64,000 nucleotides of DNA, taken from an uncultured Candidatus Micrarchaeota archaeon (GTDB lineage Archaea; Micrarchaeota; Micrarchaeia; Anstonellales; Bilamarchaeaceae). Both the position numbers and the translations under genes were made by a program. Positions 1-64,000 of the stretch are shown one piece after another (position 1 is the first letter of the stretch; every line of letters begins with the position of its first letter). Where the stretch lies: contig OY970229.1 in the NCBI GenBank assembly GCA_963714085.1, positions 1,152,001 through 1,216,000 of the forward strand, written 5' to 3'. Below the pieces are notes generated by a model, which saw nothing but the letters and a program-made list of their open reading frames with translations, was not told the origin of the DNA and searched no databases.

Positions 1-90
1 GCCAAAGCGCTCGCCAAGACGTTCAATGTCCATCCCGACGAGCTGCTGGAGATACTCCCGAACGGGAAATCCAAAATCTCCAATAAATGA
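1..90 (+). CDS. 3' end of a truncated gene (AKALAKTFNVHPDELLEILPNGKSKISNK*), possibly HTH-like
   Basis: Open frame from base 1 to TGA at 88-90 with host-like codons; too short to classify. Confidence 0.4.
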   Translation, partial: AKALAKTFNVHPDELLEILPNGKSKISNK

Positions 91-133
91 AGCAATAAAA
101 GAATTCCCTTTCCAATAGGCGTATCGTGGGGCT

Positions 134-3046
134 ATGGCGGGAAGGATCGAGATAGGCATAAACAGCGGGGTGCGCGACGTCACGGCGGAGCAGATGCAGC
201 GCCGCATAAAGGCGGAGCTGAAGAAAGACGCCGCCTGCAGCTTCATAGAGGCCTATAGCATAGACGCGGACCTCACCGAGCAGGAGCTCGAGAGGCTCGG
301 GAAGGATGTCTTCACGGACAGCGTCATCCAGCACTTCTCCTATAAAGGATCCCTGCAGCCGGACTCCTGGCGCGTGGAGATCGGATTCCTGCCAGGCGTG
401 ACCGACAACGTGGGCAAGACCGCGAAGGAGGCCATAGCCGACGCGCTCGGCAAGGACGTGGACGTCTACTACAGCAGGATATACGCGCTCAAGGGGAGCC
501 TCGACGAGGAGGACTGCGGGAAGGTCGCGGGGATGGTGCACAACCCGCTCGTGGAGAAATACGTGCTCCGCCAGCCCGGCAGCCAGTCCGAGCCCTACAT
601 CCCCAAGGTAATCATCCATCACGAGCCCAACGTGGAGCACGTCTCTTTGCACATGTCCGAGGCCAGGTGGATGCAGCTCTCCAAGGAGAGGACGCTCGCC
701 CTTGGCATAGCCGAGTTCCGCGCCATACAGAGGCACTTCAAGGGGGAGCGGGTCCAGGAGCAGAGGAAGGAGGTCGGCCTGGACAGCAAGATAACCGACG
801 TTGAGCTGGAGCTGCTCGCCCAGACCTGGTCAGAGCACTGCAAGCACAAGATATTCAACGCGGACATAAGCTACCTCGAGAACGGGGAGACCACGGCCAT
901 AAACTCGCTCTTCAATACGTTCATACGCGGCGCCACGGAACAGATAAAGAAGCCCTATGTCGTGAGCGTGTTCAAGGACAATGGGGGCATAATCAAGTTC
1001 AACCACGAATACGACATCGCGGTGAAGGTCGAGACACACAACGCGCCCTCGGCGCTAGACCCGTACGGAGGCGCTTTGACCGGCGTGCTCGGGGTGCAGC
1101 GCGACGTGCTCGGCACAGGCCTCGGGGCAAACCCGATCGCGAACACGGACGTGCTCTGCTTCGGGCTCCTGGACGAGACCGAAGTGCCCAAGGGCGCGCT
1201 CCACCCGCGCAGGATATACGACGGGGTCACCAAGGGCATAGAGCACGGCGGCAACAAGATGGGCATACCGACCGTGAACGGCTCCATAATATTCGACAGG
1301 GATTTCACGTGCAGGCCGCTGGTGTACTGCGGGACCATAGGCATCATGCCCTCGAAGATAGGCGAGCGGCGCACGTCCGAGAAGCAGATATTCCCCGGCG
1401 ACCTGGCGGTGATGGCAGGCGGCAGGATAGGCAAGGACGGCATACACGGGGCGACCTTCTCCTCGCAGCAGATCGACCAGCACACGCCGCAGTCCGTGGT
1501 GCAGATCGGGGATCCGATAACCCAGAAGAAGATGCTGGACTTCGTGCTTGAGGCCAGGGACGCCCTGCTCTACAACGCGATAACGGACAACGGCGCCGGC
1601 GGCCTCTCATCCAGCATCGGCGAGCTCGCGCAGCTCTCCGGCGGCTGCGAGATATACCTGGACAAATGCCCGCTGAAATACCCCGGGCTGGACCCCTGGG
1701 AGATCCTCGTCTCAGAATCCCAGGAGCGCATGACCCTCGCCGTGCCATCCGGCAACATGGAGAAGCTCACCCTGCTCGCCCAGAAGCACGGCGTGGAGAT
1801 AAGCGTGGTGGGCAAGTTCACGAGCAGCAGGAAGCTGCACGCCTTCTACAGGGACAAGACCGTGGCCTACATAGATCTCAAGTTCCTGCACGACGGCGTC
1901 CCCCAGTACAAGCTCGAAGCCGAGTGGAAACCGAGGCCGTTCCCCGAGCCGCAGATAAAGGAGACTGACCTGGGCGTCATACTCAAGATGCTCCTTTCCT
2001 CCCCCAACATAACGACCAAGGAGCCGGTGATACGGCGCTACGACCACGAGGTCAAAGGAGAGAGCATAATCAAGCCGCTCATGCGCGGTCCGAGCGACGC
2101 CGCGGTGATCAAGCCGCTCTACAGCTCGTGGGAGGGCCTCGCCATATCGCATGGCATATGCCCCAAGTTCGTGCAGGACAGCTACGCCATGTCCTCCCTC
2201 GCCTTCGACGAGGCGGTGAGGAACGCAATCGCCGTGGGAGCGAAGTTCGGCTATCTCGCGTGCCTGGACAACTTCTCCTGGCCAGACCCGGTCAAGTCCG
2301 AGAAGACCCCTGACGGCGAGCTCAAGCTGGCGCAGCTGGTGCGTGCATGCCTCGCGCTCTACGACTGCGCGACCACGTACGGGATCCCGATAATATCCGG
2401 GAAGGACAGCATGAAGAACGACTATTACTCCGGCGACCGGAAATATTCCATACCGCCAACCCTGCTCATCACCGTGGTGGGCAAGATGGACGACGTGCGC
2501 AAGGCCGTGACGTCCGAGTTCAAGGCCCCGGGCGATTCGATATATCTCCTGGGCATGACCCGGGACGAGCTCGGGGGAAGCGATTACTACCGGCTCTTCG
2601 GGGGCGTGGGCAACAACCCGCCCAAGGCGCGCCCGGCCGAGCACACGCCGATATACAGGGCGCTCGGGACCGCGATGGAGGCCGGGCTGGTCGCGTCCGC
2701 CCACGACGTCTCGGACGGAGGGGTCGCGGTCGCGCTCTCCGAGTCCGCGATAGGCGGCGACGTGGGCGCGGACCTGGACGTAAGCCTCATGCCGCGGGAC
2801 ACCGAGAAGGAGGACGCGCTGCTCTTCTCCGAGAGCCCGGGCAGGCTCGTGGTCTCGGTCGCGGAGGCCAACTGCGCCCGCTTCGAGGCCGCGATGAAGG
2901 GCTGCATCTGCGCCAAGGTCGGCCGCGTGCGCGGGGACCACCGCGTGATAATACGCAAAGAGGACAAGTCCGTGGTGAACGCGCTAGTCGAGGACCTCAG
3001 GGTCCTGTGGAACAACGGGCCGGAGAAGCCCGCCCCGAGGCTATGA
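134..3046 (+). CDS. purL: Phosphoribosylformylglycinamidine synthase PurL with N-terminal PurS-like extension
   Basis: AQTWSEHCKHK, KVETHNAPS, DNGAGGLSS, ILVSESQERM and GKDS motifs; N-terminal LPGVTDNVG region resembles PurS. Confidence 0.95.
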   Translation: MAGRIEIGINSGVRDVTAEQMQRRIKAELKKDAACSFIEAYSIDADLTEQELERLGKDVFTDSVIQHFSYKGSLQPDSWRVEIGFLPGVTDNVGKTAKEAIADALGKDVDVYYSRIYALKGSLDEEDCGKVAGMVHNPLVEKYVLRQPGSQSEPYIPKVIIHHEPNVEHVSLHMSEARWMQLSKERTLALGIAEFRAIQRHFKGERVQEQRKEVGLDSKITDVELELLAQTWSEHCKHKIFNADISYLENGETTAINSLFNTFIRGATEQIKKPYVVSVFKDNGGIIKFNHEYDIAVKVETHNAPSALDPYGGALTGVLGVQRDVLGTGLGANPIANTDVLCFGLLDETEVPKGALHPRRIYDGVTKGIEHGGNKMGIPTVNGSIIFDRDFTCRPLVYCGTIGIMPSKIGERRTSEKQIFPGDLAVMAGGRIGKDGIHGATFSSQQIDQHTPQSVVQIGDPITQKKMLDFVLEARDALLYNAITDNGAGGLSSSIGELAQLSGGCEIYLDKCPLKYPGLDPWEILVSESQERMTLAVPSGNMEKLTLLAQKHGVEISVVGKFTSSRKLHAFYRDKTVAYIDLKFLHDGVPQYKLEAEWKPRPFPEPQIKETDLGVILKMLLSSPNITTKEPVIRRYDHEVKGESIIKPLMRGPSDAAVIKPLYSSWEGLAISHGICPKFVQDSYAMSSLAFDEAVRNAIAVGAKFGYLACLDNFSWPDPVKSEKTPDGELKLAQLVRACLALYDCATTYGIPIISGKDSMKNDYYSGDRKYSIPPTLLITVVGKMDDVRKAVTSEFKAPGDSIYLLGMTRDELGGSDYYRLFGGVGNNPPKARPAEHTPIYRALGTAMEAGLVASAHDVSDGGVAVALSESAIGGDVGADLDVSLMPRDTEKEDALLFSESPGRLVVSVAEANCARFEAAMKGCICAKVGRVRGDHRVIIRKEDKSVVNALVEDLRVLWNNGPEKPAPRL

Positions 3047-3050
3047 TGAA

Positions 3051-4775
3051 ATGCTTTCTGAAATAAAGGACGAGGCCGCCAGCCTGCTTCATGCGGCGTG
3101 CGGGAAAAAGATCACCGAAGAGGAGGTCGCGCGGACGATGGAGCCGGGCAAGGAGGGCTTCGGCGACCTGGCGAGCAAGCTCGCGTTCTCCCTCGCGCCG
3201 ATTGAGAAAAAGAGCCCGGTGGAGATCGCGAAGGACATCGTCGCCAAGGTTCCCAAATCCAAATTCTTCTCGAAAGTGGAGGCGGTCGGCCCATACGTCA
3301 ACCTTTACATGAGCGACGCGGCCTACTCGTTCGCGCTGCAGAAAATCATGAAGCAGGGGACGAAGTTCGGGCGCGGGAAGAAGACCGGCAAGAAGATGAT
3401 GGTGGAATATTTCCACGCGAACACGCACAAGGGGGTGCACATCGGGCACATAAGGAACATCTCGCTCGGCGAGTCCGTGTGCAGGCTCCTGGAATTCTCA
3501 GGCAACAAAGTGATACGCGCGAACTATCAGGGAGACATCGGCCCGCACGTGGCCAAGTGCCTCTGGGGCTTCATCAACCTCTATGGCGGGAAGGCGCCTG
3601 AGGAGAAACGCGGCATATGGCTCGGCAAAGTCTATGCCGAGGCGTCGCAGAAAACCAAGGGCAACCCGGAGCTTGAGAAGCAGGTGCAGGACATAAACCT
3701 GAAGCTCTATTCCGGGGACAAGGAGATGACCCGGCTGTGGAAGGAGACCAGGCAGTGGTGCCTGGACGACTTCGAGGAGTTCTACAAGGTGTTCGGAGTC
3801 AAGTTCGACGCGTTCTATTTCGAGAGCCAGGTGGAAAAGCTCGGCAAGGAGACCGTGTTGAGGATACTGGACCAGGGCATAGCCAGGAAGGACCAGGGCG
3901 CGATAATAATGGACCTCAAGGGCGACGGCCTCGGCGTCTACGTGCTGCTCACGAAGGAGGGCTACCCGCTCTACTACGCGAAAGAGCTCGGCCTGGTCCA
4001 GATGCAGTTCGGCAAGTACGACCCCGACAGGCTGATCCACGTGGTCGGCAAGGAGCAGGAGCTCTACTTCAAGCAGCTGTTCAAGACCTTCGAGAGGATA
4101 GGCGCGGCCGGGGACAAGCTGTTCGAAAAAGCCGCACGCGCGTCTTATCATCTCATCTACGAGCTCGTCATGCTGCCTGAAGGCAAGATGTCCTCGCGCG
4201 AGGGCACGATGGTCCTCTACGAGGACCTGAAGGACAAGCTGCTGGAAATCGTGAAGGGCGAGGTCAGGAAGAGGCACGCTGACTGGGACGAAAAGAAAGT
4301 CGCAGAGACCGCGCTTTCCATAACGCTCGCCGCCATAAAATTCACCATGGTCCGCAGGGAGAGCAACAGGCAGCTCATATTCGACTGGGACGCGGCGCTC
4401 AGCCTGGAGGGCGACTCGGGCCCGTACCTGCAGTACGCCTATGTGCGCACGAACGGCATACTCAGGAAGGCTGAGTTCAAGCCGCAGATCGCCAAGGGCT
4501 ATGCGTTCACGGCGCAGGAGAAGACGCTGATAAAGCAGCTCTGCCAGTTCCCGGATTCCGTAGAAGGCGCGGCTTCGACCCTGTCTCCGCACGTTCTCTG
4601 CGGCTACCTGCTGGAGCTGGCCGCGGAGCTGAACAGGTTCTACACCACGTCGCGCGTGCTGAACGCGGAAACTGACGAGGAGAAACAGACCAGGCTCGCG
4701 ATGATCGCGGCGACCAATTCCGTGCTCTGGAGCTCCCTGGACCTGCTCGGCATAGGGACCCCGGAGAGGATGTGA
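3051..4775 (+). CDS. argS: Arginine--tRNA ligase
   Basis: HIGH motif (VHIGHIRN), KMSSREG, GDSGPYLQYAYVR, C-terminal PERM. Confidence 0.97.
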   Translation: MLSEIKDEAASLLHAACGKKITEEEVARTMEPGKEGFGDLASKLAFSLAPIEKKSPVEIAKDIVAKVPKSKFFSKVEAVGPYVNLYMSDAAYSFALQKIMKQGTKFGRGKKTGKKMMVEYFHANTHKGVHIGHIRNISLGESVCRLLEFSGNKVIRANYQGDIGPHVAKCLWGFINLYGGKAPEEKRGIWLGKVYAEASQKTKGNPELEKQVQDINLKLYSGDKEMTRLWKETRQWCLDDFEEFYKVFGVKFDAFYFESQVEKLGKETVLRILDQGIARKDQGAIIMDLKGDGLGVYVLLTKEGYPLYYAKELGLVQMQFGKYDPDRLIHVVGKEQELYFKQLFKTFERIGAAGDKLFEKAARASYHLIYELVMLPEGKMSSREGTMVLYEDLKDKLLEIVKGEVRKRHADWDEKKVAETALSITLAAIKFTMVRRESNRQLIFDWDAALSLEGDSGPYLQYAYVRTNGILRKAEFKPQIAKGYAFTAQEKTLIKQLCQFPDSVEGAASTLSPHVLCGYLLELAAELNRFYTTSRVLNAETDEEKQTRLAMIAATNSVLWSSLDLLGIGTPERM

Positions 4776-4874
4776 ACGAAAAACATTTTGCCATGCCTGC
4801 CCGCATCGCCAGCAGTCGCGACTGCGAGCATACCTGCTAGCGGTCTTCATCAAGTCAAAGCGCCTGAAACTCCT

Positions 4875-6158
4875 TCAGCCGCTGCCTGCTTCATTTCCAG
4901 CTGATCTAAACCGGGAGCCTTCAAAATCGAATGTCGAGAGGTAATCGGAAATCCGCTCAGCCCTCCGTATCATCCTGAATTCCCCATCTTCTGTCAAAAG
5001 GAATTCTGCGCATCTTAGTTTTCCATTGTACTGGAATCCCATTGCATATCCATGGGCACCGGCATCATGGAAAACGAGGACATCCCCATTCCTTATTTCA
5101 GGAAGGTCCCGGTCGATTGCGAATTTGTCGTTATTTTCACAAAGCGAACCAGTGACATCATACCGATAGTCCCTGGGTTGTTCCTCTTTCCCCAGGACCG
5201 TGATGTGATGATATGCGCCGTAAAGCGCAGGCCTCATGAGGTTTGCCATGCATGCGTCCATGCCGACGTAATGCTTGTGTTTTTTGGTCACGTGCCTTAC
5301 GGCTGAAACAAGGTAGCCGTGCGGTCCGGTGATAAGCCTTCCGCATTCCATAAAAAGCTGCGGCAGAGAGGCAAAGGCACCGGCCAGCTTCGCATACTCT
5401 TCCTGTATGCCCTTTGAAACAAGTTGAAGGTCAACCGCCTTCTGCTCTGGTTTGTAGGGGATCCCTATGCCTCCGCCGGTGTTGATGAATCCGACGGATA
5501 TCCCCTGCTCTGAAAGCTTGGCCGAAATCCCAAGAAGCATTTTTGCGGTATCAACGAAATACTGCGGGTTCAGCTCGTTAGATGCGATCATGGTATGCAA
5601 TCCGAATTTGCGTATCCCTCTCGAAAACGCCTCGTGGTACGCATCGAATATCTGGTCGCCAGGCACGCCGTATTTTGCTTCTTCCGGCTTTCCTATGATC
5701 GCGTTCCCTTCCCTTGAAGCTCCAGGATTATACCTGAAGCATATCAGGTCTGGCAGCCCGGCATGGGTCTCAAGAAAACCAAGGTGGGTTATGTCGTCAA
5801 GGTTTATTATCGCGCCGAGCGCCTTTGCATGGACAAACTCCCCTGCCGGGGTATCATTTGAAGTGAACATTATGTCGTGTCCTCTCATTCCGACCATTTC
5901 CGCCAACCTGAGCTCCGGCAGGGAACTGCAGTCAGCCCCGAAACCTTCATTTTTCAGGATTTCCAGTATATGGGGATTCGGGCAGGCCTTTACTGCGAAG
6001 TAGTTCCTGAAACCCCCAGAAACCCATGAAAAAACTTCATTCAATCCCCGCGCCGTTTCTTTCATGCCTTTTTCATCGTAGATGTAGAACGGAGTCGGAT
6101 GCTTCTTCGCAAGGTCCTGTACTTGTTCTTTTGTGAAAGGTAGGGTTTTTTGTTTCAT
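4875..6158 (-). CDS. lysA: Diaminopimelate decarboxylase
   Basis: YFAVKACPN (PLP lysine), GGGIG, ECGR, GSLCENND, GAHG motifs. Confidence 0.95.
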   Translation of the reverse strand: MKQKTLPFTKEQVQDLAKKHPTPFYIYDEKGMKETARGLNEVFSWVSGGFRNYFAVKACPNPHILEILKNEGFGADCSSLPELRLAEMVGMRGHDIMFTSNDTPAGEFVHAKALGAIINLDDITHLGFLETHAGLPDLICFRYNPGASREGNAIIGKPEEAKYGVPGDQIFDAYHEAFSRGIRKFGLHTMIASNELNPQYFVDTAKMLLGISAKLSEQGISVGFINTGGGIGIPYKPEQKAVDLQLVSKGIQEEYAKLAGAFASLPQLFMECGRLITGPHGYLVSAVRHVTKKHKHYVGMDACMANLMRPALYGAYHHITVLGKEEQPRDYRYDVTGSLCENNDKFAIDRDLPEIRNGDVLVFHDAGAHGYAMGFQYNGKLRCAEFLLTEDGEFRMIRRAERISDYLSTFDFEGSRFRSAGNEAGSG

Positions 6159-6195
6159 TTTAATACCCGTTCTACTACTGCATCAATAATTTTAA

Positions 6196-7492
6196 ATGCG
6201 TTAGGCCCGGGAAATCCAACGTCTTCAGACGTTGGATGAAAGGGCCGGATCTGCTCAGCTCCGTCGAGCACCGCGGAAATCCACCCGGGCAACGCTTATA
6301 AACGACCTTTCCGGCAAATCCTTATGAGAGTGACGCGGGCCTGGAAGTACCGGCTCTATCCTTCAAGAAGTCAGGAAAAATTGCTGAACCGTCAGTTCTA
6401 CGAATGCAAAACACTCTGGAATTCCTTGCTGGATCACACAAAGGAATATTACGAGGAAACAAAGAAATTCCCGACTCGAAAGCAACTCTATACTCTGGCA
6501 AAGGATACGGGGCTTTATTCCCAGGTAGCCCAGAACGTCGCAGACAGGCTTGTGAAATCCCTGAAGGGGGTGATTGCCAGGAAAAAAGCCGGCAGGAAGG
6601 CAGGATTCCCACGGTTCAAATCATTTGAACGGGTGAAATCCCTGACCTATCCTCAGTTCGGTTTCAAGCTCAAAAACAAGCTGGAGCTGTCAGGGATTGG
6701 AAGCGTGGCAATCAGGAAACACAGGGAGATGGATGGTGAGATCAAGACCCTGACCATAAAGAAATCCCCTTCAGGGAAGTGGCATGCGATTTTCACGACC
6801 GAATCCGAAAGAAAGGCACCAGAGAGAAACAAAATGCCGAAAGTAGGGATTGACCTGGGGATAGAAACATTCGCCTATTTGAGCGACGGCTCAAGGGTAG
6901 AGAACCCGCGCAATCTCAGATTGGCAGAGGCCAGACTGAAGCTCGCCCAGAGGCGGATGTCGAACAGGAAGAAGGGCAGCTTGAACAGGGCCAAAGCCAG
7001 AAAAGAGGTTGCGATCGCATACGAGAGATTAACGGACAAGAGGAGGGATTTCCTGCACAAGGCAAGCCGCGCTCTTGTGGAGAATCATTCGCTCATAGCC
7101 ATGGAAGCGCTGAGCAACGAAGGGTTGGCGCGGGGTTTCCTGGCTAAAGAGGTATTGGACTGCAGCTGGGCGGAATTCGCCAGCATGATCAGCTACAAGG
7201 CGGAAGGAGCTGGTTGCGAAGTCGTGCTGGTTGACCCTGCTTACACCTCGCAGAGGTGCAGCAGCTGCGGCCTGATACGGAAGAAAACGCTGGCTGAGAG
7301 GTGGCACGATTGCACCTGCGGTGCATCCATGCACAGGGACCTCAATGCGGCGATGAACATACTCCAACGAGCTACTGGTGGAACGCCAGGAAGTCAGGCC
7401 TGCGGAGAAGAGACCTCTATCCGTTATAAACATAACGGGCAAGTATCTTCAATGAAACAGGAAGCCCACGCCTTTAGGCGTGGGTAGTTCAC
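6196..7492 (+). mobile_element. IS200/IS605-family tnpB-only element, family A copy 1 (1297 bp)
   Basis: Left-end hairpin ATCCAACGTC-TTCA-GACGTTGGAT; right-end hairpin CCCACGCC-TTTA-GGCGTGGG followed by TCAC; preceded by TTTAA; colinear with the copy at 27384-28680. Confidence 0.92.
6324..7487 (+). CDS. tnpB: RNA-guided endonuclease TnpB
   Basis: N-terminal KYRLYP HTH, RuvC GIDLG / MEAL / RDLNAA, CxxC...CxC zinc ribbon. Confidence 0.95.
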   Translation: MRVTRAWKYRLYPSRSQEKLLNRQFYECKTLWNSLLDHTKEYYEETKKFPTRKQLYTLAKDTGLYSQVAQNVADRLVKSLKGVIARKKAGRKAGFPRFKSFERVKSLTYPQFGFKLKNKLELSGIGSVAIRKHREMDGEIKTLTIKKSPSGKWHAIFTTESERKAPERNKMPKVGIDLGIETFAYLSDGSRVENPRNLRLAEARLKLAQRRMSNRKKGSLNRAKARKEVAIAYERLTDKRRDFLHKASRALVENHSLIAMEALSNEGLARGFLAKEVLDCSWAEFASMISYKAEGAGCEVVLVDPAYTSQRCSSCGLIRKKTLAERWHDCTCGASMHRDLNAAMNILQRATGGTPGSQACGEETSIRYKHNGQVSSMKQEAHAFRRG

Positions 7493-7535
7493 ATAGTGTA
7501 GACACGGCTAAAGAAGTGGAACGATTCCTGGGAAT

Positions 7536-8279
7536 TCATCCCCTTATGAATTTCAGCGTCTTTTCGAGGTCGCGCTTGAAGCCGCGCTTTTCAAAATACT
7601 TCAGGACTATCCCCACGTCGCGCTCGAGGAATTTCTGCGCTGCCGGGTGCTCGAGCACCACTCCCTGCCCGAAGTCTATGAGGAACGGCTGCGGGCCCAT
7701 GAGTATGTTGTATTCGCTCACGTCCGCGTGCACTAAGCCGACCCTGTACATCGCCCTGATGTCCTGCAGTATTGAATCCAGGTCCTTCTCGCCATGCAGC
7801 GGGCCCGATTGCTCCATTGTGGGGTACGGCAGCCCCTCCTCCCCCAGGAAGCTCATGATCAGCACATGGCCGTCCACATAGAGCGGCCTCGGCGCATGGA
7901 CATTGGCCTTGTCGCAGAGCTCCAGGTTCTTGAACTCCTTGTGGGCGAAGGCGCCGGCGATGCCCCGGTCGTTCATCTTGATGTTCCTGAACCTCGGATC
8001 GGCCTCCAGATAGCCGGATTTGCGGAAGAACGGCGCGGTCTCTATCTTGTATATCTTCACCGCCACATAAGCTCCGGACGCGGCCGTGGCGCGGAACACG
8101 TTGGCCTCCTTCCCGGTGGACACCGGGTAGTCCACGGTGTCTATTATCCCTTTCTTTATCGCCTTGGAGAGGATCAGCAGCGTCTGACGGTCGAACACCT
8201 CAGACTCTATCTTGAAGCGTTCCTTGAGCTGGTAGTCCTCCTTCAGCGGTTTTTTTCTTTTGGATACCTTGTGAGCCAT
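7536..8279 (-). CDS. rio1: RIO1-family Ser/Thr kinase
   Basis: STGKEANVF, AVKIY, VHADVSEYNIL, IDFGQGV; an alternative TTG start lies at 8306. Confidence 0.93.
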   Translation of the reverse strand: MAHKVSKRKKPLKEDYQLKERFKIESEVFDRQTLLILSKAIKKGIIDTVDYPVSTGKEANVFRATAASGAYVAVKIYKIETAPFFRKSGYLEADPRFRNIKMNDRGIAGAFAHKEFKNLELCDKANVHAPRPLYVDGHVLIMSFLGEEGLPYPTMEQSGPLHGEKDLDSILQDIRAMYRVGLVHADVSEYNILMGPQPFLIDFGQGVVLEHPAAQKFLERDVGIVLKYFEKRGFKRDLEKTLKFIRG

Positions 8280-8397
8280 AGTAAACCAGGTATCCCTCTC
8301 AGCCAATGATTAAAATGCCGTTGTTCCGCGCCGCCCGGAGAAGGTGGCTGCCGGGGGCTGGCCAAGTATGTCGATAAGCCCTGCCGATTAGTCTGCC

Positions 8398-8748
8398 TCA
8401 GAGGTTGATTTCTCCTCTTTCCTTCAGTATCTTGGCCTGGAGCGGGTTGTACCTCCAGACTATGTCGCCCTTCTTGTCCGCCTCTATCTCGTAGGGCCGG
8501 ATTATGACCACGTCGCCTTCGCGCACCCATATCTTGTTGCGCATCTTGCCCGGGATCCTGCACATGCGCTCCTTCCCGTCCTTGCACATCACCTTCATGC
8601 GCGAGCCGCCCATGAGCCCGAGCACGATGCCCAGCAGCTCGCCCTCGCCGGGCATCCTTATCCTCCTGAACTCCTCCGCCTCGGACACCGGTCCGGTCCT
8701 CGCCGGCATCGGCCTCCTGTATCCCCCGCTATGATGGTGGTATGCCAA
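8398..8748 (-). CDS. eif1a: Translation initiation factor aIF-1A
   Basis: CKDGKERMCRIPGKMRNKIWVREGDVV, GDIVWRY. Confidence 0.95.
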   Translation of the reverse strand: MAYHHHSGGYRRPMPARTGPVSEAEEFRRIRMPGEGELLGIVLGLMGGSRMKVMCKDGKERMCRIPGKMRNKIWVREGDVVIIRPYEIEADKKGDIVWRYNPLQAKILKERGEINL

Positions 8749-8752
8749 TAAA

Positions 8753-9175
8753 TCATCCCTTTATGGGCGCCCTCGCGCCGCAGCTCTCGCACACCAGCTG
8801 CCTGAAGCCGTGGCCCATCTCCTGTATGTTGGTGTCGGGCCTCTTGCACTCCTTGCAGATGACGTACCTGCTGACGAAATCCTCCAGCTTGGAGTTCACC
8901 ATGTCGCCGGTGAGCCTCCTGGCGAGCACCATGCGCTCGCCCTGCTGCTCCGCAGGCACGGCAAGCTCCTTGGAGAAGAACTTGATGAGCATGGACGGTT
9001 CCCTCCGTATCTTGTCCGCCACGGCCTTGAAGTTCTTGACTATGGTCTTGTTGCCCTCGGTGAAGTACTCGAATTTGGGCATCTCGAACCTCTCGCCGCT
9101 GTGCTTCGCCTTCTCCGGAAGGTTCTTGTAGACGTTGTCGAGCAACTGCTCGTATTCCTTCTGCTCGTCAGCCAT
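8753..9175 (-). CDS. eif2b: Translation initiation factor aIF-2 subunit beta
   Basis: ERFEMP, GNKT, CKECKRPDT...CESCGA zinc ribbon. Confidence 0.95.
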   Translation of the reverse strand: MADEQKEYEQLLDNVYKNLPEKAKHSGERFEMPKFEYFTEGNKTIVKNFKAVADKIRREPSMLIKFFSKELAVPAEQQGERMVLARRLTGDMVNSKLEDFVSRYVICKECKRPDTNIQEMGHGFRQLVCESCGARAPIKG

Positions 9176-9221
9176 GAAATGGATTAACGGGGATAGAGTT
9201 TAAAAATAGACGATACCCGCG

Positions 9222-10481
9222 TCACGTCCCTTCCTGCCAGCTGTGGAGGTACTTGTCCTGCTCCTTGGTGAGCGTGTCCTTCCTTACGCCCATGGCCTCC
9301 AGCTGGAGCCGGGCTATGTGGTCGTCGATCTCGTCAGGGAGCTTGAGCACCTTCGCGGCCAGCTTCCCCCTGTTTTTCACCAGGTACTCGCAGGCCAGGC
9401 TCTGTCCCGCGAACGAGGTCGCCATGACCTCGGGCGGATGGCCCTCAGCGGCAGCGAGGTTGACCAGCCGGCCCTCCCCGCACAGGTAGACCGGCTTGCC
9501 GTCCACGTCGTACTCCTCTAGCTGGGGGCGTATCGTCCTCCTCTTCCATTTCGCGTTCATTCCTTCGACGTCTATCTCGTTGTTGAAATGGCCCGAGTTC
9601 GCGAGTATGGCGCCAGGCTGCATGCTTTTCACTTCGTCGGTCGTTATCACGCGCTTGTCACCGGTCACTGTCACGAATATCTCGCCTATCTTAGCCGCCT
9701 CGGCCATGGGCATGACCCTGTAGCCGTCCAGCCTCGCCTGCATGGCGCGGAAGGCGTCGACTTCCGTGACTATCACATCAGCTCCCATGCCCCTGGCCCT
9801 GAGCGCGACCCCCTTGCCGCAGTCCCCGTAGCCGCCCACCACGAAGTTCTTCCCTGCGATGAGGGTGTTCGCGGCACGCAGCAGCCCGTCTATGGTGGAC
9901 TGCCCTGTCCCGTAGTAATTGTCCAGGCAATGCTTGGTCTTGTTGTCATTGACCGCTATCATCGGATATTTGAGCACGCCGTCCTTCTCCATGGCGTGGA
10001 GCCTGATCACTCCTGTCGTGGTCTCCTCGCAGCCGCCTATCATCTTAGGGAGCATGTCCTTGTGCTTGGTATGCATCTCCGTGACCAGGTCGCATCCGTC
10101 GTCTATGGTTATGTCCGGATTCGTTGCGATCACGGCTTCGATATACCGGTAGTAATCCTCCTTGCCTTCTCCCTTGTGGCCGTAGACCATGAAGCCGTCC
10201 TTGGCCAGGGCAGCGGCGACGTCGTCCTGCGTGCTGAGCGGATTGCAGCTCGCGAGGGCCACCTTGGCCCCCCCTGCCCGGAGCGTCCTGACCAGAACCG
10301 CGGTCTCCTTGGTGATGTGGAGCGCGAGCCCTATCGTGAGCCCCTTGAATGGCAGCTCCTTCTCGAACCGCTTCCTTATGCTCGCCATTATCGGCATGCG
10401 CATCTCGGCGTAGCCTATGTTGAGGGCGCCCTGCTCCGCGAGCTTCATATCCTTGACTTCGTAATCCTTTCCTTTGTCCAT
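9222..10481 (-). CDS. ahcY: Adenosylhomocysteinase
   Basis: SCNPLSTQD, EETTTG, DNYYGTGQS, GRLVNLAAAEGHP. Confidence 0.97.
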   Translation of the reverse strand: MDKGKDYEVKDMKLAEQGALNIGYAEMRMPIMASIRKRFEKELPFKGLTIGLALHITKETAVLVRTLRAGGAKVALASCNPLSTQDDVAAALAKDGFMVYGHKGEGKEDYYRYIEAVIATNPDITIDDGCDLVTEMHTKHKDMLPKMIGGCEETTTGVIRLHAMEKDGVLKYPMIAVNDNKTKHCLDNYYGTGQSTIDGLLRAANTLIAGKNFVVGGYGDCGKGVALRARGMGADVIVTEVDAFRAMQARLDGYRVMPMAEAAKIGEIFVTVTGDKRVITTDEVKSMQPGAILANSGHFNNEIDVEGMNAKWKRRTIRPQLEEYDVDGKPVYLCGEGRLVNLAAAEGHPPEVMATSFAGQSLACEYLVKNRGKLAAKVLKLPDEIDDHIARLQLEAMGVRKDTLTKEQDKYLHSWQEGT

Positions 10482-10670
10482 GATAACACCACACAAATAG
10501 TACTATCGGGTTTGAACGGTTGTCTTAAAAAAGCTTGAGCGGGACCTCGAACCGCGGCGAATTCCGATTGGCAACTGTCGGAGACTGTTCGAGGCATTTA
10601 CAAACTCCCAAATGTAATAGAAAGTGTAAAAAAGCGTATATTTATAAATAGTTTTGCGCATAATAACATT

Positions 10671-11255
10671 ATGAAACCCACCGAAGTTACTACCAGTGCC
10701 GGAGTAGGACCGCAGAGCAATAGGGAGCGCAAGGCCCTGCAAAAGGCTCTCAGGGCCATAGGGCCCGCGTCCGAAGGGCATATGTCCGGGCGCAGCCTCT
10801 GTTTGGGCGTATCCGCTCTAATCGGAGCCGCTGCCTTCGGAGTCGCCGTCCGCGGGAGCGTACACAAAGGAAACGCTAAAATAGACACTAATGTTGAATT
10901 ACTGTGTTCCGACCAGGGTGGCCTGGAGTCCGTAGGCGAAAGCGAGAGCGGGAGAGGCCTCACGTTCCGCACCACGGAGATAAGGGACACCGTCAAGGAC
11001 CTCGAAATGGCGGACCGGTTCAAGGATCACTTCGGTTATATGGTGGATGTCGTCTATGCAAATGCGTATAAATCGGCCACTGTCACCTTTGAAGTCGGCA
11101 ATCCTAAAGGAGGCACGTACCAACTCGACGGTTCTCGTCCGATTCCCCTGAGAGACGTACTGGCGATCCCATCATGCGCGGATAACATGAACGAAAAGAT
11201 CAGGGGCGCGATGGAAGTCGCAAAATTCAGGGTTCATCGCAATCAGGACCGCTGA
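10671..11255 (+). CDS. Hypothetical protein with one N-proximal hydrophobic segment
   Basis: 194-aa ORF downstream of an AT-rich TATA region (TTTATAAA near 10640). Confidence 0.6.
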   Translation: MKPTEVTTSAGVGPQSNRERKALQKALRAIGPASEGHMSGRSLCLGVSALIGAAAFGVAVRGSVHKGNAKIDTNVELLCSDQGGLESVGESESGRGLTFRTTEIRDTVKDLEMADRFKDHFGYMVDVVYANAYKSATVTFEVGNPKGGTYQLDGSRPIPLRDVLAIPSCADNMNEKIRGAMEVAKFRVHRNQDR

Positions 11256-11362
11256 ACCTGTCTTTTCTGCATCGACGCGGCCAAGAATGAGTCCGATAAA
11301 AAAAGCGTCGTGCGCGCGAGACTGGTCTTTTTTTAATCCCTAACCCTTCAAAAGCGGAAAAC

Positions 11363-13405
11363 ATGGAACTCATAGTGGCAGAGAAGCCGAAGGTAGCGGA
11401 GAAGATCGCCGCGGCCATCGGCACAGGAGTAAAACAGAAGAAAGTCGGCCAGGTATCCTATTACGAAGGCACGCACAACGGCGACGAATTCGTGGTCGCG
11501 CCCGCGGTAGGCCACATATACGGTCTAGCTGAGAAGAAGAAGACGAACACCTACCCGGTGTTCGACATAGAATGGGTCCCGTCCTACGTCGAGTCCAAGG
11601 AGTCGGATTACACCAAGAAATACCTCGACGTGCTGGAGAAGCTGGGTAAGAAGGCGGACGTGTTCGTCTCGGCGTGCGACTATGATATAGAAGGATCGAC
11701 GATCGCGTACAACGTCTTCCGCTTCGCTACCAAGATAAAGGAAGGCAAGAGGATGAAGTTCTCCGCCCTCACATCGGAGACCCTTTTGGAGGCCTACGAG
11801 AACCGGGGCGAATTCGACTACAACAACGCGTACGCCGGCGAGGCGCGCCACATCCTGGACTGGTACTACGGCATAAACCTGAGCCGCGCGCTCATGTCAG
11901 CGCTAAGGGCAGCGCACCGCTACAGGGTGATGTCCATAGGGCGCGTGCAGGGCCCTGCGCTGGACATACTCTGCGACCTTGAGCTGCGGATAAAGGCGTT
12001 CGTGTCCACTCCGTATTGGGAATTGACCGCGGAGGTCAAGGGCGCGGAATTCATGCATTCCAAGGGCAGGTTCCTGGAAGAGGGCGAGGCGCAGACCGCG
12101 CTGGAGCGGACCGCCCAGTCAGGAACGGTCGCTGCGGTCGAGAAGAAGGAGCAGGTGATAAAGCCGAACCCGAACTTCGACCTCACATCGTTGCAGGTGG
12201 AGGCGCACTCGGTATTCAACATTGCGCCTTCCGAGACGCTGGAACTCGCGCAGCACCTCTACGAGGACTCGTTCATATCCTATCCCAGGACGTCATCCCA
12301 GCAGATCCCACCGAGCATAAAGACCAAAGACATAGTCAAGCAGCTCGCCGCCAACCCGGAATACAAGGAGCTGGCAGAGCGGCTGATAAAAGAGAACAAG
12401 ACCACGCCGATCCAGGGCAAGAAGACCGACCCGGCGCACCCGGCAATACACCCGCTCGGGCAGAAGGGCAGCCTGGAAGGCAACGAAAAACGCTTGTACG
12501 ACCTCATAGTGCGGCGCTTTTTGGCGTCCTGCGCCTCCGATGCGAAGAAAGAGAGGACGAATGTCGCCCTGGACGCGGGGGGCGAGCCTTACGAGGCGGA
12601 CGGGGTTGTCACCACGGAACCCGGATGGATAACGTTTTACGGCCAGTATTACAAGTCCGAGGACAAGGAACTCCCCCAATTCTCCAAGGGCGAGAGCGTC
12701 CCACTGAACAATAAGCAGAAGACCAGGAAGGACACCAAGCCCCCGAAGCGCTACACGCAGGCGAGCGTGATATCCGAGCTGGAGCGCCAGCACCTGGGAA
12801 CCAAGGCCACGCGCTCCACCATCGTGGACACGCTGTTCAAGCGCGGCTACGTGGACGGCAAGCCCATAGAGGTCACGGACCTGGGGCTCAAGGTGCGCGA
12901 GGTGCTCCACAAGCACGCCCCTGAGATCCTCGACGAGGCGCTCACGCGCAAGATAGAGGACGACATGGAGCAGATACAGGACGGAAAGCTGGACAAGGAC
13001 ACGGTCATAGGCGAGGGCAAGGAGATACTCACCCAGACTCTGGAGCGCTGGAAGAAGGACGAAGCGAAGATAGGCGAGGAACTCCTTGAGGCGCTGAAAG
13101 CCACCATAGAGAAGGAGAACATGGTGGGCGAGTGCGACAAGTGCGGCAAGCAGCTGCGCATAATCAGGATGAGGACCGGCAGCCAGTTCATCGGCTGCAC
13201 CGGCTATCCGGCCTGCAGGAACACCTATCCGCTCCCCCAGGGCGCGCTCATAAAAACCAGCGACAGGAAATGCCCGGCCTGCGGCAAGCCCATGGTGTAC
13301 GTCATCCGCAAAGGGAAAAGGCGCTTCGAGATGTGCATAGACCCGGGCTGCCCGAGCAAGGCGGACTGGGGGAAGAAGCCGGAGACCCCCAAGAAACAGG
13401 AGTAA
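11363..13405 (+). CDS. topA: DNA topoisomerase IA
   Basis: IVAEKP, ACDYDIEG, SIGRVQ, ISYPRT (catalytic Tyr), C-terminal zinc ribbons. Confidence 0.97.
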   Translation: MELIVAEKPKVAEKIAAAIGTGVKQKKVGQVSYYEGTHNGDEFVVAPAVGHIYGLAEKKKTNTYPVFDIEWVPSYVESKESDYTKKYLDVLEKLGKKADVFVSACDYDIEGSTIAYNVFRFATKIKEGKRMKFSALTSETLLEAYENRGEFDYNNAYAGEARHILDWYYGINLSRALMSALRAAHRYRVMSIGRVQGPALDILCDLELRIKAFVSTPYWELTAEVKGAEFMHSKGRFLEEGEAQTALERTAQSGTVAAVEKKEQVIKPNPNFDLTSLQVEAHSVFNIAPSETLELAQHLYEDSFISYPRTSSQQIPPSIKTKDIVKQLAANPEYKELAERLIKENKTTPIQGKKTDPAHPAIHPLGQKGSLEGNEKRLYDLIVRRFLASCASDAKKERTNVALDAGGEPYEADGVVTTEPGWITFYGQYYKSEDKELPQFSKGESVPLNNKQKTRKDTKPPKRYTQASVISELERQHLGTKATRSTIVDTLFKRGYVDGKPIEVTDLGLKVREVLHKHAPEILDEALTRKIEDDMEQIQDGKLDKDTVIGEGKEILTQTLERWKKDEAKIGEELLEALKATIEKENMVGECDKCGKQLRIIRMRTGSQFIGCTGYPACRNTYPLPQGALIKTSDRKCPACGKPMVYVIRKGKRRFEMCIDPGCPSKADWGKKPETPKKQE

Positions 13406-13415
13406 GTGTTTATTT

Positions 13416-14746
13416 GTGACGTGCTCCCACCCTTAAAAGGTGTGGGCTTCCCGTTTCCTCGTCAGCCATTTTGACTAACTCCACGAGCGTTACTTCCCGA
13501 ATGCCCTTCGGTAGCTCTATTGAGTATGTTTATCGCGGCGTTATGGTCCCTTCCGAGTGAAAGACCGCAGTAAGGACAGTCATGCCGCCTTTCATGCAGT
13601 TCTTTCTTGACCATTTCGCCACAATCACTACATATCTTCGTAGTGTTTGCCGGATTCACCAGCATTACTCTCGAACCAGCGCTTTCAGCCTTGTAAGAGA
13701 GTATACTGATGAACTCACTCCATCCTGCGTCATTGATTGATTTTCCATATTGGTTCTCAGCCATCTCTTGAGATGCCAAATCCTCCAATGCGATCATCGA
13801 GTGAGCATGAACCAACTTCGTTGAGAGTTTGTGCAGGAAGTCCCTCCTGGTGTTCCTGACCTTCTCGTGGATTACCGCAAGGCGTTTCCTTGCTTTCTTT
13901 TTGTTGCTGCCGAACCTCCTTTTTCTCGGCAACTGCTTCTGTTTCGCCCTGAGATTATCCTGATGCTTTTTCAGATGCCTTGGATTCTTGAATGCCGTTC
14001 CGTCTGAAAGGACTGCGAAGTTGATTAGCCCCAAGTCCAATCCAACTTGAGAACCATCGTTCTTTTGGACTGGTTTGGCTTCCGTCTCAGCAATTAGAAT
14101 CGCATACCACTTGCCAGACGCTTCTTTTTTCAGCATGAGTGTTTTGATTTTGCCGATGACTTCCCTATGGAGCCTGATGTTGATCTCTCCGAAGGGGCTG
14201 ACTTTCAGCTTCTTGCCGTGCAGAGAAAACCCGGACTGAGGATAGGTCAATGATTTCATGCGGTCTATGCTCCTGAAACGTGGAAACCCTGCATTTATGC
14301 CCTTCTTCCTCCTTGCGACCATGCCGTAGATTGACTTGTTCAGCCGCCTGAAAATATCCTGTGCTGTCTGGGAATACAGGCCGCATTCGCTTGCTTTGAC
14401 TATTCCATTCAGTTCGTTCATGCTGGAAAACTTCTTCTCCTGCTCGTATTTCTGTTTCGTAGCGTCGAGCATGTCATTCCAGAGGTCTTTCGCCCAATGA
14501 AGATGCAGCTGAAGCTCTGAACGTTGTGCTGCATTCGGATACAGGCGGAATTTGTAGGCTCGGTTCATGATAAAATCGCTGAAATGGTCTTTATAAAGAA
14601 GAACCAGCACAGTGCATTTCCGCGGAGGTATTTCCGTGGAGAATAGACCTCTCGTCCAATGACGAGGACGTCGTATCGTACTGGTGCCTTGAACTTTATA
14701 GTGTTTATCCCACCCCTAAAGGGTATAGGTTTTACCACTCACCTTG
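13416..14746 (-). mobile_element. IS200/IS605-family tnpB-only element, family B
   Basis: Minus strand: TTTAT then CAAGGTGAG... with imperfect left-end hairpin CCTATACCC-TTTA-GGGGTGGG; right-end hairpin GCCCACACC-TTTTAA-GGGTGGG then GTCAC; boundaries inferred from one copy only. Confidence 0.8.
13462..14568 (-). CDS. tnpB: RNA-guided endonuclease TnpB
   Basis: MNRAYKFRLYP, GLDLG, LEDL, CSDC..CPYC, RDHNAA. Confidence 0.95.
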   Translation of the reverse strand: MNRAYKFRLYPNAAQRSELQLHLHWAKDLWNDMLDATKQKYEQEKKFSSMNELNGIVKASECGLYSQTAQDIFRRLNKSIYGMVARRKKGINAGFPRFRSIDRMKSLTYPQSGFSLHGKKLKVSPFGEINIRLHREVIGKIKTLMLKKEASGKWYAILIAETEAKPVQKNDGSQVGLDLGLINFAVLSDGTAFKNPRHLKKHQDNLRAKQKQLPRKRRFGSNKKKARKRLAVIHEKVRNTRRDFLHKLSTKLVHAHSMIALEDLASQEMAENQYGKSINDAGWSEFISILSYKAESAGSRVMLVNPANTTKICSDCGEMVKKELHERRHDCPYCGLSLGRDHNAAINILNRATEGHSGSNARGVSQNG

Positions 14747-14767
14747 ATAAATATTTATGTGCCTAAT

Positions 14768-15541
14768 ATGGGCATGGCAGGATCACAACAATCGCTCCGT
14801 CCCCAGACCCAGATAGCTCCGACTGGTCAAGCCCGGTTCGAGACGAAAAAGCCGCTGGTGGACGCGGTGGTTTTCGGCCTGGATGACACGCTGATAACGC
14901 ACTCATACGGCACCATCACGCCCCCACGGCTGAGGGATGCCGACATACCAGACCTTCTGACGGAGCTCAGGGACAACGGATTAAGGCTGTTCGTAGCAAG
15001 CGGATATCCGCCGGCCAGCGCGCCGGGCCAGGACAACCCAGGTTTAATCAAGCTTTTGACCGACAAGGGGTACACATGCACCGGTAGCGTCACGGAAGGG
15101 GAACATTGGAAAACGGGCTACTCAAGGCCCAATCTAGAGGACCCGGAGGACTCAGGTGCGACGCTACTCATTCCGTCAGCCACGAGCCCTGGGAACGCGA
15201 CTCTTCAAAAGCATCTCCTCATGGAGGAGCTGGGCATCGACCCGTACCTGTTCGAGGCGATATTCTCCTTCCCACATGAGCGCCAGTCCACCATGGAACC
15301 ATACGTCCGGAGCAAAATCGAGATTTACGAGCGCGTCAGGGCGGACACCGGCATAAGCAGCGAACGGATACTGGTCGTGAGCGACAAGGAGGACGAGCGC
15401 AAGGCTGTCGAGGGCATCGGGATCAGATTCGTGCATGTCAAGCGCGCTACCGATGCGGTCTGCGAATCCATGGAAGGCGAGCCGGACATCACGCTCGGGG
15501 AAATGCTCAAGCACCATCTGTTCGGGAACGGCCAGCCATGA
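14768..15541 (+). CDS. HAD-superfamily-like protein with degenerate motif I
   Basis: VVFGLDDTL (motif I-like), LFVASG (motif II-like), ILVVSD (motif IV-like). Confidence 0.6.
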   Translation: MGMAGSQQSLRPQTQIAPTGQARFETKKPLVDAVVFGLDDTLITHSYGTITPPRLRDADIPDLLTELRDNGLRLFVASGYPPASAPGQDNPGLIKLLTDKGYTCTGSVTEGEHWKTGYSRPNLEDPEDSGATLLIPSATSPGNATLQKHLLMEELGIDPYLFEAIFSFPHERQSTMEPYVRSKIEIYERVRADTGISSERILVVSDKEDERKAVEGIGIRFVHVKRATDAVCESMEGEPDITLGEMLKHHLFGNGQP

Positions 15542-15579
15542 AATGAATTCTTTTAAACTCTACCCCATATTCCATAGTC

Positions 15580-16773
15580 ATGCGGGGCATAGCTTCGGTT
15601 GACGTCAAAGGCAAGACGATACTGCTCAGGCTGGACCTCAACGTGCCCATAGAGGACGGAAAGATCGTCCCGGGCCCGCGCATGCAGGTGCACGCCTGCA
15701 CTGCCAAGATGCTCTCGGACAAGGGCGCGAGAGTGATAATACTCGCCCACCAGGGACGAAAGGGCAAGCCTGATTTCACATCCCTGGAGCAGCACGCCAA
15801 GCACCTCCACCACATGATAAAGAAGGACGTCGCATGGGTGGACGACATCGTCGGCCCACAGGCCAAGGAGGCCATAAAGGCGCTAAAAGACGGCGACATA
15901 CTCGTACTGGACAACGTCAGGAACCTGGATGACGACACCAATCATGATGGCAAGATAGTGGAGGAACTATCCCCGCTAGCGGATTATTTCGTCCTGGACG
16001 CGCTTTCAGTGGCGCATCGGAACCAGGCCAGCGTGACGGGCTTCACCAAGACGCTGCCCTCCTTCGCAGGGCCGCACCTGCTGGAGGACGTGGAGGCGCT
16101 CGAGAAGCTCAAGCACAGCAAGGACATCGTATTCGTATTGGGAGGGTCGAAAGTCGAGGATTCTTTCGCGATAATGAAGAAATGGCTGCGCGACGGGCGG
16201 GCGAGGAAGATACTCGTCTGCGGCGCGCTCGCCACGCTGATGCTGCACGCGAGCGGCCACAAGGTCGGCGAGTCCATGGAGTTCCTCAACCTCTCCAACA
16301 TGGAGGCCCACTGCGCCGAAGCCAAGGAGGTGCTGGCGGAATTCAACGACCGCATCTCGCTGCCCGTGGACGTCGGGCTTTCGGTGGGCATGGAGAGGCA
16401 CGAGTGCGGCGTGGCGGACGTCCATCGGGGACAGATATGGGACATCGGACCCAAGACCGTGGAGCTATACAAAGAGAGCATATTCAACTCGCACACCGTG
16501 GTGATGAACGGCCCGGCCGGGGTCTACGAAATGGACGCGTTCTCAAAGGGGACCCGCGGCGTGCTGGAGGCAATAGCCCAGTCCGACGCGTTCTCATTGC
16601 TGGGCGGCGGGCATACAGTGACCGCGGTGGAGAAGTTCGGGATCGAGAAGGAGCACTTCGGCCACATATCGCTTGCGGGCAAGGCCCTCATAGAGTTCCT
16701 GAGCGGGCACGAGCTCCCGGGCCTGAAGGCGCTGGAAGAGAATGAAAAGAAATTCCCGCTCAAAAAGGCCTAA
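15580..16773 (+). CDS. pgk: Phosphoglycerate kinase
   Basis: RLDLNVP, AHQGR, GGSKVED, DIGPKT, NGPAGVYE, GGGHT. Confidence 0.95.
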   Translation: MRGIASVDVKGKTILLRLDLNVPIEDGKIVPGPRMQVHACTAKMLSDKGARVIILAHQGRKGKPDFTSLEQHAKHLHHMIKKDVAWVDDIVGPQAKEAIKALKDGDILVLDNVRNLDDDTNHDGKIVEELSPLADYFVLDALSVAHRNQASVTGFTKTLPSFAGPHLLEDVEALEKLKHSKDIVFVLGGSKVEDSFAIMKKWLRDGRARKILVCGALATLMLHASGHKVGESMEFLNLSNMEAHCAEAKEVLAEFNDRISLPVDVGLSVGMERHECGVADVHRGQIWDIGPKTVELYKESIFNSHTVVMNGPAGVYEMDAFSKGTRGVLEAIAQSDAFSLLGGGHTVTAVEKFGIEKEHFGHISLAGKALIEFLSGHELPGLKALEENEKKFPLKKA

Positions 16774-17186
16774 TCCTTGCTGTAGATATCCTTCACTTTC
16801 CCGGTTATCATGGCCTCTATGCCGAAGACGGTGTCTGTCTCCGGGATGATGATTATCGCAGGCCACTCCAGCCCGAGCATCCAGGCGACGCGCACCCTCC
16901 TGTGCCCGTCTATGAGTATGTCCTTGTTGCCCTTCGTCTTCCTGAGCACGATTATCGGGGTCGAATAGCCATGGCCGATGGCGGTGTTTATCATCTTCAT
17001 CTTCTCAGCGGCCGTCGACTCGGTCTCCTCCCCGGCGTAGGTGTAGTACAGTTCCCCCAGCTGCTCCTTCCGAAGCTTCCTGTCCTCCCTCCTGAACCTC
17101 ATCCCGGGATAAAGCTTCTTGTAGTATTCGATAAGCTTGTTGTACAGCTTCTCCTCTTCCTCAGGCGGCACCAGTCCGACGACCAT
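16770..17186 (-). CDS. ParB/Sulfiredoxin N-terminal-domain protein
   Basis: PIIV...LIDGHRRV motif. Confidence 0.75.
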   Translation of the reverse strand: MVVGLVPPEEEEKLYNKLIEYYKKLYPGMRFRREDRKLRKEQLGELYYTYAGEETESTAAEKMKMINTAIGHGYSTPIIVLRKTKGNKDILIDGHRRVRVAWMLGLEWPAIIIIPETDTVFGIEAMITGKVKDIYSKD

Positions 17187-17238
17187 CCAATCACCAGTGG
17201 CGCTATCGAAGAATAAGATTAAATAGGGAAAGCCCGTG

Positions 17239-20079
17239 TCAGCCCTTCTTCATCGCGATCTTCACGAGCCGTCCGTCTATCTCGTACTCGTTCATCTCTT
17301 TCGCGATTTCGAACTGCACCTTGGAGGCGTTGACCTCCGACGAGAGGCGCTCCGCATGCTTCTCCAGTATGGTCTCGAACTCCTTCTCGCTGGATATGAA
17401 GAGCGTTATCTTGTCCGTCTCCACGAGCCCGGCCTCCTTGCGCATGACCTGTATCCTGCGCTTCACCTCGTTGAGGACGCCCTCCTCGTAGAGGCCCTCG
17501 TCTATCTTCCGGTCTATGTGCACTATGCCGGAGCCGAACATCTGGGACGCGATCTCGCCCGCCGGCTCGGTCTCCACGGTGACGGCCTCCTTGGCGTTCA
17601 TCAGCGTCCTTATCACGCTGCTGAAGGCGTTGACCGCGTCTATGGTCTCGTGGGACTTGGTCTCCACGTAGAGCCGGCGTATCGGCCACCTGGCCTTTAT
17701 GCCCGCGGTCTGCCTTGCGGTGAGGCCGACAGAGCAGACTTCCTTCACGATGCCCATCTGGCTCTCCATCACCGCGTCTATGGCCGCGCTGTCCTCGTCC
17801 TCAAGCCCGAGCAGGAAGACGGACTCCGCGCCCTCGAACCTCCTGAAGAACCTCTGGTAGAGGTGCTCGCATATGAAAGGCGACACCAAGGAGAGCATCT
17901 TGAGCGACGATAACGCCGAGGCGTAGAGCACGTAGAACGCCGCGTCCGCGTTCTCCTCCCTGGCTATCCTGTCTTTCGCGATCTTCATGTAGAACCTGGA
18001 GATGTCCTCCACCAGGAAGCTCCTCAGGCCCCTCACAGCCTTGTTCAGCTCGTAGGACTCGAAGGATTTCCTGAAATCCCTCCGCGTGCTGTTCATCCTG
18101 CTGAGCAGCCAGGCGTCCTCGTGGCCCAGCTCCTTGGGCTTCTCCGGCCTCTTCTCGGGGTGGAACCTCTCGAGGAAGAGGACCACGTTGAACGCTATGT
18201 TGAGGTCCGTGCTCGCCTTCTTCATGTCATCCCAGCTGAATTTGAGCTCGTCCCACATGGTGTTGCTCAGGCCCCAGAGCCTGAAGCTGTCAGCGCCGTA
18301 CCTGTCGAGTATCTGCTCAAGGGGGGTGAAGTTGCCCACGGACTTGGACATCTTCTCTCCCTTCTCGTCCACGAAGAAACCGTGCATGAGCACGCGCTTG
18401 TACGGGCAGGCTCCGTACCTTATCATGCCTGAGCCTAGAAGCGAGTAGAACCATCCCCTTATCTGGTCCTGGCCCTCTATTATGAGGTCCGCCCGCTCGC
18501 CGTACTTCTTCCTCTCGTTATCATCCAGGGCCGCCCATACCGCGTTGCCGGAGTCGAACCACACGTCCAGCACGTCCGGAACACGGTCCATCTCTCCGCC
18601 GCATTCGCACTGCAGCTTTATCTCGTCTATGTACGGCCTGTGGAGCTCCTTGACGTCCTTGGGGAGCTCCTTCCTGGAGCCTATGACATTGATCTTCTGG
18701 CATCCGGGTTTTGAACACCTCCAGATGGGCAGCGGGATGCCCCAGTAGCGCTGCCTGGATATGCACCAGTCCGGCGCCCCCTGCACGAACTCCCTGAAGC
18801 GGTCCTTGGCGAACTCCGGATGCCATTCTGTCTTCTCTATCTGCTCCAGCATCTTCTCCTTCATCTTGGATATCGTGATGAACCACTGCTTCGTGCTCAG
18901 GAATATGAGCGGGGTCTTGCACCTCCAGCAATGGGGGTACCTGTGCTTGACCCTCTCCTCTGCCAGCAGCATGCCCTCGTCCGCGAGTATCTTTATCACG
19001 AGCGGGTTCGCGGCGCGCACGTTCTTGCCCGCGAGCTCCCCTGCCTCCTCGGTGTAGTTCCCGTGGGTGTCCACAGGGCAGAAGGGCTCTATGTCGTACC
19101 TCTTGCCTATGATGAAGTCCTCTGGCCCGTGCCCGGGCGCGCAGTGCACCAGGCCGGTCCCCTCCTCGACCGTTACGTATTCGTCGCTGAGCACGACCTT
19201 CCGCTCGTACTCCTTCCTTATCCTGCCCTGGAACGGATGGAGGTACTTGTAATCCTTGAGCTTCCTGCCGCTGAACTCCTCCACCACGGTGGCGGACTTG
19301 CCGACCATGGCCATGACCCTGTCCAGGAGGTCCTTGGCCAGTATCCACGTCTCGTTGTCCACCTTGACCTTGACGTAGGTCAGCGTGGGGTGCGCCATCA
19401 CGGCCATGTTCGCGGCCAGAGTCCACGGCGTCGTGGTCCATATGAGCAGGTACTCGTCCGGCTTGTCCACGGAGAGGAATTTCACGTATAGGGACGGGTC
19501 GGTCTCGTCGCCGTACTCGAGCTCGTAGTTCGCCATCGTGGTCTCGCACCTGAAGCAGTAGGGGAGCACGTAAACGCCCTCGGTGAGCAGGCTCTTCTTC
19601 CAGGCCTCCTGGAGCGTGAGCCAGCTGGATTCTATGAAGGGGTCCTTGTACGTTATATACGGGTTCTCGAAATCCATCCAGACCCCTAAAGAGAGGAACT
19701 GGCCCCCCATCACGCCCATGTACTTGGTGGCGAACTGCTTGCACTTGGCCGTGAACTTGTCTATGCCGTACTTCTCTATCTCGTGCTTGTGGCCTATCTT
19801 GAGCTCCTGCTCCACCTTCACCTCTATGGGCAGGCCGTGGGTGTCGTAGCCCGCCTGGGCCCGCACGTCGCAGCCGCGCATGCGCCAGTAGCGGCACACC
19901 GCGTCCTTCACGGTCTTGTTCCAGCCAGTCCCAGGGTGTATCTGGCCCGTGGCGTACGGCGGTCCGTCGCAGAAGTAGAACTTGGGGCCGCCCTCATTCT
20001 TCTTCATGGCCTTGGCCACGGTACCCTCGGCCTTCCAGAACTCTGCTATCTCTTTTTCTACCTTTTTGTGATCATACAT
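17239..20079 (-). CDS. ileS: Isoleucine--tRNA ligase
   Basis: DGPPYATG, WTTTPWT, DWCISRQRYWG, EGQDQIRGWFYS, KMSKS. Confidence 0.97.
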   Translation of the reverse strand: MYDHKKVEKEIAEFWKAEGTVAKAMKKNEGGPKFYFCDGPPYATGQIHPGTGWNKTVKDAVCRYWRMRGCDVRAQAGYDTHGLPIEVKVEQELKIGHKHEIEKYGIDKFTAKCKQFATKYMGVMGGQFLSLGVWMDFENPYITYKDPFIESSWLTLQEAWKKSLLTEGVYVLPYCFRCETTMANYELEYGDETDPSLYVKFLSVDKPDEYLLIWTTTPWTLAANMAVMAHPTLTYVKVKVDNETWILAKDLLDRVMAMVGKSATVVEEFSGRKLKDYKYLHPFQGRIRKEYERKVVLSDEYVTVEEGTGLVHCAPGHGPEDFIIGKRYDIEPFCPVDTHGNYTEEAGELAGKNVRAANPLVIKILADEGMLLAEERVKHRYPHCWRCKTPLIFLSTKQWFITISKMKEKMLEQIEKTEWHPEFAKDRFREFVQGAPDWCISRQRYWGIPLPIWRCSKPGCQKINVIGSRKELPKDVKELHRPYIDEIKLQCECGGEMDRVPDVLDVWFDSGNAVWAALDDNERKKYGERADLIIEGQDQIRGWFYSLLGSGMIRYGACPYKRVLMHGFFVDEKGEKMSKSVGNFTPLEQILDRYGADSFRLWGLSNTMWDELKFSWDDMKKASTDLNIAFNVVLFLERFHPEKRPEKPKELGHEDAWLLSRMNSTRRDFRKSFESYELNKAVRGLRSFLVEDISRFYMKIAKDRIAREENADAAFYVLYASALSSLKMLSLVSPFICEHLYQRFFRRFEGAESVFLLGLEDEDSAAIDAVMESQMGIVKEVCSVGLTARQTAGIKARWPIRRLYVETKSHETIDAVNAFSSVIRTLMNAKEAVTVETEPAGEIASQMFGSGIVHIDRKIDEGLYEEGVLNEVKRRIQVMRKEAGLVETDKITLFISSEKEFETILEKHAERLSSEVNASKVQFEIAKEMNEYEIDGRLVKIAMKKG

Positions 20080-20211
20080 GATTATGCACCCCTATCCTCT
20101 GTCTTTCCTAAGTTAGCCCGAAAACCTATATAAACGGTTGTCGGCATATGGAAACGTTGATTAGGGAACATTTAAAAACAGTTTGTAACACAATAATAAC
20201 TAGGTGGAACT

Positions 20212-22185
20212 TTGACAGAACATAATCATACCCAGCCAGCGATAATCGTGAAGCCCGAGCTCAAATATGGCGGCCACATGATGAAGGTGTCCATGAAGTC
20301 GCCGGCCATCGTCCAATTCCCGGGCGGCCATCCTTTCTGCCAGGTCACAAGCGACGAGTTTCCCGACATGCTTGCGTCCCTGAGGGGCAAGATGCTGCCT
20401 CCGGACAAGGGTCCTTATGCGGATAACGAGAAAGGCGAACTCCACAAGATGGCCTTCCAGATGGCGGCTGCGGGCAAGGGCCGGCCCGACAGGCTCGAAG
20501 CAGAGTGCGAGTGGCTCATAGACGTGCTCCTTCCCAGGGGGGAAATCACCGGGGCGATTGGTGAGAAGAAAAAAGTCGACCTCTGGCCCATCGACGACGA
20601 GAGGAGCTTCGGGGACCTGCGTCTCATCGAGTGGAACGCAGCTGCCGGAGCCAGGCCGAGCTACCCGTTCATAACCTCCGGCAGCCTGCTGGGGCAGGAA
20701 ACAATCCAGATCGAAGGCAACGTCTACATGCCCGTCTTCTACGAAGAGGAGGCGCCCCTGGCCGGCGCAGGAGCCATACGCGCCCGCCACGAAGTGGACC
20801 ATACAGTGCAAGCATACCTGTCTCTCCTATACTGCAATGACGGCCTCCATAACGGCATCGCCGTCTTCCCGGACGACCATACGCTGCTTTCGTTCAGCAA
20901 CAGCAGGACGCACCGCGAGGTGAGGGCCATCGGCGTGCTCTCCGACCCCATGGTGATGGCCACTCAATGGCTCAGGAGGGCTGACCAGAAGCTGATACGG
21001 GAGACGGATTATGTCTCGAGGAAAATAGGTCTCCCACCGACAATCGAGAGAGATGAGAAAGGTCGGCCTATAGCCCACCGCATCATCGACGAGGAGTACG
21101 TGGACATTACAATAGCGATATTAAGGGCGATGGCGGCGCACGCGTCATTCCATTGCCTTGAGCACCCAGAACTGGAGACGTTCGACCAGAGATTCCGCGG
21201 CGTAAGGCTGGACTGGAAAAGCGCGCTCACCGCCCAACGCATCCAGTCCAGGCTCATGGATCTCCATAAGCGGCTGGAAGCCGAGGGCGTTGCACCCCAA
21301 AGGCCCGGTGGCATCCCGCCGGCCAATGTAGAGGCTTACATACTCAAGAAAATCGTTGAACCGCTCTGCTTCGGCTACTACACGTCCGGTCCTGACCACC
21401 CAAACATGGCGGAATGCCATGCCATGGTCTCGGGCTGCATAGCCGCGCTGCCAAGGTTCGGTTTCCCGGAAGAACGGCTTCCCGACCTGATTGCCCGCAT
21501 AGACGCGAAGATCGAAGCCATCAGGGGCACTGAGACCGCGCTGAGGATCGAGGCTGCCGACGCGGCGCAAGGGACCAATCTCCTCGCAGAGGCATACCTC
21601 AAGGACCTCGAGTCAGGCCTGGGCGAGCTAAGAGCAGCGCTCGAAGCAAGTTCAATATCCCAGGTCGAGGCGGTCAGGAGGGTGGAATCGATCACCGACA
21701 AGCTTGGCGAGGGCAGCCGGAGATGCGGCCTTGACCATGCCTTGATCGTGAACGGGAAAAGCCAGCTAGAGGCTTTCATCACAAAGACCCTGCCCACTCA
21801 CGAGTTCCCCCGGCGCACTGTCAAGGCGCTGTCCACCCGTCTCGATGACCAGTTCGACCCGAAGAGCGCGGTGAACATGGAGCACGAGGCTGAGCAGCGC
21901 AAGGAAGAGGTGTTCAATCGCGTCGCCCGGCTGGTACTCAGGCTGGCCTCAAATCCGCCACCTAAGATGAGCGAGGTGGTCGAAGTCGTAAAAGACATAA
22001 TCACCAACCTCGCGACCGACGCCGCCAGGTTCGGCCATGACAATGCGTCTATGAAAGCCGCCAATCAGCATATAATCGACTTTGTGCTTAAAATCCTGCC
22101 CAAGCATGGCGTGTCGGATGCGGCCCTGCGCGATATAAAGAGTTTTGCCAGGGAGAAGCTCAGCCCGCCTGCTGCGCCGAAGTGA
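20212..22185 (+). CDS. Hypothetical protein with a HExxH (HEVDH) zincin-like motif
   Basis: 657-aa ORF; HEVDH followed by REVRA; true start uncertain. Confidence 0.6.
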   Translation: MTEHNHTQPAIIVKPELKYGGHMMKVSMKSPAIVQFPGGHPFCQVTSDEFPDMLASLRGKMLPPDKGPYADNEKGELHKMAFQMAAAGKGRPDRLEAECEWLIDVLLPRGEITGAIGEKKKVDLWPIDDERSFGDLRLIEWNAAAGARPSYPFITSGSLLGQETIQIEGNVYMPVFYEEEAPLAGAGAIRARHEVDHTVQAYLSLLYCNDGLHNGIAVFPDDHTLLSFSNSRTHREVRAIGVLSDPMVMATQWLRRADQKLIRETDYVSRKIGLPPTIERDEKGRPIAHRIIDEEYVDITIAILRAMAAHASFHCLEHPELETFDQRFRGVRLDWKSALTAQRIQSRLMDLHKRLEAEGVAPQRPGGIPPANVEAYILKKIVEPLCFGYYTSGPDHPNMAECHAMVSGCIAALPRFGFPEERLPDLIARIDAKIEAIRGTETALRIEAADAAQGTNLLAEAYLKDLESGLGELRAALEASSISQVEAVRRVESITDKLGEGSRRCGLDHALIVNGKSQLEAFITKTLPTHEFPRRTVKALSTRLDDQFDPKSAVNMEHEAEQRKEEVFNRVARLVLRLASNPPPKMSEVVEVVKDIITNLATDAARFGHDNASMKAANQHIIDFVLKILPKHGVSDAALRDIKSFAREKLSPPAAPK

Positions 22186-22192
22186 TGGGACC

Positions 22193-23212
22193 ATGCTATC
22201 AAGGCGAACATTCTTCTTCGGAACATTGGCCGCCGGAGCGCTCGTTGCCCAGCCCAAGATATGGCGGGCCATCCCTCCGGTGTACGCCGCCCACGCGTCT
22301 GCTTACGATCCTGATGTATTCCCGTTCAAGGCAGGCCCTCTTGTAAAGGCGATCGCGAAAGAGGTGAAGGCGGACACAGAGCTCCAAACCGCGAAAAACC
22401 TGCATTCGCGCCTCAAAGGCAGCGCAGCCGGAGGCCTCAAAGCCGTCGAGTCCAAGAAAACGTTCGGGGACGACCGGCCTCCGCGCAGCCCTGAGGAGAC
22501 GCTCATACAACGCTGCGGCGACTGCAGCGAGCTCGCCTACGTGGTGCTGAGCGCGGCAAAGGAGCTCGGCCTCGAGGCAGGGACGATAACGCTCGACTTA
22601 GGGAACGGCATACTCCACCTGCTCCCCTTCCTCAAGATAAAGGGCAAGAAATACATCATCGACCTCCAGACCGACGAATTCGGGAAAGGCAGCGTTGATA
22701 CGAGCTCAGGAAGGGTGGCATTCACCTACGAATCGCTGGGCGAGCCGGGCATGCCCAAAGTGCTGTGGGAGTCGACATTCGACCAGTCAGTCGGCCACTG
22801 GCACATGGAATGGGGCAACTACCTCAAATCCAATAAGGACCCGGCCAAGCTCAAGCAGGCGATCACCGCATTCAAGAAGGCGATCGAGCTCAACCCATTG
22901 GACACGCATTCGCCGGCTAAGCTGGACAACGCCTCGGTCTCGCTCGTGAACATCCTCATGAAGCAGGCGGACAAGAAAATCTCCGGCAAGACGAAGGACT
23001 GGCCGGGCGCGGCTTCGCTTTTCGAGGAAGCCATAAGCTACGCACCACTCACCATAACCAAGGAGCAGTTGGCATCGCTGCACCAGAGCGCGGGCACCTG
23101 CTCACACGAGTCTGGGAATCACGCCGCTGAAGCGGAGCATTACGAAGCTGCGTACGGTCTCACCAAAAACGAGTATTACAAGAAACTCGCCAACCAGGCC
23201 CGGGCCGAGTGA
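22193..23212 (+). CDS. Tat-exported transglutaminase-like protein with TPR repeats
   Basis: SRRTFF twin-arginine signal; GDCSELA...H...D triad; AITAFKKAIELNP TPR. Confidence 0.75.
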   Translation: MLSRRTFFFGTLAAGALVAQPKIWRAIPPVYAAHASAYDPDVFPFKAGPLVKAIAKEVKADTELQTAKNLHSRLKGSAAGGLKAVESKKTFGDDRPPRSPEETLIQRCGDCSELAYVVLSAAKELGLEAGTITLDLGNGILHLLPFLKIKGKKYIIDLQTDEFGKGSVDTSSGRVAFTYESLGEPGMPKVLWESTFDQSVGHWHMEWGNYLKSNKDPAKLKQAITAFKKAIELNPLDTHSPAKLDNASVSLVNILMKQADKKISGKTKDWPGAASLFEEAISYAPLTITKEQLASLHQSAGTCSHESGNHAAEAEHYEAAYGLTKNEYYKKLANQARAE

Positions 23213-23230
23213 AATAAAAATATTAAAAAA

Positions 23231-23917
23231 TCAGAATACTTTTTCTCCTACATAGACCTTGATCCCCGAAGGCGTCACCTTGAACGGCACCAGGTCGCGC
23301 GAATGAGCCGTGCCCCTCATCTTCATGATCTCGAGCGCCCTTATCCTCCGGTCCTCCTTGCCTATGTTGTAGAGGTTGATTATCCCGTCCATCACGAAGT
23401 GCTCTATGTCGTACTTCATCTCGTCCCTGGACGCGGTGACTGCCTCGACCGTCGTCATGCTGGTGCAGTCCAGGCCGCGCAGCAGTGAGAGGAACTCGAA
23501 GAGCGTCTGCCTGTACTCTATCTCGTTCTTGAAGGACATCCTTATCATGGTGGACGAGTCTATGACCGCCCGCTTCACGCCGTTCTCGGTTATGCTGTTC
23601 TCTATGATGCCGGCCACGTCCTCCAGGTCCAGCTTGTCGGGCTTGAGTATCTCTATCTTCTTGTCGTCTATGAGGTCCTTGACGTCGTTTATCATGGGGA
23701 ACGTGCTCGCCATGTTCTCGATTATGTCGTCCGTGGTCTCCTCAAGGGAGACATAGACCCCGGGCTCGCCCAGCTTAGCGCCTCTGTAGAGGTATTCGAA
23801 GCACAGCGAGGTCTTCCCGCATCCAGGCCCGCCGTATACGGCTATATGCCTCCTTGCCGGTATTCCGCCGTTTAGCATCTCATCCAGTCCCTGGATGCCA
23901 GTCATGACACGGTCCAT
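23231..23917 (-). CDS. KaiC/RAD55-family ATPase
   Basis: TGIQGLDEMLNGG, GGPGCGKT, VIDS, KMRGT. Confidence 0.92.
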   Translation of the reverse strand: MDRVMTGIQGLDEMLNGGIPARRHIAVYGGPGCGKTSLCFEYLYRGAKLGEPGVYVSLEETTDDIIENMASTFPMINDVKDLIDDKKIEILKPDKLDLEDVAGIIENSITENGVKRAVIDSSTMIRMSFKNEIEYRQTLFEFLSLLRGLDCTSMTTVEAVTASRDEMKYDIEHFVMDGIINLYNIGKEDRRIRALEIMKMRGTAHSRDLVPFKVTPSGIKVYVGEKVF

Positions 23918-23995
23918 AGTTGCACCTGCATCCCCTTATCCTACAATATTTATATGTGTTCGTTCAAAGATATCCGAAAGATGCGGGTGGGAAAG

Positions 23996-24973
23996 ATGAC
24001 CGATGCTGAGCTTGACATACTTCCATGGACTGAGAAATACCGGCCGAAGGACCTCGGCGCAGTGGCAGGGCAGACGGAGATCGTGAAGAGCCTCAAGGCC
24101 TTCGTGAAGATGAGGAACATGCCGAACCTGCTCTTCGCCGGCCCGCCAGGGGTGGGCAAGACCACCGCGGCCCTGGCGATGGCTTCGGAGATGTTCGCAG
24201 GCAACCTCCAGGGCAACTTCTGCGAGCTAAACGCCAGCGACGAGCGCGGCATAGACGTGGTGCGCGGCAGGATAAAGGACTTCGCCCGCTCCATGTCGCT
24301 CGGGGACGCGCCGTGGAAGCTCATATTCCTGGACGAGTCCGACTCGCTGACATCCGAGGCCCAGCACGCGCTCAGAAGGACCATGGAGTCCACGAGCGGG
24401 GTGACGAGATTCATACTCAGCTGCAATTACTCCAGCAGGATCATCGAGCCATTGCAAAGCAGGTGCGCGGTGTTCAGGTTCGCGCAGCTGCAGGAGCAGG
24501 ACGTGCGGAAGATGCTCGTGCACGTCGCGGAGAAGGAGAAGCTCAAGCTCGACGACGAGGCCTGCCAGGCGCTTTTCTACGTCTCAGAGGGCGACATGCG
24601 CAAGGCTCTGAACGCGCTCCAGGGCGCGGCGTTGCATTCATCCCACATCACGGCGGACCTGGTGCACAAGATCTCCAGCCGTGCCAAGCCCAAGGAGGTC
24701 GTGGACATGGTCCAGCTCGCCTTGGCAGGCGACTTCGCCAAGTCGCGGGAGAACCTCGACAAACTGGTGATCCACTACGGGCTGAGCGGAGAGGACATAC
24801 TGAACCAGGTGTACCGCGAGATACCCAACCTCAAGATACCCGAGAAGAAGAAGGTATTGCTCATGGACCGCCTGGCCGAGTACAACTTCAGGCTCGTGGA
24901 AGGCGCGAGCGAGCGCATACAGATCGAGGCCATGCTGGCGCAGTTCGTGTTAATCGGGGCAGAAGGTGCTTGA
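23996..24973 (+). CDS. rfcS: Replication factor C small subunit
   Basis: PWTEKYRP, GPPGVGKT, ELNASDERG, LDESD, SRC. Confidence 0.97.
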   Translation: MTDAELDILPWTEKYRPKDLGAVAGQTEIVKSLKAFVKMRNMPNLLFAGPPGVGKTTAALAMASEMFAGNLQGNFCELNASDERGIDVVRGRIKDFARSMSLGDAPWKLIFLDESDSLTSEAQHALRRTMESTSGVTRFILSCNYSSRIIEPLQSRCAVFRFAQLQEQDVRKMLVHVAEKEKLKLDDEACQALFYVSEGDMRKALNALQGAALHSSHITADLVHKISSRAKPKEVVDMVQLALAGDFAKSRENLDKLVIHYGLSGEDILNQVYREIPNLKIPEKKKVLLMDRLAEYNFRLVEGASERIQIEAMLAQFVLIGAEGA

Positions 24974-25644
24974 GGGTGCTTCGGCCGGCGTTTCTCCTGC
25001 TCCTTTTAGTGGCGCTCTCCTTCGCCTATCCGTCCGGAGACATCGTCTTGACGCCGTTCGAGCACATGGATATGGGCAACACCAGCCAGCCCAAGTTCGA
25101 CGGCCTTGTCCTGAAGATGGATTGCAATGCCGGGACGCTGAAGATATACGCGTTGTCTGGCAATTCCCCTGTGGAAGGGGCTACGTCACTGCTCAAGTCG
25201 ACAAACTACGAGCAGCCGCTCATCGGCTCTGGCACCACGGATTCCAACGGGTACGTGGCCCAGCACATCCCAGGCAACCTATCGTTCTTCACGGGATTCT
25301 TCGTGCTCACCGTGGAGAAGCCCGGCTATGAGGAAAGGGAGGTCCATTTCGACATAAACGGCTGCTTCGGGAAGCCGTCGGGCCCCACCGTATACCTGCC
25401 TGTCACCGTGCAGCCGCCGGCTACCAAGAACGTCACACCTCCAGGCGTACCAGCCAATGCTTCGCAGCTGAATGCCACTCCGGGCAATGCGACCGGAAAC
25501 CCGGCCGGGAATGCGACCGTGAACCAGACAGCAACGGGAAACCAGACTGGAACCGCGGGCGCGATGCCGGCAATCCCGTCCTGCCCGCTGCCGCTGGCCC
25601 TGTTCGCAGCGCTCGGCGTCTGCTGGGTCAGAGTCCTGAAGTAG
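24970..25644 (+). CDS. Secreted surface protein with sequon-rich linker and C-terminal Cys-Pro + transmembrane anchor
   Basis: Signal peptide, repeated NxT/S sequons, ...PSCPLPLALFAALGVCWVRVLK; TTG start overlaps the rfcS stop. Confidence 0.7.
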   Translation: MRVLRPAFLLLLLVALSFAYPSGDIVLTPFEHMDMGNTSQPKFDGLVLKMDCNAGTLKIYALSGNSPVEGATSLLKSTNYEQPLIGSGTTDSNGYVAQHIPGNLSFFTGFFVLTVEKPGYEEREVHFDINGCFGKPSGPTVYLPVTVQPPATKNVTPPGVPANASQLNATPGNATGNPAGNATVNQTATGNQTGTAGAMPAIPSCPLPLALFAALGVCWVRVLK

Positions 25645-25803
25645 CGATTCCGTACGAAAGCTCCGCTGTATAACATGCCAGACAGTCGTATGGTAAAAAA
25701 GAGCCGGGGTTTACACTCGGCATATCATCGTTCTTATTCGAGGAATAGGGGATATAATTGTATGAAAAAAATAAAGAATTAGTCAATCAACGCAGATTCC
25801 CGT

Positions 25804-25823
25804 CACCGGCGATCAAGCCGGTG
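25804..25823 (-). terminator. GC-rich hairpin downstream of the CxxC-x17-CxxC gene
   Basis: CACCGGC-GATCAA-GCCGGTG, 10 nt after the stop codon. Confidence 0.4.
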
Positions 25824-25833
25824 GTTGTGAGTT

Positions 25834-25974
25834 TCAGAAGCGTGATTTCGGTTTGTAGCAGTTCCTGCAGTAAACTGGCCTTCCTTCGGTCGGTTTAAAG
25901 GGAACTTGACACGGCTGTCCGCACTTTGCACATACTGCATCGTACATCGGCCTGTCGCCACCTTCGTATGCCAT
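25834..25974 (-). CDS. CxxC-x17-CxxC domain small protein (46 aa; absent from the ORF track)
   Basis: MAYEGGDRPMYDAVCAKCGQPCQVPFKPTEGRPVYCRNCYKPKSRF; AGGTGA SD upstream. Confidence 0.9.
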   Translation of the reverse strand: MAYEGGDRPMYDAVCAKCGQPCQVPFKPTEGRPVYCRNCYKPKSRF

Positions 25975-26152
25975 TCATTTCACCTTATTTATTGGCGCTT
26001 ATGCGCCTTCCATGATAAGCCGCGTTTCTCTGAATCAGACTAGGATAATTTTCCAGATGCAATGCATCTACAAAATCAGGAATTTTACCCAATAGTTCGT
26101 TCAAAAGAACCAGCCTATCTGATATTATATATGAACGTCCTAGTATTTAAAC

Positions 26153-26989
26153 CTATCCCGTCGTCGGATGTCGTATTTTCTGCCGGGCTGCATAGCCCTC
26201 AACGCTCCTCAGGAACCTCAGAGCGGTCCTCAGATGGGCTAGCGGCATGCGCTGGTCCGGGGTGTCGAAATGGCCGTATACCACCGGTCCGAACGCGAAG
26301 GATGGCCATTTCCGCTCGTATACGCAGGCCTCGTCGTAGCCGTGGAAGCGCCGCGCCGCGACCTTCCTGTCCCTGAAGCGCCGCATGAAATCCGCGCTCA
26401 GCCTCTGAACCGCTGGCAGGGAGAAGCCGTCCAGATAGCAGTGGGTATGGTCGCCGGCGTCGAAAAGGCTATCGTAGCTCTTGGTCCAATCCAGCTTGTC
26501 CTGCGGATGCAATAATCGGGGATAAGTGACGTCCACGGCTATGCAGAAATCCGGCCTGATGCCGCGCCTCGTAAGCTCGGCAACGACCTCCCTGGCGCCT
26601 TTCGCGAACCTTTTCGGGTTCTCCTTTTCCGCCTCCTCAGAGGCCGTGAACACGTATATCGCACGGCCTCTCTTCGGGCCGCGCTGGGCGAGCAGCAGGT
26701 TGATATAGCAGCCCACGGCGTTATCCAGCACGCCGCTGAGCTCTATCCCTTTGCCGGACCTGCGGCTGCTGAAGCTTATGCGCCTGATGCGCGGGTCCAC
26801 GTCCAGATGCGAAGAGAACAGTATGGTCGGCTTCCCGGAGCCCTTTTCCACCCAGATATTCCCGTGCCGGTCTACGTTCGGATGGCAGCCCCGTTTTTGC
26901 AATTCCTTGAGTATATGGGCGTGCCTGGGGCCTTTCCGTGTATTGCCGTCGAACGGCTTCCTGGCTATTGCTCTTATCGCATCGACCAT
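26153..26989 (-). CDS. M20/M28/M42-type zinc peptidase-fold protein
   Basis: SHLD, LDNAVG, ASEE, VDVT, C-terminal H. Confidence 0.75.
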   Translation of the reverse strand: MVDAIRAIARKPFDGNTRKGPRHAHILKELQKRGCHPNVDRHGNIWVEKGSGKPTILFSSHLDVDPRIRRISFSSRRSGKGIELSGVLDNAVGCYINLLLAQRGPKRGRAIYVFTASEEAEKENPKRFAKGAREVVAELTRRGIRPDFCIAVDVTYPRLLHPQDKLDWTKSYDSLFDAGDHTHCYLDGFSLPAVQRLSADFMRRFRDRKVAARRFHGYDEACVYERKWPSFAFGPVVYGHFDTPDQRMPLAHLRTALRFLRSVEGYAARQKIRHPTTG

Positions 26990-27383
26990 TGGGTATGCCT
27001 ATAGGAAGCCGGCTATAAAAAGGATATTACCTGCCCAGTCTTGCCGAATAACCACTAAAAAGAGCGACTTATCAGGTAGATACCTCAACTGGCAGCCTTC
27101 TAAACGGAAAATCAGGTACCATTTGCAGTCCTGGTATTGCACATTCATCTAACAGCTGCTCGAACGGTATAGTGCCAGCTTTGAATCTGGGGTACGATTC
27201 TGCAAGTTTTTCCATATCAATGGGCCGCGGGTCTCGAAGAGTAATCCCTTCTTTATCCAACGGTTCTAAACAGACTGAAACCATGTGATGGTTGGTAAGG
27301 CCATAGTAAACATCCCATCCACCGGATACGATCTGCAGAAGTCTTGCTTGCCTGGTTTCTTCAACGCTTAAGTTTCCTTTTAA

Positions 27384-28680
27384 ATGCGTTAGGCCCGGGA
27401 AATCCAACGTCTTCAGACGTTGGATGAAAGGGCCTGATCTGCTCAGCTCCGTCGAGCACCGCGGAAATCCACCCGGGCAACGCTTATAAACGACCTTTCC
27501 GGCAAATCCTTATGAGAGTGACGCGGGCCTGGAAGTACCGGCTCTATCCTTCAAGAAGCCAGGAAAGGCTGCTGAACGACCAGTTCCACGAATGTAAGAC
27601 GCTCTGGAATTCCCTGCTGGAGCACACGAAGGAATACTACGAGGAAACAGGGAAATTCCCTACCAGGAAGCAGCTTTATCTTATGACAAAAGACACGGAA
27701 CTTTATTCCCAGGTAGCTCAGAACGTCGCAGACAGGCTTGTGAAATCCCTGAAGGGGGTGGTCGCCAGGAAAAAAGCCCGCAGGAAGGCAGGCTTCCCAC
27801 GGTTCAAATCATTTGAACGGGTGAAATCCCTGACCTATCCTCAGTTCGGTTTCAAGCTCAAAAACAAGCTGGAGCTGTCAGGGATTGGAAGCGTGGCAAT
27901 CAGGAAACACAGGGAGATGGATGGTGAGATCAAGACCCTGACCATAAAGAAATCCCCTTCAGGGAAGTGGCATGCGATTTTCACGACTGAATCCGAAAGA
28001 AAGATACCCGAGAGAAACAAGATGCCCAAGGTGGGTATCGACCTTGGGATAGAAACATTCGCGTATCTGAGCGACGGCTCAAGGATAGAGAATCCGCGGA
28101 ATCTCAGACTGGCAGAAGAACAGCTGAAGCTTGTCCAAAGGAGGATGTCTAATAAACGGAAGGGCAGCTCAAACAGGGCCAAAAACAGAAAAACGGTTGC
28201 AATCGCCTATGAAAGACTAACGAACAAGAGAAGGGATTTCCTTCACAAGGCAAGTCGTGCCCTTGTGGAGAATCATTCACTCATAGCCATGGAAGCGCTG
28301 AACAACGAAGGATTGGCGCGTGGTTTCCTGGCGAAAGAGGTATTGGACTGCAGCTGGGCGGAGTTCGCCGGCATGATCAGCTACAAGGCGGAAGGAGCTG
28401 GTTGCGAAGTCGTGCTGGTGAATCCCGCTTACACCTCCCAGAAGTGCAGCAACTGCGGTCTTATACAGAAGAAGTCGCTTGCGGAACGGTGGCATGATTG
28501 TCCTTGTGGGGCATCCATGCACAGGGACCTAAATGCAGCGATAAACATACTCCAACGAGCTACCGGTGGAACGCCGGGAAGTAAAGCCTGCGGAGAAGAG
28601 ACCTCTATCCGTTATAAACATAACGGGCAAGTATCTTCAATGAAACAGGAAGCCCACGCCTTTAGGCGTGGGTAGTTCAC
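27384..28680 (+). mobile_element. IS200/IS605-family tnpB-only element, family A copy 2 (1297 bp)
   Basis: Same ends as copy 1; preceded by TTTAA and ending in TCAC; precise removal restores the host ORF. Confidence 0.95.
27512..28675 (+). CDS. tnpB: RNA-guided endonuclease TnpB
   Basis: Close paralog of 6324-7487 with the RuvC D-E-D triad intact. Confidence 0.95.
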   Translation: MRVTRAWKYRLYPSRSQERLLNDQFHECKTLWNSLLEHTKEYYEETGKFPTRKQLYLMTKDTELYSQVAQNVADRLVKSLKGVVARKKARRKAGFPRFKSFERVKSLTYPQFGFKLKNKLELSGIGSVAIRKHREMDGEIKTLTIKKSPSGKWHAIFTTESERKIPERNKMPKVGIDLGIETFAYLSDGSRIENPRNLRLAEEQLKLVQRRMSNKRKGSSNRAKNRKTVAIAYERLTNKRRDFLHKASRALVENHSLIAMEALNNEGLARGFLAKEVLDCSWAEFAGMISYKAEGAGCEVVLVNPAYTSQKCSNCGLIQKKSLAERWHDCPCGASMHRDLNAAINILQRATGGTPGSKACGEETSIRYKHNGQVSSMKQEAHAFRRG

Positions 28681-29214
28681 AATTCCGACTGGCGTGTGAG
28701 GGTTTTTTGCATATTCCGGAGATTGCGTGCTTCCCATTATCTTGTGCTCCTGGTACGTTTCGATATCCGTTCTGTACCCTATCTCCATCAATAACTGCTG
28801 AACGTTTTCATTGAGTTGCGAATATGCGGTTTGCTCGCTTGGAGGCACTTTTTGAAATAAACCATTTTCGTAAAATGCGGTTATTGCTGAGACAAAGTCT
28901 AATTTGTATGTCGTTGTCCTAGGATCGCATATTTGTTCTATAAGCAGTTTGACTCCCTTAAATTTTCCCGCATCACCAGGTCTGACTGCTCCAAGTATCC
29001 GCCTTAACTCCCCAATTAGTTCGACTTTTTTTCGCAGCTAATCGTTGCTCTATTGCCATATCTGGTACTTTGTGAGCATACATTTAAAATAGTCTTTATT
29101 TGCCCGAGCAATCGGTCATTTCCGGACTTCTCCAGCAAAGCTTTCCCGTCCGATTTAGCGCCAAAAGCCTCGATTTTACAAAACGCACATAAATCTTTAC
29201 GCGGAAATAACAGC

Positions 29215-30522
29215 ATGAATGTGAACAATAATGGCAACGGGAAGCCGAAACGCAAATTCCTTTTCGTATCAATCGAAGCGCTCATCGGCGACCTCGCATG
29301 GGCGGTCAAGAAGGAAGGCCACGAGGTGCGCTATTTCATAACCGAGAAGGAGCAGAAGGACGTGTGCGACGGCTTCCTCGAGAAAGTGGACGACTGGAAG
29401 GCGCACGTGGACTGGGCTGACGTGATCATCTTCGATGATTTCGGGTTCGGCGAGGATGCCGAGAAGCTGAGGAAGCAGGGCAAGCTCGTGGTCGGCGGCA
29501 GCGCCTACACCGACCGGCTGGAGATGGACCGGGAGTTCGGCCAGGCCGAGATGAGCTCAGTGGGCATATTCGTCATACCGCGCTGGAATTTCACCAATTT
29601 CGACGACGCGGTGGAGTTCATAAAGAAGAACCCGGACCGCTACGTGATAAAGCCCAGCGGCCTGGCGCAGAACGAGAAGGAGCTGCTCTTCGTGGGCCAG
29701 GAGGAGGACGGCGAGGACATACTGGACATACTCCAGCTCTACAAGAAGAACTGGGGCAAGAAGATAAAGTCGTTCCAGATACAGAAATACATATCAGGCG
29801 TCGAGGTCGCTGTGGGCGCGTTCTTCAACGGCGAGGACTTCATAATGCCCCTCAACGTCAATTTGGAGCACAAGAAGATGTTCCCGGGCGAGCTCGGGCC
29901 GAGCACAGGCGAGATGGGCACCGCGCTCTTCTGCACCAGCAGGAGCCCGATCTTCGAAGAAACGCTCGCGAAGATGAAGAGCAAGCTCGCCGCCTCGGGC
30001 TACGTCGGCTACATAGACATCAACTGCATAGTGAACTCCCGCGGCATATACCCCCTGGAGTGGACATCCCGCTTCGGCTATCCGCACATAAGCATACTCA
30101 TGGAGGGCATACTCAGCGAATGGGGCGAGTTCCTCTACGGGATCGCCAAGAAGGAGAAGCCGGAGCTGCGCGCCAAGAGGGCGTTCGTAGTAGGAGTCGT
30201 CGTCGCGGTCCCTCCGTTCCCGTTCCACGACCCTGACGCGTTCAAGAGGTACTCCGAGGACGCCACCATAATATTCAAGAAGCCCATCCACGAGGGCGTG
30301 CATCCTGGCGACGTGAAGTTCGTGGAGGACGACTGGCGACTGGCCGGCAACAGCGGCTACGCCCTGGTGGTCACAGGCTCCGGCACCACCATGGAGGAGG
30401 CCAGGAGCGTCGCCTACAACAGGATAAAGAACATAATCATCCCGAACATGTTCTACCGCACGGACATAGGCAAGAGATGGGGCGACGAGAGGGACAGGCT
30501 CATGACCTGGGGCTATCTCTGA
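29215..30522 (+). CDS. purD: Phosphoribosylamine--glycine ligase-like ATP-grasp protein
   Basis: RLEMDREFG, VIKPSG, EHKK..GPSTGEMG, LEWTSRFGYP, YRTDIG. Confidence 0.8.
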   Translation: MNVNNNGNGKPKRKFLFVSIEALIGDLAWAVKKEGHEVRYFITEKEQKDVCDGFLEKVDDWKAHVDWADVIIFDDFGFGEDAEKLRKQGKLVVGGSAYTDRLEMDREFGQAEMSSVGIFVIPRWNFTNFDDAVEFIKKNPDRYVIKPSGLAQNEKELLFVGQEEDGEDILDILQLYKKNWGKKIKSFQIQKYISGVEVAVGAFFNGEDFIMPLNVNLEHKKMFPGELGPSTGEMGTALFCTSRSPIFEETLAKMKSKLAASGYVGYIDINCIVNSRGIYPLEWTSRFGYPHISILMEGILSEWGEFLYGIAKKEKPELRAKRAFVVGVVVAVPPFPFHDPDAFKRYSEDATIIFKKPIHEGVHPGDVKFVEDDWRLAGNSGYALVVTGSGTTMEEARSVAYNRIKNIIIPNMFYRTDIGKRWGDERDRLMTWGYL

Positions 30523-30554
30523 GCGTCTGGAAGGGCTTTACAAGAGGCATATCC

Positions 30555-31976
30555 ATGAAGACCCGCACCGAAGAGGATTTCATCGGCAAAATCGAAGTCC
30601 CCGAGGACGCGTACTACGGCTGTTTCACGGTGCGAGCGTCCGGCACATTCAAGCTCAGCGGCCAGAAGGTCGACCTGAGGCTCATAAGGGCGGTCGCGCT
30701 CATAAAAAAGGCCGCGGCAGCCGCGAATGCCGAGCTCGGCACGCTGGACAAGAGGAACGCGGAAGCCATAATGCAGGCTTCGGACGAGGTCATGGCAGGG
30801 AAGTTCGATTCCGAGTTCATAATAGACGCGTTCCAGGCCGGCGCAGGCACCCCGCTGCACATGAACGTGAACGAGGTGGTCGCCAACCGCGCCAACGAGC
30901 TGCTAGGAGGCAGAAAAGGCGCGTATTCCCCGGTCCATCCGAACAACCACGTCAACATGGCGCAGAGCTCCAACGACGTCACGCCCACTGCGTTGAGGCT
31001 GTCCTGCCTGCTCTCGCGCAAAGAATTGCTTGAGAGCATGGAAGCGCTCGAGGAATCCTTCGCGAAACTCGGCTCCGAGCACCAGAAAACCCTCAAGTCC
31101 GGCCGCACGCATCTCATGGACGCGGTCCCCATAACCTACGGGCAGGCGTTCTCGGCATGGGCAGGATCTATAGCCAGCGACCGGATGGGCGTCGTGGCGG
31201 CATCAGAGCGCCTCCTGGAGCTCGGTTTAGGTGGCACCGCGGTCGGGACCGGCATAAACACGCATCCTGGGTTCAAGAATAAAGTCGCGGCGAAGATAAA
31301 GGAGTTCTCTGGCCTGGATGTCCACCCTGCGGAGGACACAGTACGGACCACGAACGACATGAACTGCTTCCTAGCGCTCAGCGGCTCGTTACGCTGCTAC
31401 GCATCCACGCTCAACCGCATCTGCAACGACCTGCGGCTCCTGGGCTCAGGCCCGAACGCCGGCATAGCCGAGCTCGTCCTGCCCGCGGTGGAGCCCGGTT
31501 CCTCCATAATGCCCGGGAAGGTCAATCCATCTGTACCAGAAGCCGTCAGCATGTGCTGCTGGCAGGTGTGCGGCAACGACCGCGCCATCGAGCTCGCGGT
31601 GCAGTCCGGCCAGTTGGAGCTGAACTGGGGGACCCCTTTGATAGGTAACGGCCTGCTCCAGTCCATGGAGCTCCTTGTCAACGCGTCCTCCACGCTGCGT
31701 GTTAAATGCGTCGAAGGGCTGAAAGTCGACGAGAGGCGCGTTGCAGGGCTGCTCGACAAGTCCTTTGTCTATGCGACCGCGTTCAACCCTTATCTCGGCT
31801 ACTCGCTGGTATCAAAGCTCGTGACCGAATCCAACGCGACCGGCGTTCCCCTGAGAGAGCTCATCCTGCAAAAAGGGCTCATGGAGAAGAAGGACATCGA
31901 CGCGGTGATCGCGTCCGCGTCAGGGCCTTCGCTAACGGACAAGGAGCTGAAAGAAAGAGTGAAAGGCGCGCGCTAG
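30555..31976 (+). CDS. Class II fumarate hydratase or aspartate ammonia-lyase
   Basis: GAGT..HMNVNEV, QSSND, GRTHLMDA, GSSIMPGKVNP; fumC versus aspA cannot be resolved by eye. Confidence 0.9.
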   Translation: MKTRTEEDFIGKIEVPEDAYYGCFTVRASGTFKLSGQKVDLRLIRAVALIKKAAAAANAELGTLDKRNAEAIMQASDEVMAGKFDSEFIIDAFQAGAGTPLHMNVNEVVANRANELLGGRKGAYSPVHPNNHVNMAQSSNDVTPTALRLSCLLSRKELLESMEALEESFAKLGSEHQKTLKSGRTHLMDAVPITYGQAFSAWAGSIASDRMGVVAASERLLELGLGGTAVGTGINTHPGFKNKVAAKIKEFSGLDVHPAEDTVRTTNDMNCFLALSGSLRCYASTLNRICNDLRLLGSGPNAGIAELVLPAVEPGSSIMPGKVNPSVPEAVSMCCWQVCGNDRAIELAVQSGQLELNWGTPLIGNGLLQSMELLVNASSTLRVKCVEGLKVDERRVAGLLDKSFVYATAFNPYLGYSLVSKLVTESNATGVPLRELILQKGLMEKKDIDAVIASASGPSLTDKELKERVKGAR

Positions 31977-31978
31977 AT

Positions 31979-33457
31979 TCAACCGAGGAACCTTCTCATG
32001 AACGCGGCGCGCCTTATCTCGTCGCGCAGCGCGGCCTGCTCGCCCTTCCTGAAATGCAGCATGAGCTTGGAGGTGACCGCGGAGTAGTCCTCGTCCTCCT
32101 CGTAGTCTATCCATCCGGCCACCTTCCGCACGCCGTCAGCGACCTGCTTCGGGAAGTACTGGAGGTTGGCCATGTTGAGGTACTTGGCCGAGTCCGTGAG
32201 GTCCTCGTCGAGCTTTATGTACATGGTGTGCAGCTCGTCGAACTCCTTCTCGTTCAACGCGCACAGCCCCAGCAGCTCGGGCGGCAAGCCGAGGGAATAG
32301 AACGCGGCGCAGAACGTGATCGCCCGCGGCAGGCTCACGCCCTTCAGCGAGCGCGCGTAGCCGAACAGTCCCACGTGCAGCTTCCTCGCTCTTCTCGCAG
32401 GCACGAGCGGCGAGATGCCGTTTATGGTATCAGCCAGGAGCCCTATCTGGGACTGGTACTCCTTCCTTATCTTCTCCACTAACTTGAGGGCCGCCTTGGC
32501 GTCCATGGGCCTGGGCGGCCTCCTCCTGCCGTGGTTTATCATGTCCACCGCGTTCGCCACGTCCCGGAACGGGTGGTCGTACTTGAAAGATGACTGTATG
32601 GTGTATGTCTGGACCGACGGGTACTCCTCCCCGCAGTTCATCACGTTGTCCGGCCTGAAGTTGCCGCGGAACGGGGCGGAGCCGACACCTATTATGGGTA
32701 GTATCTCGGTTCCGCTCTCCTCCTCCAGCTTCTCGAGGTCCTGGAGCGCCACCTTCGCGAGCAGCACCGCGCTGACCGAGCCGTAGTTGAGCGCCGGGTC
32801 GGAGCGCGCGAGGAACACCCTCTGGTACTCCAGCCGTTTTCCTTCCAAATAAGTCTTCAGGATGCTCCCCGCAGCGAGGAACGAGTCCGAGTTCTCGAAA
32901 AGCGGGATGACGTTTATTCCCTCGGGCTGGAAGTCGCCGACCCACTCCTTGACCGTGCGCCTGGACTTCCCGCTCCCCAGCATGGTGTTCTTCTGGCCCA
33001 CTATGACGCGCTCGTAGTACGCGCGGACCATCTCCACCTCCTCGGCCGAGGTGGTCATAGGCAGTATCACCTCGAATATGGGCGGCACGCCTTTGTTCAC
33101 CGCCTGCGCGACGTCGAATGCGCGCGGTATGGAATGCAACGTCTCAAGCAGTATCTTGCCCTGCTCCCTTTCTATGGCAGGGTTCGGCACCCTGTAGGTG
33201 AGGAAGAACTCGCTGCCCAGCTTGTGGCTGCCGAAGAACTCCGTGTAGCGTGAGAGGAGCTTCTCCACGACCTGGTTGTCCGCCTCCTTGCCCTCGCTGT
33301 CCCACATCTGCTCGTTTATGCCCAGCTGAGCGAAGACGTAGTACGCCTCTTTCACCTCGCCCTCCCCTGCAAGCACCTCGCTGTCGGAGAAGAACGGGGT
33401 GCTGATGTTGTCCGGATGCTGGGTGGACATCGTCCTCGGAATCCTTCTGGCTCCCAT
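31979..33457 (-). CDS. ppcA: Archaeal-type phosphoenolpyruvate carboxylase
   Basis: IPRTMSTQHPDN, MWDSEGK, FLARSDPALNYG, PFRG, LPRAI. Confidence 0.95.
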   Translation of the reverse strand: MGARRIPRTMSTQHPDNISTPFFSDSEVLAGEGEVKEAYYVFAQLGINEQMWDSEGKEADNQVVEKLLSRYTEFFGSHKLGSEFFLTYRVPNPAIEREQGKILLETLHSIPRAFDVAQAVNKGVPPIFEVILPMTTSAEEVEMVRAYYERVIVGQKNTMLGSGKSRRTVKEWVGDFQPEGINVIPLFENSDSFLAAGSILKTYLEGKRLEYQRVFLARSDPALNYGSVSAVLLAKVALQDLEKLEEESGTEILPIIGVGSAPFRGNFRPDNVMNCGEEYPSVQTYTIQSSFKYDHPFRDVANAVDMINHGRRRPPRPMDAKAALKLVEKIRKEYQSQIGLLADTINGISPLVPARRARKLHVGLFGYARSLKGVSLPRAITFCAAFYSLGLPPELLGLCALNEKEFDELHTMYIKLDEDLTDSAKYLNMANLQYFPKQVADGVRKVAGWIDYEEDEDYSAVTSKLMLHFRKGEQAALRDEIRRAAFMRRFLG

Positions 33458-33520
33458 GATGAGGAATGAGGGAAATTCATTTATATATCTTGCTGGAGAT
33501 ACGTCCCCCTAGGTGGTAGG

Positions 33521-34252
33521 TTGATACCCTCCCTGAAAAGAGCGATAGCGCAGTTCGTGAAAAAACCATTCCCCTTCGCCTGGTCATCGATAATGTACCT
33601 CGTGCTCCAGCTGCTGTTCGCATTCGCGGCCGTGGGCCTGTTCATGATATACTTCATCATCGCATCGGTCTTCGGGATGCCCGTGACCGCGAGCAGCGTG
33701 CCGACCGCCCTCGCCGCGGTGTTCGTGCTGGCCGTGCTGGGGTTCTTCTCCTGCGGCCTCAACGCAGGCCTGTTCAGGAGCTATGCGGCGGCGCTCGAAG
33801 GCAGGAAGACCACGGTGGCCGACTTCCTAAGGTATTCTTTCAGGAAATCCGCGCCCATGTTCGCGGTCCTGCTCCTGGCCGGAGTCGTGCTCACCGTGCT
33901 CGTCGGTCCGGCCATAGCGCTCTATAGCGTCTCGCTCAAGGGCATAGCCTACATGGACGTCGTCCTGTGGCTTTACTCCCTGGGCGCGGCGTTCCTGGTG
34001 TTCTTCCTGTTCACGCCCGCGTTCGTCGCAATAGGCGCGTTCGGCACCGAGTTCGTATCCTCGCTGCGCGGCACGATAATGCTCCTCAGGAGGAAGCACG
34101 TCAACGCCCTGGGGCTCTACATACTGTTCGCATTCACCTGGGTGCTGAACGCCATTCCGCTCGTGCAGATAGTATCATTCTTGGTCATCTATCCGGTGAT
34201 CGCTTCGGCGTTCGTCGTCATGTTCCAAGGGAGCGGCGGCCGCCCCCGGTGA
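33521..34252 (+). CDS. Multi-pass membrane protein
   Basis: Five to six hydrophobic segments. Confidence 0.75.
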   Translation: MIPSLKRAIAQFVKKPFPFAWSSIMYLVLQLLFAFAAVGLFMIYFIIASVFGMPVTASSVPTALAAVFVLAVLGFFSCGLNAGLFRSYAAALEGRKTTVADFLRYSFRKSAPMFAVLLLAGVVLTVLVGPAIALYSVSLKGIAYMDVVLWLYSLGAAFLVFFLFTPAFVAIGAFGTEFVSSLRGTIMLLRRKHVNALGLYILFAFTWVLNAIPLVQIVSFLVIYPVIASAFVVMFQGSGGRPR

Positions 34253-34256
34253 TCAT

Positions 34257-34565
34257 ATGCGAAGGGTATACGAGTGCGAGCTTTCCAAGCAGAAGGACCT
34301 CAAGGCCATAATCGAGGCCGACCCATATGCCGAGGGCAGCTTCGCCCGCGCCGGCTACAAACTGCGCGACGGCGGCTCGCTCAACGAGGACAAGGCGAAG
34401 GTCTACCTCTACATCTCGGCATCCGACGATTTCATAAAAAAGGCCGACAACGCGCTCAAGGACGTGGCCAAGCCCCTCAAGGGCGAGGCCGAGAAGCGCA
34501 TAATAGACAAGATAGTCGCTGAAGAGGAGAACGCCGAATCCGGGTTCGGCAGCATGTTCGGCTAA
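34257..34565 (+). CDS. Small hypothetical protein
   Basis: 102-aa ORF with GGTGA SD, host-like codons, ends GFGSMFG. Confidence 0.7.
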   Translation: MRRVYECELSKQKDLKAIIEADPYAEGSFARAGYKLRDGGSLNEDKAKVYLYISASDDFIKKADNALKDVAKPLKGEAEKRIIDKIVAEEENAESGFGSMFG

Positions 34566-34569
34566 TCAG

Positions 34570-35136
34570 TTACGTGCTGACTCCGTTTCCACCGCGCGCG
34601 TCCAGCATCTTCGCAAATTCTAAATGGCCGTATTTGGTGGCGTATCCCCTCACATTCCATCCCTTGTGGACCCCCACTGTTACCACCGCGTTCACATTCG
34701 CTCCATTCTCAATAAGCAGCTTTCCGTTTTCAATGCGGTCATACATGGCAGCCCACATGAGCGCCGTTACGCCATCAGCGTCACTCGCCTTCGGATTCGC
34801 TCCCCAGCTAATTAGCGTCTTCACCATTATCACGTTGCAGTCCCCGCTGGCTATGCACAGCGCCGCCTGCTCCATCGCGTTCGCATCCGCTCCATCATCC
34901 AGCGCCCGGCGCGCTGCTCGCACATTCTTGCGTCTGACAGCATCGATCAGAGCCCTATCAAGCTCACTCTGTTGCTCCAAGGCCGCATCCTGCTTCCCTT
35001 TTTGCTCCGGGCTCGGCTTTACACTCGTCGTAAGCGGTTCGACTGCCTCTTTTGCCCTTGTTTTCCTGCGTGTGTACGGGCCCCGCCCAGTCCCGTGCGC
35101 GGTTTTTTTCACGACTATGCTCGGTTCCAATGCCAT
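34570..35136 (-). CDS. Ankyrin-repeat protein
   Basis: GADANA, GVTALMWAA, LIENGANVNA. Confidence 0.85.
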   Translation of the reverse strand: MALEPSIVVKKTAHGTGRGPYTRRKTRAKEAVEPLTTSVKPSPEQKGKQDAALEQQSELDRALIDAVRRKNVRAARRALDDGADANAMEQAALCIASGDCNVIMVKTLISWGANPKASDADGVTALMWAAMYDRIENGKLLIENGANVNAVVTVGVHKGWNVRGYATKYGHLEFAKMLDARGGNGVST

Positions 35137-35231
35137 GACGATTCCCTACACTATTGTGCCAACAAATGTTTATAAATAGTGATTTTTAGTGGTACGCCAA
35201 CTCTTTTATTCTTTCTTCCCCTATCCTACTC

Positions 35232-35750
35232 ATGGACGAGCCGCAAGCACCTATCCAGGAGAAGAAATCCATCGCCTCGCGCGGGGTGCCCTCATCCGAA
35301 TCCATCTATCTGCCGCCCTACAACAGCGAGGAGCTGCGGAGCTTCCAGGACGCCTCGGAGAACCCGACCAGGAACCTCTGGTCCGTGGAGGAGGTCGCCA
35401 ACTTCGTCTTCTCACGCAGGTACCAGCCGAAATACTACGAGATCGCGCTCGCGTTCCTGCGCCTATTGTCCGCGCAGTCGCACCTGGACGGGGCCATGAT
35501 ATCGAAATTCGTGTCCGACAACAACGTGTCCAAGGCGACGTTCTACAACCGCGTGCTCCCGCGCCTCAGGCGCGTCGGCATGATAAAGATAGAGCGCGAC
35601 ACCATCGTCGCGGTGGAGAGCAAGCGCAAGTTCAGGCCCATGCGCATAAGCCTGAGCAAGACCTTCGGTAATTATCTGATGAAAATAGGCGATTCCTGGC
35701 TCGCGATAGTGGACGACACCAGGACCATGAAAAAACAGGAGAAGCTCTGA
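35232..35750 (+). CDS. Hypothetical protein, probable winged helix
   Basis: VSKATFYNRVLPRLRRVGMI resembles a winged-helix recognition helix. Confidence 0.65.
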   Translation: MDEPQAPIQEKKSIASRGVPSSESIYLPPYNSEELRSFQDASENPTRNLWSVEEVANFVFSRRYQPKYYEIALAFLRLLSAQSHLDGAMISKFVSDNNVSKATFYNRVLPRLRRVGMIKIERDTIVAVESKRKFRPMRISLSKTFGNYLMKIGDSWLAIVDDTRTMKKQEKL

Positions 35751-35814
35751 TTATTTCGTCGCTCCGGCAGGCTTCGCCTCATCCGGTGCGATCGGGCACG
35801 TGATCTTGGCCTCC

Positions 35815-36477
35815 TTATATGCCATGCCATTGAATACGATAGTGCTTCGCCTCGTCCGATGCGGCCGGGCACGTGAACTCGACAAGCGCGCCTTTTCCTG
35901 AGCGTTTTACGGCCTTGATTTTGACGACAAGCGCAGCCTCGCCAAAACTCGCCGTCTTGCCATACTTGATTCTACAGGCTCCCATGTCCATGGCGAGTTC
36001 GACACCCTTGTCATCTATCTTCGTGAACGTGACATTGAAATGAACTGGTGTTTCAGGGGCGACCCGATACGTGCTGAGGATGGTATCGCCTTCATGTACA
36101 GTGTGTTTTACTTTCTTGTACGCTGTCACGTTTGCTGCCGGAACGACCGTGGCACCAAGGTCGCTCGGCTTGGCGCTGTTCTCCACGTGCGTCACCGCGA
36201 CGGCCTTGAACATCGTGGCGTGCTGGGCATTGCCCATCTGGCCCGCGAGCTTGTCTATCTCGTTTTTGGCGGAAAGGCTGATCTTGCCCATATCGATGAT
36301 GCTCGACCTCGCGTAGACGAGGCCTGCGTCAGCCTTGGCCTTGATGCCTGCTGGCTTCGAAGGTTCGCTCTTCCTCACACATCCCCCGCAAAGAGGCAGG
36401 ACAGTCGCAAAAACCAGCGCTCCTACCTTCAGCGTGTCCACGAACCTTCTTTGAGTCGTTCTCTGCATCCATGCCAC
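35815..36477 (-). CDS. Hypothetical exported or lipoprotein-like protein
   Basis: N-terminal hydrophobic stretch followed by GGC. Confidence 0.55.
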   Translation of the reverse strand: MAWMQRTTQRRFVDTLKVGALVFATVLPLCGGCVRKSEPSKPAGIKAKADAGLVYARSSIIDMGKISLSAKNEIDKLAGQMGNAQHATMFKAVAVTHVENSAKPSDLGATVVPAANVTAYKKVKHTVHEGDTILSTYRVAPETPVHFNVTFTKIDDKGVELAMDMGACRIKYGKTASFGEAALVVKIKAVKRSGKGALVEFTCPAASDEAKHYRIQWHGI

Positions 36478-36484
36478 CCTGGTT

Positions 36485-38371
36485 TCACTTGCGCTTCTTC
36501 CCCTTGAATTTCTTGGCGTTCCTGGTCGGTTTCCTTACCGGTTTCCTCGATGGCCTCGCGGAATACGAGCGCCGCGGAGACGTAACCGTCCCCCTCGCGG
36601 CGCGGATGTCCTCGCCGAGCATCTGCCGCTCGGTCTCCTTCTCCGCGAGCAGCTGCGTGACGCTGCCCAGCTTGTTCTGGGCCTCCTGCCTCACGGTCTC
36701 GAAATCCGCTATGCCCGAGGTGTCGGTGCGCAGCTTGGCTATCATCTCCTTGCTGTCCCGGACTAGGTCTGCCAGGCGCCTCTTCGAGTCCGCGATTTTG
36801 GACTCCACGTCCTTCTCCTCCCCGGTCGCCCTGTTGAGCTCCGAGTCGTAGTTCGCGGTCATGCCGTCCAGCTCGCGCAGGTACTTCTTGATGTATGCCG
36901 CCTCGGCGCTCTCCTGGAGCGCTGAGAGCTCATCGTCCCCGGCGCGCACGTAGCTCGTTATGCCGTCTATCTTGGACTCGTAATCCTTGACGTATTCGCG
37001 GACCCACTTCTCGACCTTCTCGATGCTTGCCATCTGGCCCTCGAGCCCGTCCAGCTCCGCCTCCTTGGAGTCCATGGAGCTCCTCACACGGTCCACCATG
37101 TCGGCGATCTCCACCTTCATCTGCGTGGCGTCCTCCAGGTCCGAGAGCAGCTCCTTCATTGCAGAATTGAGCTCCCCTATCTGCTCCTGGGTCTCGTCCG
37201 CGGACTTCCTGAGGTCCGCGACCCTGCCCTCCACGTCTCCGGAGAGCCTTTTGAGCTCCGCGATCCTCCCCTTCTCGCCGTCTATCTTGGAGCGCGCGTC
37301 CGCCATCCTGCCCTCGAGCTCCTCCTTGGACGCGTCTACGGTCTCCATGAACGCTTCGACGTCGGCCCTGGCCTTCTTGAGGACCTCGCGGCCGTCCGTC
37401 TCCAGCTTCGTTATCATCCTGTGGACCTTCTCCACTTCCTCGACCTTGTCCGGCAGCTCCAGCACCCGCTCCTTGAGCGCGAGCACCCTGCCCTCCTTCT
37501 CGAGTATGCGTTCTGTGATGGACGCGATGTCCGCCTCCACCTTGGATTCGAGCGACAGGTACCTCTCGCGGTATACCCTGTCCTTCTCGGCTTTCAGCTT
37601 CTCCAGGTTCGCCCTCTCCTTGTTCATCTCGTTGAGATAGGCGTTCACCAGCTCCTTCGCCTTCGCGGACTCCCCTGTCATCCTCGCCGGCTTCCTGACC
37701 TTCTCCGGCTCCACCGCATCCGGCTCCGCCCGCTGCTCGACCTCGTCGTGAGGGACTGCGGCGAAGCTTTGCTCCTCAGCTTCGAGCTCCTTGCGTTCGG
37801 TGAGCATCTCGCGCGCGACCACCTGGAAGTCCTGCCTTTTCGTCTCGATAGCGGATTCCATCCTCTCAGGCTCCGGGCCTTCTGGCCCCTCGGGCGCGTC
37901 CGGATGGGCGCTCGCCACCGACCTCACGCCGCTGTCCCTGCGGGAATCGAGCTTGCCGAGTATGCTGCTCTTGATGTCGCCCTCGTCGTCCCTCTGCGCC
38001 TGCTTCCTCTTGAGGTACTCCTCGAGGCGCCTCTCCGACTCGTCGCCCTTGCTTATCTCGCTGAAGACCTCGTCGTAGGCCTCGTGGGTCTGCTTGGTCT
38101 CCATGCCGCTCAGCGCAGCGTCCAGGTCCTTGTCCGAGTGCCTGGCCTCCTCGCCGAGCCAGAGGATATTGGTGCCCCTGAGGCCGTAGACTATGCTGAT
38201 GTATCCTTCGTCCTCGAGCACGCGCACCCATTTGTCTATCGCGCGCCTGTCCATCCCCGTGAGCCTCTCGAGCTCGGCCAATTCGATCCGCCTCTTCTCC
38301 GATATGGTCCTTATCAGCCTGTCCACGTCTGTGCTGACAAGTGCTCCGTTAACAGTTATCTTGTCTGACAT
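36485..38371 (-). CDS. Long coiled-coil protein with N-terminal winged-helix domain
   Basis: IDKWVRVLEDEGYI winged helix, then extended E/K-rich heptads and a basic tail. Confidence 0.75.
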   Translation of the reverse strand: MSDKITVNGALVSTDVDRLIRTISEKRRIELAELERLTGMDRRAIDKWVRVLEDEGYISIVYGLRGTNILWLGEEARHSDKDLDAALSGMETKQTHEAYDEVFSEISKGDESERRLEEYLKRKQAQRDDEGDIKSSILGKLDSRRDSGVRSVASAHPDAPEGPEGPEPERMESAIETKRQDFQVVAREMLTERKELEAEEQSFAAVPHDEVEQRAEPDAVEPEKVRKPARMTGESAKAKELVNAYLNEMNKERANLEKLKAEKDRVYRERYLSLESKVEADIASITERILEKEGRVLALKERVLELPDKVEEVEKVHRMITKLETDGREVLKKARADVEAFMETVDASKEELEGRMADARSKIDGEKGRIAELKRLSGDVEGRVADLRKSADETQEQIGELNSAMKELLSDLEDATQMKVEIADMVDRVRSSMDSKEAELDGLEGQMASIEKVEKWVREYVKDYESKIDGITSYVRAGDDELSALQESAEAAYIKKYLRELDGMTANYDSELNRATGEEKDVESKIADSKRRLADLVRDSKEMIAKLRTDTSGIADFETVRQEAQNKLGSVTQLLAEKETERQMLGEDIRAARGTVTSPRRSYSARPSRKPVRKPTRNAKKFKGKKRK

Positions 38372-38462
38372 TCTCTCCCCTCCTATACGTAGTTGTGTGG
38401 GGAAACGTTTAAAAAGATAGTATATGAAAGTGGAGGAATGTGTGCGGTAGCGCGGGACGACC

Positions 38463-38978
38463 CTACGACGTTATGACGGCGTAGTTGCCCGATATCTTCC
38501 TCATCGCGCGGTCGAACGCCACCGACGCGACGGCCGCGTTCGCCTTGTAGGTGTATATGGAGAAGAGGTCGCTGCCCTTGGCGAGCCTGGCCGCCATGTC
38601 AGTGGGCCTGCCGAAAGCGCGTCTCATGCCCTTCTGCAGACGGTCGGCCCCTGCGCCGGCGATCATCTTGTTCTCCCTTATGACGTGGTGCGGGTAGACC
38701 CTCACGATGAAGTAGTACTCGCCCGGGGCCTCCTTCTCGAGCTGTTTGTTCGCGCTCATGCGCGCAGCCTCGATGGCGTTGTCGCGCAGTATGACCGGCG
38801 CCAGCGCCCGGAGGTGCATCACCAGGTCGTAATCGCGCTTGTCCACGCCCATCCTGAACTGGTGGAGGTCCTTGTGCGGCATGGCCTTTATGTAAGACCT
38901 TCTCGGCTTCGACCTGCTGAACCTGGTCCATGCGACCTTGTCAGCGTCCCTTATGCTCCTGCCTGGTCTGATTCCCAT
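38463..38978 (-). CDS. rpl10e: 50S ribosomal protein uL16 (L10e)
   Basis: RDNAIEAAR, YPHHVIRENK, AGADRLQKGMRRAFGRP. Confidence 0.97.
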   Translation of the reverse strand: MGIRPGRSIRDADKVAWTRFSRSKPRRSYIKAMPHKDLHQFRMGVDKRDYDLVMHLRALAPVILRDNAIEAARMSANKQLEKEAPGEYYFIVRVYPHHVIRENKMIAGAGADRLQKGMRRAFGRPTDMAARLAKGSDLFSIYTYKANAAVASVAFDRAMRKISGNYAVITS

Positions 38979-39105
38979 GAATGCTCACCTTGATGTTTTC
39001 AATAACGAGTGTCAAAAGTGTGTTGCGTTAGGATTTTAAACGCTCGCGTTGGCGGAGGAAGACCCGGAGCGGTCCGCTTGGCGTCGTTCGCAGCATAAAA
39101 ATAAT

Positions 39106-39178
39106 TGCGGTCGTCGGGATTTGAACCCGAGTTATAGGCTTGGAGGGCCTAAGTCCTACCAGGCTAGACTACAACCGC
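39106..39178 (-). tRNA. tRNA-Gly(TCC), with atypical C33
   Basis: Full cloverleaf; anticodon arm TAGGC-CCTCCAA-GCCTA; T-loop TTCAAAT. Confidence 0.9.
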
Positions 39179-39249
39179 GTTGGTATCTAAAGACCTTTTA
39201 TCGTGGGGGAAGGGTTAAAAACCCTTTAAGTGCGTCCGAAGGCAAGCAC

Positions 39250-41367
39250 TCATTTGATCCCGAATATGGATTTGATGAAGTCGATTATGCCATCGAAGAA
39301 CCCTGCCGGTTTGGGCGCTCCGTTGGTTTCACCGGATACCTGCTGGATGCTCGTGTTCTGCTGCGCCGTGGCATTTGAAATATTCTGCTGCGCGCTTGCG
39401 TTTTGCTGCGCCGCGGTGCTGGAAGCATTCTGCTGCGTCCATACTCCTGAAGAGCCGCCCTGCCGCGTTCCCGCGCCGTTCTGCGGGATGGTCGGGCCGC
39501 TTGCAGCGCCAGTATTCGTGGTTATGTTCAGGCTGCTCCAGTTGAAGTTGGCATACTTGGTCGAATTGGCCTCTTCCGGCAGCGTGAATCCGACCGCGTT
39601 CGAAGTGATGGTGCGCGCGGACGAGATGCTGGTCGCCAGCGGGGTGATATTGATGATGTTCGTAGTGTTCTTGGTCGTGAAAACCCACTGGAAGTCCGAG
39701 TAAAGCGGGGTTCCGTTCACGGATCTGATGTCTTTGGACAGGTACACCACGTAATCCGTATCCGGTTCGAGCTGCCTGTCCGGTGTGAATATAGCCAGGT
39801 TCTTCGCGACCGTGATCTGGCCCGACACCGGGGTCCCGGACGCATCCGTGACGCGGAACGTCGTCGAGTTCACGGTCGTGTTGTCAAGAGGTTGCGTGAA
39901 GATCGGGCAGACGCTGAAGTAGTCTTCGAGATACTGGCTCGCGAAGGTGCCATTCTGCGGGTAGACCTTTTTCACGAACATCATGTCCGCCCCAGCGATC
40001 AAGCCGGGCGAAACACCCGGGAAAAGACCCTGGACGAGCTGGTTGTCGGAGCCTGGCTGGAAAGGTATCTTATCTCCTGCGACCGCGATATCTATCCAGG
40101 AGCCATTGGTGCCGATGCTCTGGAGCTGCTCCATATCATCCAGGTCGTAGACCAAGACAGTATCCCAGAGGGTCTCACCTGGCGAGTCGCCGAAAGAGGT
40201 TGTCACGAAAGCGAGCTTGCCGTCGCTGGTCGTTGCGATGGTCGATGGGCCCTCGGTTTTCGGAACGGTGAGGTATCCTCCCACGTCCGAGGAATACAGC
40301 TCATCGTTCGGCACGATATTCATATCCGTCATGCTGTTGACGAATGGTTCCGCTGTCTTGAGCCCGGAGTATTTGTGCGTCGTGTACGTCTTAACGTAGT
40401 TGGAATCCATGGTGTACCCTATGACATAGAGCGTGTTCCCGTCCTCCGAGACAGAAAGTGCGACCGGGTAGTACCAGGTGATCATGAATTGCATCCCTCT
40501 CGTCTGCGTGTTCATCACCACGATTCCGGTCTCCTGGGCGTTCGTAGCATAAAGCATGGTGCCGTTCGCGCCTATGGCGATGTCCCGGGTGTAGACGCCC
40601 TCAGCCCCGCCTCCAAGAAGATTGATGGCGCTCACCGTGTTCGTGGACCAGTCGAGCTCGTAGACCTTCGGGGCCTGGAACCACGGGGCGAAGTAAACTT
40701 TCGAGCCGTCGGAAGAGAAGGCCATGCTGTTATACATGGTCGGGGTCTTGCCCGGAAGATTCCAGGAGACGCCTTTCGAGAAATCCATTATATACAAGCC
40801 GCCATTGGAGGCGTTGTCCTGATAAGCGAGGTAGAGCTTGCCATCCGGCGCGACCGCCAGGTGATCCGGGGTTATCCCGTCGAACTCATACTGGTCTATG
40901 GGCTGCTGCGTGCTCGCATTGAGGCGGACCACGCGCGTGGTGCTGATTTTCGGGCATTCGTCGTATTCGGAACAGCCTGGAGTGAGATTCTCCCATGTGA
41001 CCGCGGCGTAGACGAACTGGCTGTCAGGAGATACTGCGACGCCGCCGATGTACGCGCCTGAGATGCCCGGATTTATCTTCGAAACGATCTTGAGGGTCGA
41101 GGAATCTATCACCAGGGCGGAGCTGCTCGCTACGTAGACCATCGGCCCGCTTTCGAGCTCGAGTTCGGCGGCTGCTAGCAATGAGCTTGTGTTGATGCCG
41201 GTCAGGCTGATGCGCTGGAGCGTGGTGTTGCTAAGAGGCGGTGTGGCTATGCTTGTGTTGAGCGCGGCCACGTGAATCAGGGGTTGGCCTGATCCGAGCG
41301 AGACTGCGTAAACCGGAGAGGATCCTAGAATCAGCAAAAGCAGAATGACACAGGATAATTTCATCAT
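39250..41367 (-). CDS. Secreted beta-propeller (YncE-like) protein with Ig-like (Big_5) domain
   Basis: Signal peptide, AVSPD/SSDG blade repeats, FTPDRQLEPDTDY Ig-like motif, sequon-rich tail, amphipathic C-terminus. Confidence 0.8.
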   Translation of the reverse strand: MMKLSCVILLLLILGSSPVYAVSLGSGQPLIHVAALNTSIATPPLSNTTLQRISLTGINTSSLLAAAELELESGPMVYVASSSALVIDSSTLKIVSKINPGISGAYIGGVAVSPDSQFVYAAVTWENLTPGCSEYDECPKISTTRVVRLNASTQQPIDQYEFDGITPDHLAVAPDGKLYLAYQDNASNGGLYIMDFSKGVSWNLPGKTPTMYNSMAFSSDGSKVYFAPWFQAPKVYELDWSTNTVSAINLLGGGAEGVYTRDIAIGANGTMLYATNAQETGIVVMNTQTRGMQFMITWYYPVALSVSEDGNTLYVIGYTMDSNYVKTYTTHKYSGLKTAEPFVNSMTDMNIVPNDELYSSDVGGYLTVPKTEGPSTIATTSDGKLAFVTTSFGDSPGETLWDTVLVYDLDDMEQLQSIGTNGSWIDIAVAGDKIPFQPGSDNQLVQGLFPGVSPGLIAGADMMFVKKVYPQNGTFASQYLEDYFSVCPIFTQPLDNTTVNSTTFRVTDASGTPVSGQITVAKNLAIFTPDRQLEPDTDYVVYLSKDIRSVNGTPLYSDFQWVFTTKNTTNIINITPLATSISSARTITSNAVGFTLPEEANSTKYANFNWSSLNITTNTGAASGPTIPQNGAGTRQGGSSGVWTQQNASSTAAQQNASAQQNISNATAQQNTSIQQVSGETNGAPKPAGFFDGIIDFIKSIFGIK

Positions 41368-41629
41368 CACAACCCCGGTCTTCACTTGCCGGGTTATATT
41401 TATAATGCGAGGCCCCCCGGCGTCATAGCTTGCAGCGCAGTTCCATATGGAAATCCCGGAAGCCCCGGCAAGCACGGTGTTTATAACTGATAAAGGAAAA
41501 GAACCCGATCTGTGCCTGACCGCGTGAATGTTCTTCTATCGTGAGGGTTAAAAAGCCTTTAACTCGCGCCCGGAGGAAAGCTCCAGAAAATATTAAAATC
41601 TTAAGTCAGAGGTAAACGCGGTGATATCC

Positions 41630-42019
41630 ATGGGGCTTTCGTATGTAAGCATAAGGGTAAAGGATATGAAGAAGTCGCTGGCTTTCTACACCCGTAAGAT
41701 GGGCCTGAAGGTCATCGGCAAGAGGGAGATGCCCGGCGAGCTGATCATGCAGCTGGAGGACAAGGCAACGAAGCAGCGCCTGAACCTCATGTGGTACGCG
41801 AAAAGCAACAGATGGTACACGCCATACAAGATGAACGGGGTCGAATTAGACCATCTGATGTTCCAAGTCCCGGACGCGAAGAAGGCCTACGCCAAGCTTC
41901 TGAAGGGTGGCGCGATCAAGGCCACGGACATCTGGGATGGCAAGGAGCGCGTCATGGGCCTGGTCAAGGATCCCAACGGCATCTGGATCGGCGTGATGAG
42001 CGTCAAGAAGAAAAGATAA
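41630..42019 (+). CDS. VOC/glyoxalase family protein
   Basis: IRVKDMKKSLAFY, DHLMF, KDPNGIWI. Confidence 0.88.
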   Translation: MGLSYVSIRVKDMKKSLAFYTRKMGLKVIGKREMPGELIMQLEDKATKQRLNLMWYAKSNRWYTPYKMNGVELDHLMFQVPDAKKAYAKLLKGGAIKATDIWDGKERVMGLVKDPNGIWIGVMSVKKKR

Positions 42020-42020
42020 T

Positions 42021-42680
42021 TCAGAACACGGCCGCGAGCCCGCTGAGGAACTTCTTCGGGTCCTCGGCCTTCACGAACGCGCTCGAGAGCAGGACGCCTT
42101 CTGAGCCCAGCTCCAGCGCCTTGCGCACGTCATCCGCGTTGCTGACCCCCGCGCCGCAGAGCACGGTGATCTTCGAGTTTATCTTTTTGATTTCCTTCAC
42201 TGTCTCAGTGACAACTTCCGGCTTCGCGGTCGATACGCTCACGCCCGAGCCTATGAGCTCCGGCGGCTCCACAGCGATATAAGTAGGTTCGAATGCCGCG
42301 ATCTCCGCCGCCTCTTTCGTGCTTGCCGCGCATACGAGCGATTCCAGGCCGTTGGACTGCAGCGCCTGCACCGTCGCCTTGACCTTGTCCATCCGCAGCT
42401 TCTTCTCCGAATGGTTGACCAGCGAGCCCTTCACCTTTATTATCTTGAGCGCGTCCACGGGTATGGAGCCGGTGAAAGCCCCGGGGCTCTCCGCGTCCAC
42501 GTGCTGCGCGAACACGTCGCCGAACCTCTCGGTCGCCTCCTTGAGGTATATCGCCGGGGGGCACACCACTATGCGCACTCCGGTCTCGGCCACCACCTCG
42601 CTCGCGATGTCCGTGAAAAGAAGCGACCTTTCCAGGCTTTGCGTATATGTCTTAAGATTGAGGACTATCAAGGCATTCAC
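42021..42680 (-). CDS. tpiA: Triosephosphate isomerase (archaeal type)
   Basis: LNLKTY, NHSE, AVEPPELIG, CGAG. Confidence 0.95.
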   Translation of the reverse strand: MNALIVLNLKTYTQSLERSLLFTDIASEVVAETGVRIVVCPPAIYLKEATERFGDVFAQHVDAESPGAFTGSIPVDALKIIKVKGSLVNHSEKKLRMDKVKATVQALQSNGLESLVCAASTKEAAEIAAFEPTYIAVEPPELIGSGVSVSTAKPEVVTETVKEIKKINSKITVLCGAGVSNADDVRKALELGSEGVLLSSAFVKAEDPKKFLSGLAAVF

Positions 42681-42779
42681 CCATTCATGAAATGATTGAA
42701 AGTCTTTAAATGGTTGGGCAACCCACCGCGGAAATGTGGTCGAGTTAAGTTAATAAAGTCGAATTCTCCTGCATCTGTC

Positions 42780-43469
42780 ATGGATTTAAGCGAAATCAAC
42801 AGGAAAAAGATTCTGATTCGTTGGGGGAGAATTCATGCAGCCGAACAAGAATACATCACTATTCATGCAATGAAGAACGAACCCCTCAAGGCAAGACTCC
42901 ACGGTTATCTTTGTGGCGACGGAAGCGTATCCTGCAGAAAGGAACGCAAAAATGGAAAGATGCATCATGAAATCCGCTTCTATCCGGACCATGTCTCCAT
43001 GGCGGCTTCTTACATAGATGCCTTTCATCTGGTTTATGGAAAGCGATTGAAATTGAAAGAACTAACGAACCATTATCTCGTCAATGTAAACTCCCAAGTC
43101 ATAGTCCACGACCTTCTTCGTGATGGTTCCTTTTCAAGCATGGGATGGCGCGTGCCTATTTGGGTGGCGCGCAATCAAGAGAACTCCAAAGAATGGCTCC
43201 GTGCGTTTTTTGATGCCGAAGCGTATGTCAGTGACAAGGAAATTCGTGTCCAATCCGTTAACAAAATCGGGCTGCGCCAGGTGAAGTCGATGCTCGAGGC
43301 TTTTGGAATCACGTGCAGGGAGTATACCTACAAAAGGAAAAACAAAAGATGGAATATCAACTATCATCTGGCAATTCGTGGACAGGAGAATCGATACTAT
43401 TTCTTAAAAAAGGTTGGCTTCAATCATATAAAAAAATTGAACAAATTAAGTAGTGCCGACGTCGCATAA
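42780..43469 (+). CDS. Free-standing two-motif LAGLIDADG homing-endonuclease-like protein
   Basis: LHGYLCGDGS and LRAFFDAEAY motifs; more AT-rich than neighbours; stop codon lies inside the tRNA-Ser. Confidence 0.85.
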   Translation: MDLSEINRKKILIRWGRIHAAEQEYITIHAMKNEPLKARLHGYLCGDGSVSCRKERKNGKMHHEIRFYPDHVSMAASYIDAFHLVYGKRLKLKELTNHYLVNVNSQVIVHDLLRDGSFSSMGWRVPIWVARNQENSKEWLRAFFDAEAYVSDKEIRVQSVNKIGLRQVKSMLEAFGITCREYTYKRKNKRWNINYHLAIRGQENRYYFLKKVGFNHIKKLNKLSSADVA

Positions 43470-43572
43470 TCCGGTAGTGCGTCGGAAACCATTACGGTTG
43501 ACGAATCTCGAACCGGATTAATCGAGAAAACCGATCCCTCTGGGATTGCAGGTTCAAATCCTGCCGTCGGCG
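43455..43572 (+). tRNA. tRNA-Ser(CGA) with two introns (43486-43505 at position 30/31; 43513-43528 at 37/38)
   Basis: Removing both introns gives TCGGT-CTCGAAA-ACCGA, a long variable arm and G73; BHB-type splice motifs present. Confidence 0.9.
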
Positions 43573-43586
43573 TTTTTTCTCACCGA

Positions 43587-44348
43587 TCAGCAGATGAGCA
43601 GCGGTCTGGAGAAGTCGCTTTCCAGGAAGATGGCGGCGCGGACCTTCTGGTCCCTGGCACGGGGGCCGTCCGCCCTGAAAAGAGGCGACATCCCCCTCAA
43701 AAAGGTTTTGGCGAACCCAGGTTCATTGAGCACGGCGTCCTGGAGATCCTCCTTTAACCGGGCCGGCATCACGAAGTTGATCAATACCGGGAGCGGCTTG
43801 GAACCCCTGCCGCCAAGCAGATCTTCGTTTATGCTGGTCGCCATGCAAACAACCAGCTCATCCCCGCGGATCCTGAGGTGTATCTCGCGTGGGTCCGGCT
43901 TCAAGTCCATATAATTCTGCACGCACACGCCCTGGAGCTCTCTCATATTCGCTCTTTTTGCAAGTTCCGGAGCCGCGTGCATCCCGCAGAAAATAAAACC
44001 CTCTGGGTACGGCAGCATCGCTATCCCCCCGATGGCATGGCGCTTTATCTCTACTATGACCTCGGCGGGCGATAGTTCTCGTTCCGGTTCGGATATGACG
44101 CTCGGAACTCGGGCCGCTGGTGCATGCGTGGCCGGAGGCGTACGGGTCTCCAAAATCCCGCTTGCGGTCCGGCCAGCCGGGGCTTGGCCAGCGGTTCTCG
44201 GCTCGGTAGTCGCGCCCTCGGCAAGCGGGAGCGGCGACGGCGCAGCCGGCTTACTTGCTGGCGGTGGAGCCGTCGGGCCAGCTCGCTTCGTGGTGCGAAG
44301 AGCCATTCCGAGCGCCCGCAACGGATCGTCAGGACCGAGTTTTCTCAT
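43587..44348 (-). CDS. Hypothetical protein with Pro/Ala-rich N-terminus
   Basis: Long ORF downstream of a TATA-like element. Confidence 0.55.
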   Translation of the reverse strand: MRKLGPDDPLRALGMALRTTKRAGPTAPPPASKPAAPSPLPLAEGATTEPRTAGQAPAGRTASGILETRTPPATHAPAARVPSVISEPERELSPAEVIVEIKRHAIGGIAMLPYPEGFIFCGMHAAPELAKRANMRELQGVCVQNYMDLKPDPREIHLRIRGDELVVCMATSINEDLLGGRGSKPLPVLINFVMPARLKEDLQDAVLNEPGFAKTFLRGMSPLFRADGPRARDQKVRAAIFLESDFSRPLLIC

Positions 44349-44483
44349 GTGATAATCTATGTTAAGAAATATATAAAAATGTGCCTGTCCGGGCTGGCGC
44401 ACAGCTTTTCAGGATACGGGCGCCCCGATTCCGCAGTCCGCTGTATTTTTACTGTTTGCCGGTTTCTTATTACCGGTGCTTGC

Positions 44484-45302
44484 ATGGAAGACTCACGAAA
44501 TGCGCGCAAGGTCGTCATAATAACAGGCGCGTCATCCGGCATAGGGCGCGAGGCCGCGCGCCTGTTCGCGCAGAAGGGGTGGCAGGTGGTCGCCACAATG
44601 AGGGACACCTCGCGCGGGGAGGACCTCGCCGCTTTGGGCAACGTGGACCTCATGCGCATCGACGTCAGGGATTCCGGATCCATCAGGAGCGCCTACGACA
44701 AGACGATGAAGAGATACGGCAGGATAGACGTCCTGGTGAACAACGCGGGATACGGGCTCGTGGGTCCGATCGAGGCCGCGAAAAGGGAGCAGATGGAAGC
44801 GGAGGTCGACACCAACCTCATCGGGCTCATGGACGCCACCGCGCAAGTGCTGCCGCACATGAGGAAGAACAAGTCGGGGACCATCGTCAACATCTCTTCC
44901 ATGGCCGGGAAGGTCGCGTTCCCGTATCACAGCGCGTACAATGCCACCAAGTTCGGAGTGGAGGGATTCACCGAGGCGCTGCAATACGAGGTCAGGAAGT
45001 TCGGGATCAGGATGAAGCTCGTGGAGCCCGGGATGGTCGAGACCGATTTCTACACGCGTTCGATGGAAAAGCTGGCGCATCCCGCCTACGGCGACTATTC
45101 CGGGATGACGAAGCGGACCGGCTCGAGAAAGGGGATCCCGCCCACGCGCGTCGCGGAAGTGATCTACCGCGCGGCGAACGATGCGAGCGGCAGGCTGCGC
45201 TATCCGGTGGGGAGCGATGCCGCCATGCTATTGCTCATCAAAAAAGTGCTGCCGGACGGCGTCTTCTCCTGGTTGATAATGAGGGTAATGGGTAGTTCTT
45301 GA
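44484..45302 (+). CDS. Short-chain dehydrogenase/reductase
   Basis: TGASSGIG, NNAG, YNATK. Confidence 0.93.
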   Translation: MEDSRNARKVVIITGASSGIGREAARLFAQKGWQVVATMRDTSRGEDLAALGNVDLMRIDVRDSGSIRSAYDKTMKRYGRIDVLVNNAGYGLVGPIEAAKREQMEAEVDTNLIGLMDATAQVLPHMRKNKSGTIVNISSMAGKVAFPYHSAYNATKFGVEGFTEALQYEVRKFGIRMKLVEPGMVETDFYTRSMEKLAHPAYGDYSGMTKRTGSRKGIPPTRVAEVIYRAANDASGRLRYPVGSDAAMLLLIKKVLPDGVFSWLIMRVMGSS

Positions 45303-45703
45303 TGGAAAAGCGAATGACCACGAAGGAGCTTCTGGACAGATACTACGAACGGCTCTCAGGAAAAGGCGAATTGGGCCCCTTGCTTTCCGAAGACTTCATG
45401 CTCGCAGGGACCGGGGCGAAAGAGGCCCGGGGAAGGGACGCGCACGCTGACAACCTTTTTTTCAGGTTTGTCAAGAGCCTGGAAGTCAAAACAATGATTA
45501 TTGACGGCGAGCGCGCCTGTGCGGTGGTCCATTACGCCCTCGTGTCCCCGCAGGGCGACGGCTTCTCGTGCGACGTCGCCGAGGTCTGGGAGATGAAAAA
45601 CGGGAAGCTCGCTTCGCTGGCGATGTATTTCGATACGGTGGAGTATCAGAAGTTCATGCTTCCGATTCTGTTTCCACTTACGCGGCTTAAGAAGAAAAGA
45701 TAA
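45299..45703 (+). CDS. SnoaL/NTF2-like protein
   Basis: Typical size and C-terminal KNGKL...YFD pattern. Confidence 0.7.
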   Translation: MMEKRMTTKELLDRYYERLSGKGELGPLLSEDFMLAGTGAKEARGRDAHADNLFFRFVKSLEVKTMIIDGERACAVVHYALVSPQGDGFSCDVAEVWEMKNGKLASLAMYFDTVEYQKFMLPILFPLTRLKKKR

Positions 45704-45706
45704 GAT

Positions 45707-45779
45707 AGCCTCGGAAGGGATTTGAACCCCTGGCCTCAGGTTTACGAAACCCGCGCTCTACCAGCTGAGCTACCGAGGC
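45707..45779 (-). tRNA. tRNA-Thr(CGT)
   Basis: Cloverleaf; anticodon arm CGGGT-TTCGTAA-ACCTG. Confidence 0.93.
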
Positions 45780-45842
45780 GAATAAAGCGTGGGTTATGTA
45801 GCGCCCCACTTCTTTTATATATTTCCCTTTACCATCCAAATC

Positions 45843-46469
45843 ATGGAAATAGAGCCTATCACTACCGGCAAGACCGAGGATAAAGTGGAATTCGCCACCG
45901 CGTTCAAGGCGATCCAGGTCGCGCTGGACAACTACCAGGACATATTCTCGGACTTCGACACCGGGCCCTACAACTACAGGACGCTGTCCAACGACTTCGT
46001 CAACGAGGTGGAGCGCCGCTACGTGGAGACCAAGCCCGGCGAATTCGAGGTGCGGCTGACCCTGCCGGCCAAGGAGCGCGACCAGAGGGTCGAGATGGTC
46101 ATAAAGAAGCGGCTGAGGGACTACTTCACCGGCCGGCTCAAGGAGAAGGACGAGGAGATCACCAAAAAGAGGAACATCGGCATCGTCAGGATCCTGGCGG
46201 GTATCGTGATAATCATCTCAGTCTTAGAACTGCCCATAGCAGATAGCGCCGCGGTGTCGAACATACTCTTCGTCCCGGGGTGGTTCTTCATATGGTCAGG
46301 GTTCGAGAACATCATGGACATCCCGGGCAAGCTCGCAGAAGAGCGCCAGTTCCTGAGCAGGTTCTCCAAGGCGAAGTACCATTTCTACTCCGAGGACGAG
46401 CTCACCGTGGTGGCTGAGAAGCTCCCCGAACCGCCCCCGGTCCCGCCCCTGGAGCCGAGGCATACCTAG
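45843..46469 (+). CDS. Hypothetical membrane protein (two transmembrane segments)
   Basis: DIFSDFD...RTLS motif followed by two hydrophobic helices. Confidence 0.7.
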   Translation: MEIEPITTGKTEDKVEFATAFKAIQVALDNYQDIFSDFDTGPYNYRTLSNDFVNEVERRYVETKPGEFEVRLTLPAKERDQRVEMVIKKRLRDYFTGRLKEKDEEITKKRNIGIVRILAGIVIIISVLELPIADSAAVSNILFVPGWFFIWSGFENIMDIPGKLAEERQFLSRFSKAKYHFYSEDELTVVAEKLPEPPPVPPLEPRHT

Positions 46470-46598
46470 ATTCCTTCCCCTGCAAAACTTACCATTACTT
46501 GTATTTGCATGTAGGATTTTGCATCAGGGTAGTGAGAGAATATCGCTCTCAGGCTGTTCGAGCATAATTCTCCTGCAAAATTTTACCATTTACCCGCA

Positions 46599-47561
46599 CT
46601 AGAAATACCTCAACGCGAGCACCTCGGTCATGCGGAACGTGTCAAAGGTCCGAAGCATCGAGCCTCCCTTGTCTTTCAGCTCTGAAATCAGGGATTCGAA
46701 CTTATCCGGCTCGATGAAGAACTCGGCCTCTATGTCCGCATAACCCGTCGTCCTGTCCAGATAGACCAGGTTCGGGTGCGACTCAATAATACTCATCAGC
46801 GCTTTCGCTACGCTCCTATCCGACAAGAATACGTCCAGCTTGAGGTATTCCCAGCCAAACTTCTCGAAATCTATAGTCGGTCTGAACGCCAAGATAACGC
46901 CCTCTTTTCTCAACGCATTCATTCTTCTTTTCAGGGTGACCGGATTCAGTCCAAGCTTCGAAGCGAGATTGTTGAGCCTGATGCGGCCGTCCTTGGCGAG
47001 CTCGGACAGCATCACGACGTCCTTCTCGTCCACCTTCACGATCCTGTCTTTTCCGCCTACGATAATGGGATTGCCCTTCTCCACACCCGGAAATGGATAA
47101 GGATAATGCACAGCTTCGTAGTAAGGCGATGACTCCACAACGAGCAGAAACCTCGCGAATCTGTCCGCGAACCCCTCCCATACCCTATGGAGCTCTTTCT
47201 GCGAGCGGTAGATGACCATCCAGCTGATGTCGAACTTGCCGGAAACCTTTCCGAGGAACCACGTCTGGGGCAGCGAAGCCACGTAAGCGAGGATCTCCTT
47301 TTCGCTCATGCTGTCAGTGCCTTGGAACTTCGCGTAGAACCTGTGGAACGAGTAGCCTATAAGGGAGGTGTCTATCACCGCGTGGTAGCCTTTTATGACG
47401 CCTGACTTTTCGAGCTTCGAGATGCGCTTGGAGACCGCCTCCTTGCTCAGCCTCACCTTCCTGCCTATGACGTTCAGGGACTGGCGGCAGTTCGCGTCGA
47501 GCTCCTTCAGTATCTTCTGGTCTATTGCATCCAATTTAATTGACAAAGCATCATTTTTCAT
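46599..47561 (-). CDS. Tandem Lrp/AsnC-family transcriptional regulator
   Basis: Two LDxxDxxIL-type HTH units, each followed by a RAM-like domain. Confidence 0.88.
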   Translation of the reverse strand: MKNDALSIKLDAIDQKILKELDANCRQSLNVIGRKVRLSKEAVSKRISKLEKSGVIKGYHAVIDTSLIGYSFHRFYAKFQGTDSMSEKEILAYVASLPQTWFLGKVSGKFDISWMVIYRSQKELHRVWEGFADRFARFLLVVESSPYYEAVHYPYPFPGVEKGNPIIVGGKDRIVKVDEKDVVMLSELAKDGRIRLNNLASKLGLNPVTLKRRMNALRKEGVILAFRPTIDFEKFGWEYLKLDVFLSDRSVAKALMSIIESHPNLVYLDRTTGYADIEAEFFIEPDKFESLISELKDKGGSMLRTFDTFRMTEVLALRYF

Positions 47562-47631
47562 ACAAATTAGTATTGTTTGTCAAGATTCTTAATGATTGGT
47601 GTTAAGTATATGTTTTGCTTTGTTATAAAAC

Positions 47632-48771
47632 ATGGCAACAAAAGAAATTTACAACAAGGAAAAAGCGTTTGCTTTCTCAGGACAGGTCTCATCGCAGGTC
47701 TCGGTCGCCATCCGGGACGCGGTACACTCGAGGGGCCCGAAATACGCTGAAGCCTTGATGGATATCCCGCTGAAGAAGGCGAGCGGCACGACCCTCCAGC
47801 GTGCGACGCTCTTCTCCGCAGTGCTCCAAGACAGCGGAAAGGACTGGACAAGGCACGTCAGAGCCGCTGCCTCGCTTGAGCTCCTTGTGTCGTACATGTA
47901 TTTGCATAACAGGATATACGACAACAAGGGAGGCATCAACTTCTCTGATCCGCCAACCGTCGGAAGGCACATTCTCGCAGGAAACCTATGCAGAGAGCTG
48001 GCGTGCTCGGTGCTGCGGCATGATGCGGGCCCGGACACTGAGCGGGTGTTCAGGTGGGCCTCCGAGGTCTTCGATTACGGCCAGGTGCTCGCTTTCGATA
48101 GCAGGCAGGCATTCGAGGGGCCGCAGGAGCGCATGGACACGCTGATGCTTATGCTGAAGCGGACTTACTGCATAAACGCGGCATACTTCCAGGGAATCGG
48201 CGCGCTCGCGGGTGCCGTATCCGGCGCAAGCCCTGAGAGAATCGACATGCTCGCGAGATGGTCCTACGGATTCGGCATGCTCGTGCAGTTCGTGAACGAC
48301 ATCGCGGATTTCGTCCCATCGACATTCGGAGAATCCACAGTGGAGAAGGTTCCGGATGACGCCTTCGCGGATTTCAGGAAAAAGGAGCTCAGCCTGGTGC
48401 ACCACAGGCTCATACATGCGGGCGCTGATTTCTCTTCGGAGGAATCGTGCCTCGCGTCCGCAGGCAGTTCGGGCGTCATCCGGAGCTCCATGCGCCTCTG
48501 CAGAAGCATCTCCCGCGCACTAGGGAAATGGGCTATGGACGAAGGCATGGAAACGCTCGCAGGCACGTCGTTCCTGGGAATCTCGAACAAATACTTCAAG
48601 GATTTGATGCGCATGAAAGAAACCGGTCGCATCCAGTGGGGCGCGGTCTCAGAAGCGGATTCGCGCGAGAACCAGGCGATACTGGAAGCGCTCATCCGCC
48701 ATCCTGGGCCGGTCTGGGGCGGGCTCCCGGAGCATCTCCAGCCCCGCTTCTCCTATCTTAGAACGAGATGA
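47632..48771 (+). CDS. Class I isoprenoid-synthase-fold protein with non-canonical Asp motifs
   Basis: AASLEL..YLHNRIYD (FARM-like), GQ..., FGMLVQFVNDIADF (SARM-like). Confidence 0.65.
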   Translation: MATKEIYNKEKAFAFSGQVSSQVSVAIRDAVHSRGPKYAEALMDIPLKKASGTTLQRATLFSAVLQDSGKDWTRHVRAAASLELLVSYMYLHNRIYDNKGGINFSDPPTVGRHILAGNLCRELACSVLRHDAGPDTERVFRWASEVFDYGQVLAFDSRQAFEGPQERMDTLMLMLKRTYCINAAYFQGIGALAGAVSGASPERIDMLARWSYGFGMLVQFVNDIADFVPSTFGESTVEKVPDDAFADFRKKELSLVHHRLIHAGADFSSEESCLASAGSSGVIRSSMRLCRSISRALGKWAMDEGMETLAGTSFLGISNKYFKDLMRMKETGRIQWGAVSEADSRENQAILEALIRHPGPVWGGLPEHLQPRFSYLRTR

Positions 48772-48777
48772 CATGGC

Positions 48778-49941
48778 ATGAAGATCGCAGACAGAAGCAG
48801 GACCGGGATCTCACGGTATTGCCCGACGTTCAGCGATGCGTTTTCACGCCCCTTCAGGAAGGCGAAGGAGGCTGTCGACCCGGATCCGATTCTTCCCGGG
48901 CAGGCTTACCGGAAAGGCGAAGTCAGAGAGCGGCTAGCCAAAGGAGAAACATCACAACTGCGTGAGATGGTGGCGCGCCATCCAGAATCCACGCGAATCA
49001 TAGCCGGCCTGCTTTCGGATGCTGATTGGCATGTAAGGAAGAATGCCGCTTGTGCGTTGCTCGATACGTTGGGCAGCGATGACGCATCAGTCAATTTCCC
49101 AAGATGGTTAAGCGATCTCCCTCGCGATGCTACTCCGCTGGAAATGGTGTTTTGCTACCTGGAGCATTTCCATCATGGCATCATAGTCGCTCTTCCTGCG
49201 CTTAAGGATACACTTTCGGACAAGGACCCGCGCATCTTATTGCGTACTCTGGCAGCGTTGAAACACACCGCGCAAAGATGGGACGTTTCTGCGCTCATGC
49301 CAGTTGTCGCGAAGGCGTTCTCCGAAGCGGATTCAGACATCCGGGATGACATGAGCGCGGCGGACTGGGTGCATGCCTACTCGAGTTACAAATACGATTA
49401 TTCGATTGCCGTACCAGAGCTCGCGGAGCTATTCGATAGTCGCGAGTGGCGAATCAACTGCTACGCCGCCAACGCCCTTGGCGATGCTGCAGCGCATGGA
49501 TGCGACATATCTGTCGCCGTACCAGCTCTTGCGGGAGAGATTTCATGCTTCGGCACACGCGCCGAATGCGCGGCCGATGCTTTGCGCACGGCCTCGAAAA
49601 CGACGGATATCAATATCTCCGACACGATTCCACGCATTATCGATCAGATTTGGTACGAATACGGCAAGTACTTCTTTGACTACCCGGACGATGCGGACCA
49701 CAGGCTTTTCCTCTGCAATCGCCTTGTCGGGGCATTGGAGAATCTGATACGTTTCCACACCTCGGACATCGAAAATATGTATCCCATATTAAGAGTACTC
49801 ACTTATCTCAGTGATTCCGAGCGGGTCGAGTCGGACCTGAATAAAGCCACGTTCGCCAGAGTGGTGCTCACCAAGGAGCAGGCCCGCTACGTGCTGGGAC
49901 TCGCCGAGCAGACGTACACCAAGAGCGGGACAGCAACATGA
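48778..49941 (+). CDS. HEAT-repeat protein
   Basis: LLSDADWHVRKNAACAL and similar repeats. Confidence 0.7.
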   Translation: MKIADRSRTGISRYCPTFSDAFSRPFRKAKEAVDPDPILPGQAYRKGEVRERLAKGETSQLREMVARHPESTRIIAGLLSDADWHVRKNAACALLDTLGSDDASVNFPRWLSDLPRDATPLEMVFCYLEHFHHGIIVALPALKDTLSDKDPRILLRTLAALKHTAQRWDVSALMPVVAKAFSEADSDIRDDMSAADWVHAYSSYKYDYSIAVPELAELFDSREWRINCYAANALGDAAAHGCDISVAVPALAGEISCFGTRAECAADALRTASKTTDINISDTIPRIIDQIWYEYGKYFFDYPDDADHRLFLCNRLVGALENLIRFHTSDIENMYPILRVLTYLSDSERVESDLNKATFARVVLTKEQARYVLGLAEQTYTKSGTAT

Positions 49942-50076
49942 AAAGTTATCAGATACGTGCTAAGCCAGAAACTCAGGAAAGAGCTCAAGCCGCAGCCCAA
50001 TGCATGAACCTATAAATGTTTTCCCTGAGTCATATCGTAAAATCGTGCTGGATGCTGCATGATCGGCGAGCGTCTT

Positions 50077-50601
50077 TTACCTCGGAATAGGCAGGCTTCC
50101 CAGCTCTTCCCTCGCCCGCGCGAGAAGGAATCCCATGCAATCGGCCTTTTTGCCCCTTCTCTTGTTCCACTCAGCGACTATCTGCTTGTAGGTGCCCAGC
50201 TCCCATAGATAAGTCGGCCTGAGCTGGGCCCCGAAACCCAGGGTCCGGAACATGAGTCCTGAGACGCCAGGGCAGAGCCGCGTCTTCCACCTGCCGTCTA
50301 TCCCTTTAGGGAACGCCTTGCAGACCGAAGGCGAGAATCCGTATATCGTGCACCTCTTGCCATCGAGGAACAGGCATGGATGGGATTTGAGGCAGAGGAT
50401 GTGCTCCTCCAGGTATTTCCTGTCATGGAACTCGAGCACGGTGTCGTTGTCGAAATTGAGCAGCCGCAGAGGGTAGAGCACCGCGAACTCTTCCGGCTTC
50501 TGCTTCAGGTTGTCCTCTATCCTGACTATGTCGAATATCGTCACCGTGATATAGAGGTCCTTGCAGCACGATGCATCGCAGATCGTGCAGGGATTCGCCA
50601 T
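50077..50601 (-). CDS. YkgJ-family cysteine-cluster protein
   Basis: CTICDASCC, PCLFL...CTIY..SPSVCKAFP. Confidence 0.85.
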   Translation of the reverse strand: MANPCTICDASCCKDLYITVTIFDIVRIEDNLKQKPEEFAVLYPLRLLNFDNDTVLEFHDRKYLEEHILCLKSHPCLFLDGKRCTIYGFSPSVCKAFPKGIDGRWKTRLCPGVSGLMFRTLGFGAQLRPTYLWELGTYKQIVAEWNKRRGKKADCMGFLLARAREELGSLPIPR

Positions 50602-50650
50602 AATGAGATATTTACCATGCCAAACGTTTTAATCATGGCGGGAAAACCGA

Positions 50651-50723
50651 TGGGGGAGCTGAGATTTGAACTCAGATAACAAGCTCCCAAAGCTTGCAGC
50701 ATACCAGGTTGGCTCACTCCCCC
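50651..50723 (-). tRNA. tRNA-Pro(TGG)
   Basis: Cloverleaf; anticodon arm CAAGC-TTTGGGA-GCTTG. Confidence 0.93.
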
Positions 50724-50771
50724 GTATGGGACAGGATGGTGTTTGAAAGCGATTATAAATAAAATAGTCAG

Positions 50772-51161
50772 TCAGTTCACGCACTTCCTCTCGAGCAGGT
50801 GGATGGAGCCGAACCTCTTCACCCTGAAGCCGTAATGATGGTAGAGCTCCAAAGCCGGATTCGACATGGTCGTGGTCAGCACCATGGGCTTGTCGCTCCT
50901 GGAGAACACCTGGAACAGCCGGTCAAGGAGCGCGGTCCCGATGCCGTGCCCGCGGGCGGACTCCTCCACCCCCAGGCCCTGCAGTACGATGCGCCTCTCC
51001 TCCTCCACCGCATGGCAGAACCCGACCGCCTTGCCCTTGGATTCTGCGAGCAGCACCACGTCCCCCTCGCAGATGTCCGGGTCCGCTTCAGGGAACACGT
51101 TGGCTATGAGCTCGAGCGCGTCCTCGATCTCCTCAGGCTTGAGCATCCTCACGGTTATCAT
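50772..51161 (-). CDS. GNAT-family N-acetyltransferase
   Basis: RGHGIGTALL, ALELY..YGF. Confidence 0.85.
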   Translation of the reverse strand: MITVRMLKPEEIEDALELIANVFPEADPDICEGDVVLLAESKGKAVGFCHAVEEERRIVLQGLGVEESARGHGIGTALLDRLFQVFSRSDKPMVLTTTMSNPALELYHHYGFRVKRFGSIHLLERKCVN

Positions 51162-51784
51162 AGCATCACGAACTCCACATCCAGCTTCCTGCCGTCCGTC
51201 TCCGCGACCACGGCCCGCAGCGCGTTGCCGGCCGGGACCTTCACGAGTTTCGTCGGCCCCAGCTGCGAGGTCCCGCTGTGCTCGTGGATGTGCCCGAAGA
51301 ACGCGGCGAACGGCTTCTTCTCCTCTATTATCCTGAGTATCGAATCGCTTCCTGCATGCGAGCCGCGCGCCTCGTCGAAATGCCCCTTGGGCGGGCAGTG
51401 GAGCGCGAGCAGCGTGTTCCTGTCTATCGGCAACGAAGACATCCCCTCGTATATCTTCCCTTCGGTCAGTTCGCCGTGGGTGTGGAACGGGGTGATGCCG
51501 GAATAGCCGAAGCCGACCAGGTTGAACCCCTCTCCCAGGTCGAAGCGCTTCCCATGGGCGTAGTTCCTCGCCTTGCGCATGATCTCGTTCACGCCATCCG
51601 AGTCCCAGTTCCCCGGTATGACGAACGCGTCCGGGAACTTCGAGAGGAAGTCTTCGGCGAAGGAGGCGCTCCTGGCCAGGTCCCCGCACACGAGCAGGTG
51701 GTCGACTCCCCCGGCCATTCTCGCCTCTATGCGCGAGACCGCCTCCTCCTCTTCGTGGATGTCGCACACAACGAGCAGCTTCAT
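51158..51784 (-). CDS. Metallophosphoesterase
   Basis: DIH, GD, GNWD, HCPP, GHIHE. Confidence 0.92.
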   Translation of the reverse strand: MKLLVVCDIHEEEEAVSRIEARMAGGVDHLLVCGDLARSASFAEDFLSKFPDAFVIPGNWDSDGVNEIMRKARNYAHGKRFDLGEGFNLVGFGYSGITPFHTHGELTEGKIYEGMSSLPIDRNTLLALHCPPKGHFDEARGSHAGSDSILRIIEEKKPFAAFFGHIHEHSGTSQLGPTKLVKVPAGNALRAVVAETDGRKLDVEFVML

Positions 51785-51800
51785 ATGACCCCCTGCAAGT

Positions 51801-52622
51801 TCATTGGTTGGCGGCCGGCCTCTTCGCTTTCTCGGCCGCATAGGCGGCCATTATCTCCGCGTAACGCTTGTCGAAGTCCGCGAGCAGCCCGGCGCCTATG
51901 TCCCGTTTCGTATACGCGTCGGCCTTGGCCGCTATGCATATCTTGGCAGCCAGAGCCCTGGCTATCCTGCCGCGCACCGCCTTGGGCGAGCCGGATATCC
52001 TCGGGTGCTGGAATATGATGCCGTGCTTGGGCGGGCTTATCCTCCTGTTCTTCAGGTGCTTGAACAGGGCCTTCTCCGCGCCGAGCACCTGTATGGTGGA
52101 CGATGGCAGCCTGGCCAGCCTGGCAAGGGAGCCGACATGGGACACGAGCTTCGCGGCCACCTCGGGCCCGGCGACCTTGGACATGTTCGGGCAGATCTCC
52201 GTCGCGAGCTCGCACTGGTACTTGAGGTAGCGCTCGCGCATGCCGTGCAGCCCGATTATGGAGTTGGCGAAGAACCTGCACTGCGCAAGGTCGTTGTCCG
52301 AGAGCCCGGCGCCAAGGGTCCGCGCGGCCTGCGCGGATATCTCGTCTGCCTTCTTCTGGCCCACGGAGCTCGCCAGCTCCTTCTTGTCGAGGTTCGCGCG
52401 GTCTATGCTGAGCACGAGCTCAGCGTACTTGAGCTTGTCCTCGACCTTCATCTCCGGGAAGTAGATGCCGTACCATTCCTCCAGCCTCTCGCCCAGGAGG
52501 TTGATGACCTTGTCCAGGTCCTCCATGGTCTTGGTGACCCCGCTGAGCAGCATGTCGCGGGACATGAGGGCGGCCTTCACCCGCTCCCTGGCCCTTTTCA
52601 TAAATATGTCTCGTTTCTCCAT
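51801..52622 (-). CDS. nop5: Box C/D sRNP protein Nop5 (short form)
   Basis: EWYGIYFPE, QVLGAEKALFKHL, PPKHGIIFQHP. Confidence 0.93.
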   Translation of the reverse strand: MEKRDIFMKRARERVKAALMSRDMLLSGVTKTMEDLDKVINLLGERLEEWYGIYFPEMKVEDKLKYAELVLSIDRANLDKKELASSVGQKKADEISAQAARTLGAGLSDNDLAQCRFFANSIIGLHGMRERYLKYQCELATEICPNMSKVAGPEVAAKLVSHVGSLARLARLPSSTIQVLGAEKALFKHLKNRRISPPKHGIIFQHPRISGSPKAVRGRIARALAAKICIAAKADAYTKRDIGAGLLADFDKRYAEIMAAYAAEKAKRPAANQ

Positions 52623-52685
52623 GGGGCATTGATGAGCATAACGTTATAAAAAGTTAGTTATACCCAATCCTTCCAAGGTAATCTC

Positions 52686-53222
52686 ATGAACCAGGTCCAG
52701 AAACTCACGAACGAGACTGTCAAGAACGGCGGAGTGCTCGCGCTGCTCTATTTCGACATACACACGAAGACCAAGGACCTGGCGCAGGAGGTGGGCGCGG
52801 GATTCGTCAACGACCTCCTCAGGTACAACGGCGTGGTCTACGCCGTGGGCGAGATAGACGAGCCCCTCGAGAGCAAGGAGGGCGACTCCATGTTCTCCAC
52901 CTCGGTGCAGGTGAAGGTGCTCACCAAGAAGTTCGGCCATCTCATGCTCATCTGCGCCACCTTCAGCCCGTTCACGGTCGAGATACTCCAGCCTGACGAG
53001 ATACGGCTTCCTCTGAACGAGGCCCACGAGCTGCTCAGCACGATCGGCGCGATCACACTGGACTACAAGAAGTTCATAGTTGAGCGGATCAAGTCGCCGG
53101 CGGAATCCAGGCAGTACACCGAGCTGCTCTCCCGGAGGGCGGCGCTCGGCAGGCAGATCCTTTCGAGGAAGTCGGCAGCCGAGGAGGCGAAGAAACCGGC
53201 CGCGGAAGAGGCGAAGAAATGA
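52686..53222 (+). CDS. Hypothetical archaeal protein
   Basis: 178-aa ORF translationally coupled to the next ATPase. Confidence 0.7.
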   Translation: MNQVQKLTNETVKNGGVLALLYFDIHTKTKDLAQEVGAGFVNDLLRYNGVVYAVGEIDEPLESKEGDSMFSTSVQVKVLTKKFGHLMLICATFSPFTVEILQPDEIRLPLNEAHELLSTIGAITLDYKKFIVERIKSPAESRQYTELLSRRAALGRQILSRKSAAEEAKKPAAEEAKK

Positions 53223-53917
53223 AGCGCGAGTTCATCAAAAGCGGGATACCCGGCCTGGACAAGATAACCGGGGGCGGGCTGCTCGAGGGCTCCGTGGTCA
53301 CGCTGAGCGGGCCTACGGGGAGCGGCAAGAGCACGTTCGCGATGCAGTTCCTGGTGGAGGGGGCGCTCAAGTTCAAGGAGGCCGGCGTCTACATCGCGAT
53401 AGAGGAGAGCAAGGACTCCATGTACTTCCACATGAGCGGCTATGCCTGGGACCTGGACAAGATGGAGAAAGCCCGGCAGCTGGTCTTCCTGGACTACCCG
53501 GTCTACGAGGTGGACCAGTTCATGAACCAGTACTCCGCCATATTGGAGATCATCAACTCAGTGGGCGCGCGTCGCGTGGTCATAGACTCCATAATGCCCA
53601 TAGCCCTGTTCTTCCCCAACGACGAGGAGAGGAAGAAGGGGTTCCTCAAGTTCATAGACAACATCCGCAAGTGGAACACCACGACGCTCATAGTGTCCGA
53701 GGACACGACATCCGCGGCCGGAGAGGCGCTCCCGGAGACCAAGTACGGCATAGAGACCTTCACGGACGCCTGGATACACATATACAACATATTCTCAGAT
53801 AAGACGAAGGAGCGCACCCGCGAGATCGAGGTGCTCAAGATGAAGGGCGCGGCCCACAGCACGAAGAGATACCCGGCGAAGATAGACGCGAACGGGTTCA
53901 CGATACTGGTCAAATAG
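53219..53917 (+). CDS. KaiC/RAD55-family ATPase
   Basis: SGIPGLD, GPTGSGKS, VIDS, LKMKG. Confidence 0.92.
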   Translation: MKREFIKSGIPGLDKITGGGLLEGSVVTLSGPTGSGKSTFAMQFLVEGALKFKEAGVYIAIEESKDSMYFHMSGYAWDLDKMEKARQLVFLDYPVYEVDQFMNQYSAILEIINSVGARRVVIDSIMPIALFFPNDEERKKGFLKFIDNIRKWNTTTLIVSEDTTSAAGEALPETKYGIETFTDAWIHIYNIFSDKTKERTREIEVLKMKGAAHSTKRYPAKIDANGFTILVK

Positions 53918-54431
53918 GCCTGAGAACGCCCCAGACCAGTTTCCGCTCCTTCTCATCCAGCTTGTCGTAATCGGATTCGTACAGGATTATGCGCTTGCCC
54001 AGCTTCAGGAAACGCGCGGCCGACTCTTTCGTGGCCTCCTCGATTATGACATCGTGCACGATCTCCGCATCTCCGTGGTAGCCCGAAGTTGCGACCCCCA
54101 CCAGCAGCCGCTCGCTTTTTTTCCATTCCGAGAGGTCGGCTCCCAAGTCCAGGACCACCCGCGCCTTCACCTTGATGAGCCTCTCGATCATGTCCTTCTT
54201 CACGCTGCACTCGACCTGGATGTTCACGAAATAGGTGAGCTTGTCGTAGATGTCCATGTTGGACGTGGTCCCCCTGATCGCGTCCAGGTCAGCGATGTGG
54301 ATGAGCTTCGCGCCTTTCTCCGAGAGCTTCCTCACGAGCTGCGTGGGGTTCCCCATCATGCGGAGCGAGCCGTGGTCCATCCTGTACGCCTGCTTGTCCT
54401 TCACGTAGAAAAGAGGTATGTCGAGCGTCAT
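53910..54431 (-). CDS. Truncated HisA/HisF-related barrel protein
   Basis: GNP...GAKLIHIADLDA; only 173 aa. Confidence 0.6.
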   Translation of the reverse strand: MTLDIPLFYVKDKQAYRMDHGSLRMMGNPTQLVRKLSEKGAKLIHIADLDAIRGTTSNMDIYDKLTYFVNIQVECSVKKDMIERLIKVKARVVLDLGADLSEWKKSERLLVGVATSGYHGDAEIVHDVIIEEATKESAARFLKLGKRIILYESDYDKLDEKERKLVWGVLRPI

Positions 54432-54472
54432 CGTTTCCCTTTATCCATGCGATCAAAATATTGAACGATCGT

Positions 54473-55714
54473 TCATTTTATTGAACGCACTCTCCCAATC
54501 GCGTCCTCTATCTTCAGGGCCTCCTCCTTCCCGCTCGCCATGTCCCTGAGCGTGACTGTGCCGGCCTCCTTCTCGCGCTCGCCTACGACCGCGACGTAGG
54601 GGATGGACAGAGTGTTCGCGTAGTCAAGTTGTTTTCTTAGGTTGCGCTCGTTGAGGTCGGTCTCGCATTCTATTCCCCCGATGCGGAACTTCGCCGCGAC
54701 CTCTAGAGCATAGGAGTATAACTCGGGTTTTACCACCGCGAGGAAGACACGGGTGTCGGTCTTCTTGACCGCCGTCTTCTTCTCGGTTATGAGTGTCACC
54801 AGCCGTTCGATGCCCACCGATATCCCGGTGGCTGGCGCCGGCTGGCCGTAAACCCCTAATAAGTTGTCGTACCTTCCGCCTCCCATGACGCTGCCCATGC
54901 CCTCGCTGAGACTGACCTCGAACACCGGCCCGGTGTAATATCCGAGGCCGCGCGCAAGCGGAAGGCTTATCTCGATCTCGATTCCGCTGCACAGCTCCAG
55001 TATCTGCTCCAGCTCCTTCGCGCCCTCGGGGCTGTATTTGGCCGCGAGCGATAATTTCTTCTTGTTGTCGCCCTCCGCGTTTATCACGTCGAGGAGCTCC
55101 TTCGCCTTCTTCTTGCCGAGTATCTCCTGGAGCAGCTTGTCCACTTCGGCCTCGCCTATCTTGTCGAGTTTGTCCAGCACGCGGAAAACTTCCCCCTTGC
55201 TCTCGTCAAGCCCGAGCTTGGCGGATATCCCGTCGAGTATCTTGCGGTTGTTGAGCAGGATGCGCGGCTTTCCGAACCCGAACGCGACGCAGAGCGTGTT
55301 CGCGATGGAGAGCAATTCCGCTTCGCATCGCATGGACGGGCTCCCTATTATGTCAGCGTCAGCCTGGTAGAACTCGCGGAACCTTCCTCTCTGCGGCTCC
55401 TCCTTCCTCCAGACCACGTCGACCGCATACCGTTTGAAGGGCTTGGGCGTGTCCGTCCCGGCCGCGTATCTGGCGAGCGGCACCGTGAGGTCGAACCTGA
55501 GCCCGTACTCGTTGCCTTCGATCACGAATATCTGCTTGTCCACCTCGGGGCCGGCTTTTGCCCGGAGCGTCTCAAGGTATTCCATGGCCGGGGTCTCCAG
55601 CGGCCGGTAGCCGTAGAGCTGGAAGGTGCGCCGTATGCCGCCTATGACCTCCTCGCGCACGAACATGTCCTCGGGCCCGATGTCCCGCATTCCTTTCGGA
55701 GTGAGCTTTGCCAT
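54473..55714 (-). CDS. hisS: Histidine--tRNA ligase
   Basis: PKGMRD, LRFDLTVP, GRFREFYQ, ARGLGYYTG, GGGRYD, C-terminal anticodon-binding domain. Confidence 0.96.
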   Translation of the reverse strand: MAKLTPKGMRDIGPEDMFVREEVIGGIRRTFQLYGYRPLETPAMEYLETLRAKAGPEVDKQIFVIEGNEYGLRFDLTVPLARYAAGTDTPKPFKRYAVDVVWRKEEPQRGRFREFYQADADIIGSPSMRCEAELLSIANTLCVAFGFGKPRILLNNRKILDGISAKLGLDESKGEVFRVLDKLDKIGEAEVDKLLQEILGKKKAKELLDVINAEGDNKKKLSLAAKYSPEGAKELEQILELCSGIEIEISLPLARGLGYYTGPVFEVSLSEGMGSVMGGGRYDNLLGVYGQPAPATGISVGIERLVTLITEKKTAVKKTDTRVFLAVVKPELYSYALEVAAKFRIGGIECETDLNERNLRKQLDYANTLSIPYVAVVGEREKEAGTVTLRDMASGKEEALKIEDAIGRVRSIK

Positions 55715-55757
55715 GGTAACCACTTTCTACTTTCGGATTTAAAAAATGGAAAGAAAA

Positions 55758-56168
55758 TCAAGGGATGGCCGGGTAGCGCTGCCCCTTTTTCTTCGTCATG
55801 GTCCGGCGCAGTATCTCGCCCAGCACGTCCTCTATCCGGACGCCCCTGTTCACGAGGTACAACTGGACGAAATACAGCAGGTCCGCCGCCTCCCATATCA
55901 GGTTCCTCTCCCCGCGCGCGGTTATCAGCTCGACCGATTCCTCTATGACCTTCTTGCGTATCTTCCTGGGGTCGGCTAGGAGCTGCGACGTGTACGACCC
56001 CGGGTCGGGATTCCGCTCGCGCTCCCGTATCATGGCGGTCTCGAGCTGCAGGGCGAGCGCTGACGGTCCGGACCGCCGGATCATCGCGTCGATATCCCTT
56101 TTCCCGAAAACCTCTGCCGGGTCGGGCAGGGCCTGCTTTTTCGGCGTTCGTATTTTTCTCATGGCCAT
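55758..56168 (-). CDS. hisE: Phosphoribosyl-ATP pyrophosphatase
   Basis: GSYTSQLL, KKVIEESVE, EAADLLYF. Confidence 0.88.
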   Translation of the reverse strand: MAMRKIRTPKKQALPDPAEVFGKRDIDAMIRRSGPSALALQLETAMIRERERNPDPGSYTSQLLADPRKIRKKVIEESVELITARGERNLIWEAADLLYFVQLYLVNRGVRIEDVLGEILRRTMTKKKGQRYPAIP

Positions 56169-56172
56169 CGCC

Positions 56173-57021
56173 TCAGAGGACTATCAGCCTGGGCTCTGTG
56201 ACAACGATGCCAGAGCCCCCGTTCCCTTTCAGCGCCACCACCAGGTCCTCTATGCCTTTCTCCGGCACCGCCGCGGTCAGGGCGTAACCGCCGCCCACGA
56301 TGGGGCTGACGTCAGGATTTTTCAGGGCCGGAAGGATTTTCACCAGCTCGTCCCTTATCAGGTCCGTAGCCGCGTTTACCCGGACCATCAGGCGTTTTCG
56401 CGCTTCTATCACCGCTCTCAGGCAAAGCTCAATCCGGTCGATCTCCGGCTTCCTGCTTTTCAGGGATGCGGGATTCGCTAAAAGCCTCACCCGCGATTCC
56501 ATCAGCACCTTCAGGATGCGCAGGCCGTTCTCGCGCAACGTGGTGCCGGTGTCCACCTGGTCCACTATGGCTTCGGCTATGCGGAAGAACGGCGCGGTCT
56601 CAAGCGCGCCCTGGAGCCGGATTATCTTCGCGCTGCGGCAGTAACGCTCGGCGAGATTAGGCATCGTGGTGGCGATGCTTTCCGGCTCCCTTATCCTCGG
56701 CGGTGCCGCGAGGGCCACCTTGCAGGCCCCGAAATCCAGTTCCATCACCACCGCGAGGTCCCTTATGCGCCCCCAGGAGGGCGTGGTACAAAGGCCGCAC
56801 TCCGCAACGGCATCGTCGCCGGCAATGCCGATGTCCGCGGCACCGCGCGCCACGAACAACGGTATGTCCATGGCGCGTGCCAGCAGCAGCCGCACCCCTG
56901 CCCGAGACGTCGGGACGATGAGCTTCCGGTCGTCTCCGCCAAGGGCCTTCATGCCCGCGTCCTCAAGGAGCCTGAACAACGGCTCCCTCATCCTGCCCTT
57001 GTTGGGCACCGCTATGGTCAC
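56173..57021 (-). CDS. hisG: ATP phosphoribosyltransferase, long form; predicted to be made from ATG 57076 via a +1 frameshift
   Basis: IAVPNKGR, DIP..V..G..DIGIAG, GALE.AP, IVDQVDTGTTLRENGL, C-terminal regulatory domain. Confidence 0.93.
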   Translation of the reverse strand: MTIAVPNKGRMREPLFRLLEDAGMKALGGDDRKLIVPTSRAGVRLLLARAMDIPLFVARGAADIGIAGDDAVAECGLCTTPSWGRIRDLAVVMELDFGACKVALAAPPRIREPESIATTMPNLAERYCRSAKIIRLQGALETAPFFRIAEAIVDQVDTGTTLRENGLRILKVLMESRVRLLANPASLKSRKPEIDRIELCLRAVIEARKRLMVRVNAATDLIRDELVKILPALKNPDVSPIVGGGYALTAAVPEKGIEDLVVALKGNGGSGIVVTEPRLIVL

Positions 57022-57334
57022 TTCATTCGTGAAGTAAACCCCTTCCTTTTTTCACCTTGTTTTCCATTCCATTCATTTTTCACACCTCCTTGTTTTTTCT
57101 CTACATAGCTCCCGTTTCGGGAGAATGCGCACGATTCAACGTTTTCCGGAGCTCTCGCTATGCTTGCGTTTATCCTGCCGCCTTGCGCGGCGCTCACGTT
57201 CAGGAGTATTTTTTCCCCGGTTCTGATCCCGATGGCGTCCCTTATCTCCAAGGGTAAGACTAGCCGGCCCTTCCTGTCAAGCCGGATGAAGCAAATCCCT
57301 TCCCATGAAGGACATCCCTTCCTTGTTTCTCCAT
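57018..57334 (-). CDS. AbrB/MazE/SpoVT-family DNA-binding protein (104 aa), predicted to need two +1 frameshifts
   Basis: IRLDRKGRLVLPLEIRDAIGIRTGEKI AbrB signature has no in-frame ATG/GTG/TTG upstream; the SD-led ATG at 57334 reaches it by +1 shifts at 57310 and 57291. Confidence 0.8.
57023..57076 (-). CDS. hisG leader peptide MNGMENKVKKGRGLLHE* (unshifted product)
   Basis: Strong SD AGGAGGTG; its single His codon sits in the shift cassette. Confidence 0.75.
   Translation of the reverse strand: MNGMENKVKKGRGLLHE
57029..57046 (-). promoter_or_regulatory. Predicted His-sensing +1 frameshift site 3 (GGA AGG GGT TTA CTT CAC)
   Basis: prfB-like SD-like/3-nt/CTT geometry; the +1 frame is hisG. 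Confidence 0.8.
57286..57303 (-). promoter_or_regulatory. Predicted His-sensing +1 frameshift site 2 (GGA AGG GAT TTG CTT CAT)
   Basis: The +1 frame enters the AbrB domain. Confidence 0.8.
57305..57322 (-). promoter_or_regulatory. Predicted His-sensing +1 frameshift site 1 (GGA AGG GAT GTC CTT CAT)
   Basis: The +1 frame places site 2 in register. Confidence 0.78.
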
Positions 57335-57478
57335 CGTTTTCACCTTGTTCGCATGGTCATTGTGATTTTTCCCACTATTTATTTGTTTGTAACAAAATCC
57401 ATCCTCGTCTATTGCTCCCCTCTCCCCGGGTTTTCTGTTGCAGTACGTCTTTTAAACTGATTCAACGAAATTAGCGTA

Positions 57479-58483
57479 ATGGCGATCATGCGGAACAAGC
57501 AGCCGCGCCTGTGGTGGGTGAACGCACAGACCCCAGGTAACGGCCAGCCCCTCTCAAGAAGCAACTCCGCGATACTGCCGGCTGACAGGCAGAACAAAGC
57601 CAGGATATTCTGCAGCCGTAAAGAACTCTCGTTCTCCGCGCAAATGCTCAAGGGAAGGGAGAGGAGCATATGCCAGGATACCATCGCGATGCTCGTGCGC
57701 GACGACATCATCATGGCAGCGGTGCTCGACGGCCACGAAAGCTGGGGTCATTTGTACTCCCTTGAGATGGCGCGCTGCCTGGTCCGTTTAGCCAGGCACC
57801 TGCGGACGCCGACCGGGCCCGATGCCAAGCAGCTCATCATCGAAGCTGCGAAGGCCATGCCGTTTCTCCCCAGCGAAGACTATCTCGAGGCCTTGCTCGG
57901 AGCCCCGAAGAAAGGAGGCACCACGGTGACAGTGGCGCTGTTGGGCAGGGACCGCAGGTACAGCATAGCCACGCTTGGCGACTCGCCGCCGTACCTGGTC
58001 GGGCACGGCTCCGCGAAGCGGCTGTCTGACAGCTCCTGCATCTTGGACATCGATAGAAAAGACGAGGGCGGCCGCCTGTTCATAGGCAAAGACATCGTCC
58101 AATGGGATGATTATCTCGAAGTGCGGAATTACATATTCGGAGCGGTCAACGGATTCGTCACCACCAAGTCGGAGATACAAGTCAAGGAAGGCGAGCTGGA
58201 ACGCGGCATGAAGCTGGTGCTGGTGAGCGACGGGATAACGAAGAACCTCTCATGCGTCACGGACCTTTCCATGAACGTGCTTGATGTGAGCGGCAATCTT
58301 GACATGGCCCGGATCATGCGCGATGGCATGACGCTGACCGAAGCCACCTCGCGCTTGTTATCGGTCGCCCGCAGCCGCGCGGATGGCAAGAGCGGACCCA
58401 CTTTCCGGTCCAACGGTGAGCGCCTCGAGGTCGTTTCACCGGCTGACGATGACATGACCGTGATAGCGCTCGCAGCGGACTGA
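57479..58483 (+). CDS. PP2C/PPM-family phosphatase
   Basis: CQD, VLDGH, GGTT, LGDS, VSDG, DDMT. Confidence 0.85.
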   Translation: MAIMRNKQPRLWWVNAQTPGNGQPLSRSNSAILPADRQNKARIFCSRKELSFSAQMLKGRERSICQDTIAMLVRDDIIMAAVLDGHESWGHLYSLEMARCLVRLARHLRTPTGPDAKQLIIEAAKAMPFLPSEDYLEALLGAPKKGGTTVTVALLGRDRRYSIATLGDSPPYLVGHGSAKRLSDSSCILDIDRKDEGGRLFIGKDIVQWDDYLEVRNYIFGAVNGFVTTKSEIQVKEGELERGMKLVLVSDGITKNLSCVTDLSMNVLDVSGNLDMARIMRDGMTLTEATSRLLSVARSRADGKSGPTFRSNGERLEVVSPADDDMTVIALAAD

Positions 58484-58530
58484 CGCTCCATGCGAATATT
58501 TTTATGCATGTCGCTGCGTAAAACGGTTCT

Positions 58531-59025
58531 ATGGAACTCTACGATAATAAATTCCTGCCGATGGACTCGTTCGTCCGCATCTTCGCGCTCGCTTCCATAG
58601 CGGTGCTCACGTTCTCGCTCAGCTTCATGGTGCTCCCGTTCATGAGCTGGGAGTTCCACTTCTTCCAGCTGGGGATATTCCTGTCCGCGTTCCTTTTCGG
58701 TCCGTTCGCGGGCGCCGTGGTAGGCGCGTTTTCGTCATCCTATAACGGCCTCTTCATAATCCACAACCCATGGATAATCGGGGGCAACGCGCTGCTCGGC
58801 TTCTCCGCCGCATACTTATATACTAAGACCACGCCGTTCAAGGCTGCGATGGCAGCATACGCGATACAGCTGCCCTACCTGGTTGCGACCGACGTGCTCT
58901 TTGCCGGCATGGCACCTATGATCGTGCTCGGGCTCGCGGCCACGCTCCTGGCCGAGAACGTGCTCTGCGCCTTCATGGCAGTCTCCATGGCGCCGCATGT
59001 GAAGGCGCTCCTCTCACGCTCATGA
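58531..59025 (+). CDS. ECF transporter S-component-like membrane protein
   Basis: FLFGPFAGAVVG motif and five to six transmembrane helices. Confidence 0.75.
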   Translation: MELYDNKFLPMDSFVRIFALASIAVLTFSLSFMVLPFMSWEFHFFQLGIFLSAFLFGPFAGAVVGAFSSSYNGLFIIHNPWIIGGNALLGFSAAYLYTKTTPFKAAMAAYAIQLPYLVATDVLFAGMAPMIVLGLAATLLAENVLCAFMAVSMAPHVKALLSRS

Positions 59026-59450
59026 AACCCATCCCGGTCTCCTACGGAGAGATAATGGATTCCACCCCCTGGGTCAGCCTCAGGGCTTTCTCGCCCGACA
59101 TGGTGATAGGGGTGGAGCGCGGGGGAATGGTACTCGCCGCGATAACCGCGTTCCGGTTGGACGCCGCGCTCGCCACGGTGCGCGCTTCATTATACGATGA
59201 TTCGAAACCTGCCAAGGAGAAGCACCCGGAGCCCGAGATCATGCCCGCCCCGCTTCCGTCTCTTGCGGGCAGGCGCGTCCTCATCGTGGATGACGTGTGT
59301 AATACAGGCAGGACACTTGCCGCGGTCAGTAGGCTCGTGCAATCCGCAGGCCCGAAGGAAGTGAAGACGTTCGTCTATGCGGGCAACGCGGATTTCTCCT
59401 GCAAGCCGTTCGAGAAATGCCTGAGATTCCCTTGGGAGGAAGTGCGGTAA
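59022..59450 (+). CDS. Type I phosphoribosyltransferase
   Basis: VERGG, VLIVDDVCNTGRT, FPWE. Confidence 0.88.
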   Translation: MKPIPVSYGEIMDSTPWVSLRAFSPDMVIGVERGGMVLAAITAFRLDAALATVRASLYDDSKPAKEKHPEPEIMPAPLPSLAGRRVLIVDDVCNTGRTLAAVSRLVQSAGPKEVKTFVYAGNADFSCKPFEKCLRFPWEEVR

Positions 59451-59488
59451 GTTTTTATTCTCTTCTCCGCGAAACGAATACCCTATAC

Positions 59489-59581
59489 AGCCCCGTCGTC
59501 TAGTGGTCAAGGATAGGAGGCTCTGGCTTTTCCTAAAAAAGGAGAAACCTCTTGACATCGGTTCGAATCCGGTCGGGGCTA
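59489..59581 (+). tRNA. tRNA-Gln(CTG) with canonical 37/38 intron (59527-59546)
   Basis: A1-T72 acceptor pair; GGAGG-CTCTGG[intron]A-CCTCT; BHB central helix CTCT/GGAG. Confidence 0.92.
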
Positions 59582-59604
59582 AAAACTTCCCATCGCCGTC
59601 GGAA

Positions 59605-60018
59605 TCAGGCCGGCTTGAACATCTCGGCGTCCACGCTCTCTATCCCGACGACCTCGCTGTACTCCCTCGGGTCGAACGACGCCCCTTCCCACACCACCAG
59701 TATGGTGTTCCTCGAAACGCGCACGGCGATCAGGACCTCGCTGCGCTCCGCTATCTTCTTTCCGAGGTTGGACACGAGCCTGGGGCCGAGCTCCGAAAGG
59801 AGATAGTCCTTCACCCTGAGGTTCGCGGCTTTCATGAGGCCTCTTTTCGAATTGCCCAGCACCACGTTGAATCCCCGTATCACGCCGTCCTGCTTCATCC
59901 TGTTGAACCTCAGGTATACCGTAGGCCTGGGAACTCCGATCATGTCGGCTATTTTGGACAGCGGCGTGCTCGCGTCTTTCTGGAGGATATCTATGATCCG
60001 TTTGTCAAGATCGTCCAT
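59605..60018 (-). CDS. Lrp/AsnC-family regulator
   Basis: MDDLDKRIIDILQKDA HTH. Confidence 0.88.
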   Translation of the reverse strand: MDDLDKRIIDILQKDASTPLSKIADMIGVPRPTVYLRFNRMKQDGVIRGFNVVLGNSKRGLMKAANLRVKDYLLSELGPRLVSNLGKKIAERSEVLIAVRVSRNTILVVWEGASFDPREYSEVVGIESVDAEMFKPA

Positions 60019-60133
60019 GTGACCCCTTCCCTTTGAATATTTTTTATTTTGCTGCTCTTTTTATACCTATCTAAGGTGGGCAGGCATTATAATCCTCACG
60101 GTAATGCCCTGACAAGCATTTTATAAACTTTTT

Positions 60134-60883
60134 ATGGATGGTATATGTGATTCTATGAACTTCGCATCGTTTCATTCGTTCCGGGGCATTCTCAAGGACG
60201 GCATACCCGAAGGGGACCAGATCCTCATCTCAGGCCCTCCCGGCTCCGGGAAGAGCATCATGGCGATGCAGTTCCTGATGGAAGGGGTCAAAGCGGGCGA
60301 GAGCGGAATATTCTTCACGCTCGAGAACCGGCCCGAGTTCCTCGTTGACCAGATGGAGGGGCTTGGATTCGACGTGAAGAAGGCGGTCGCGGACGGGAAC
60401 CTCGAGATAGTCGAGCTCCAGCCCAACGACGTCTACGTGCTCCTGGACGAGATGGGCGAGCGCGTGAGGAAGCTCGGCGCCAAGCGCATCGTGCTCGACT
60501 CCCTGTCCGTTTTGGCGGTGTACTGCGGCTCGTACCGCAATCTTCCGGAGGATTTGATAGCGTTCATGGAGAAGACCCCGCACAGGCCCCCGATAGCGAT
60601 AGGGGAGCAGGTGAAGAAGCAGATGCTCTACCACGTGCTCTCGGAGATACGCAGGCTCAAGTGCACGACCATCATGATATCCGAGCTCGCCAAATCCTCG
60701 AAGTTCTATTCCCGGGACACCGTCAGCGAATTCGCATGCGACGGGCTGATCCTCCTGGATTACAACCTTCTCGGCTCCGCCGGGGTCACGAGGACCATGT
60801 CCGTGGTCAAGATGCGGCGTTGCTCCTACAACGAGGGCATGCACGAGATATCGATAGGCGCCAAGGGCATCAAGGTCCACTGA
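60134..60883 (+). CDS. KaiC/RAD55-family ATPase
   Basis: GPPGSGKS, VLDS, VKMR. Confidence 0.9.
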   Translation: MDGICDSMNFASFHSFRGILKDGIPEGDQILISGPPGSGKSIMAMQFLMEGVKAGESGIFFTLENRPEFLVDQMEGLGFDVKKAVADGNLEIVELQPNDVYVLLDEMGERVRKLGAKRIVLDSLSVLAVYCGSYRNLPEDLIAFMEKTPHRPPIAIGEQVKKQMLYHVLSEIRRLKCTTIMISELAKSSKFYSRDTVSEFACDGLILLDYNLLGSAGVTRTMSVVKMRRCSYNEGMHEISIGAKGIKVH

Positions 60884-60888
60884 CGAGC

Positions 60889-61476
60889 CTATTTCGCTTT
60901 GAGGCGCTTGAACTCAAAAACGCATTCCGGCGCCATTCCCGTAGCCCTGCATTTCGTTTCCACTACTGAATACGCGTGTCCTGACACGCTTTCCGCGACT
61001 CCAGCGAGCAGTCCGCGCAGATAATGGCAGACCGGCCCCTTGCTCTTCCCGTACGTGGTCAGGTAGGTCTCAGCGATGGGCGAATTCTTGGTCGTGGCGA
61101 TCGCTTTCTCCCCTTTCCCGATGAACTCGCTCAGACGCGTGTCTCCCCAGCCTGCCAGTTTCAGAGCCTCCCAGCCCATTTCCATGGAGGCGTCGCCGGT
61201 TACAGGCAGCTTCTGATACAGCCTGGAGAGCATGTCCTTGTCCTCCAGGTATCTCTTGCTTCCGGTTTTCGTCTGGTGGAGGCCGCATTCGTAGATGAAC
61301 TGCGCAGCCTCATCCTTTCCGGTCCTCTCCGAGAGCCGACGTTCCATATCTAACAGCGTTTCCGCGGGAATCATCATGAATAGCCTTCCCTTCACTCGTA
61401 TATTGCCCTTGTCGAACCTGAGTATGCTCAGGGCTATCATCTTTGAAACTAGGTCTACGCTCAACAGAAACACCAC
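60889..61476 (-). CDS. V4R-domain protein
   Basis: GWG, PVCHYLRGLLAG, ETKCRA.G...C.F; start may be 61440. Confidence 0.88.
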   Translation of the reverse strand: MVFLLSVDLVSKMIALSILRFDKGNIRVKGRLFMMIPAETLLDMERRLSERTGKDEAAQFIYECGLHQTKTGSKRYLEDKDMLSRLYQKLPVTGDASMEMGWEALKLAGWGDTRLSEFIGKGEKAIATTKNSPIAETYLTTYGKSKGPVCHYLRGLLAGVAESVSGHAYSVVETKCRATGMAPECVFEFKRLKAK

Positions 61477-62309
61477 GCTATCATTTGCAGGAGAAGCACG
61501 AGCCTAAAATTATTAAGGATAACCTTCGCGTTGTCCGGGCTCGGGTTAGCGAGAAGCCTCGCCCCGAACGAGATGCGGATCGCTATCGCTGCCAGGTAGA
61601 TGACGAGGAAAGCGTTGGAGAGATCGAGTATCTTCCATGGCAGCCACACGACCGCGATGGGAAGGCAGAGTCCTATGAACGTTATCCTGGCCGCTTCTTC
61701 CACCCCTATCTGGACCGGCAGGGTTTTCATCCCGGTCTTCCTGTCGCCTTCCACGTCCTTGTAATCCTTTATGGAGAACGCGAATATCTCTGTCACGAAC
61801 ATGAACGCCGACGCGAACACTATCTTCTCGTCAAGCGGGTGGAAGAGCAGGTATCCTATCAGCATGGGCGTGACGATGTGCGTGGTGACGAGGGTCATGT
61901 ACGAGAGGATGCCCATGGATTTGGTGAACTTGGAGTATATGATCCCGAAGAAGACGTAGAGGACATTGCTCAATGCGAAGACCCAGGACACGACCAGGGA
62001 GAACGCGACGCCTGCCATCGCGAGCGCGAACATGAGCGCCCATGCGAACCTCATGCTGAGCGAGCCGCGCGCGAGCGGCCTCTGAGGGTCGTTTATCCTG
62101 TCCCCTTTCACGTCGCAGATGTTGTTGAACACCGCGTACGTGCAATATACGCAGATGCATGTGAGCACCCCGAAGACGATGAACACGGGGTCGAAATGCC
62201 CGCTCATGAGCATGCCCGCGACCAGCGCCAGGCACGCGGTGAAGGAGCGGTTGGGCATCGTTATCGAGATGACGTCTGCGATGAAGCCGTCCTTGCCCAC
62301 GTCAATCAC
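61461..62309 (-). CDS. UbiA-family prenyltransferase
   Basis: NNICDVKGD..N.P.RPL and KDYKDVEGD motifs; multiple transmembrane helices. Confidence 0.9.
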   Translation of the reverse strand: MIDVGKDGFIADVISITMPNRSFTACLALVAGMLMSGHFDPVFIVFGVLTCICVYCTYAVFNNICDVKGDRINDPQRPLARGSLSMRFAWALMFALAMAGVAFSLVVSWVFALSNVLYVFFGIIYSKFTKSMGILSYMTLVTTHIVTPMLIGYLLFHPLDEKIVFASAFMFVTEIFAFSIKDYKDVEGDRKTGMKTLPVQIGVEEAARITFIGLCLPIAVVWLPWKILDLSNAFLVIYLAAIAIRISFGARLLANPSPDNAKVILNNFRLVLLLQMIAWCFC

Positions 62310-63063
62310 CTTCGAGGCGGCCGGCGTACTCGTATTCCATCTCCTTGAATCCCGGGTGGATGATGTCCAGGGCGCTGAAGGGCTTGTTCTTGTACTCCTC
62401 TATGATATGGGCGGTCATGGACAGCGACCTCCCGATGAGGAAGAACGCCGGCCCGAACGACGGGTCCTTGAATCCGAGGTCGAGGAGTATCGCGCCGCCT
62501 ACGCCGTCTATGTTGCCGTATATCCTCTTGCGTTCGGAGAGGATTACCTCTATCCTGTCGAACTTCCTCACCGCGTCCCCTTTGATGCCGGATTCCGCGA
62601 ACAGCTTGCGCAGCACCTGCGGCCTGGGGTCCCTGTCCAGTATCGGATGCCCGAATCCGGGTATGCGCTCCCCTTTCTCGAGCGCGCTTTCAACGTATTT
62701 GTCTATATCGTCAAGCGGCGTGGACGCGTAGACCTCCATGCTCTTCTGGATGGCGGACGTGTGCGACGGCCCGCCCGCGCAGAACCCCGCGGCGAGGCAT
62801 TGCGCCATCGGCGCCCGAGTCGTAGCCGCGAGGCGCGCCGAGAGTATGACCGGCACCGTGATGCTCCAGCCACCGCAGAACGCGACCATCAGGGAATTGA
62901 GCATCTTCTTCTCGGCATGGGAGGCTTTCTTGTGCAGCCACGTGTGGAAGATGGCATCGATGAAATCGAATTCCTTTATCATGCTGAGCAGTTTCCTGTC
63001 CCGCACGTACAGCGTCTCGGTCTCCAGATCCACCCAGTCCACAGAGCTTTTCGTCCTTACCAT
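62302..63063 (-). CDS. Citrate synthase-family / citryl-CoA lyase-like protein
   Basis: GPSH, IPGFGHP...DPR, NIDG, FLIGR. Confidence 0.85.
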   Translation of the reverse strand: MVRTKSSVDWVDLETETLYVRDRKLLSMIKEFDFIDAIFHTWLHKKASHAEKKMLNSLMVAFCGGWSITVPVILSARLAATTRAPMAQCLAAGFCAGGPSHTSAIQKSMEVYASTPLDDIDKYVESALEKGERIPGFGHPILDRDPRPQVLRKLFAESGIKGDAVRKFDRIEVILSERKRIYGNIDGVGGAILLDLGFKDPSFGPAFFLIGRSLSMTAHIIEEYKNKPFSALDIIHPGFKEMEYEYAGRLEGD

Positions 63064-63064
63064 G

Positions 63065-64000
63065 TCAATCACCAGCCATTTCCCCGAAGAAGCATTGCGA
63101 GCGCAGCCTGGACGTGCCCAGCTTCCCGCAGAGCCCGCTGGCAGCCGCCGCCTCACCGACTTTAGGAGGGATGATGAGCGCGTTGCGCTTCTTCTTCCGC
63201 AGGAGGTCCGAAGCGCGGAGGTAGAGCACCTCGCTTTCGTCCTCGTCCATCCAATCGTCCATCACCGCATGGAACGTGGAATGCGGGTCCTCCCCTATCT
63301 CCATCCTCTCGTATTCCTCCTTGACCTGGCGGACGGTGCTGCCTGGCCGGGAGGATATCTCGTAAACCCTCTTCGAGCGGAAACCGGCGTCGGCCTCATG
63401 GACCCTTCGTACCGGCACCAGGCCGGAAGCGTTCCCGCTGAGGAGGACCTCGTCGGCGCCGACAAGCTCGTCCGGACCAAACGTCCCGAAACGGAACCTG
63501 AAGCCGTGTTTGCGCGCGGCCAATGATATGAATCGTAACGAGATGCCCGGCATCGCCCCTTCCGAAGGAGGCGGCGTTATGAACTCGTTGTCCCTGACGA
63601 GTATGACGCTCCCTCCGGTCCCCTCTACCAGGGACCCGCGCGCGTTCGTGAAGATGGCCTCCGAGCACTCGGAGCCGTTGAGGATGTTGAAGAACGTCAG
63701 CTTCTTCTTCGCTTGGATGGAGAACTGGTAATTGGACGACGCCCTGGTCCCCGGGAACGGAAGCGCCCGCGGATTGGGGTATATCATGGTGTCGACGCCT
63801 CCGCCCAAGCATTCCCCCATGGGCTGGATCATCATCGCCAATCGCGAACGCGAGGCCGCGCCGAGCTCGAGCCCTTCGGATTCGGAGAACAGGAGAGGCC
63901 GGACGTAGAACCTGCCGACCGACCTGCCCGCCCTTTTTATCCTGGGGATGTGCGCGTTCTTCCGGTGGAGGCCGCACATCGCCGCCAGGCGGAAGACGTT
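63065..64000 (-). CDS. Class IV (branched-chain-type) aminotransferase-like protein, 5'-partial
   Basis: EAIF.N..G.LVEGTG, TPP...AMPGIS, ADEVLLSGNASGL; frame open to the window edge. Confidence 0.8.
   Translation of the reverse strand, partial: NVFRLAAMCGLHRKNAHIPRIKRAGRSVGRFYVRPLLFSESEGLELGAASRSRLAMMIQPMGECLGGGVDTMIYPNPRALPFPGTRASSNYQFSIQAKKKLTFFNILNGSECSEAIFTNARGSLVEGTGGSVILVRDNEFITPPPSEGAMPGISLRFISLAARKHGFRFRFGTFGPDELVGADEVLLSGNASGLVPVRRVHEADAGFRSKRVYEISSRPGSTVRQVKEEYERMEIGEDPHSTFHAVMDDWMDEDESEVLYLRASDLLRKKKRNALIIPPKVGEAAAASGLCGKLGTSRLRSQCFFGEMAGD

Follow-up and report, generated by a model that had tools for sequence, protein, structure and literature searches.

A leader ORF ahead of an archaeal hisG as a likely histidine sensor working through programmed +1 frameshifting

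The short leader that precedes hisG in the 64,000-nucleotide stretch of archaeal DNA analysed here (the window; the features of the hisG locus all lie on its minus strand) is, in our judgement, quite probably a translational amino-acid sensor that works through programmed +1 ribosomal frameshifting. Ribosomes would load at the Shine-Dalgarno sequence (SD) and ATG at 57076, and read the leader in frame 0 until CUU occupies the P site and CAC the A site. When charged tRNA(His) is plentiful, CAC would be decoded, GAA would be read, and translation would stop at the TGA with a 17-residue peptide as the only product. When it is scarce, the A site would stand empty and the peptidyl-tRNA-Leu (anticodon GAG) could re-pair from CUU to UUC; ACG would then be the next codon and the ribosome would run on through hisG, yielding a 300-aa leader-HisG fusion. 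The shift would probably also drive the closely spaced hisE and hisS. A conserved purine-rich AAGGRRU that ends 3-4 nt before the CUU is our candidate for the shift stimulator, perhaps through pairing with the CCUCC end of the 16S rRNA in the manner of bacterial prfB; by eye, the pairing of this tract with the 16S rRNA is imperfect in all registers tried. What can be seen directly in the letters is the anatomy of the locus, its conservation, the frame relations, the many target genes that lack starts, and sensor codons that agree with the pathway; from these we infer that the ribosome slips, that slipping depends on charged tRNA, that the upstream tract plays a part and that hisE and hisS are coupled to the shift. 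It also seems likely, if with somewhat less assurance, that across the order the element is a modular switch: a cassette AAGGRRU-NUN-CUU plus one sensor codon (His, Trp, Pro, Phe or Cys), which would allow +1 entry only in a shortage of the charged tRNA for that codon, and would thereby drive hisG, hisD, hisI, trpE, proB, proC or small DNA-binding HTH regulators; in its His form, a double-shift gate would add a steeper response for an AbrB-like protein.

The leader has an initiation signal of its own. AGGAGGTG (57083..57090) lies 6 nt ahead of the ATG at 57076-57074 and, the 16S 3' end being GATCACCTCCA, contains GGAGGTG, a 7-nt perfect SD; GGAGGTGT is kept in all eight hisG leaders that are long enough to include that stretch (alignment A1). 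The leader ORF (57023..57076) translates as MNGMENKVKKGRGLLHE, 17 codons followed by a TGA at 57025-57023. Its sole His codon, CAC at 57031-57029, is followed two codons later by the stop and closes an 18-nt motif (57029..57046, GGAAGGGGTTTACTTCAC; the third of three copies at this locus), made up of the purine-rich tract, NUN, CUU and CAC, in which the CUU at 57034-57032 is the proposed P-site slip codon and the CAC the proposed A-site sensor of His. Skipping C 57031 leaves ACG AAT GAA GTG ACC ATA GCG (TNEVTIA...), which is the hisG frame. Entered in this way, that frame spans 56173..57030 (TNEVTIAVPNKGR..., 285 aa plus stop) and, with 15 leader residues, gives a computed trans-frame product of 300 aa, whose predicted junction-spanning tryptic peptide is GLLTNEVTIAVPNK.

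Ahead of a GTG at 57019..57021, the hisG frame stays open over 9 codons (KKEGVYFTNE), with no ATG, GTG or TTG among them. This GTG, 1 nt past the leader TGA, may serve for reinitiation and so supply basal HisG; the ORF that starts there has 282 aa and matches Pfam HisG (1.7e-36) and HisG_C (2.9e-09). The only purine-rich tract before it, GGAAGGGG, ends 17 nt upstream, which is not the spacing of a proper SD. A predicted hairpin (57016..57040; GGUU-U-ACUUCA CGAA UGAAGU-GACC) pairs the slip site with the region of the stop and the GTG, and the 141-nt fold that includes it has a predicted energy of -35.6 kcal/mol (z -2.94). Downstream, hisE (PRA-PH; 55758..56168, Pfam PRA-PH 2.5e-15) starts 4 nt past the hisG stop, and the next gene on the same strand is hisS, the histidyl-tRNA synthetase (54473..55723; tRNA-synt_His 2.2e-42, HGTP_anticodon 1.1e-18). 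A previous sequence-only reading of this DNA had already assigned the strong SD to an out-of-frame leader starting at 57076, picked out the CAC as its only His codon and as the point where one skipped base opens a 300-aa hisG product, and judged the GTG at 57021 to lack a properly spaced SD; we reproduced all of this from the letters. An assembly artefact can be rejected, because a 654-nt contig assembled independently from short-read run X1, which may be the sample of origin, spans 56893-57546, the site included, and shows 0 gaps and 1 differing letter. Runs X2 and X3 did not cover the frameshift site. As a separate observation, run X6 contains a relative with one 54-nt matching piece (56999-57052, 1 mismatch), the flanks of which could not be aligned.

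The two other copies of the motif lie further upstream. The first upstream ORF, uORF-A (57260..57334, MEKQGRDVLHGKGFASSGLTGRAG followed by a stop), has homologues at 28 loci and is preceded by an SD-like AGGTGA (57340..57345) complementary to the 16S 3' end; the AGGTGA-N-ATG layout is found also in the relatives L018 and L019 and in many genomes. uORF-A carries copy 1 (57305..57322, GGAAGGGATGTCCTTCAT; sensor CAT at 57307-57305) in its frame 0. Copy 2 (57286..57303, GGAAGGGATTTGCTTCAT; sensor CAT at 57288-57286) comes 19 nt after copy 1 and is therefore in the +1 frame of copy 1 (MGRDLLHPA and stop, 57306-57277). Elsewhere the spacing between these copies is 19, 22, 25, 28 or 88 nt, 3n+1 without exception; the 88-nt spacing and one 28-nt case come from an in-frame search and are circular, so that only the spacings of 19, 22, 25 and 28 nt found at the nucleotide level count as evidence. 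The +1 frame of copy 2 is in turn the only entry to an AbrB/MazE-like frame (57018..57287, IRLDRKGRLVLPLEIRDAIGIRTGEK..., 89 aa), whose TGA overlaps the hisG GTG (GTGA). No start codon stands ahead of its domain, and the first in this frame, TTG 57251, falls mid-domain. The match of this ORF to Pfam MazE_antitoxin PF04014 is weak and below the gathering score (E 0.0037, 17.6 bits, cut-off 24.7), as are the matches of four homologues (E 4e-4 to 7e-3), and we label this third-frame ORF AbrB-like rather than a member of the SpoVT/AbrB-MazE group. Through the successive +1 frames of copies 1 and 2, an AbrB-like DNA-binding protein would be made only after two shifts. These upstream copies and the AbrB-like frame, like the conserved 12-nt element ahead of the CUU, were absent from the sequence-only reading.

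In the 1,571,539-base single-contig genome the 18-nt site GGAAGGGRTNTNCTTCAY has three strict matches, all at the hisG locus, and the layout recurs in many related genomes, which points to an anatomy of leader and hisG that goes far beyond chance. Allowing up to one mismatch, the motif is present in 82 of 176 genomes of the order, the reversed control giving a handful of matches; of 401 genomes sampled across the phylum, 29 have an exact match, with one such genome among the 265 outside the order and no match for the control. Copy 3 is 100% identical in four of four close relatives, whose HisG are just 62-81% identical (81% to the window in L017, 62% in both L018 and L019). GGAAGGGGTTTACTTCAC-NNN-TGA-A-GTGACC is unchanged in L017, L018 and L019, and the bodies of their leaders differ by whole codons (17, 15 and 14). 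Among hisG leaders the distance from ATG to motif takes values of 30, 24, 21, 18 and 9 nt, and the conserved ATAGC of hisG follows the His codon at 13, 22 or 19 nt, 3n+1 in every case. The GTG is retained in six of nine (the window, L017, L018, L019, L037 and L062), its position being CTG in L048 and L060 and TTG in L059. Across 38 leaders the CUU is near-invariant (C in 37/38, UU in 38/38); the position-weight matrix is biased by the search pattern and only descriptive, and the matches found independently in the hisD census described below agree on the CUU. A one-mismatch match at window position 28229 was set aside as a chance occurrence, since it lies inside a 387-aa ORF (RRDFLH), presumably a TnpB-type transposase. 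CUU-CAY pairs are not depleted in long ORFs, with an observed/expected ratio of about 2 in a crude ORF set that includes shadow frames.

The loci fetched from relatives contain 131 motif matches, 100 of them within short start-bearing ORFs, and 38 of these 100 are then followed by a +1 ORF of at least 190 aa; no +2 ORF after the motif reaches this length, the longest having 140 aa. The 38 targets comprise HisG (seven, plus one weak match), HisD (11), HisI (1), a radical SAM enzyme (1) and 17 proteins of no family. An SD with a start codon serves frame 0 in 36/38 of the leaders, the +1 frame in 3/38 and the +2 frame in 1/38. In 24/38 the gene frame contains no start between the site and the stop that closes it 6-13 codons upstream; the 14 others have some +1-frame start codon upstream of the site, in three cases with an SD. 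ATG, GTG and TTG are absent before the conserved core in, for instance, L071, L073, L074, L061, L048, L060 and L057, and L063, L067:894 and L078:605 are further targets with no start before it. Some leaders extend 11-33 codons beyond the sensor codon, the gene frame being open from that codon. An unbiased view comes from a census of hisD, a gene present in 45 of the order's 176 genomes, from which 43 hisD 5' regions were taken. The motif stands directly ahead and in +1 register in 19/43; two of these 19 (L132 and L142) lack any start codon in the open frame and four have one only 3-4 codons ahead of the Pfam core. Another 12/43 have no element, and 8/43 have the module upstream of a gene with its own ATG.

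The leader, its frame, the CUU-CAY pair and the +1 relation to the gene are conserved among hisG, hisD and hisI genes of the order. The sequence-only reading had proposed to align hisG 5' regions from related genomes; its central idea, that the His codon is a +1 shift site that would feed hisG when His is scarce, gains support from the cross-genome comparison. Three of the features by which +1 programmed frameshifting is recognised are found here: a frame-0 ORF with its own initiation signals that ends soon after the site, a main product encoded in the +1 frame, and a slippery CUU next to the sensor codon. As for an independent start of the main product, the window has the GTG that lacks an SD, and many homologues have none at all, but the 14/38 mentioned above do have some upstream start in the +1 frame.

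The sensor codon itself changes with the target. In family f1, 99 genomes were searched with the 15-mer GGAAGGGRTNTNCTT; of the 92 matches, 56 are followed by CAY and 12 are leader-type with another codon, the remaining 24 of the 36 non-CAY matches having been discarded as not leader-type. Followed by TGG, the 15-mer leads to TrpE in 2/2 cases (Chorismate_bind 4e-94 and 3e-95); followed by CCA, to an amino-acid kinase (proB) and a P5C reductase (proC), again 2/2; and followed by TTC (six) or TGC (two), to HTH proteins of 59-78 aa. L020 and L021 were considered as Pro sensors (...GRGLL-P, CCT) and rejected, their +1 ORFs of 111-123 aa having no family and a non-coding look. The first base is C or U in all sensor codons. 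This fits the proposed slip, in which G34 of tRNA-Leu(GAG) needs exactly C or U after moving from CUU to UUY, and a tRNA-Leu GAG gene is present in the genome. ARAGORN found no tRNA-His gene, with introns allowed or not, which is probably a detection limit of the program. HisD, HisI (PRA-CH) and HisB (IGPD) were not found in the single-contig genome, and the rest of the His pathway seems to be lacking. More histidine is therefore not an obvious outcome of the switch in this organism, and its payload here may be as much hisS as hisG. Of the earlier proposal that the leader feeds the first committed enzyme of His synthesis, then, the +1-fed HisG product is supported and the metabolic role is doubtful.

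Parts of this anatomy invite other explanations. The leader could do no more than deliver ribosomes, which would stop at the TGA and restart at GTG 57021 to make the 282-aa HisG, the His codon having no role or just slowing delivery. TGA-A-GTG, with its 1-nt spacing, is the classic layout of termination-reinitiation, the GTG has no SD of its own, and the predicted hairpin buries it so that it would depend on upstream translation; its conservation in the window and in five relatives means that some or all HisG could start there. We hold such a mechanism to be unlikely as the whole explanation, because it leaves unexplained the invariant 18-mer, the +1 relation that holds strictly whether the linker has 13, 19 or 22 nt, the target genes without starts, the leaders that overrun the sensor codon, and the match of His, Trp and Pro sensors with their pathways. 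Also, the GTG is replaced by CTG in L048 and L060, the layout that reinitiation needs is missing from many hisD, hisG-like and famA targets (famA being a family of 340-360 aa discussed below), and stalling at CAC would place the ribosome over the GTG, giving control of the wrong sign. The frame relations and the missing starts would suit any +1 event, including a shift, or a quadruplet reading of CUUC or CUUU, that occurs at a fixed rate whatever the amino-acid supply and merely sets a low level of expression. In that case, however, the last two bases after the CUU would be free, and instead they spell His ahead of hisG, hisD and hisI (20 recognised enzymes), Trp ahead of trpE (2/2) and Pro ahead of proB and proC (2/2), which makes constitutive recoding quite improbable.

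Three copies at one locus, next to a protein of DNA-binding type, could likewise suggest that the 18-mer is a protein- or RNA-binding operator, for instance of the AbrB-like protein, and conservation at synonymous positions (GGA, AGG, CUU) does argue for constraint at the nucleic-acid level; the motif could otherwise reflect a peptide shared in the gene frame, EGVYFT, with the leader ORFs being incidental in both cases. Incidental ORFs sit badly with an SD and ATG in the frame of the His codon in 36/38 leaders and in the gene frame in just 3/38, and with a gene frame that is closed so shortly upstream and so often start-less. Moreover, the copy spacing varies from 19 to 88 nt and yet is 3n+1 throughout, a rule that operators do not need, and an operator would not switch its last three bases to suit the pathway. 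We regard this explanation as highly improbable. Least credible, to the point of being nearly negligible, is a fixed frameshift mutation or an assembly error that cut an in-frame N-terminal extension off hisG. The family relative L003 does have such an extension (MNGSIQNGQLL-IRLAIPNKGR, likewise beginning MNG), and the A6 and G4 runs of the leader are indel-prone places, but the independent contig from run X1 agrees without gaps and the out-of-frame layout is kept in dozens of genomes and several gene families.

A histidine-sensing frameshift leader would have a close parallel in bacterial prfB, the gene of release factor 2, in which a P-site CUU follows a purine-rich SD-like tract by a few nt, and a short frame-0 ORF precedes the main product, which is encoded in the +1 frame, in a negative feedback. 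The hisG leader would share the CUU slip codon, the upstream purine tract, the +1 main product and the logic of feedback. The differences are that sensing would fall to a sense codon and its aminoacyl-tRNA in place of a stop codon and RF2, that the frame-0 ORF stands apart as a leader with an SD of its own, that the host is an archaeon, that the tract is AAGGRRU-NUN and not the bacterial one, and that the module is reused with various sensor codons on various pathways. The retrotransposon Ty1 likewise combines a P-site CUU with a "hungry" A-site sense codon: in the sections of a 2016 recoding review that treat it (PMC5009743), CUU_AGG_C is described as giving about 40% +1 shifting, hungry codons as promoting shifts, and efficiency as tied to the supply of the cognate tRNA. 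In Ty1, however, a constitutively rare tRNA sets the Gag:Pol ratio, with no amino-acid sensing or biosynthetic coupling and no conserved upstream element. Antizyme, mentioned in the same review (PMC5009743), has a metabolite-responsive +1 frameshift that feeds back on a biosynthetic pathway. It is a eukaryotic system whose shift takes place at a stop codon in response to the end product, polyamines, and makes an inhibitor.

The attenuators of Proteobacteria (hisL, trpL, pheL) also use a short translated leader in which the pathway's own codons sense charged tRNA. They rely on runs of cognate codons and on terminator and antiterminator hairpins, and act on transcription, whereas the leader here would sense through a single codon, has no terminator, and would be fused to the enzyme when the reading frame changes. 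A hisL-type attenuator was rejected: each leader has a single His codon and no codon run, only one short hairpin is predicted, the host is an archaeon, and the overlap of the leader with the gene frame leaves no room for a terminator. Incidental frameshifting has been reported for pheL, where the account available in PMC3082878 does not present it as regulatory. T-boxes and other RNA switches of his genes perform this regulatory task too, but a structured aptamer is not evident here; an Rfam scan of 52000-60000 with E up to 1 returned tRNA only, and no T-box or riboswitch.

To our knowledge, little has been established about the way archaea match amino-acid biosynthesis to supply, and hungry-codon frameshifting has so far been viewed as a translation error or a retrotransposon trick, and not as a cellular sensor. 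Its natural role is called unclear in the relevant part of the 2016 recoding review (PMC5009743), and our full-text searches of the literature returned no description of an amino-acid-sensing frameshift leader. If our reading is right, gene control would have a third general means by which charged tRNA is sensed, in addition to attenuation and T-boxes, and the first such means to be described in Archaea. A single codon after a 15-nt cassette would then suffice to link the expression of a gene to the charging of one tRNA, which would make regulons in small-genome archaea predictable by a simple rule, explain why gene-calling programs cut short or overlook the starts of such genes, and offer synthetic biology a compact, re-targetable part. 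The switch could also help to assign functions. The famA proteins belong to no family of Pfam or NCBIfam and match no sequence in the PDB, and a comparison with the atlas yielded weak leads at most (cyclodipeptide-synthase-like and NurA-like clusters), for which recognition fell short of the reliable range; their place behind the switch would mark them, together with the radical SAM enzyme, as probably histidine-related.

On the minus strand of the window, a Shine-Dalgarno (SD) sequence, AGGAGGTG (57090-57083), lies 6 nt ahead of ATG 57076, which opens a leader ORF, MNGMENKVKKGRGLLHE*, ending at TGA 57025-57023; because the 16S 3' end is GATCACCTCCA, GGAGGTG is a perfect SD. A single base separates the leader stop from GTG 57021 (TGA-A-GTG), the first codon of a 282-aa hisG ORF on the same strand (Pfam HisG 1.7e-36 and HisG_C 2.9e-09), and the nine codons 5' of this GTG are open in the hisG frame without a start codon. 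The sequence-only reading had proposed that skipping one base of the His codon of this out-of-frame leader yields a 300-aa HisG when histidine is scarce, and the product is borne out: skipping the C of CAC (57031) fuses the leader and hisG frames. An assembly indel as the source of the frame offset is ruled out, since a contig built independently from sequencing run X1 (which may be the sample of origin) spans 56893-57546 with 0 gaps against the window. By Pfam, hisE starts 4 nt past the hisG stop and hisS follows, the three genes being consecutive (53910-57021 region, minus strand). A PP2C/SpoIIE-like phosphatase gene (57479-58483, plus strand; PP2C_2, 3.3e-06) diverges from the leader region.

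The CAC codon ends a conserved 18-mer, GGAAGGGGTTTACTTCAC (57046-57029, minus strand), that closes with CUU and what we call the sensor codon. In a whole-genome search the strict pattern GGAAGGGRTNTNCTTCAY occurs three times, here and in two copies upstream on the same strand. Copy 1 (GGAAGGGATGTCCTTCAT) is contained in a small ORF (MEKQGRDVLHGKGF...*, 57334-57260) with its own AGGTGA-ATG; copy 2 (GGAAGGGATTTGCTTCAT, MGRDLLHPA*) comes 19 bases after copy 1, hence in its +1 frame. The +1 frame of copy 2 is in turn an AbrB/MazE-like frame (IRLDRKGRLVLPLEIRDAIGIRTGEK...; weak Pfam match, E 0.0037, below cut-off) that ends at TGA 57020-57018, overlapping the hisG GTG as GTGA. As read in the window it has no start codon ahead of the domain, and this ORF (57018-57334, minus strand) is reachable only via two successive +1 shifts at the His codons of the small ORF, an arrangement that would give a steeper response. 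The same two-site layout with an AbrB-like frame is found in about 20 genomes, and the site-to-site spacing among nucleotide-level matches is 19 (most), 22, 25 or 28 nt, always 3n+1. The AbrB-like ORF is degenerate in six loci from related genomes (L018, L019, L044, L045, L048 and L063), where the His sites are retained.

Scanning metagenomes with HisG turned up three loci whose HisG is 81, 62 and 62% identical, and GGAAGGGGTTTACTTCAC-NNN-TGA-A-GTGACCATAGCGGTGCCC is unchanged in each. In two of them the sequence extends far enough upstream to show that the SD, the ATG and a leader (15 or 14 codons) are retained, as is the small ORF, whose two His sites again stand in successive +1 frames; the AbrB-like frame is degenerate in both. 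Aligning the hisG 5' regions of nine leaders (alignment A1), a check the earlier reading had put forward, came out in its favour: a conserved ATAGC follows the His codon at 13, 22 or 19 nt, always 3n+1, and ATG and motif are 30, 24, 21, 18 or 9 nt apart. These distances and spacings imply a reading-frame relation; a periodic binding site would not need them. In hisG of L048 and L060, which reads TAKGSELTIAVP, CTG stands in place of the window's GTG. Family-level relatives whose hisG comes after hisB and starts at an ATG of its own have the leader at the operon's head, some 3.6 kb upstream and ahead of hisD. At L067, from a genome of the same genus (G001), the upstream module is followed by a leader that feeds a short, divergent HisG-like gene (TIGR00070, 1.4e-12); this gene lacks a start and carries an extension of 33 residues. 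After it, hisI is fed by a fourth leader. The genes found behind the switch vary even within one genus.

Across the order the motif (at most one mismatch) is present in 82 of 176 genomes, the reversed control giving scattered single matches; of 401 genomes sampled across the phylum, 29 have the exact motif, and just 1 of the 265 outside the order does; the control has no match. At the places fetched we scored every match with at most two mismatches for frames: 100 of 131 lie within ORFs of at most 60 codons that have a start, and at 38, leaving out the His codon's first base leads into a frame that stays open for 190-467 aa; the alternative shifted frame is never as long as 190 aa (maximum 140). 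By Pfam and NCBIfam, the products of these 38 are HisG (7, plus 1 weak), histidinol dehydrogenase (HisD, 11), PRA-cyclohydrolase (HisI, 1), a radical SAM protein (L087:620-1726; NCBIfam variant_rSAM, 2.9e-49) and 17 proteins of no family. An SD-like hexamer with a start serves the His-codon frame in 36 of the 38 leaders, the gene frame in 3 and the third frame in 1. Many targets lack ATG, GTG or TTG from the site to the conserved core, among them L048 and L060 (hisG), L067:894 and L078:605 (hisG-like), L071, L073 and L074 (hisD), and L057 and L063 (famA). The last name denotes a group of 340-360 aa that makes up 9 of the 17 family-less proteins (L038, L041, L045, L052, L057, L058, L063, L064 and L078:1008-2021), shares FYYGISxSRxxEPLDQLDV and follows His-sensor leaders in genomes that lack hisD. 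Pfam, NCBIfam and PDB gave no sequence match for it, and its atlas leads are weak (cyclodipeptide-synthase-like and NurA-like clusters). Further unassigned proteins follow His leaders at L047, L061, L083, L065 and L081:937. Within the window, a one-mismatch match at 28229 was dismissed as a chance match: it falls on the RRDFLH stretch of a 387-aa ORF (27512-28675, plus strand) that looks like an IS200/IS605-type TnpB/OrfB transposase.

A check free of motif ascertainment started from all hisD genes of the order, which occur in 45 of 176 genomes (43 upstream regions fetched), and sought only xTTCAY in register feeding the hisD frame. The full motif was found in register in 19 regions, from families f1, f6 and f8 of the order; 8 combine the upstream small-ORF/AbrB-like module with a hisD that has an ATG of its own, 2 follow a leader-hisG, 2 are doubtful and in 12 nothing was found. 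Of the 19, two (L132 and L142) lack a start codon throughout the open frame, and in four (L120, L125, L128 and L139) the only one stands 3-4 codons ahead of the Pfam core. At L119 (genome G031, f8), ATGGGTGGATTGCTTCAC immediately precedes hisD in the +1 register and may be a minimal leader, MGGLLH, devoid of the purine tract.

The first 15 nt of the motif (GGAAGGGRTNTNCTT) match 92 times in the 99 genomes of f1, against about 15 for the reversed control, and 56 of these matches continue with CAY. All 36 others were examined: 24 are not leaders, and 12 are leaders with SD and ATG that carry another codon after CUU. Where it is TGG (Trp, two leaders), the +1 frame encodes anthranilate synthase component I (Pfam Chorismate_bind 4e-94 and 3e-95, plus Anth_synt_I_N); where it is CCA (Pro, two leaders), an amino-acid kinase (3.6e-15, ProB-like) and a pyrroline-5-carboxylate reductase (F420_oxidored and P5CR_dimer). 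Every recognised biosynthetic enzyme behind such a leader acts in the pathway of the amino acid that the sensor codon specifies (20 His, 2 Trp, 2 Pro). TTC (Phe; L144, L148, L150, L156, L162 and L163) and TGC (Cys; L161 and L167) lead in +1 to helix-turn-helix proteins of 59-78 aa that share GRP..L.GERLEELLELYY, candidates for amino-acid-specific transcription regulators made by frameshifting.

These leaders fit a hungry-codon +1 frameshift at CUU-sensor. Only frame 0 has initiation signals, and it is in this frame that the sensor codon is read; from the sensor codon onward the gene frame is open. Because the frame-0 stop can follow directly (L064, L166) or one codon later (the window), the frame would have to change at CUU-sensor. 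Every sensor codon starts with C or U, and the window's genome has a tRNA-Leu(GAG) gene. This tRNA would slip and re-pair on UUC or UUU, G34 requiring C or U as the sensor's first base; scarce charged tRNA would leave the A site empty, favour the shift and yield the enzyme, which gives control of the right sign. AAGGRRU is conserved and ends 3-4 nt before CUU. In bacterial prfB an SD-like tract stands a few nucleotides ahead of CUU and a slow A-site codon, and AAGGRRU may act in the same way, the pairing that can be drawn with the 16S end being imperfect. Synonymous positions are strongly conserved (GGA, AGG, CUU) while residues vary (G/E/A/V/K at the first codon, G/D at the third), which argues for constraint on the RNA rather than the peptide. 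Basal HisG may also arise by reinitiation at GTG 57021, for which TGA-A-GTG is the textbook layout. A predicted 10-bp hairpin (57040-57016, minus strand) pairs the slip site (ACUUCA) with UGAAGU of the leader stop/GTG (141-nt fold, z -2.94). Read by eye, L048 and L060 can form another hairpin (UUCACUGC / GCAGUGAA) at the same place.

Frameshifting at CUU-sensor would follow the logic of prfB, an aminoacyl-tRNA taking the role of RF2, which makes the archaeal leaders a variant of regulatory +1 frameshifting. Further precedents, described in PMC5009743, are Ty1 CUU_AGG_C, where a scarce tRNA sets shifting at about 40%, and the 'hungry codons' studied by Gallant. No account of a frameshift leader that senses an amino acid came up in full-text literature searches, and as a control of amino-acid biosynthesis and a reusable archaeal module regulatory +1 frameshifting appears undescribed.

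The host is an archaeon (archaeal SSU model 1353 bits vs bacterial 1045). In its genome, a single 1.57-Mb contig of 87.65% marker completeness, HisD, PRA-CH (HisI) and IGPD (HisB) were not found and His_biosynth gave weak matches only, one of them (24.9 bits, first half of the barrel) in a 173-aa ORF past hisS (53910-54431). The pathway looks incomplete from these searches, and here the switch may be of more use for raising hisS expression. ARAGORN (43 tRNAs, intron option) found no tRNA-His in this genome; it called many of the tRNAs intron-bearing, and the one at 59489-59581 Gln(CTG). On the plus strand, a KaiC-type ATPase ORF (53219-53917; 3.3e-48) overlaps small family-less ORFs on the opposite strand.
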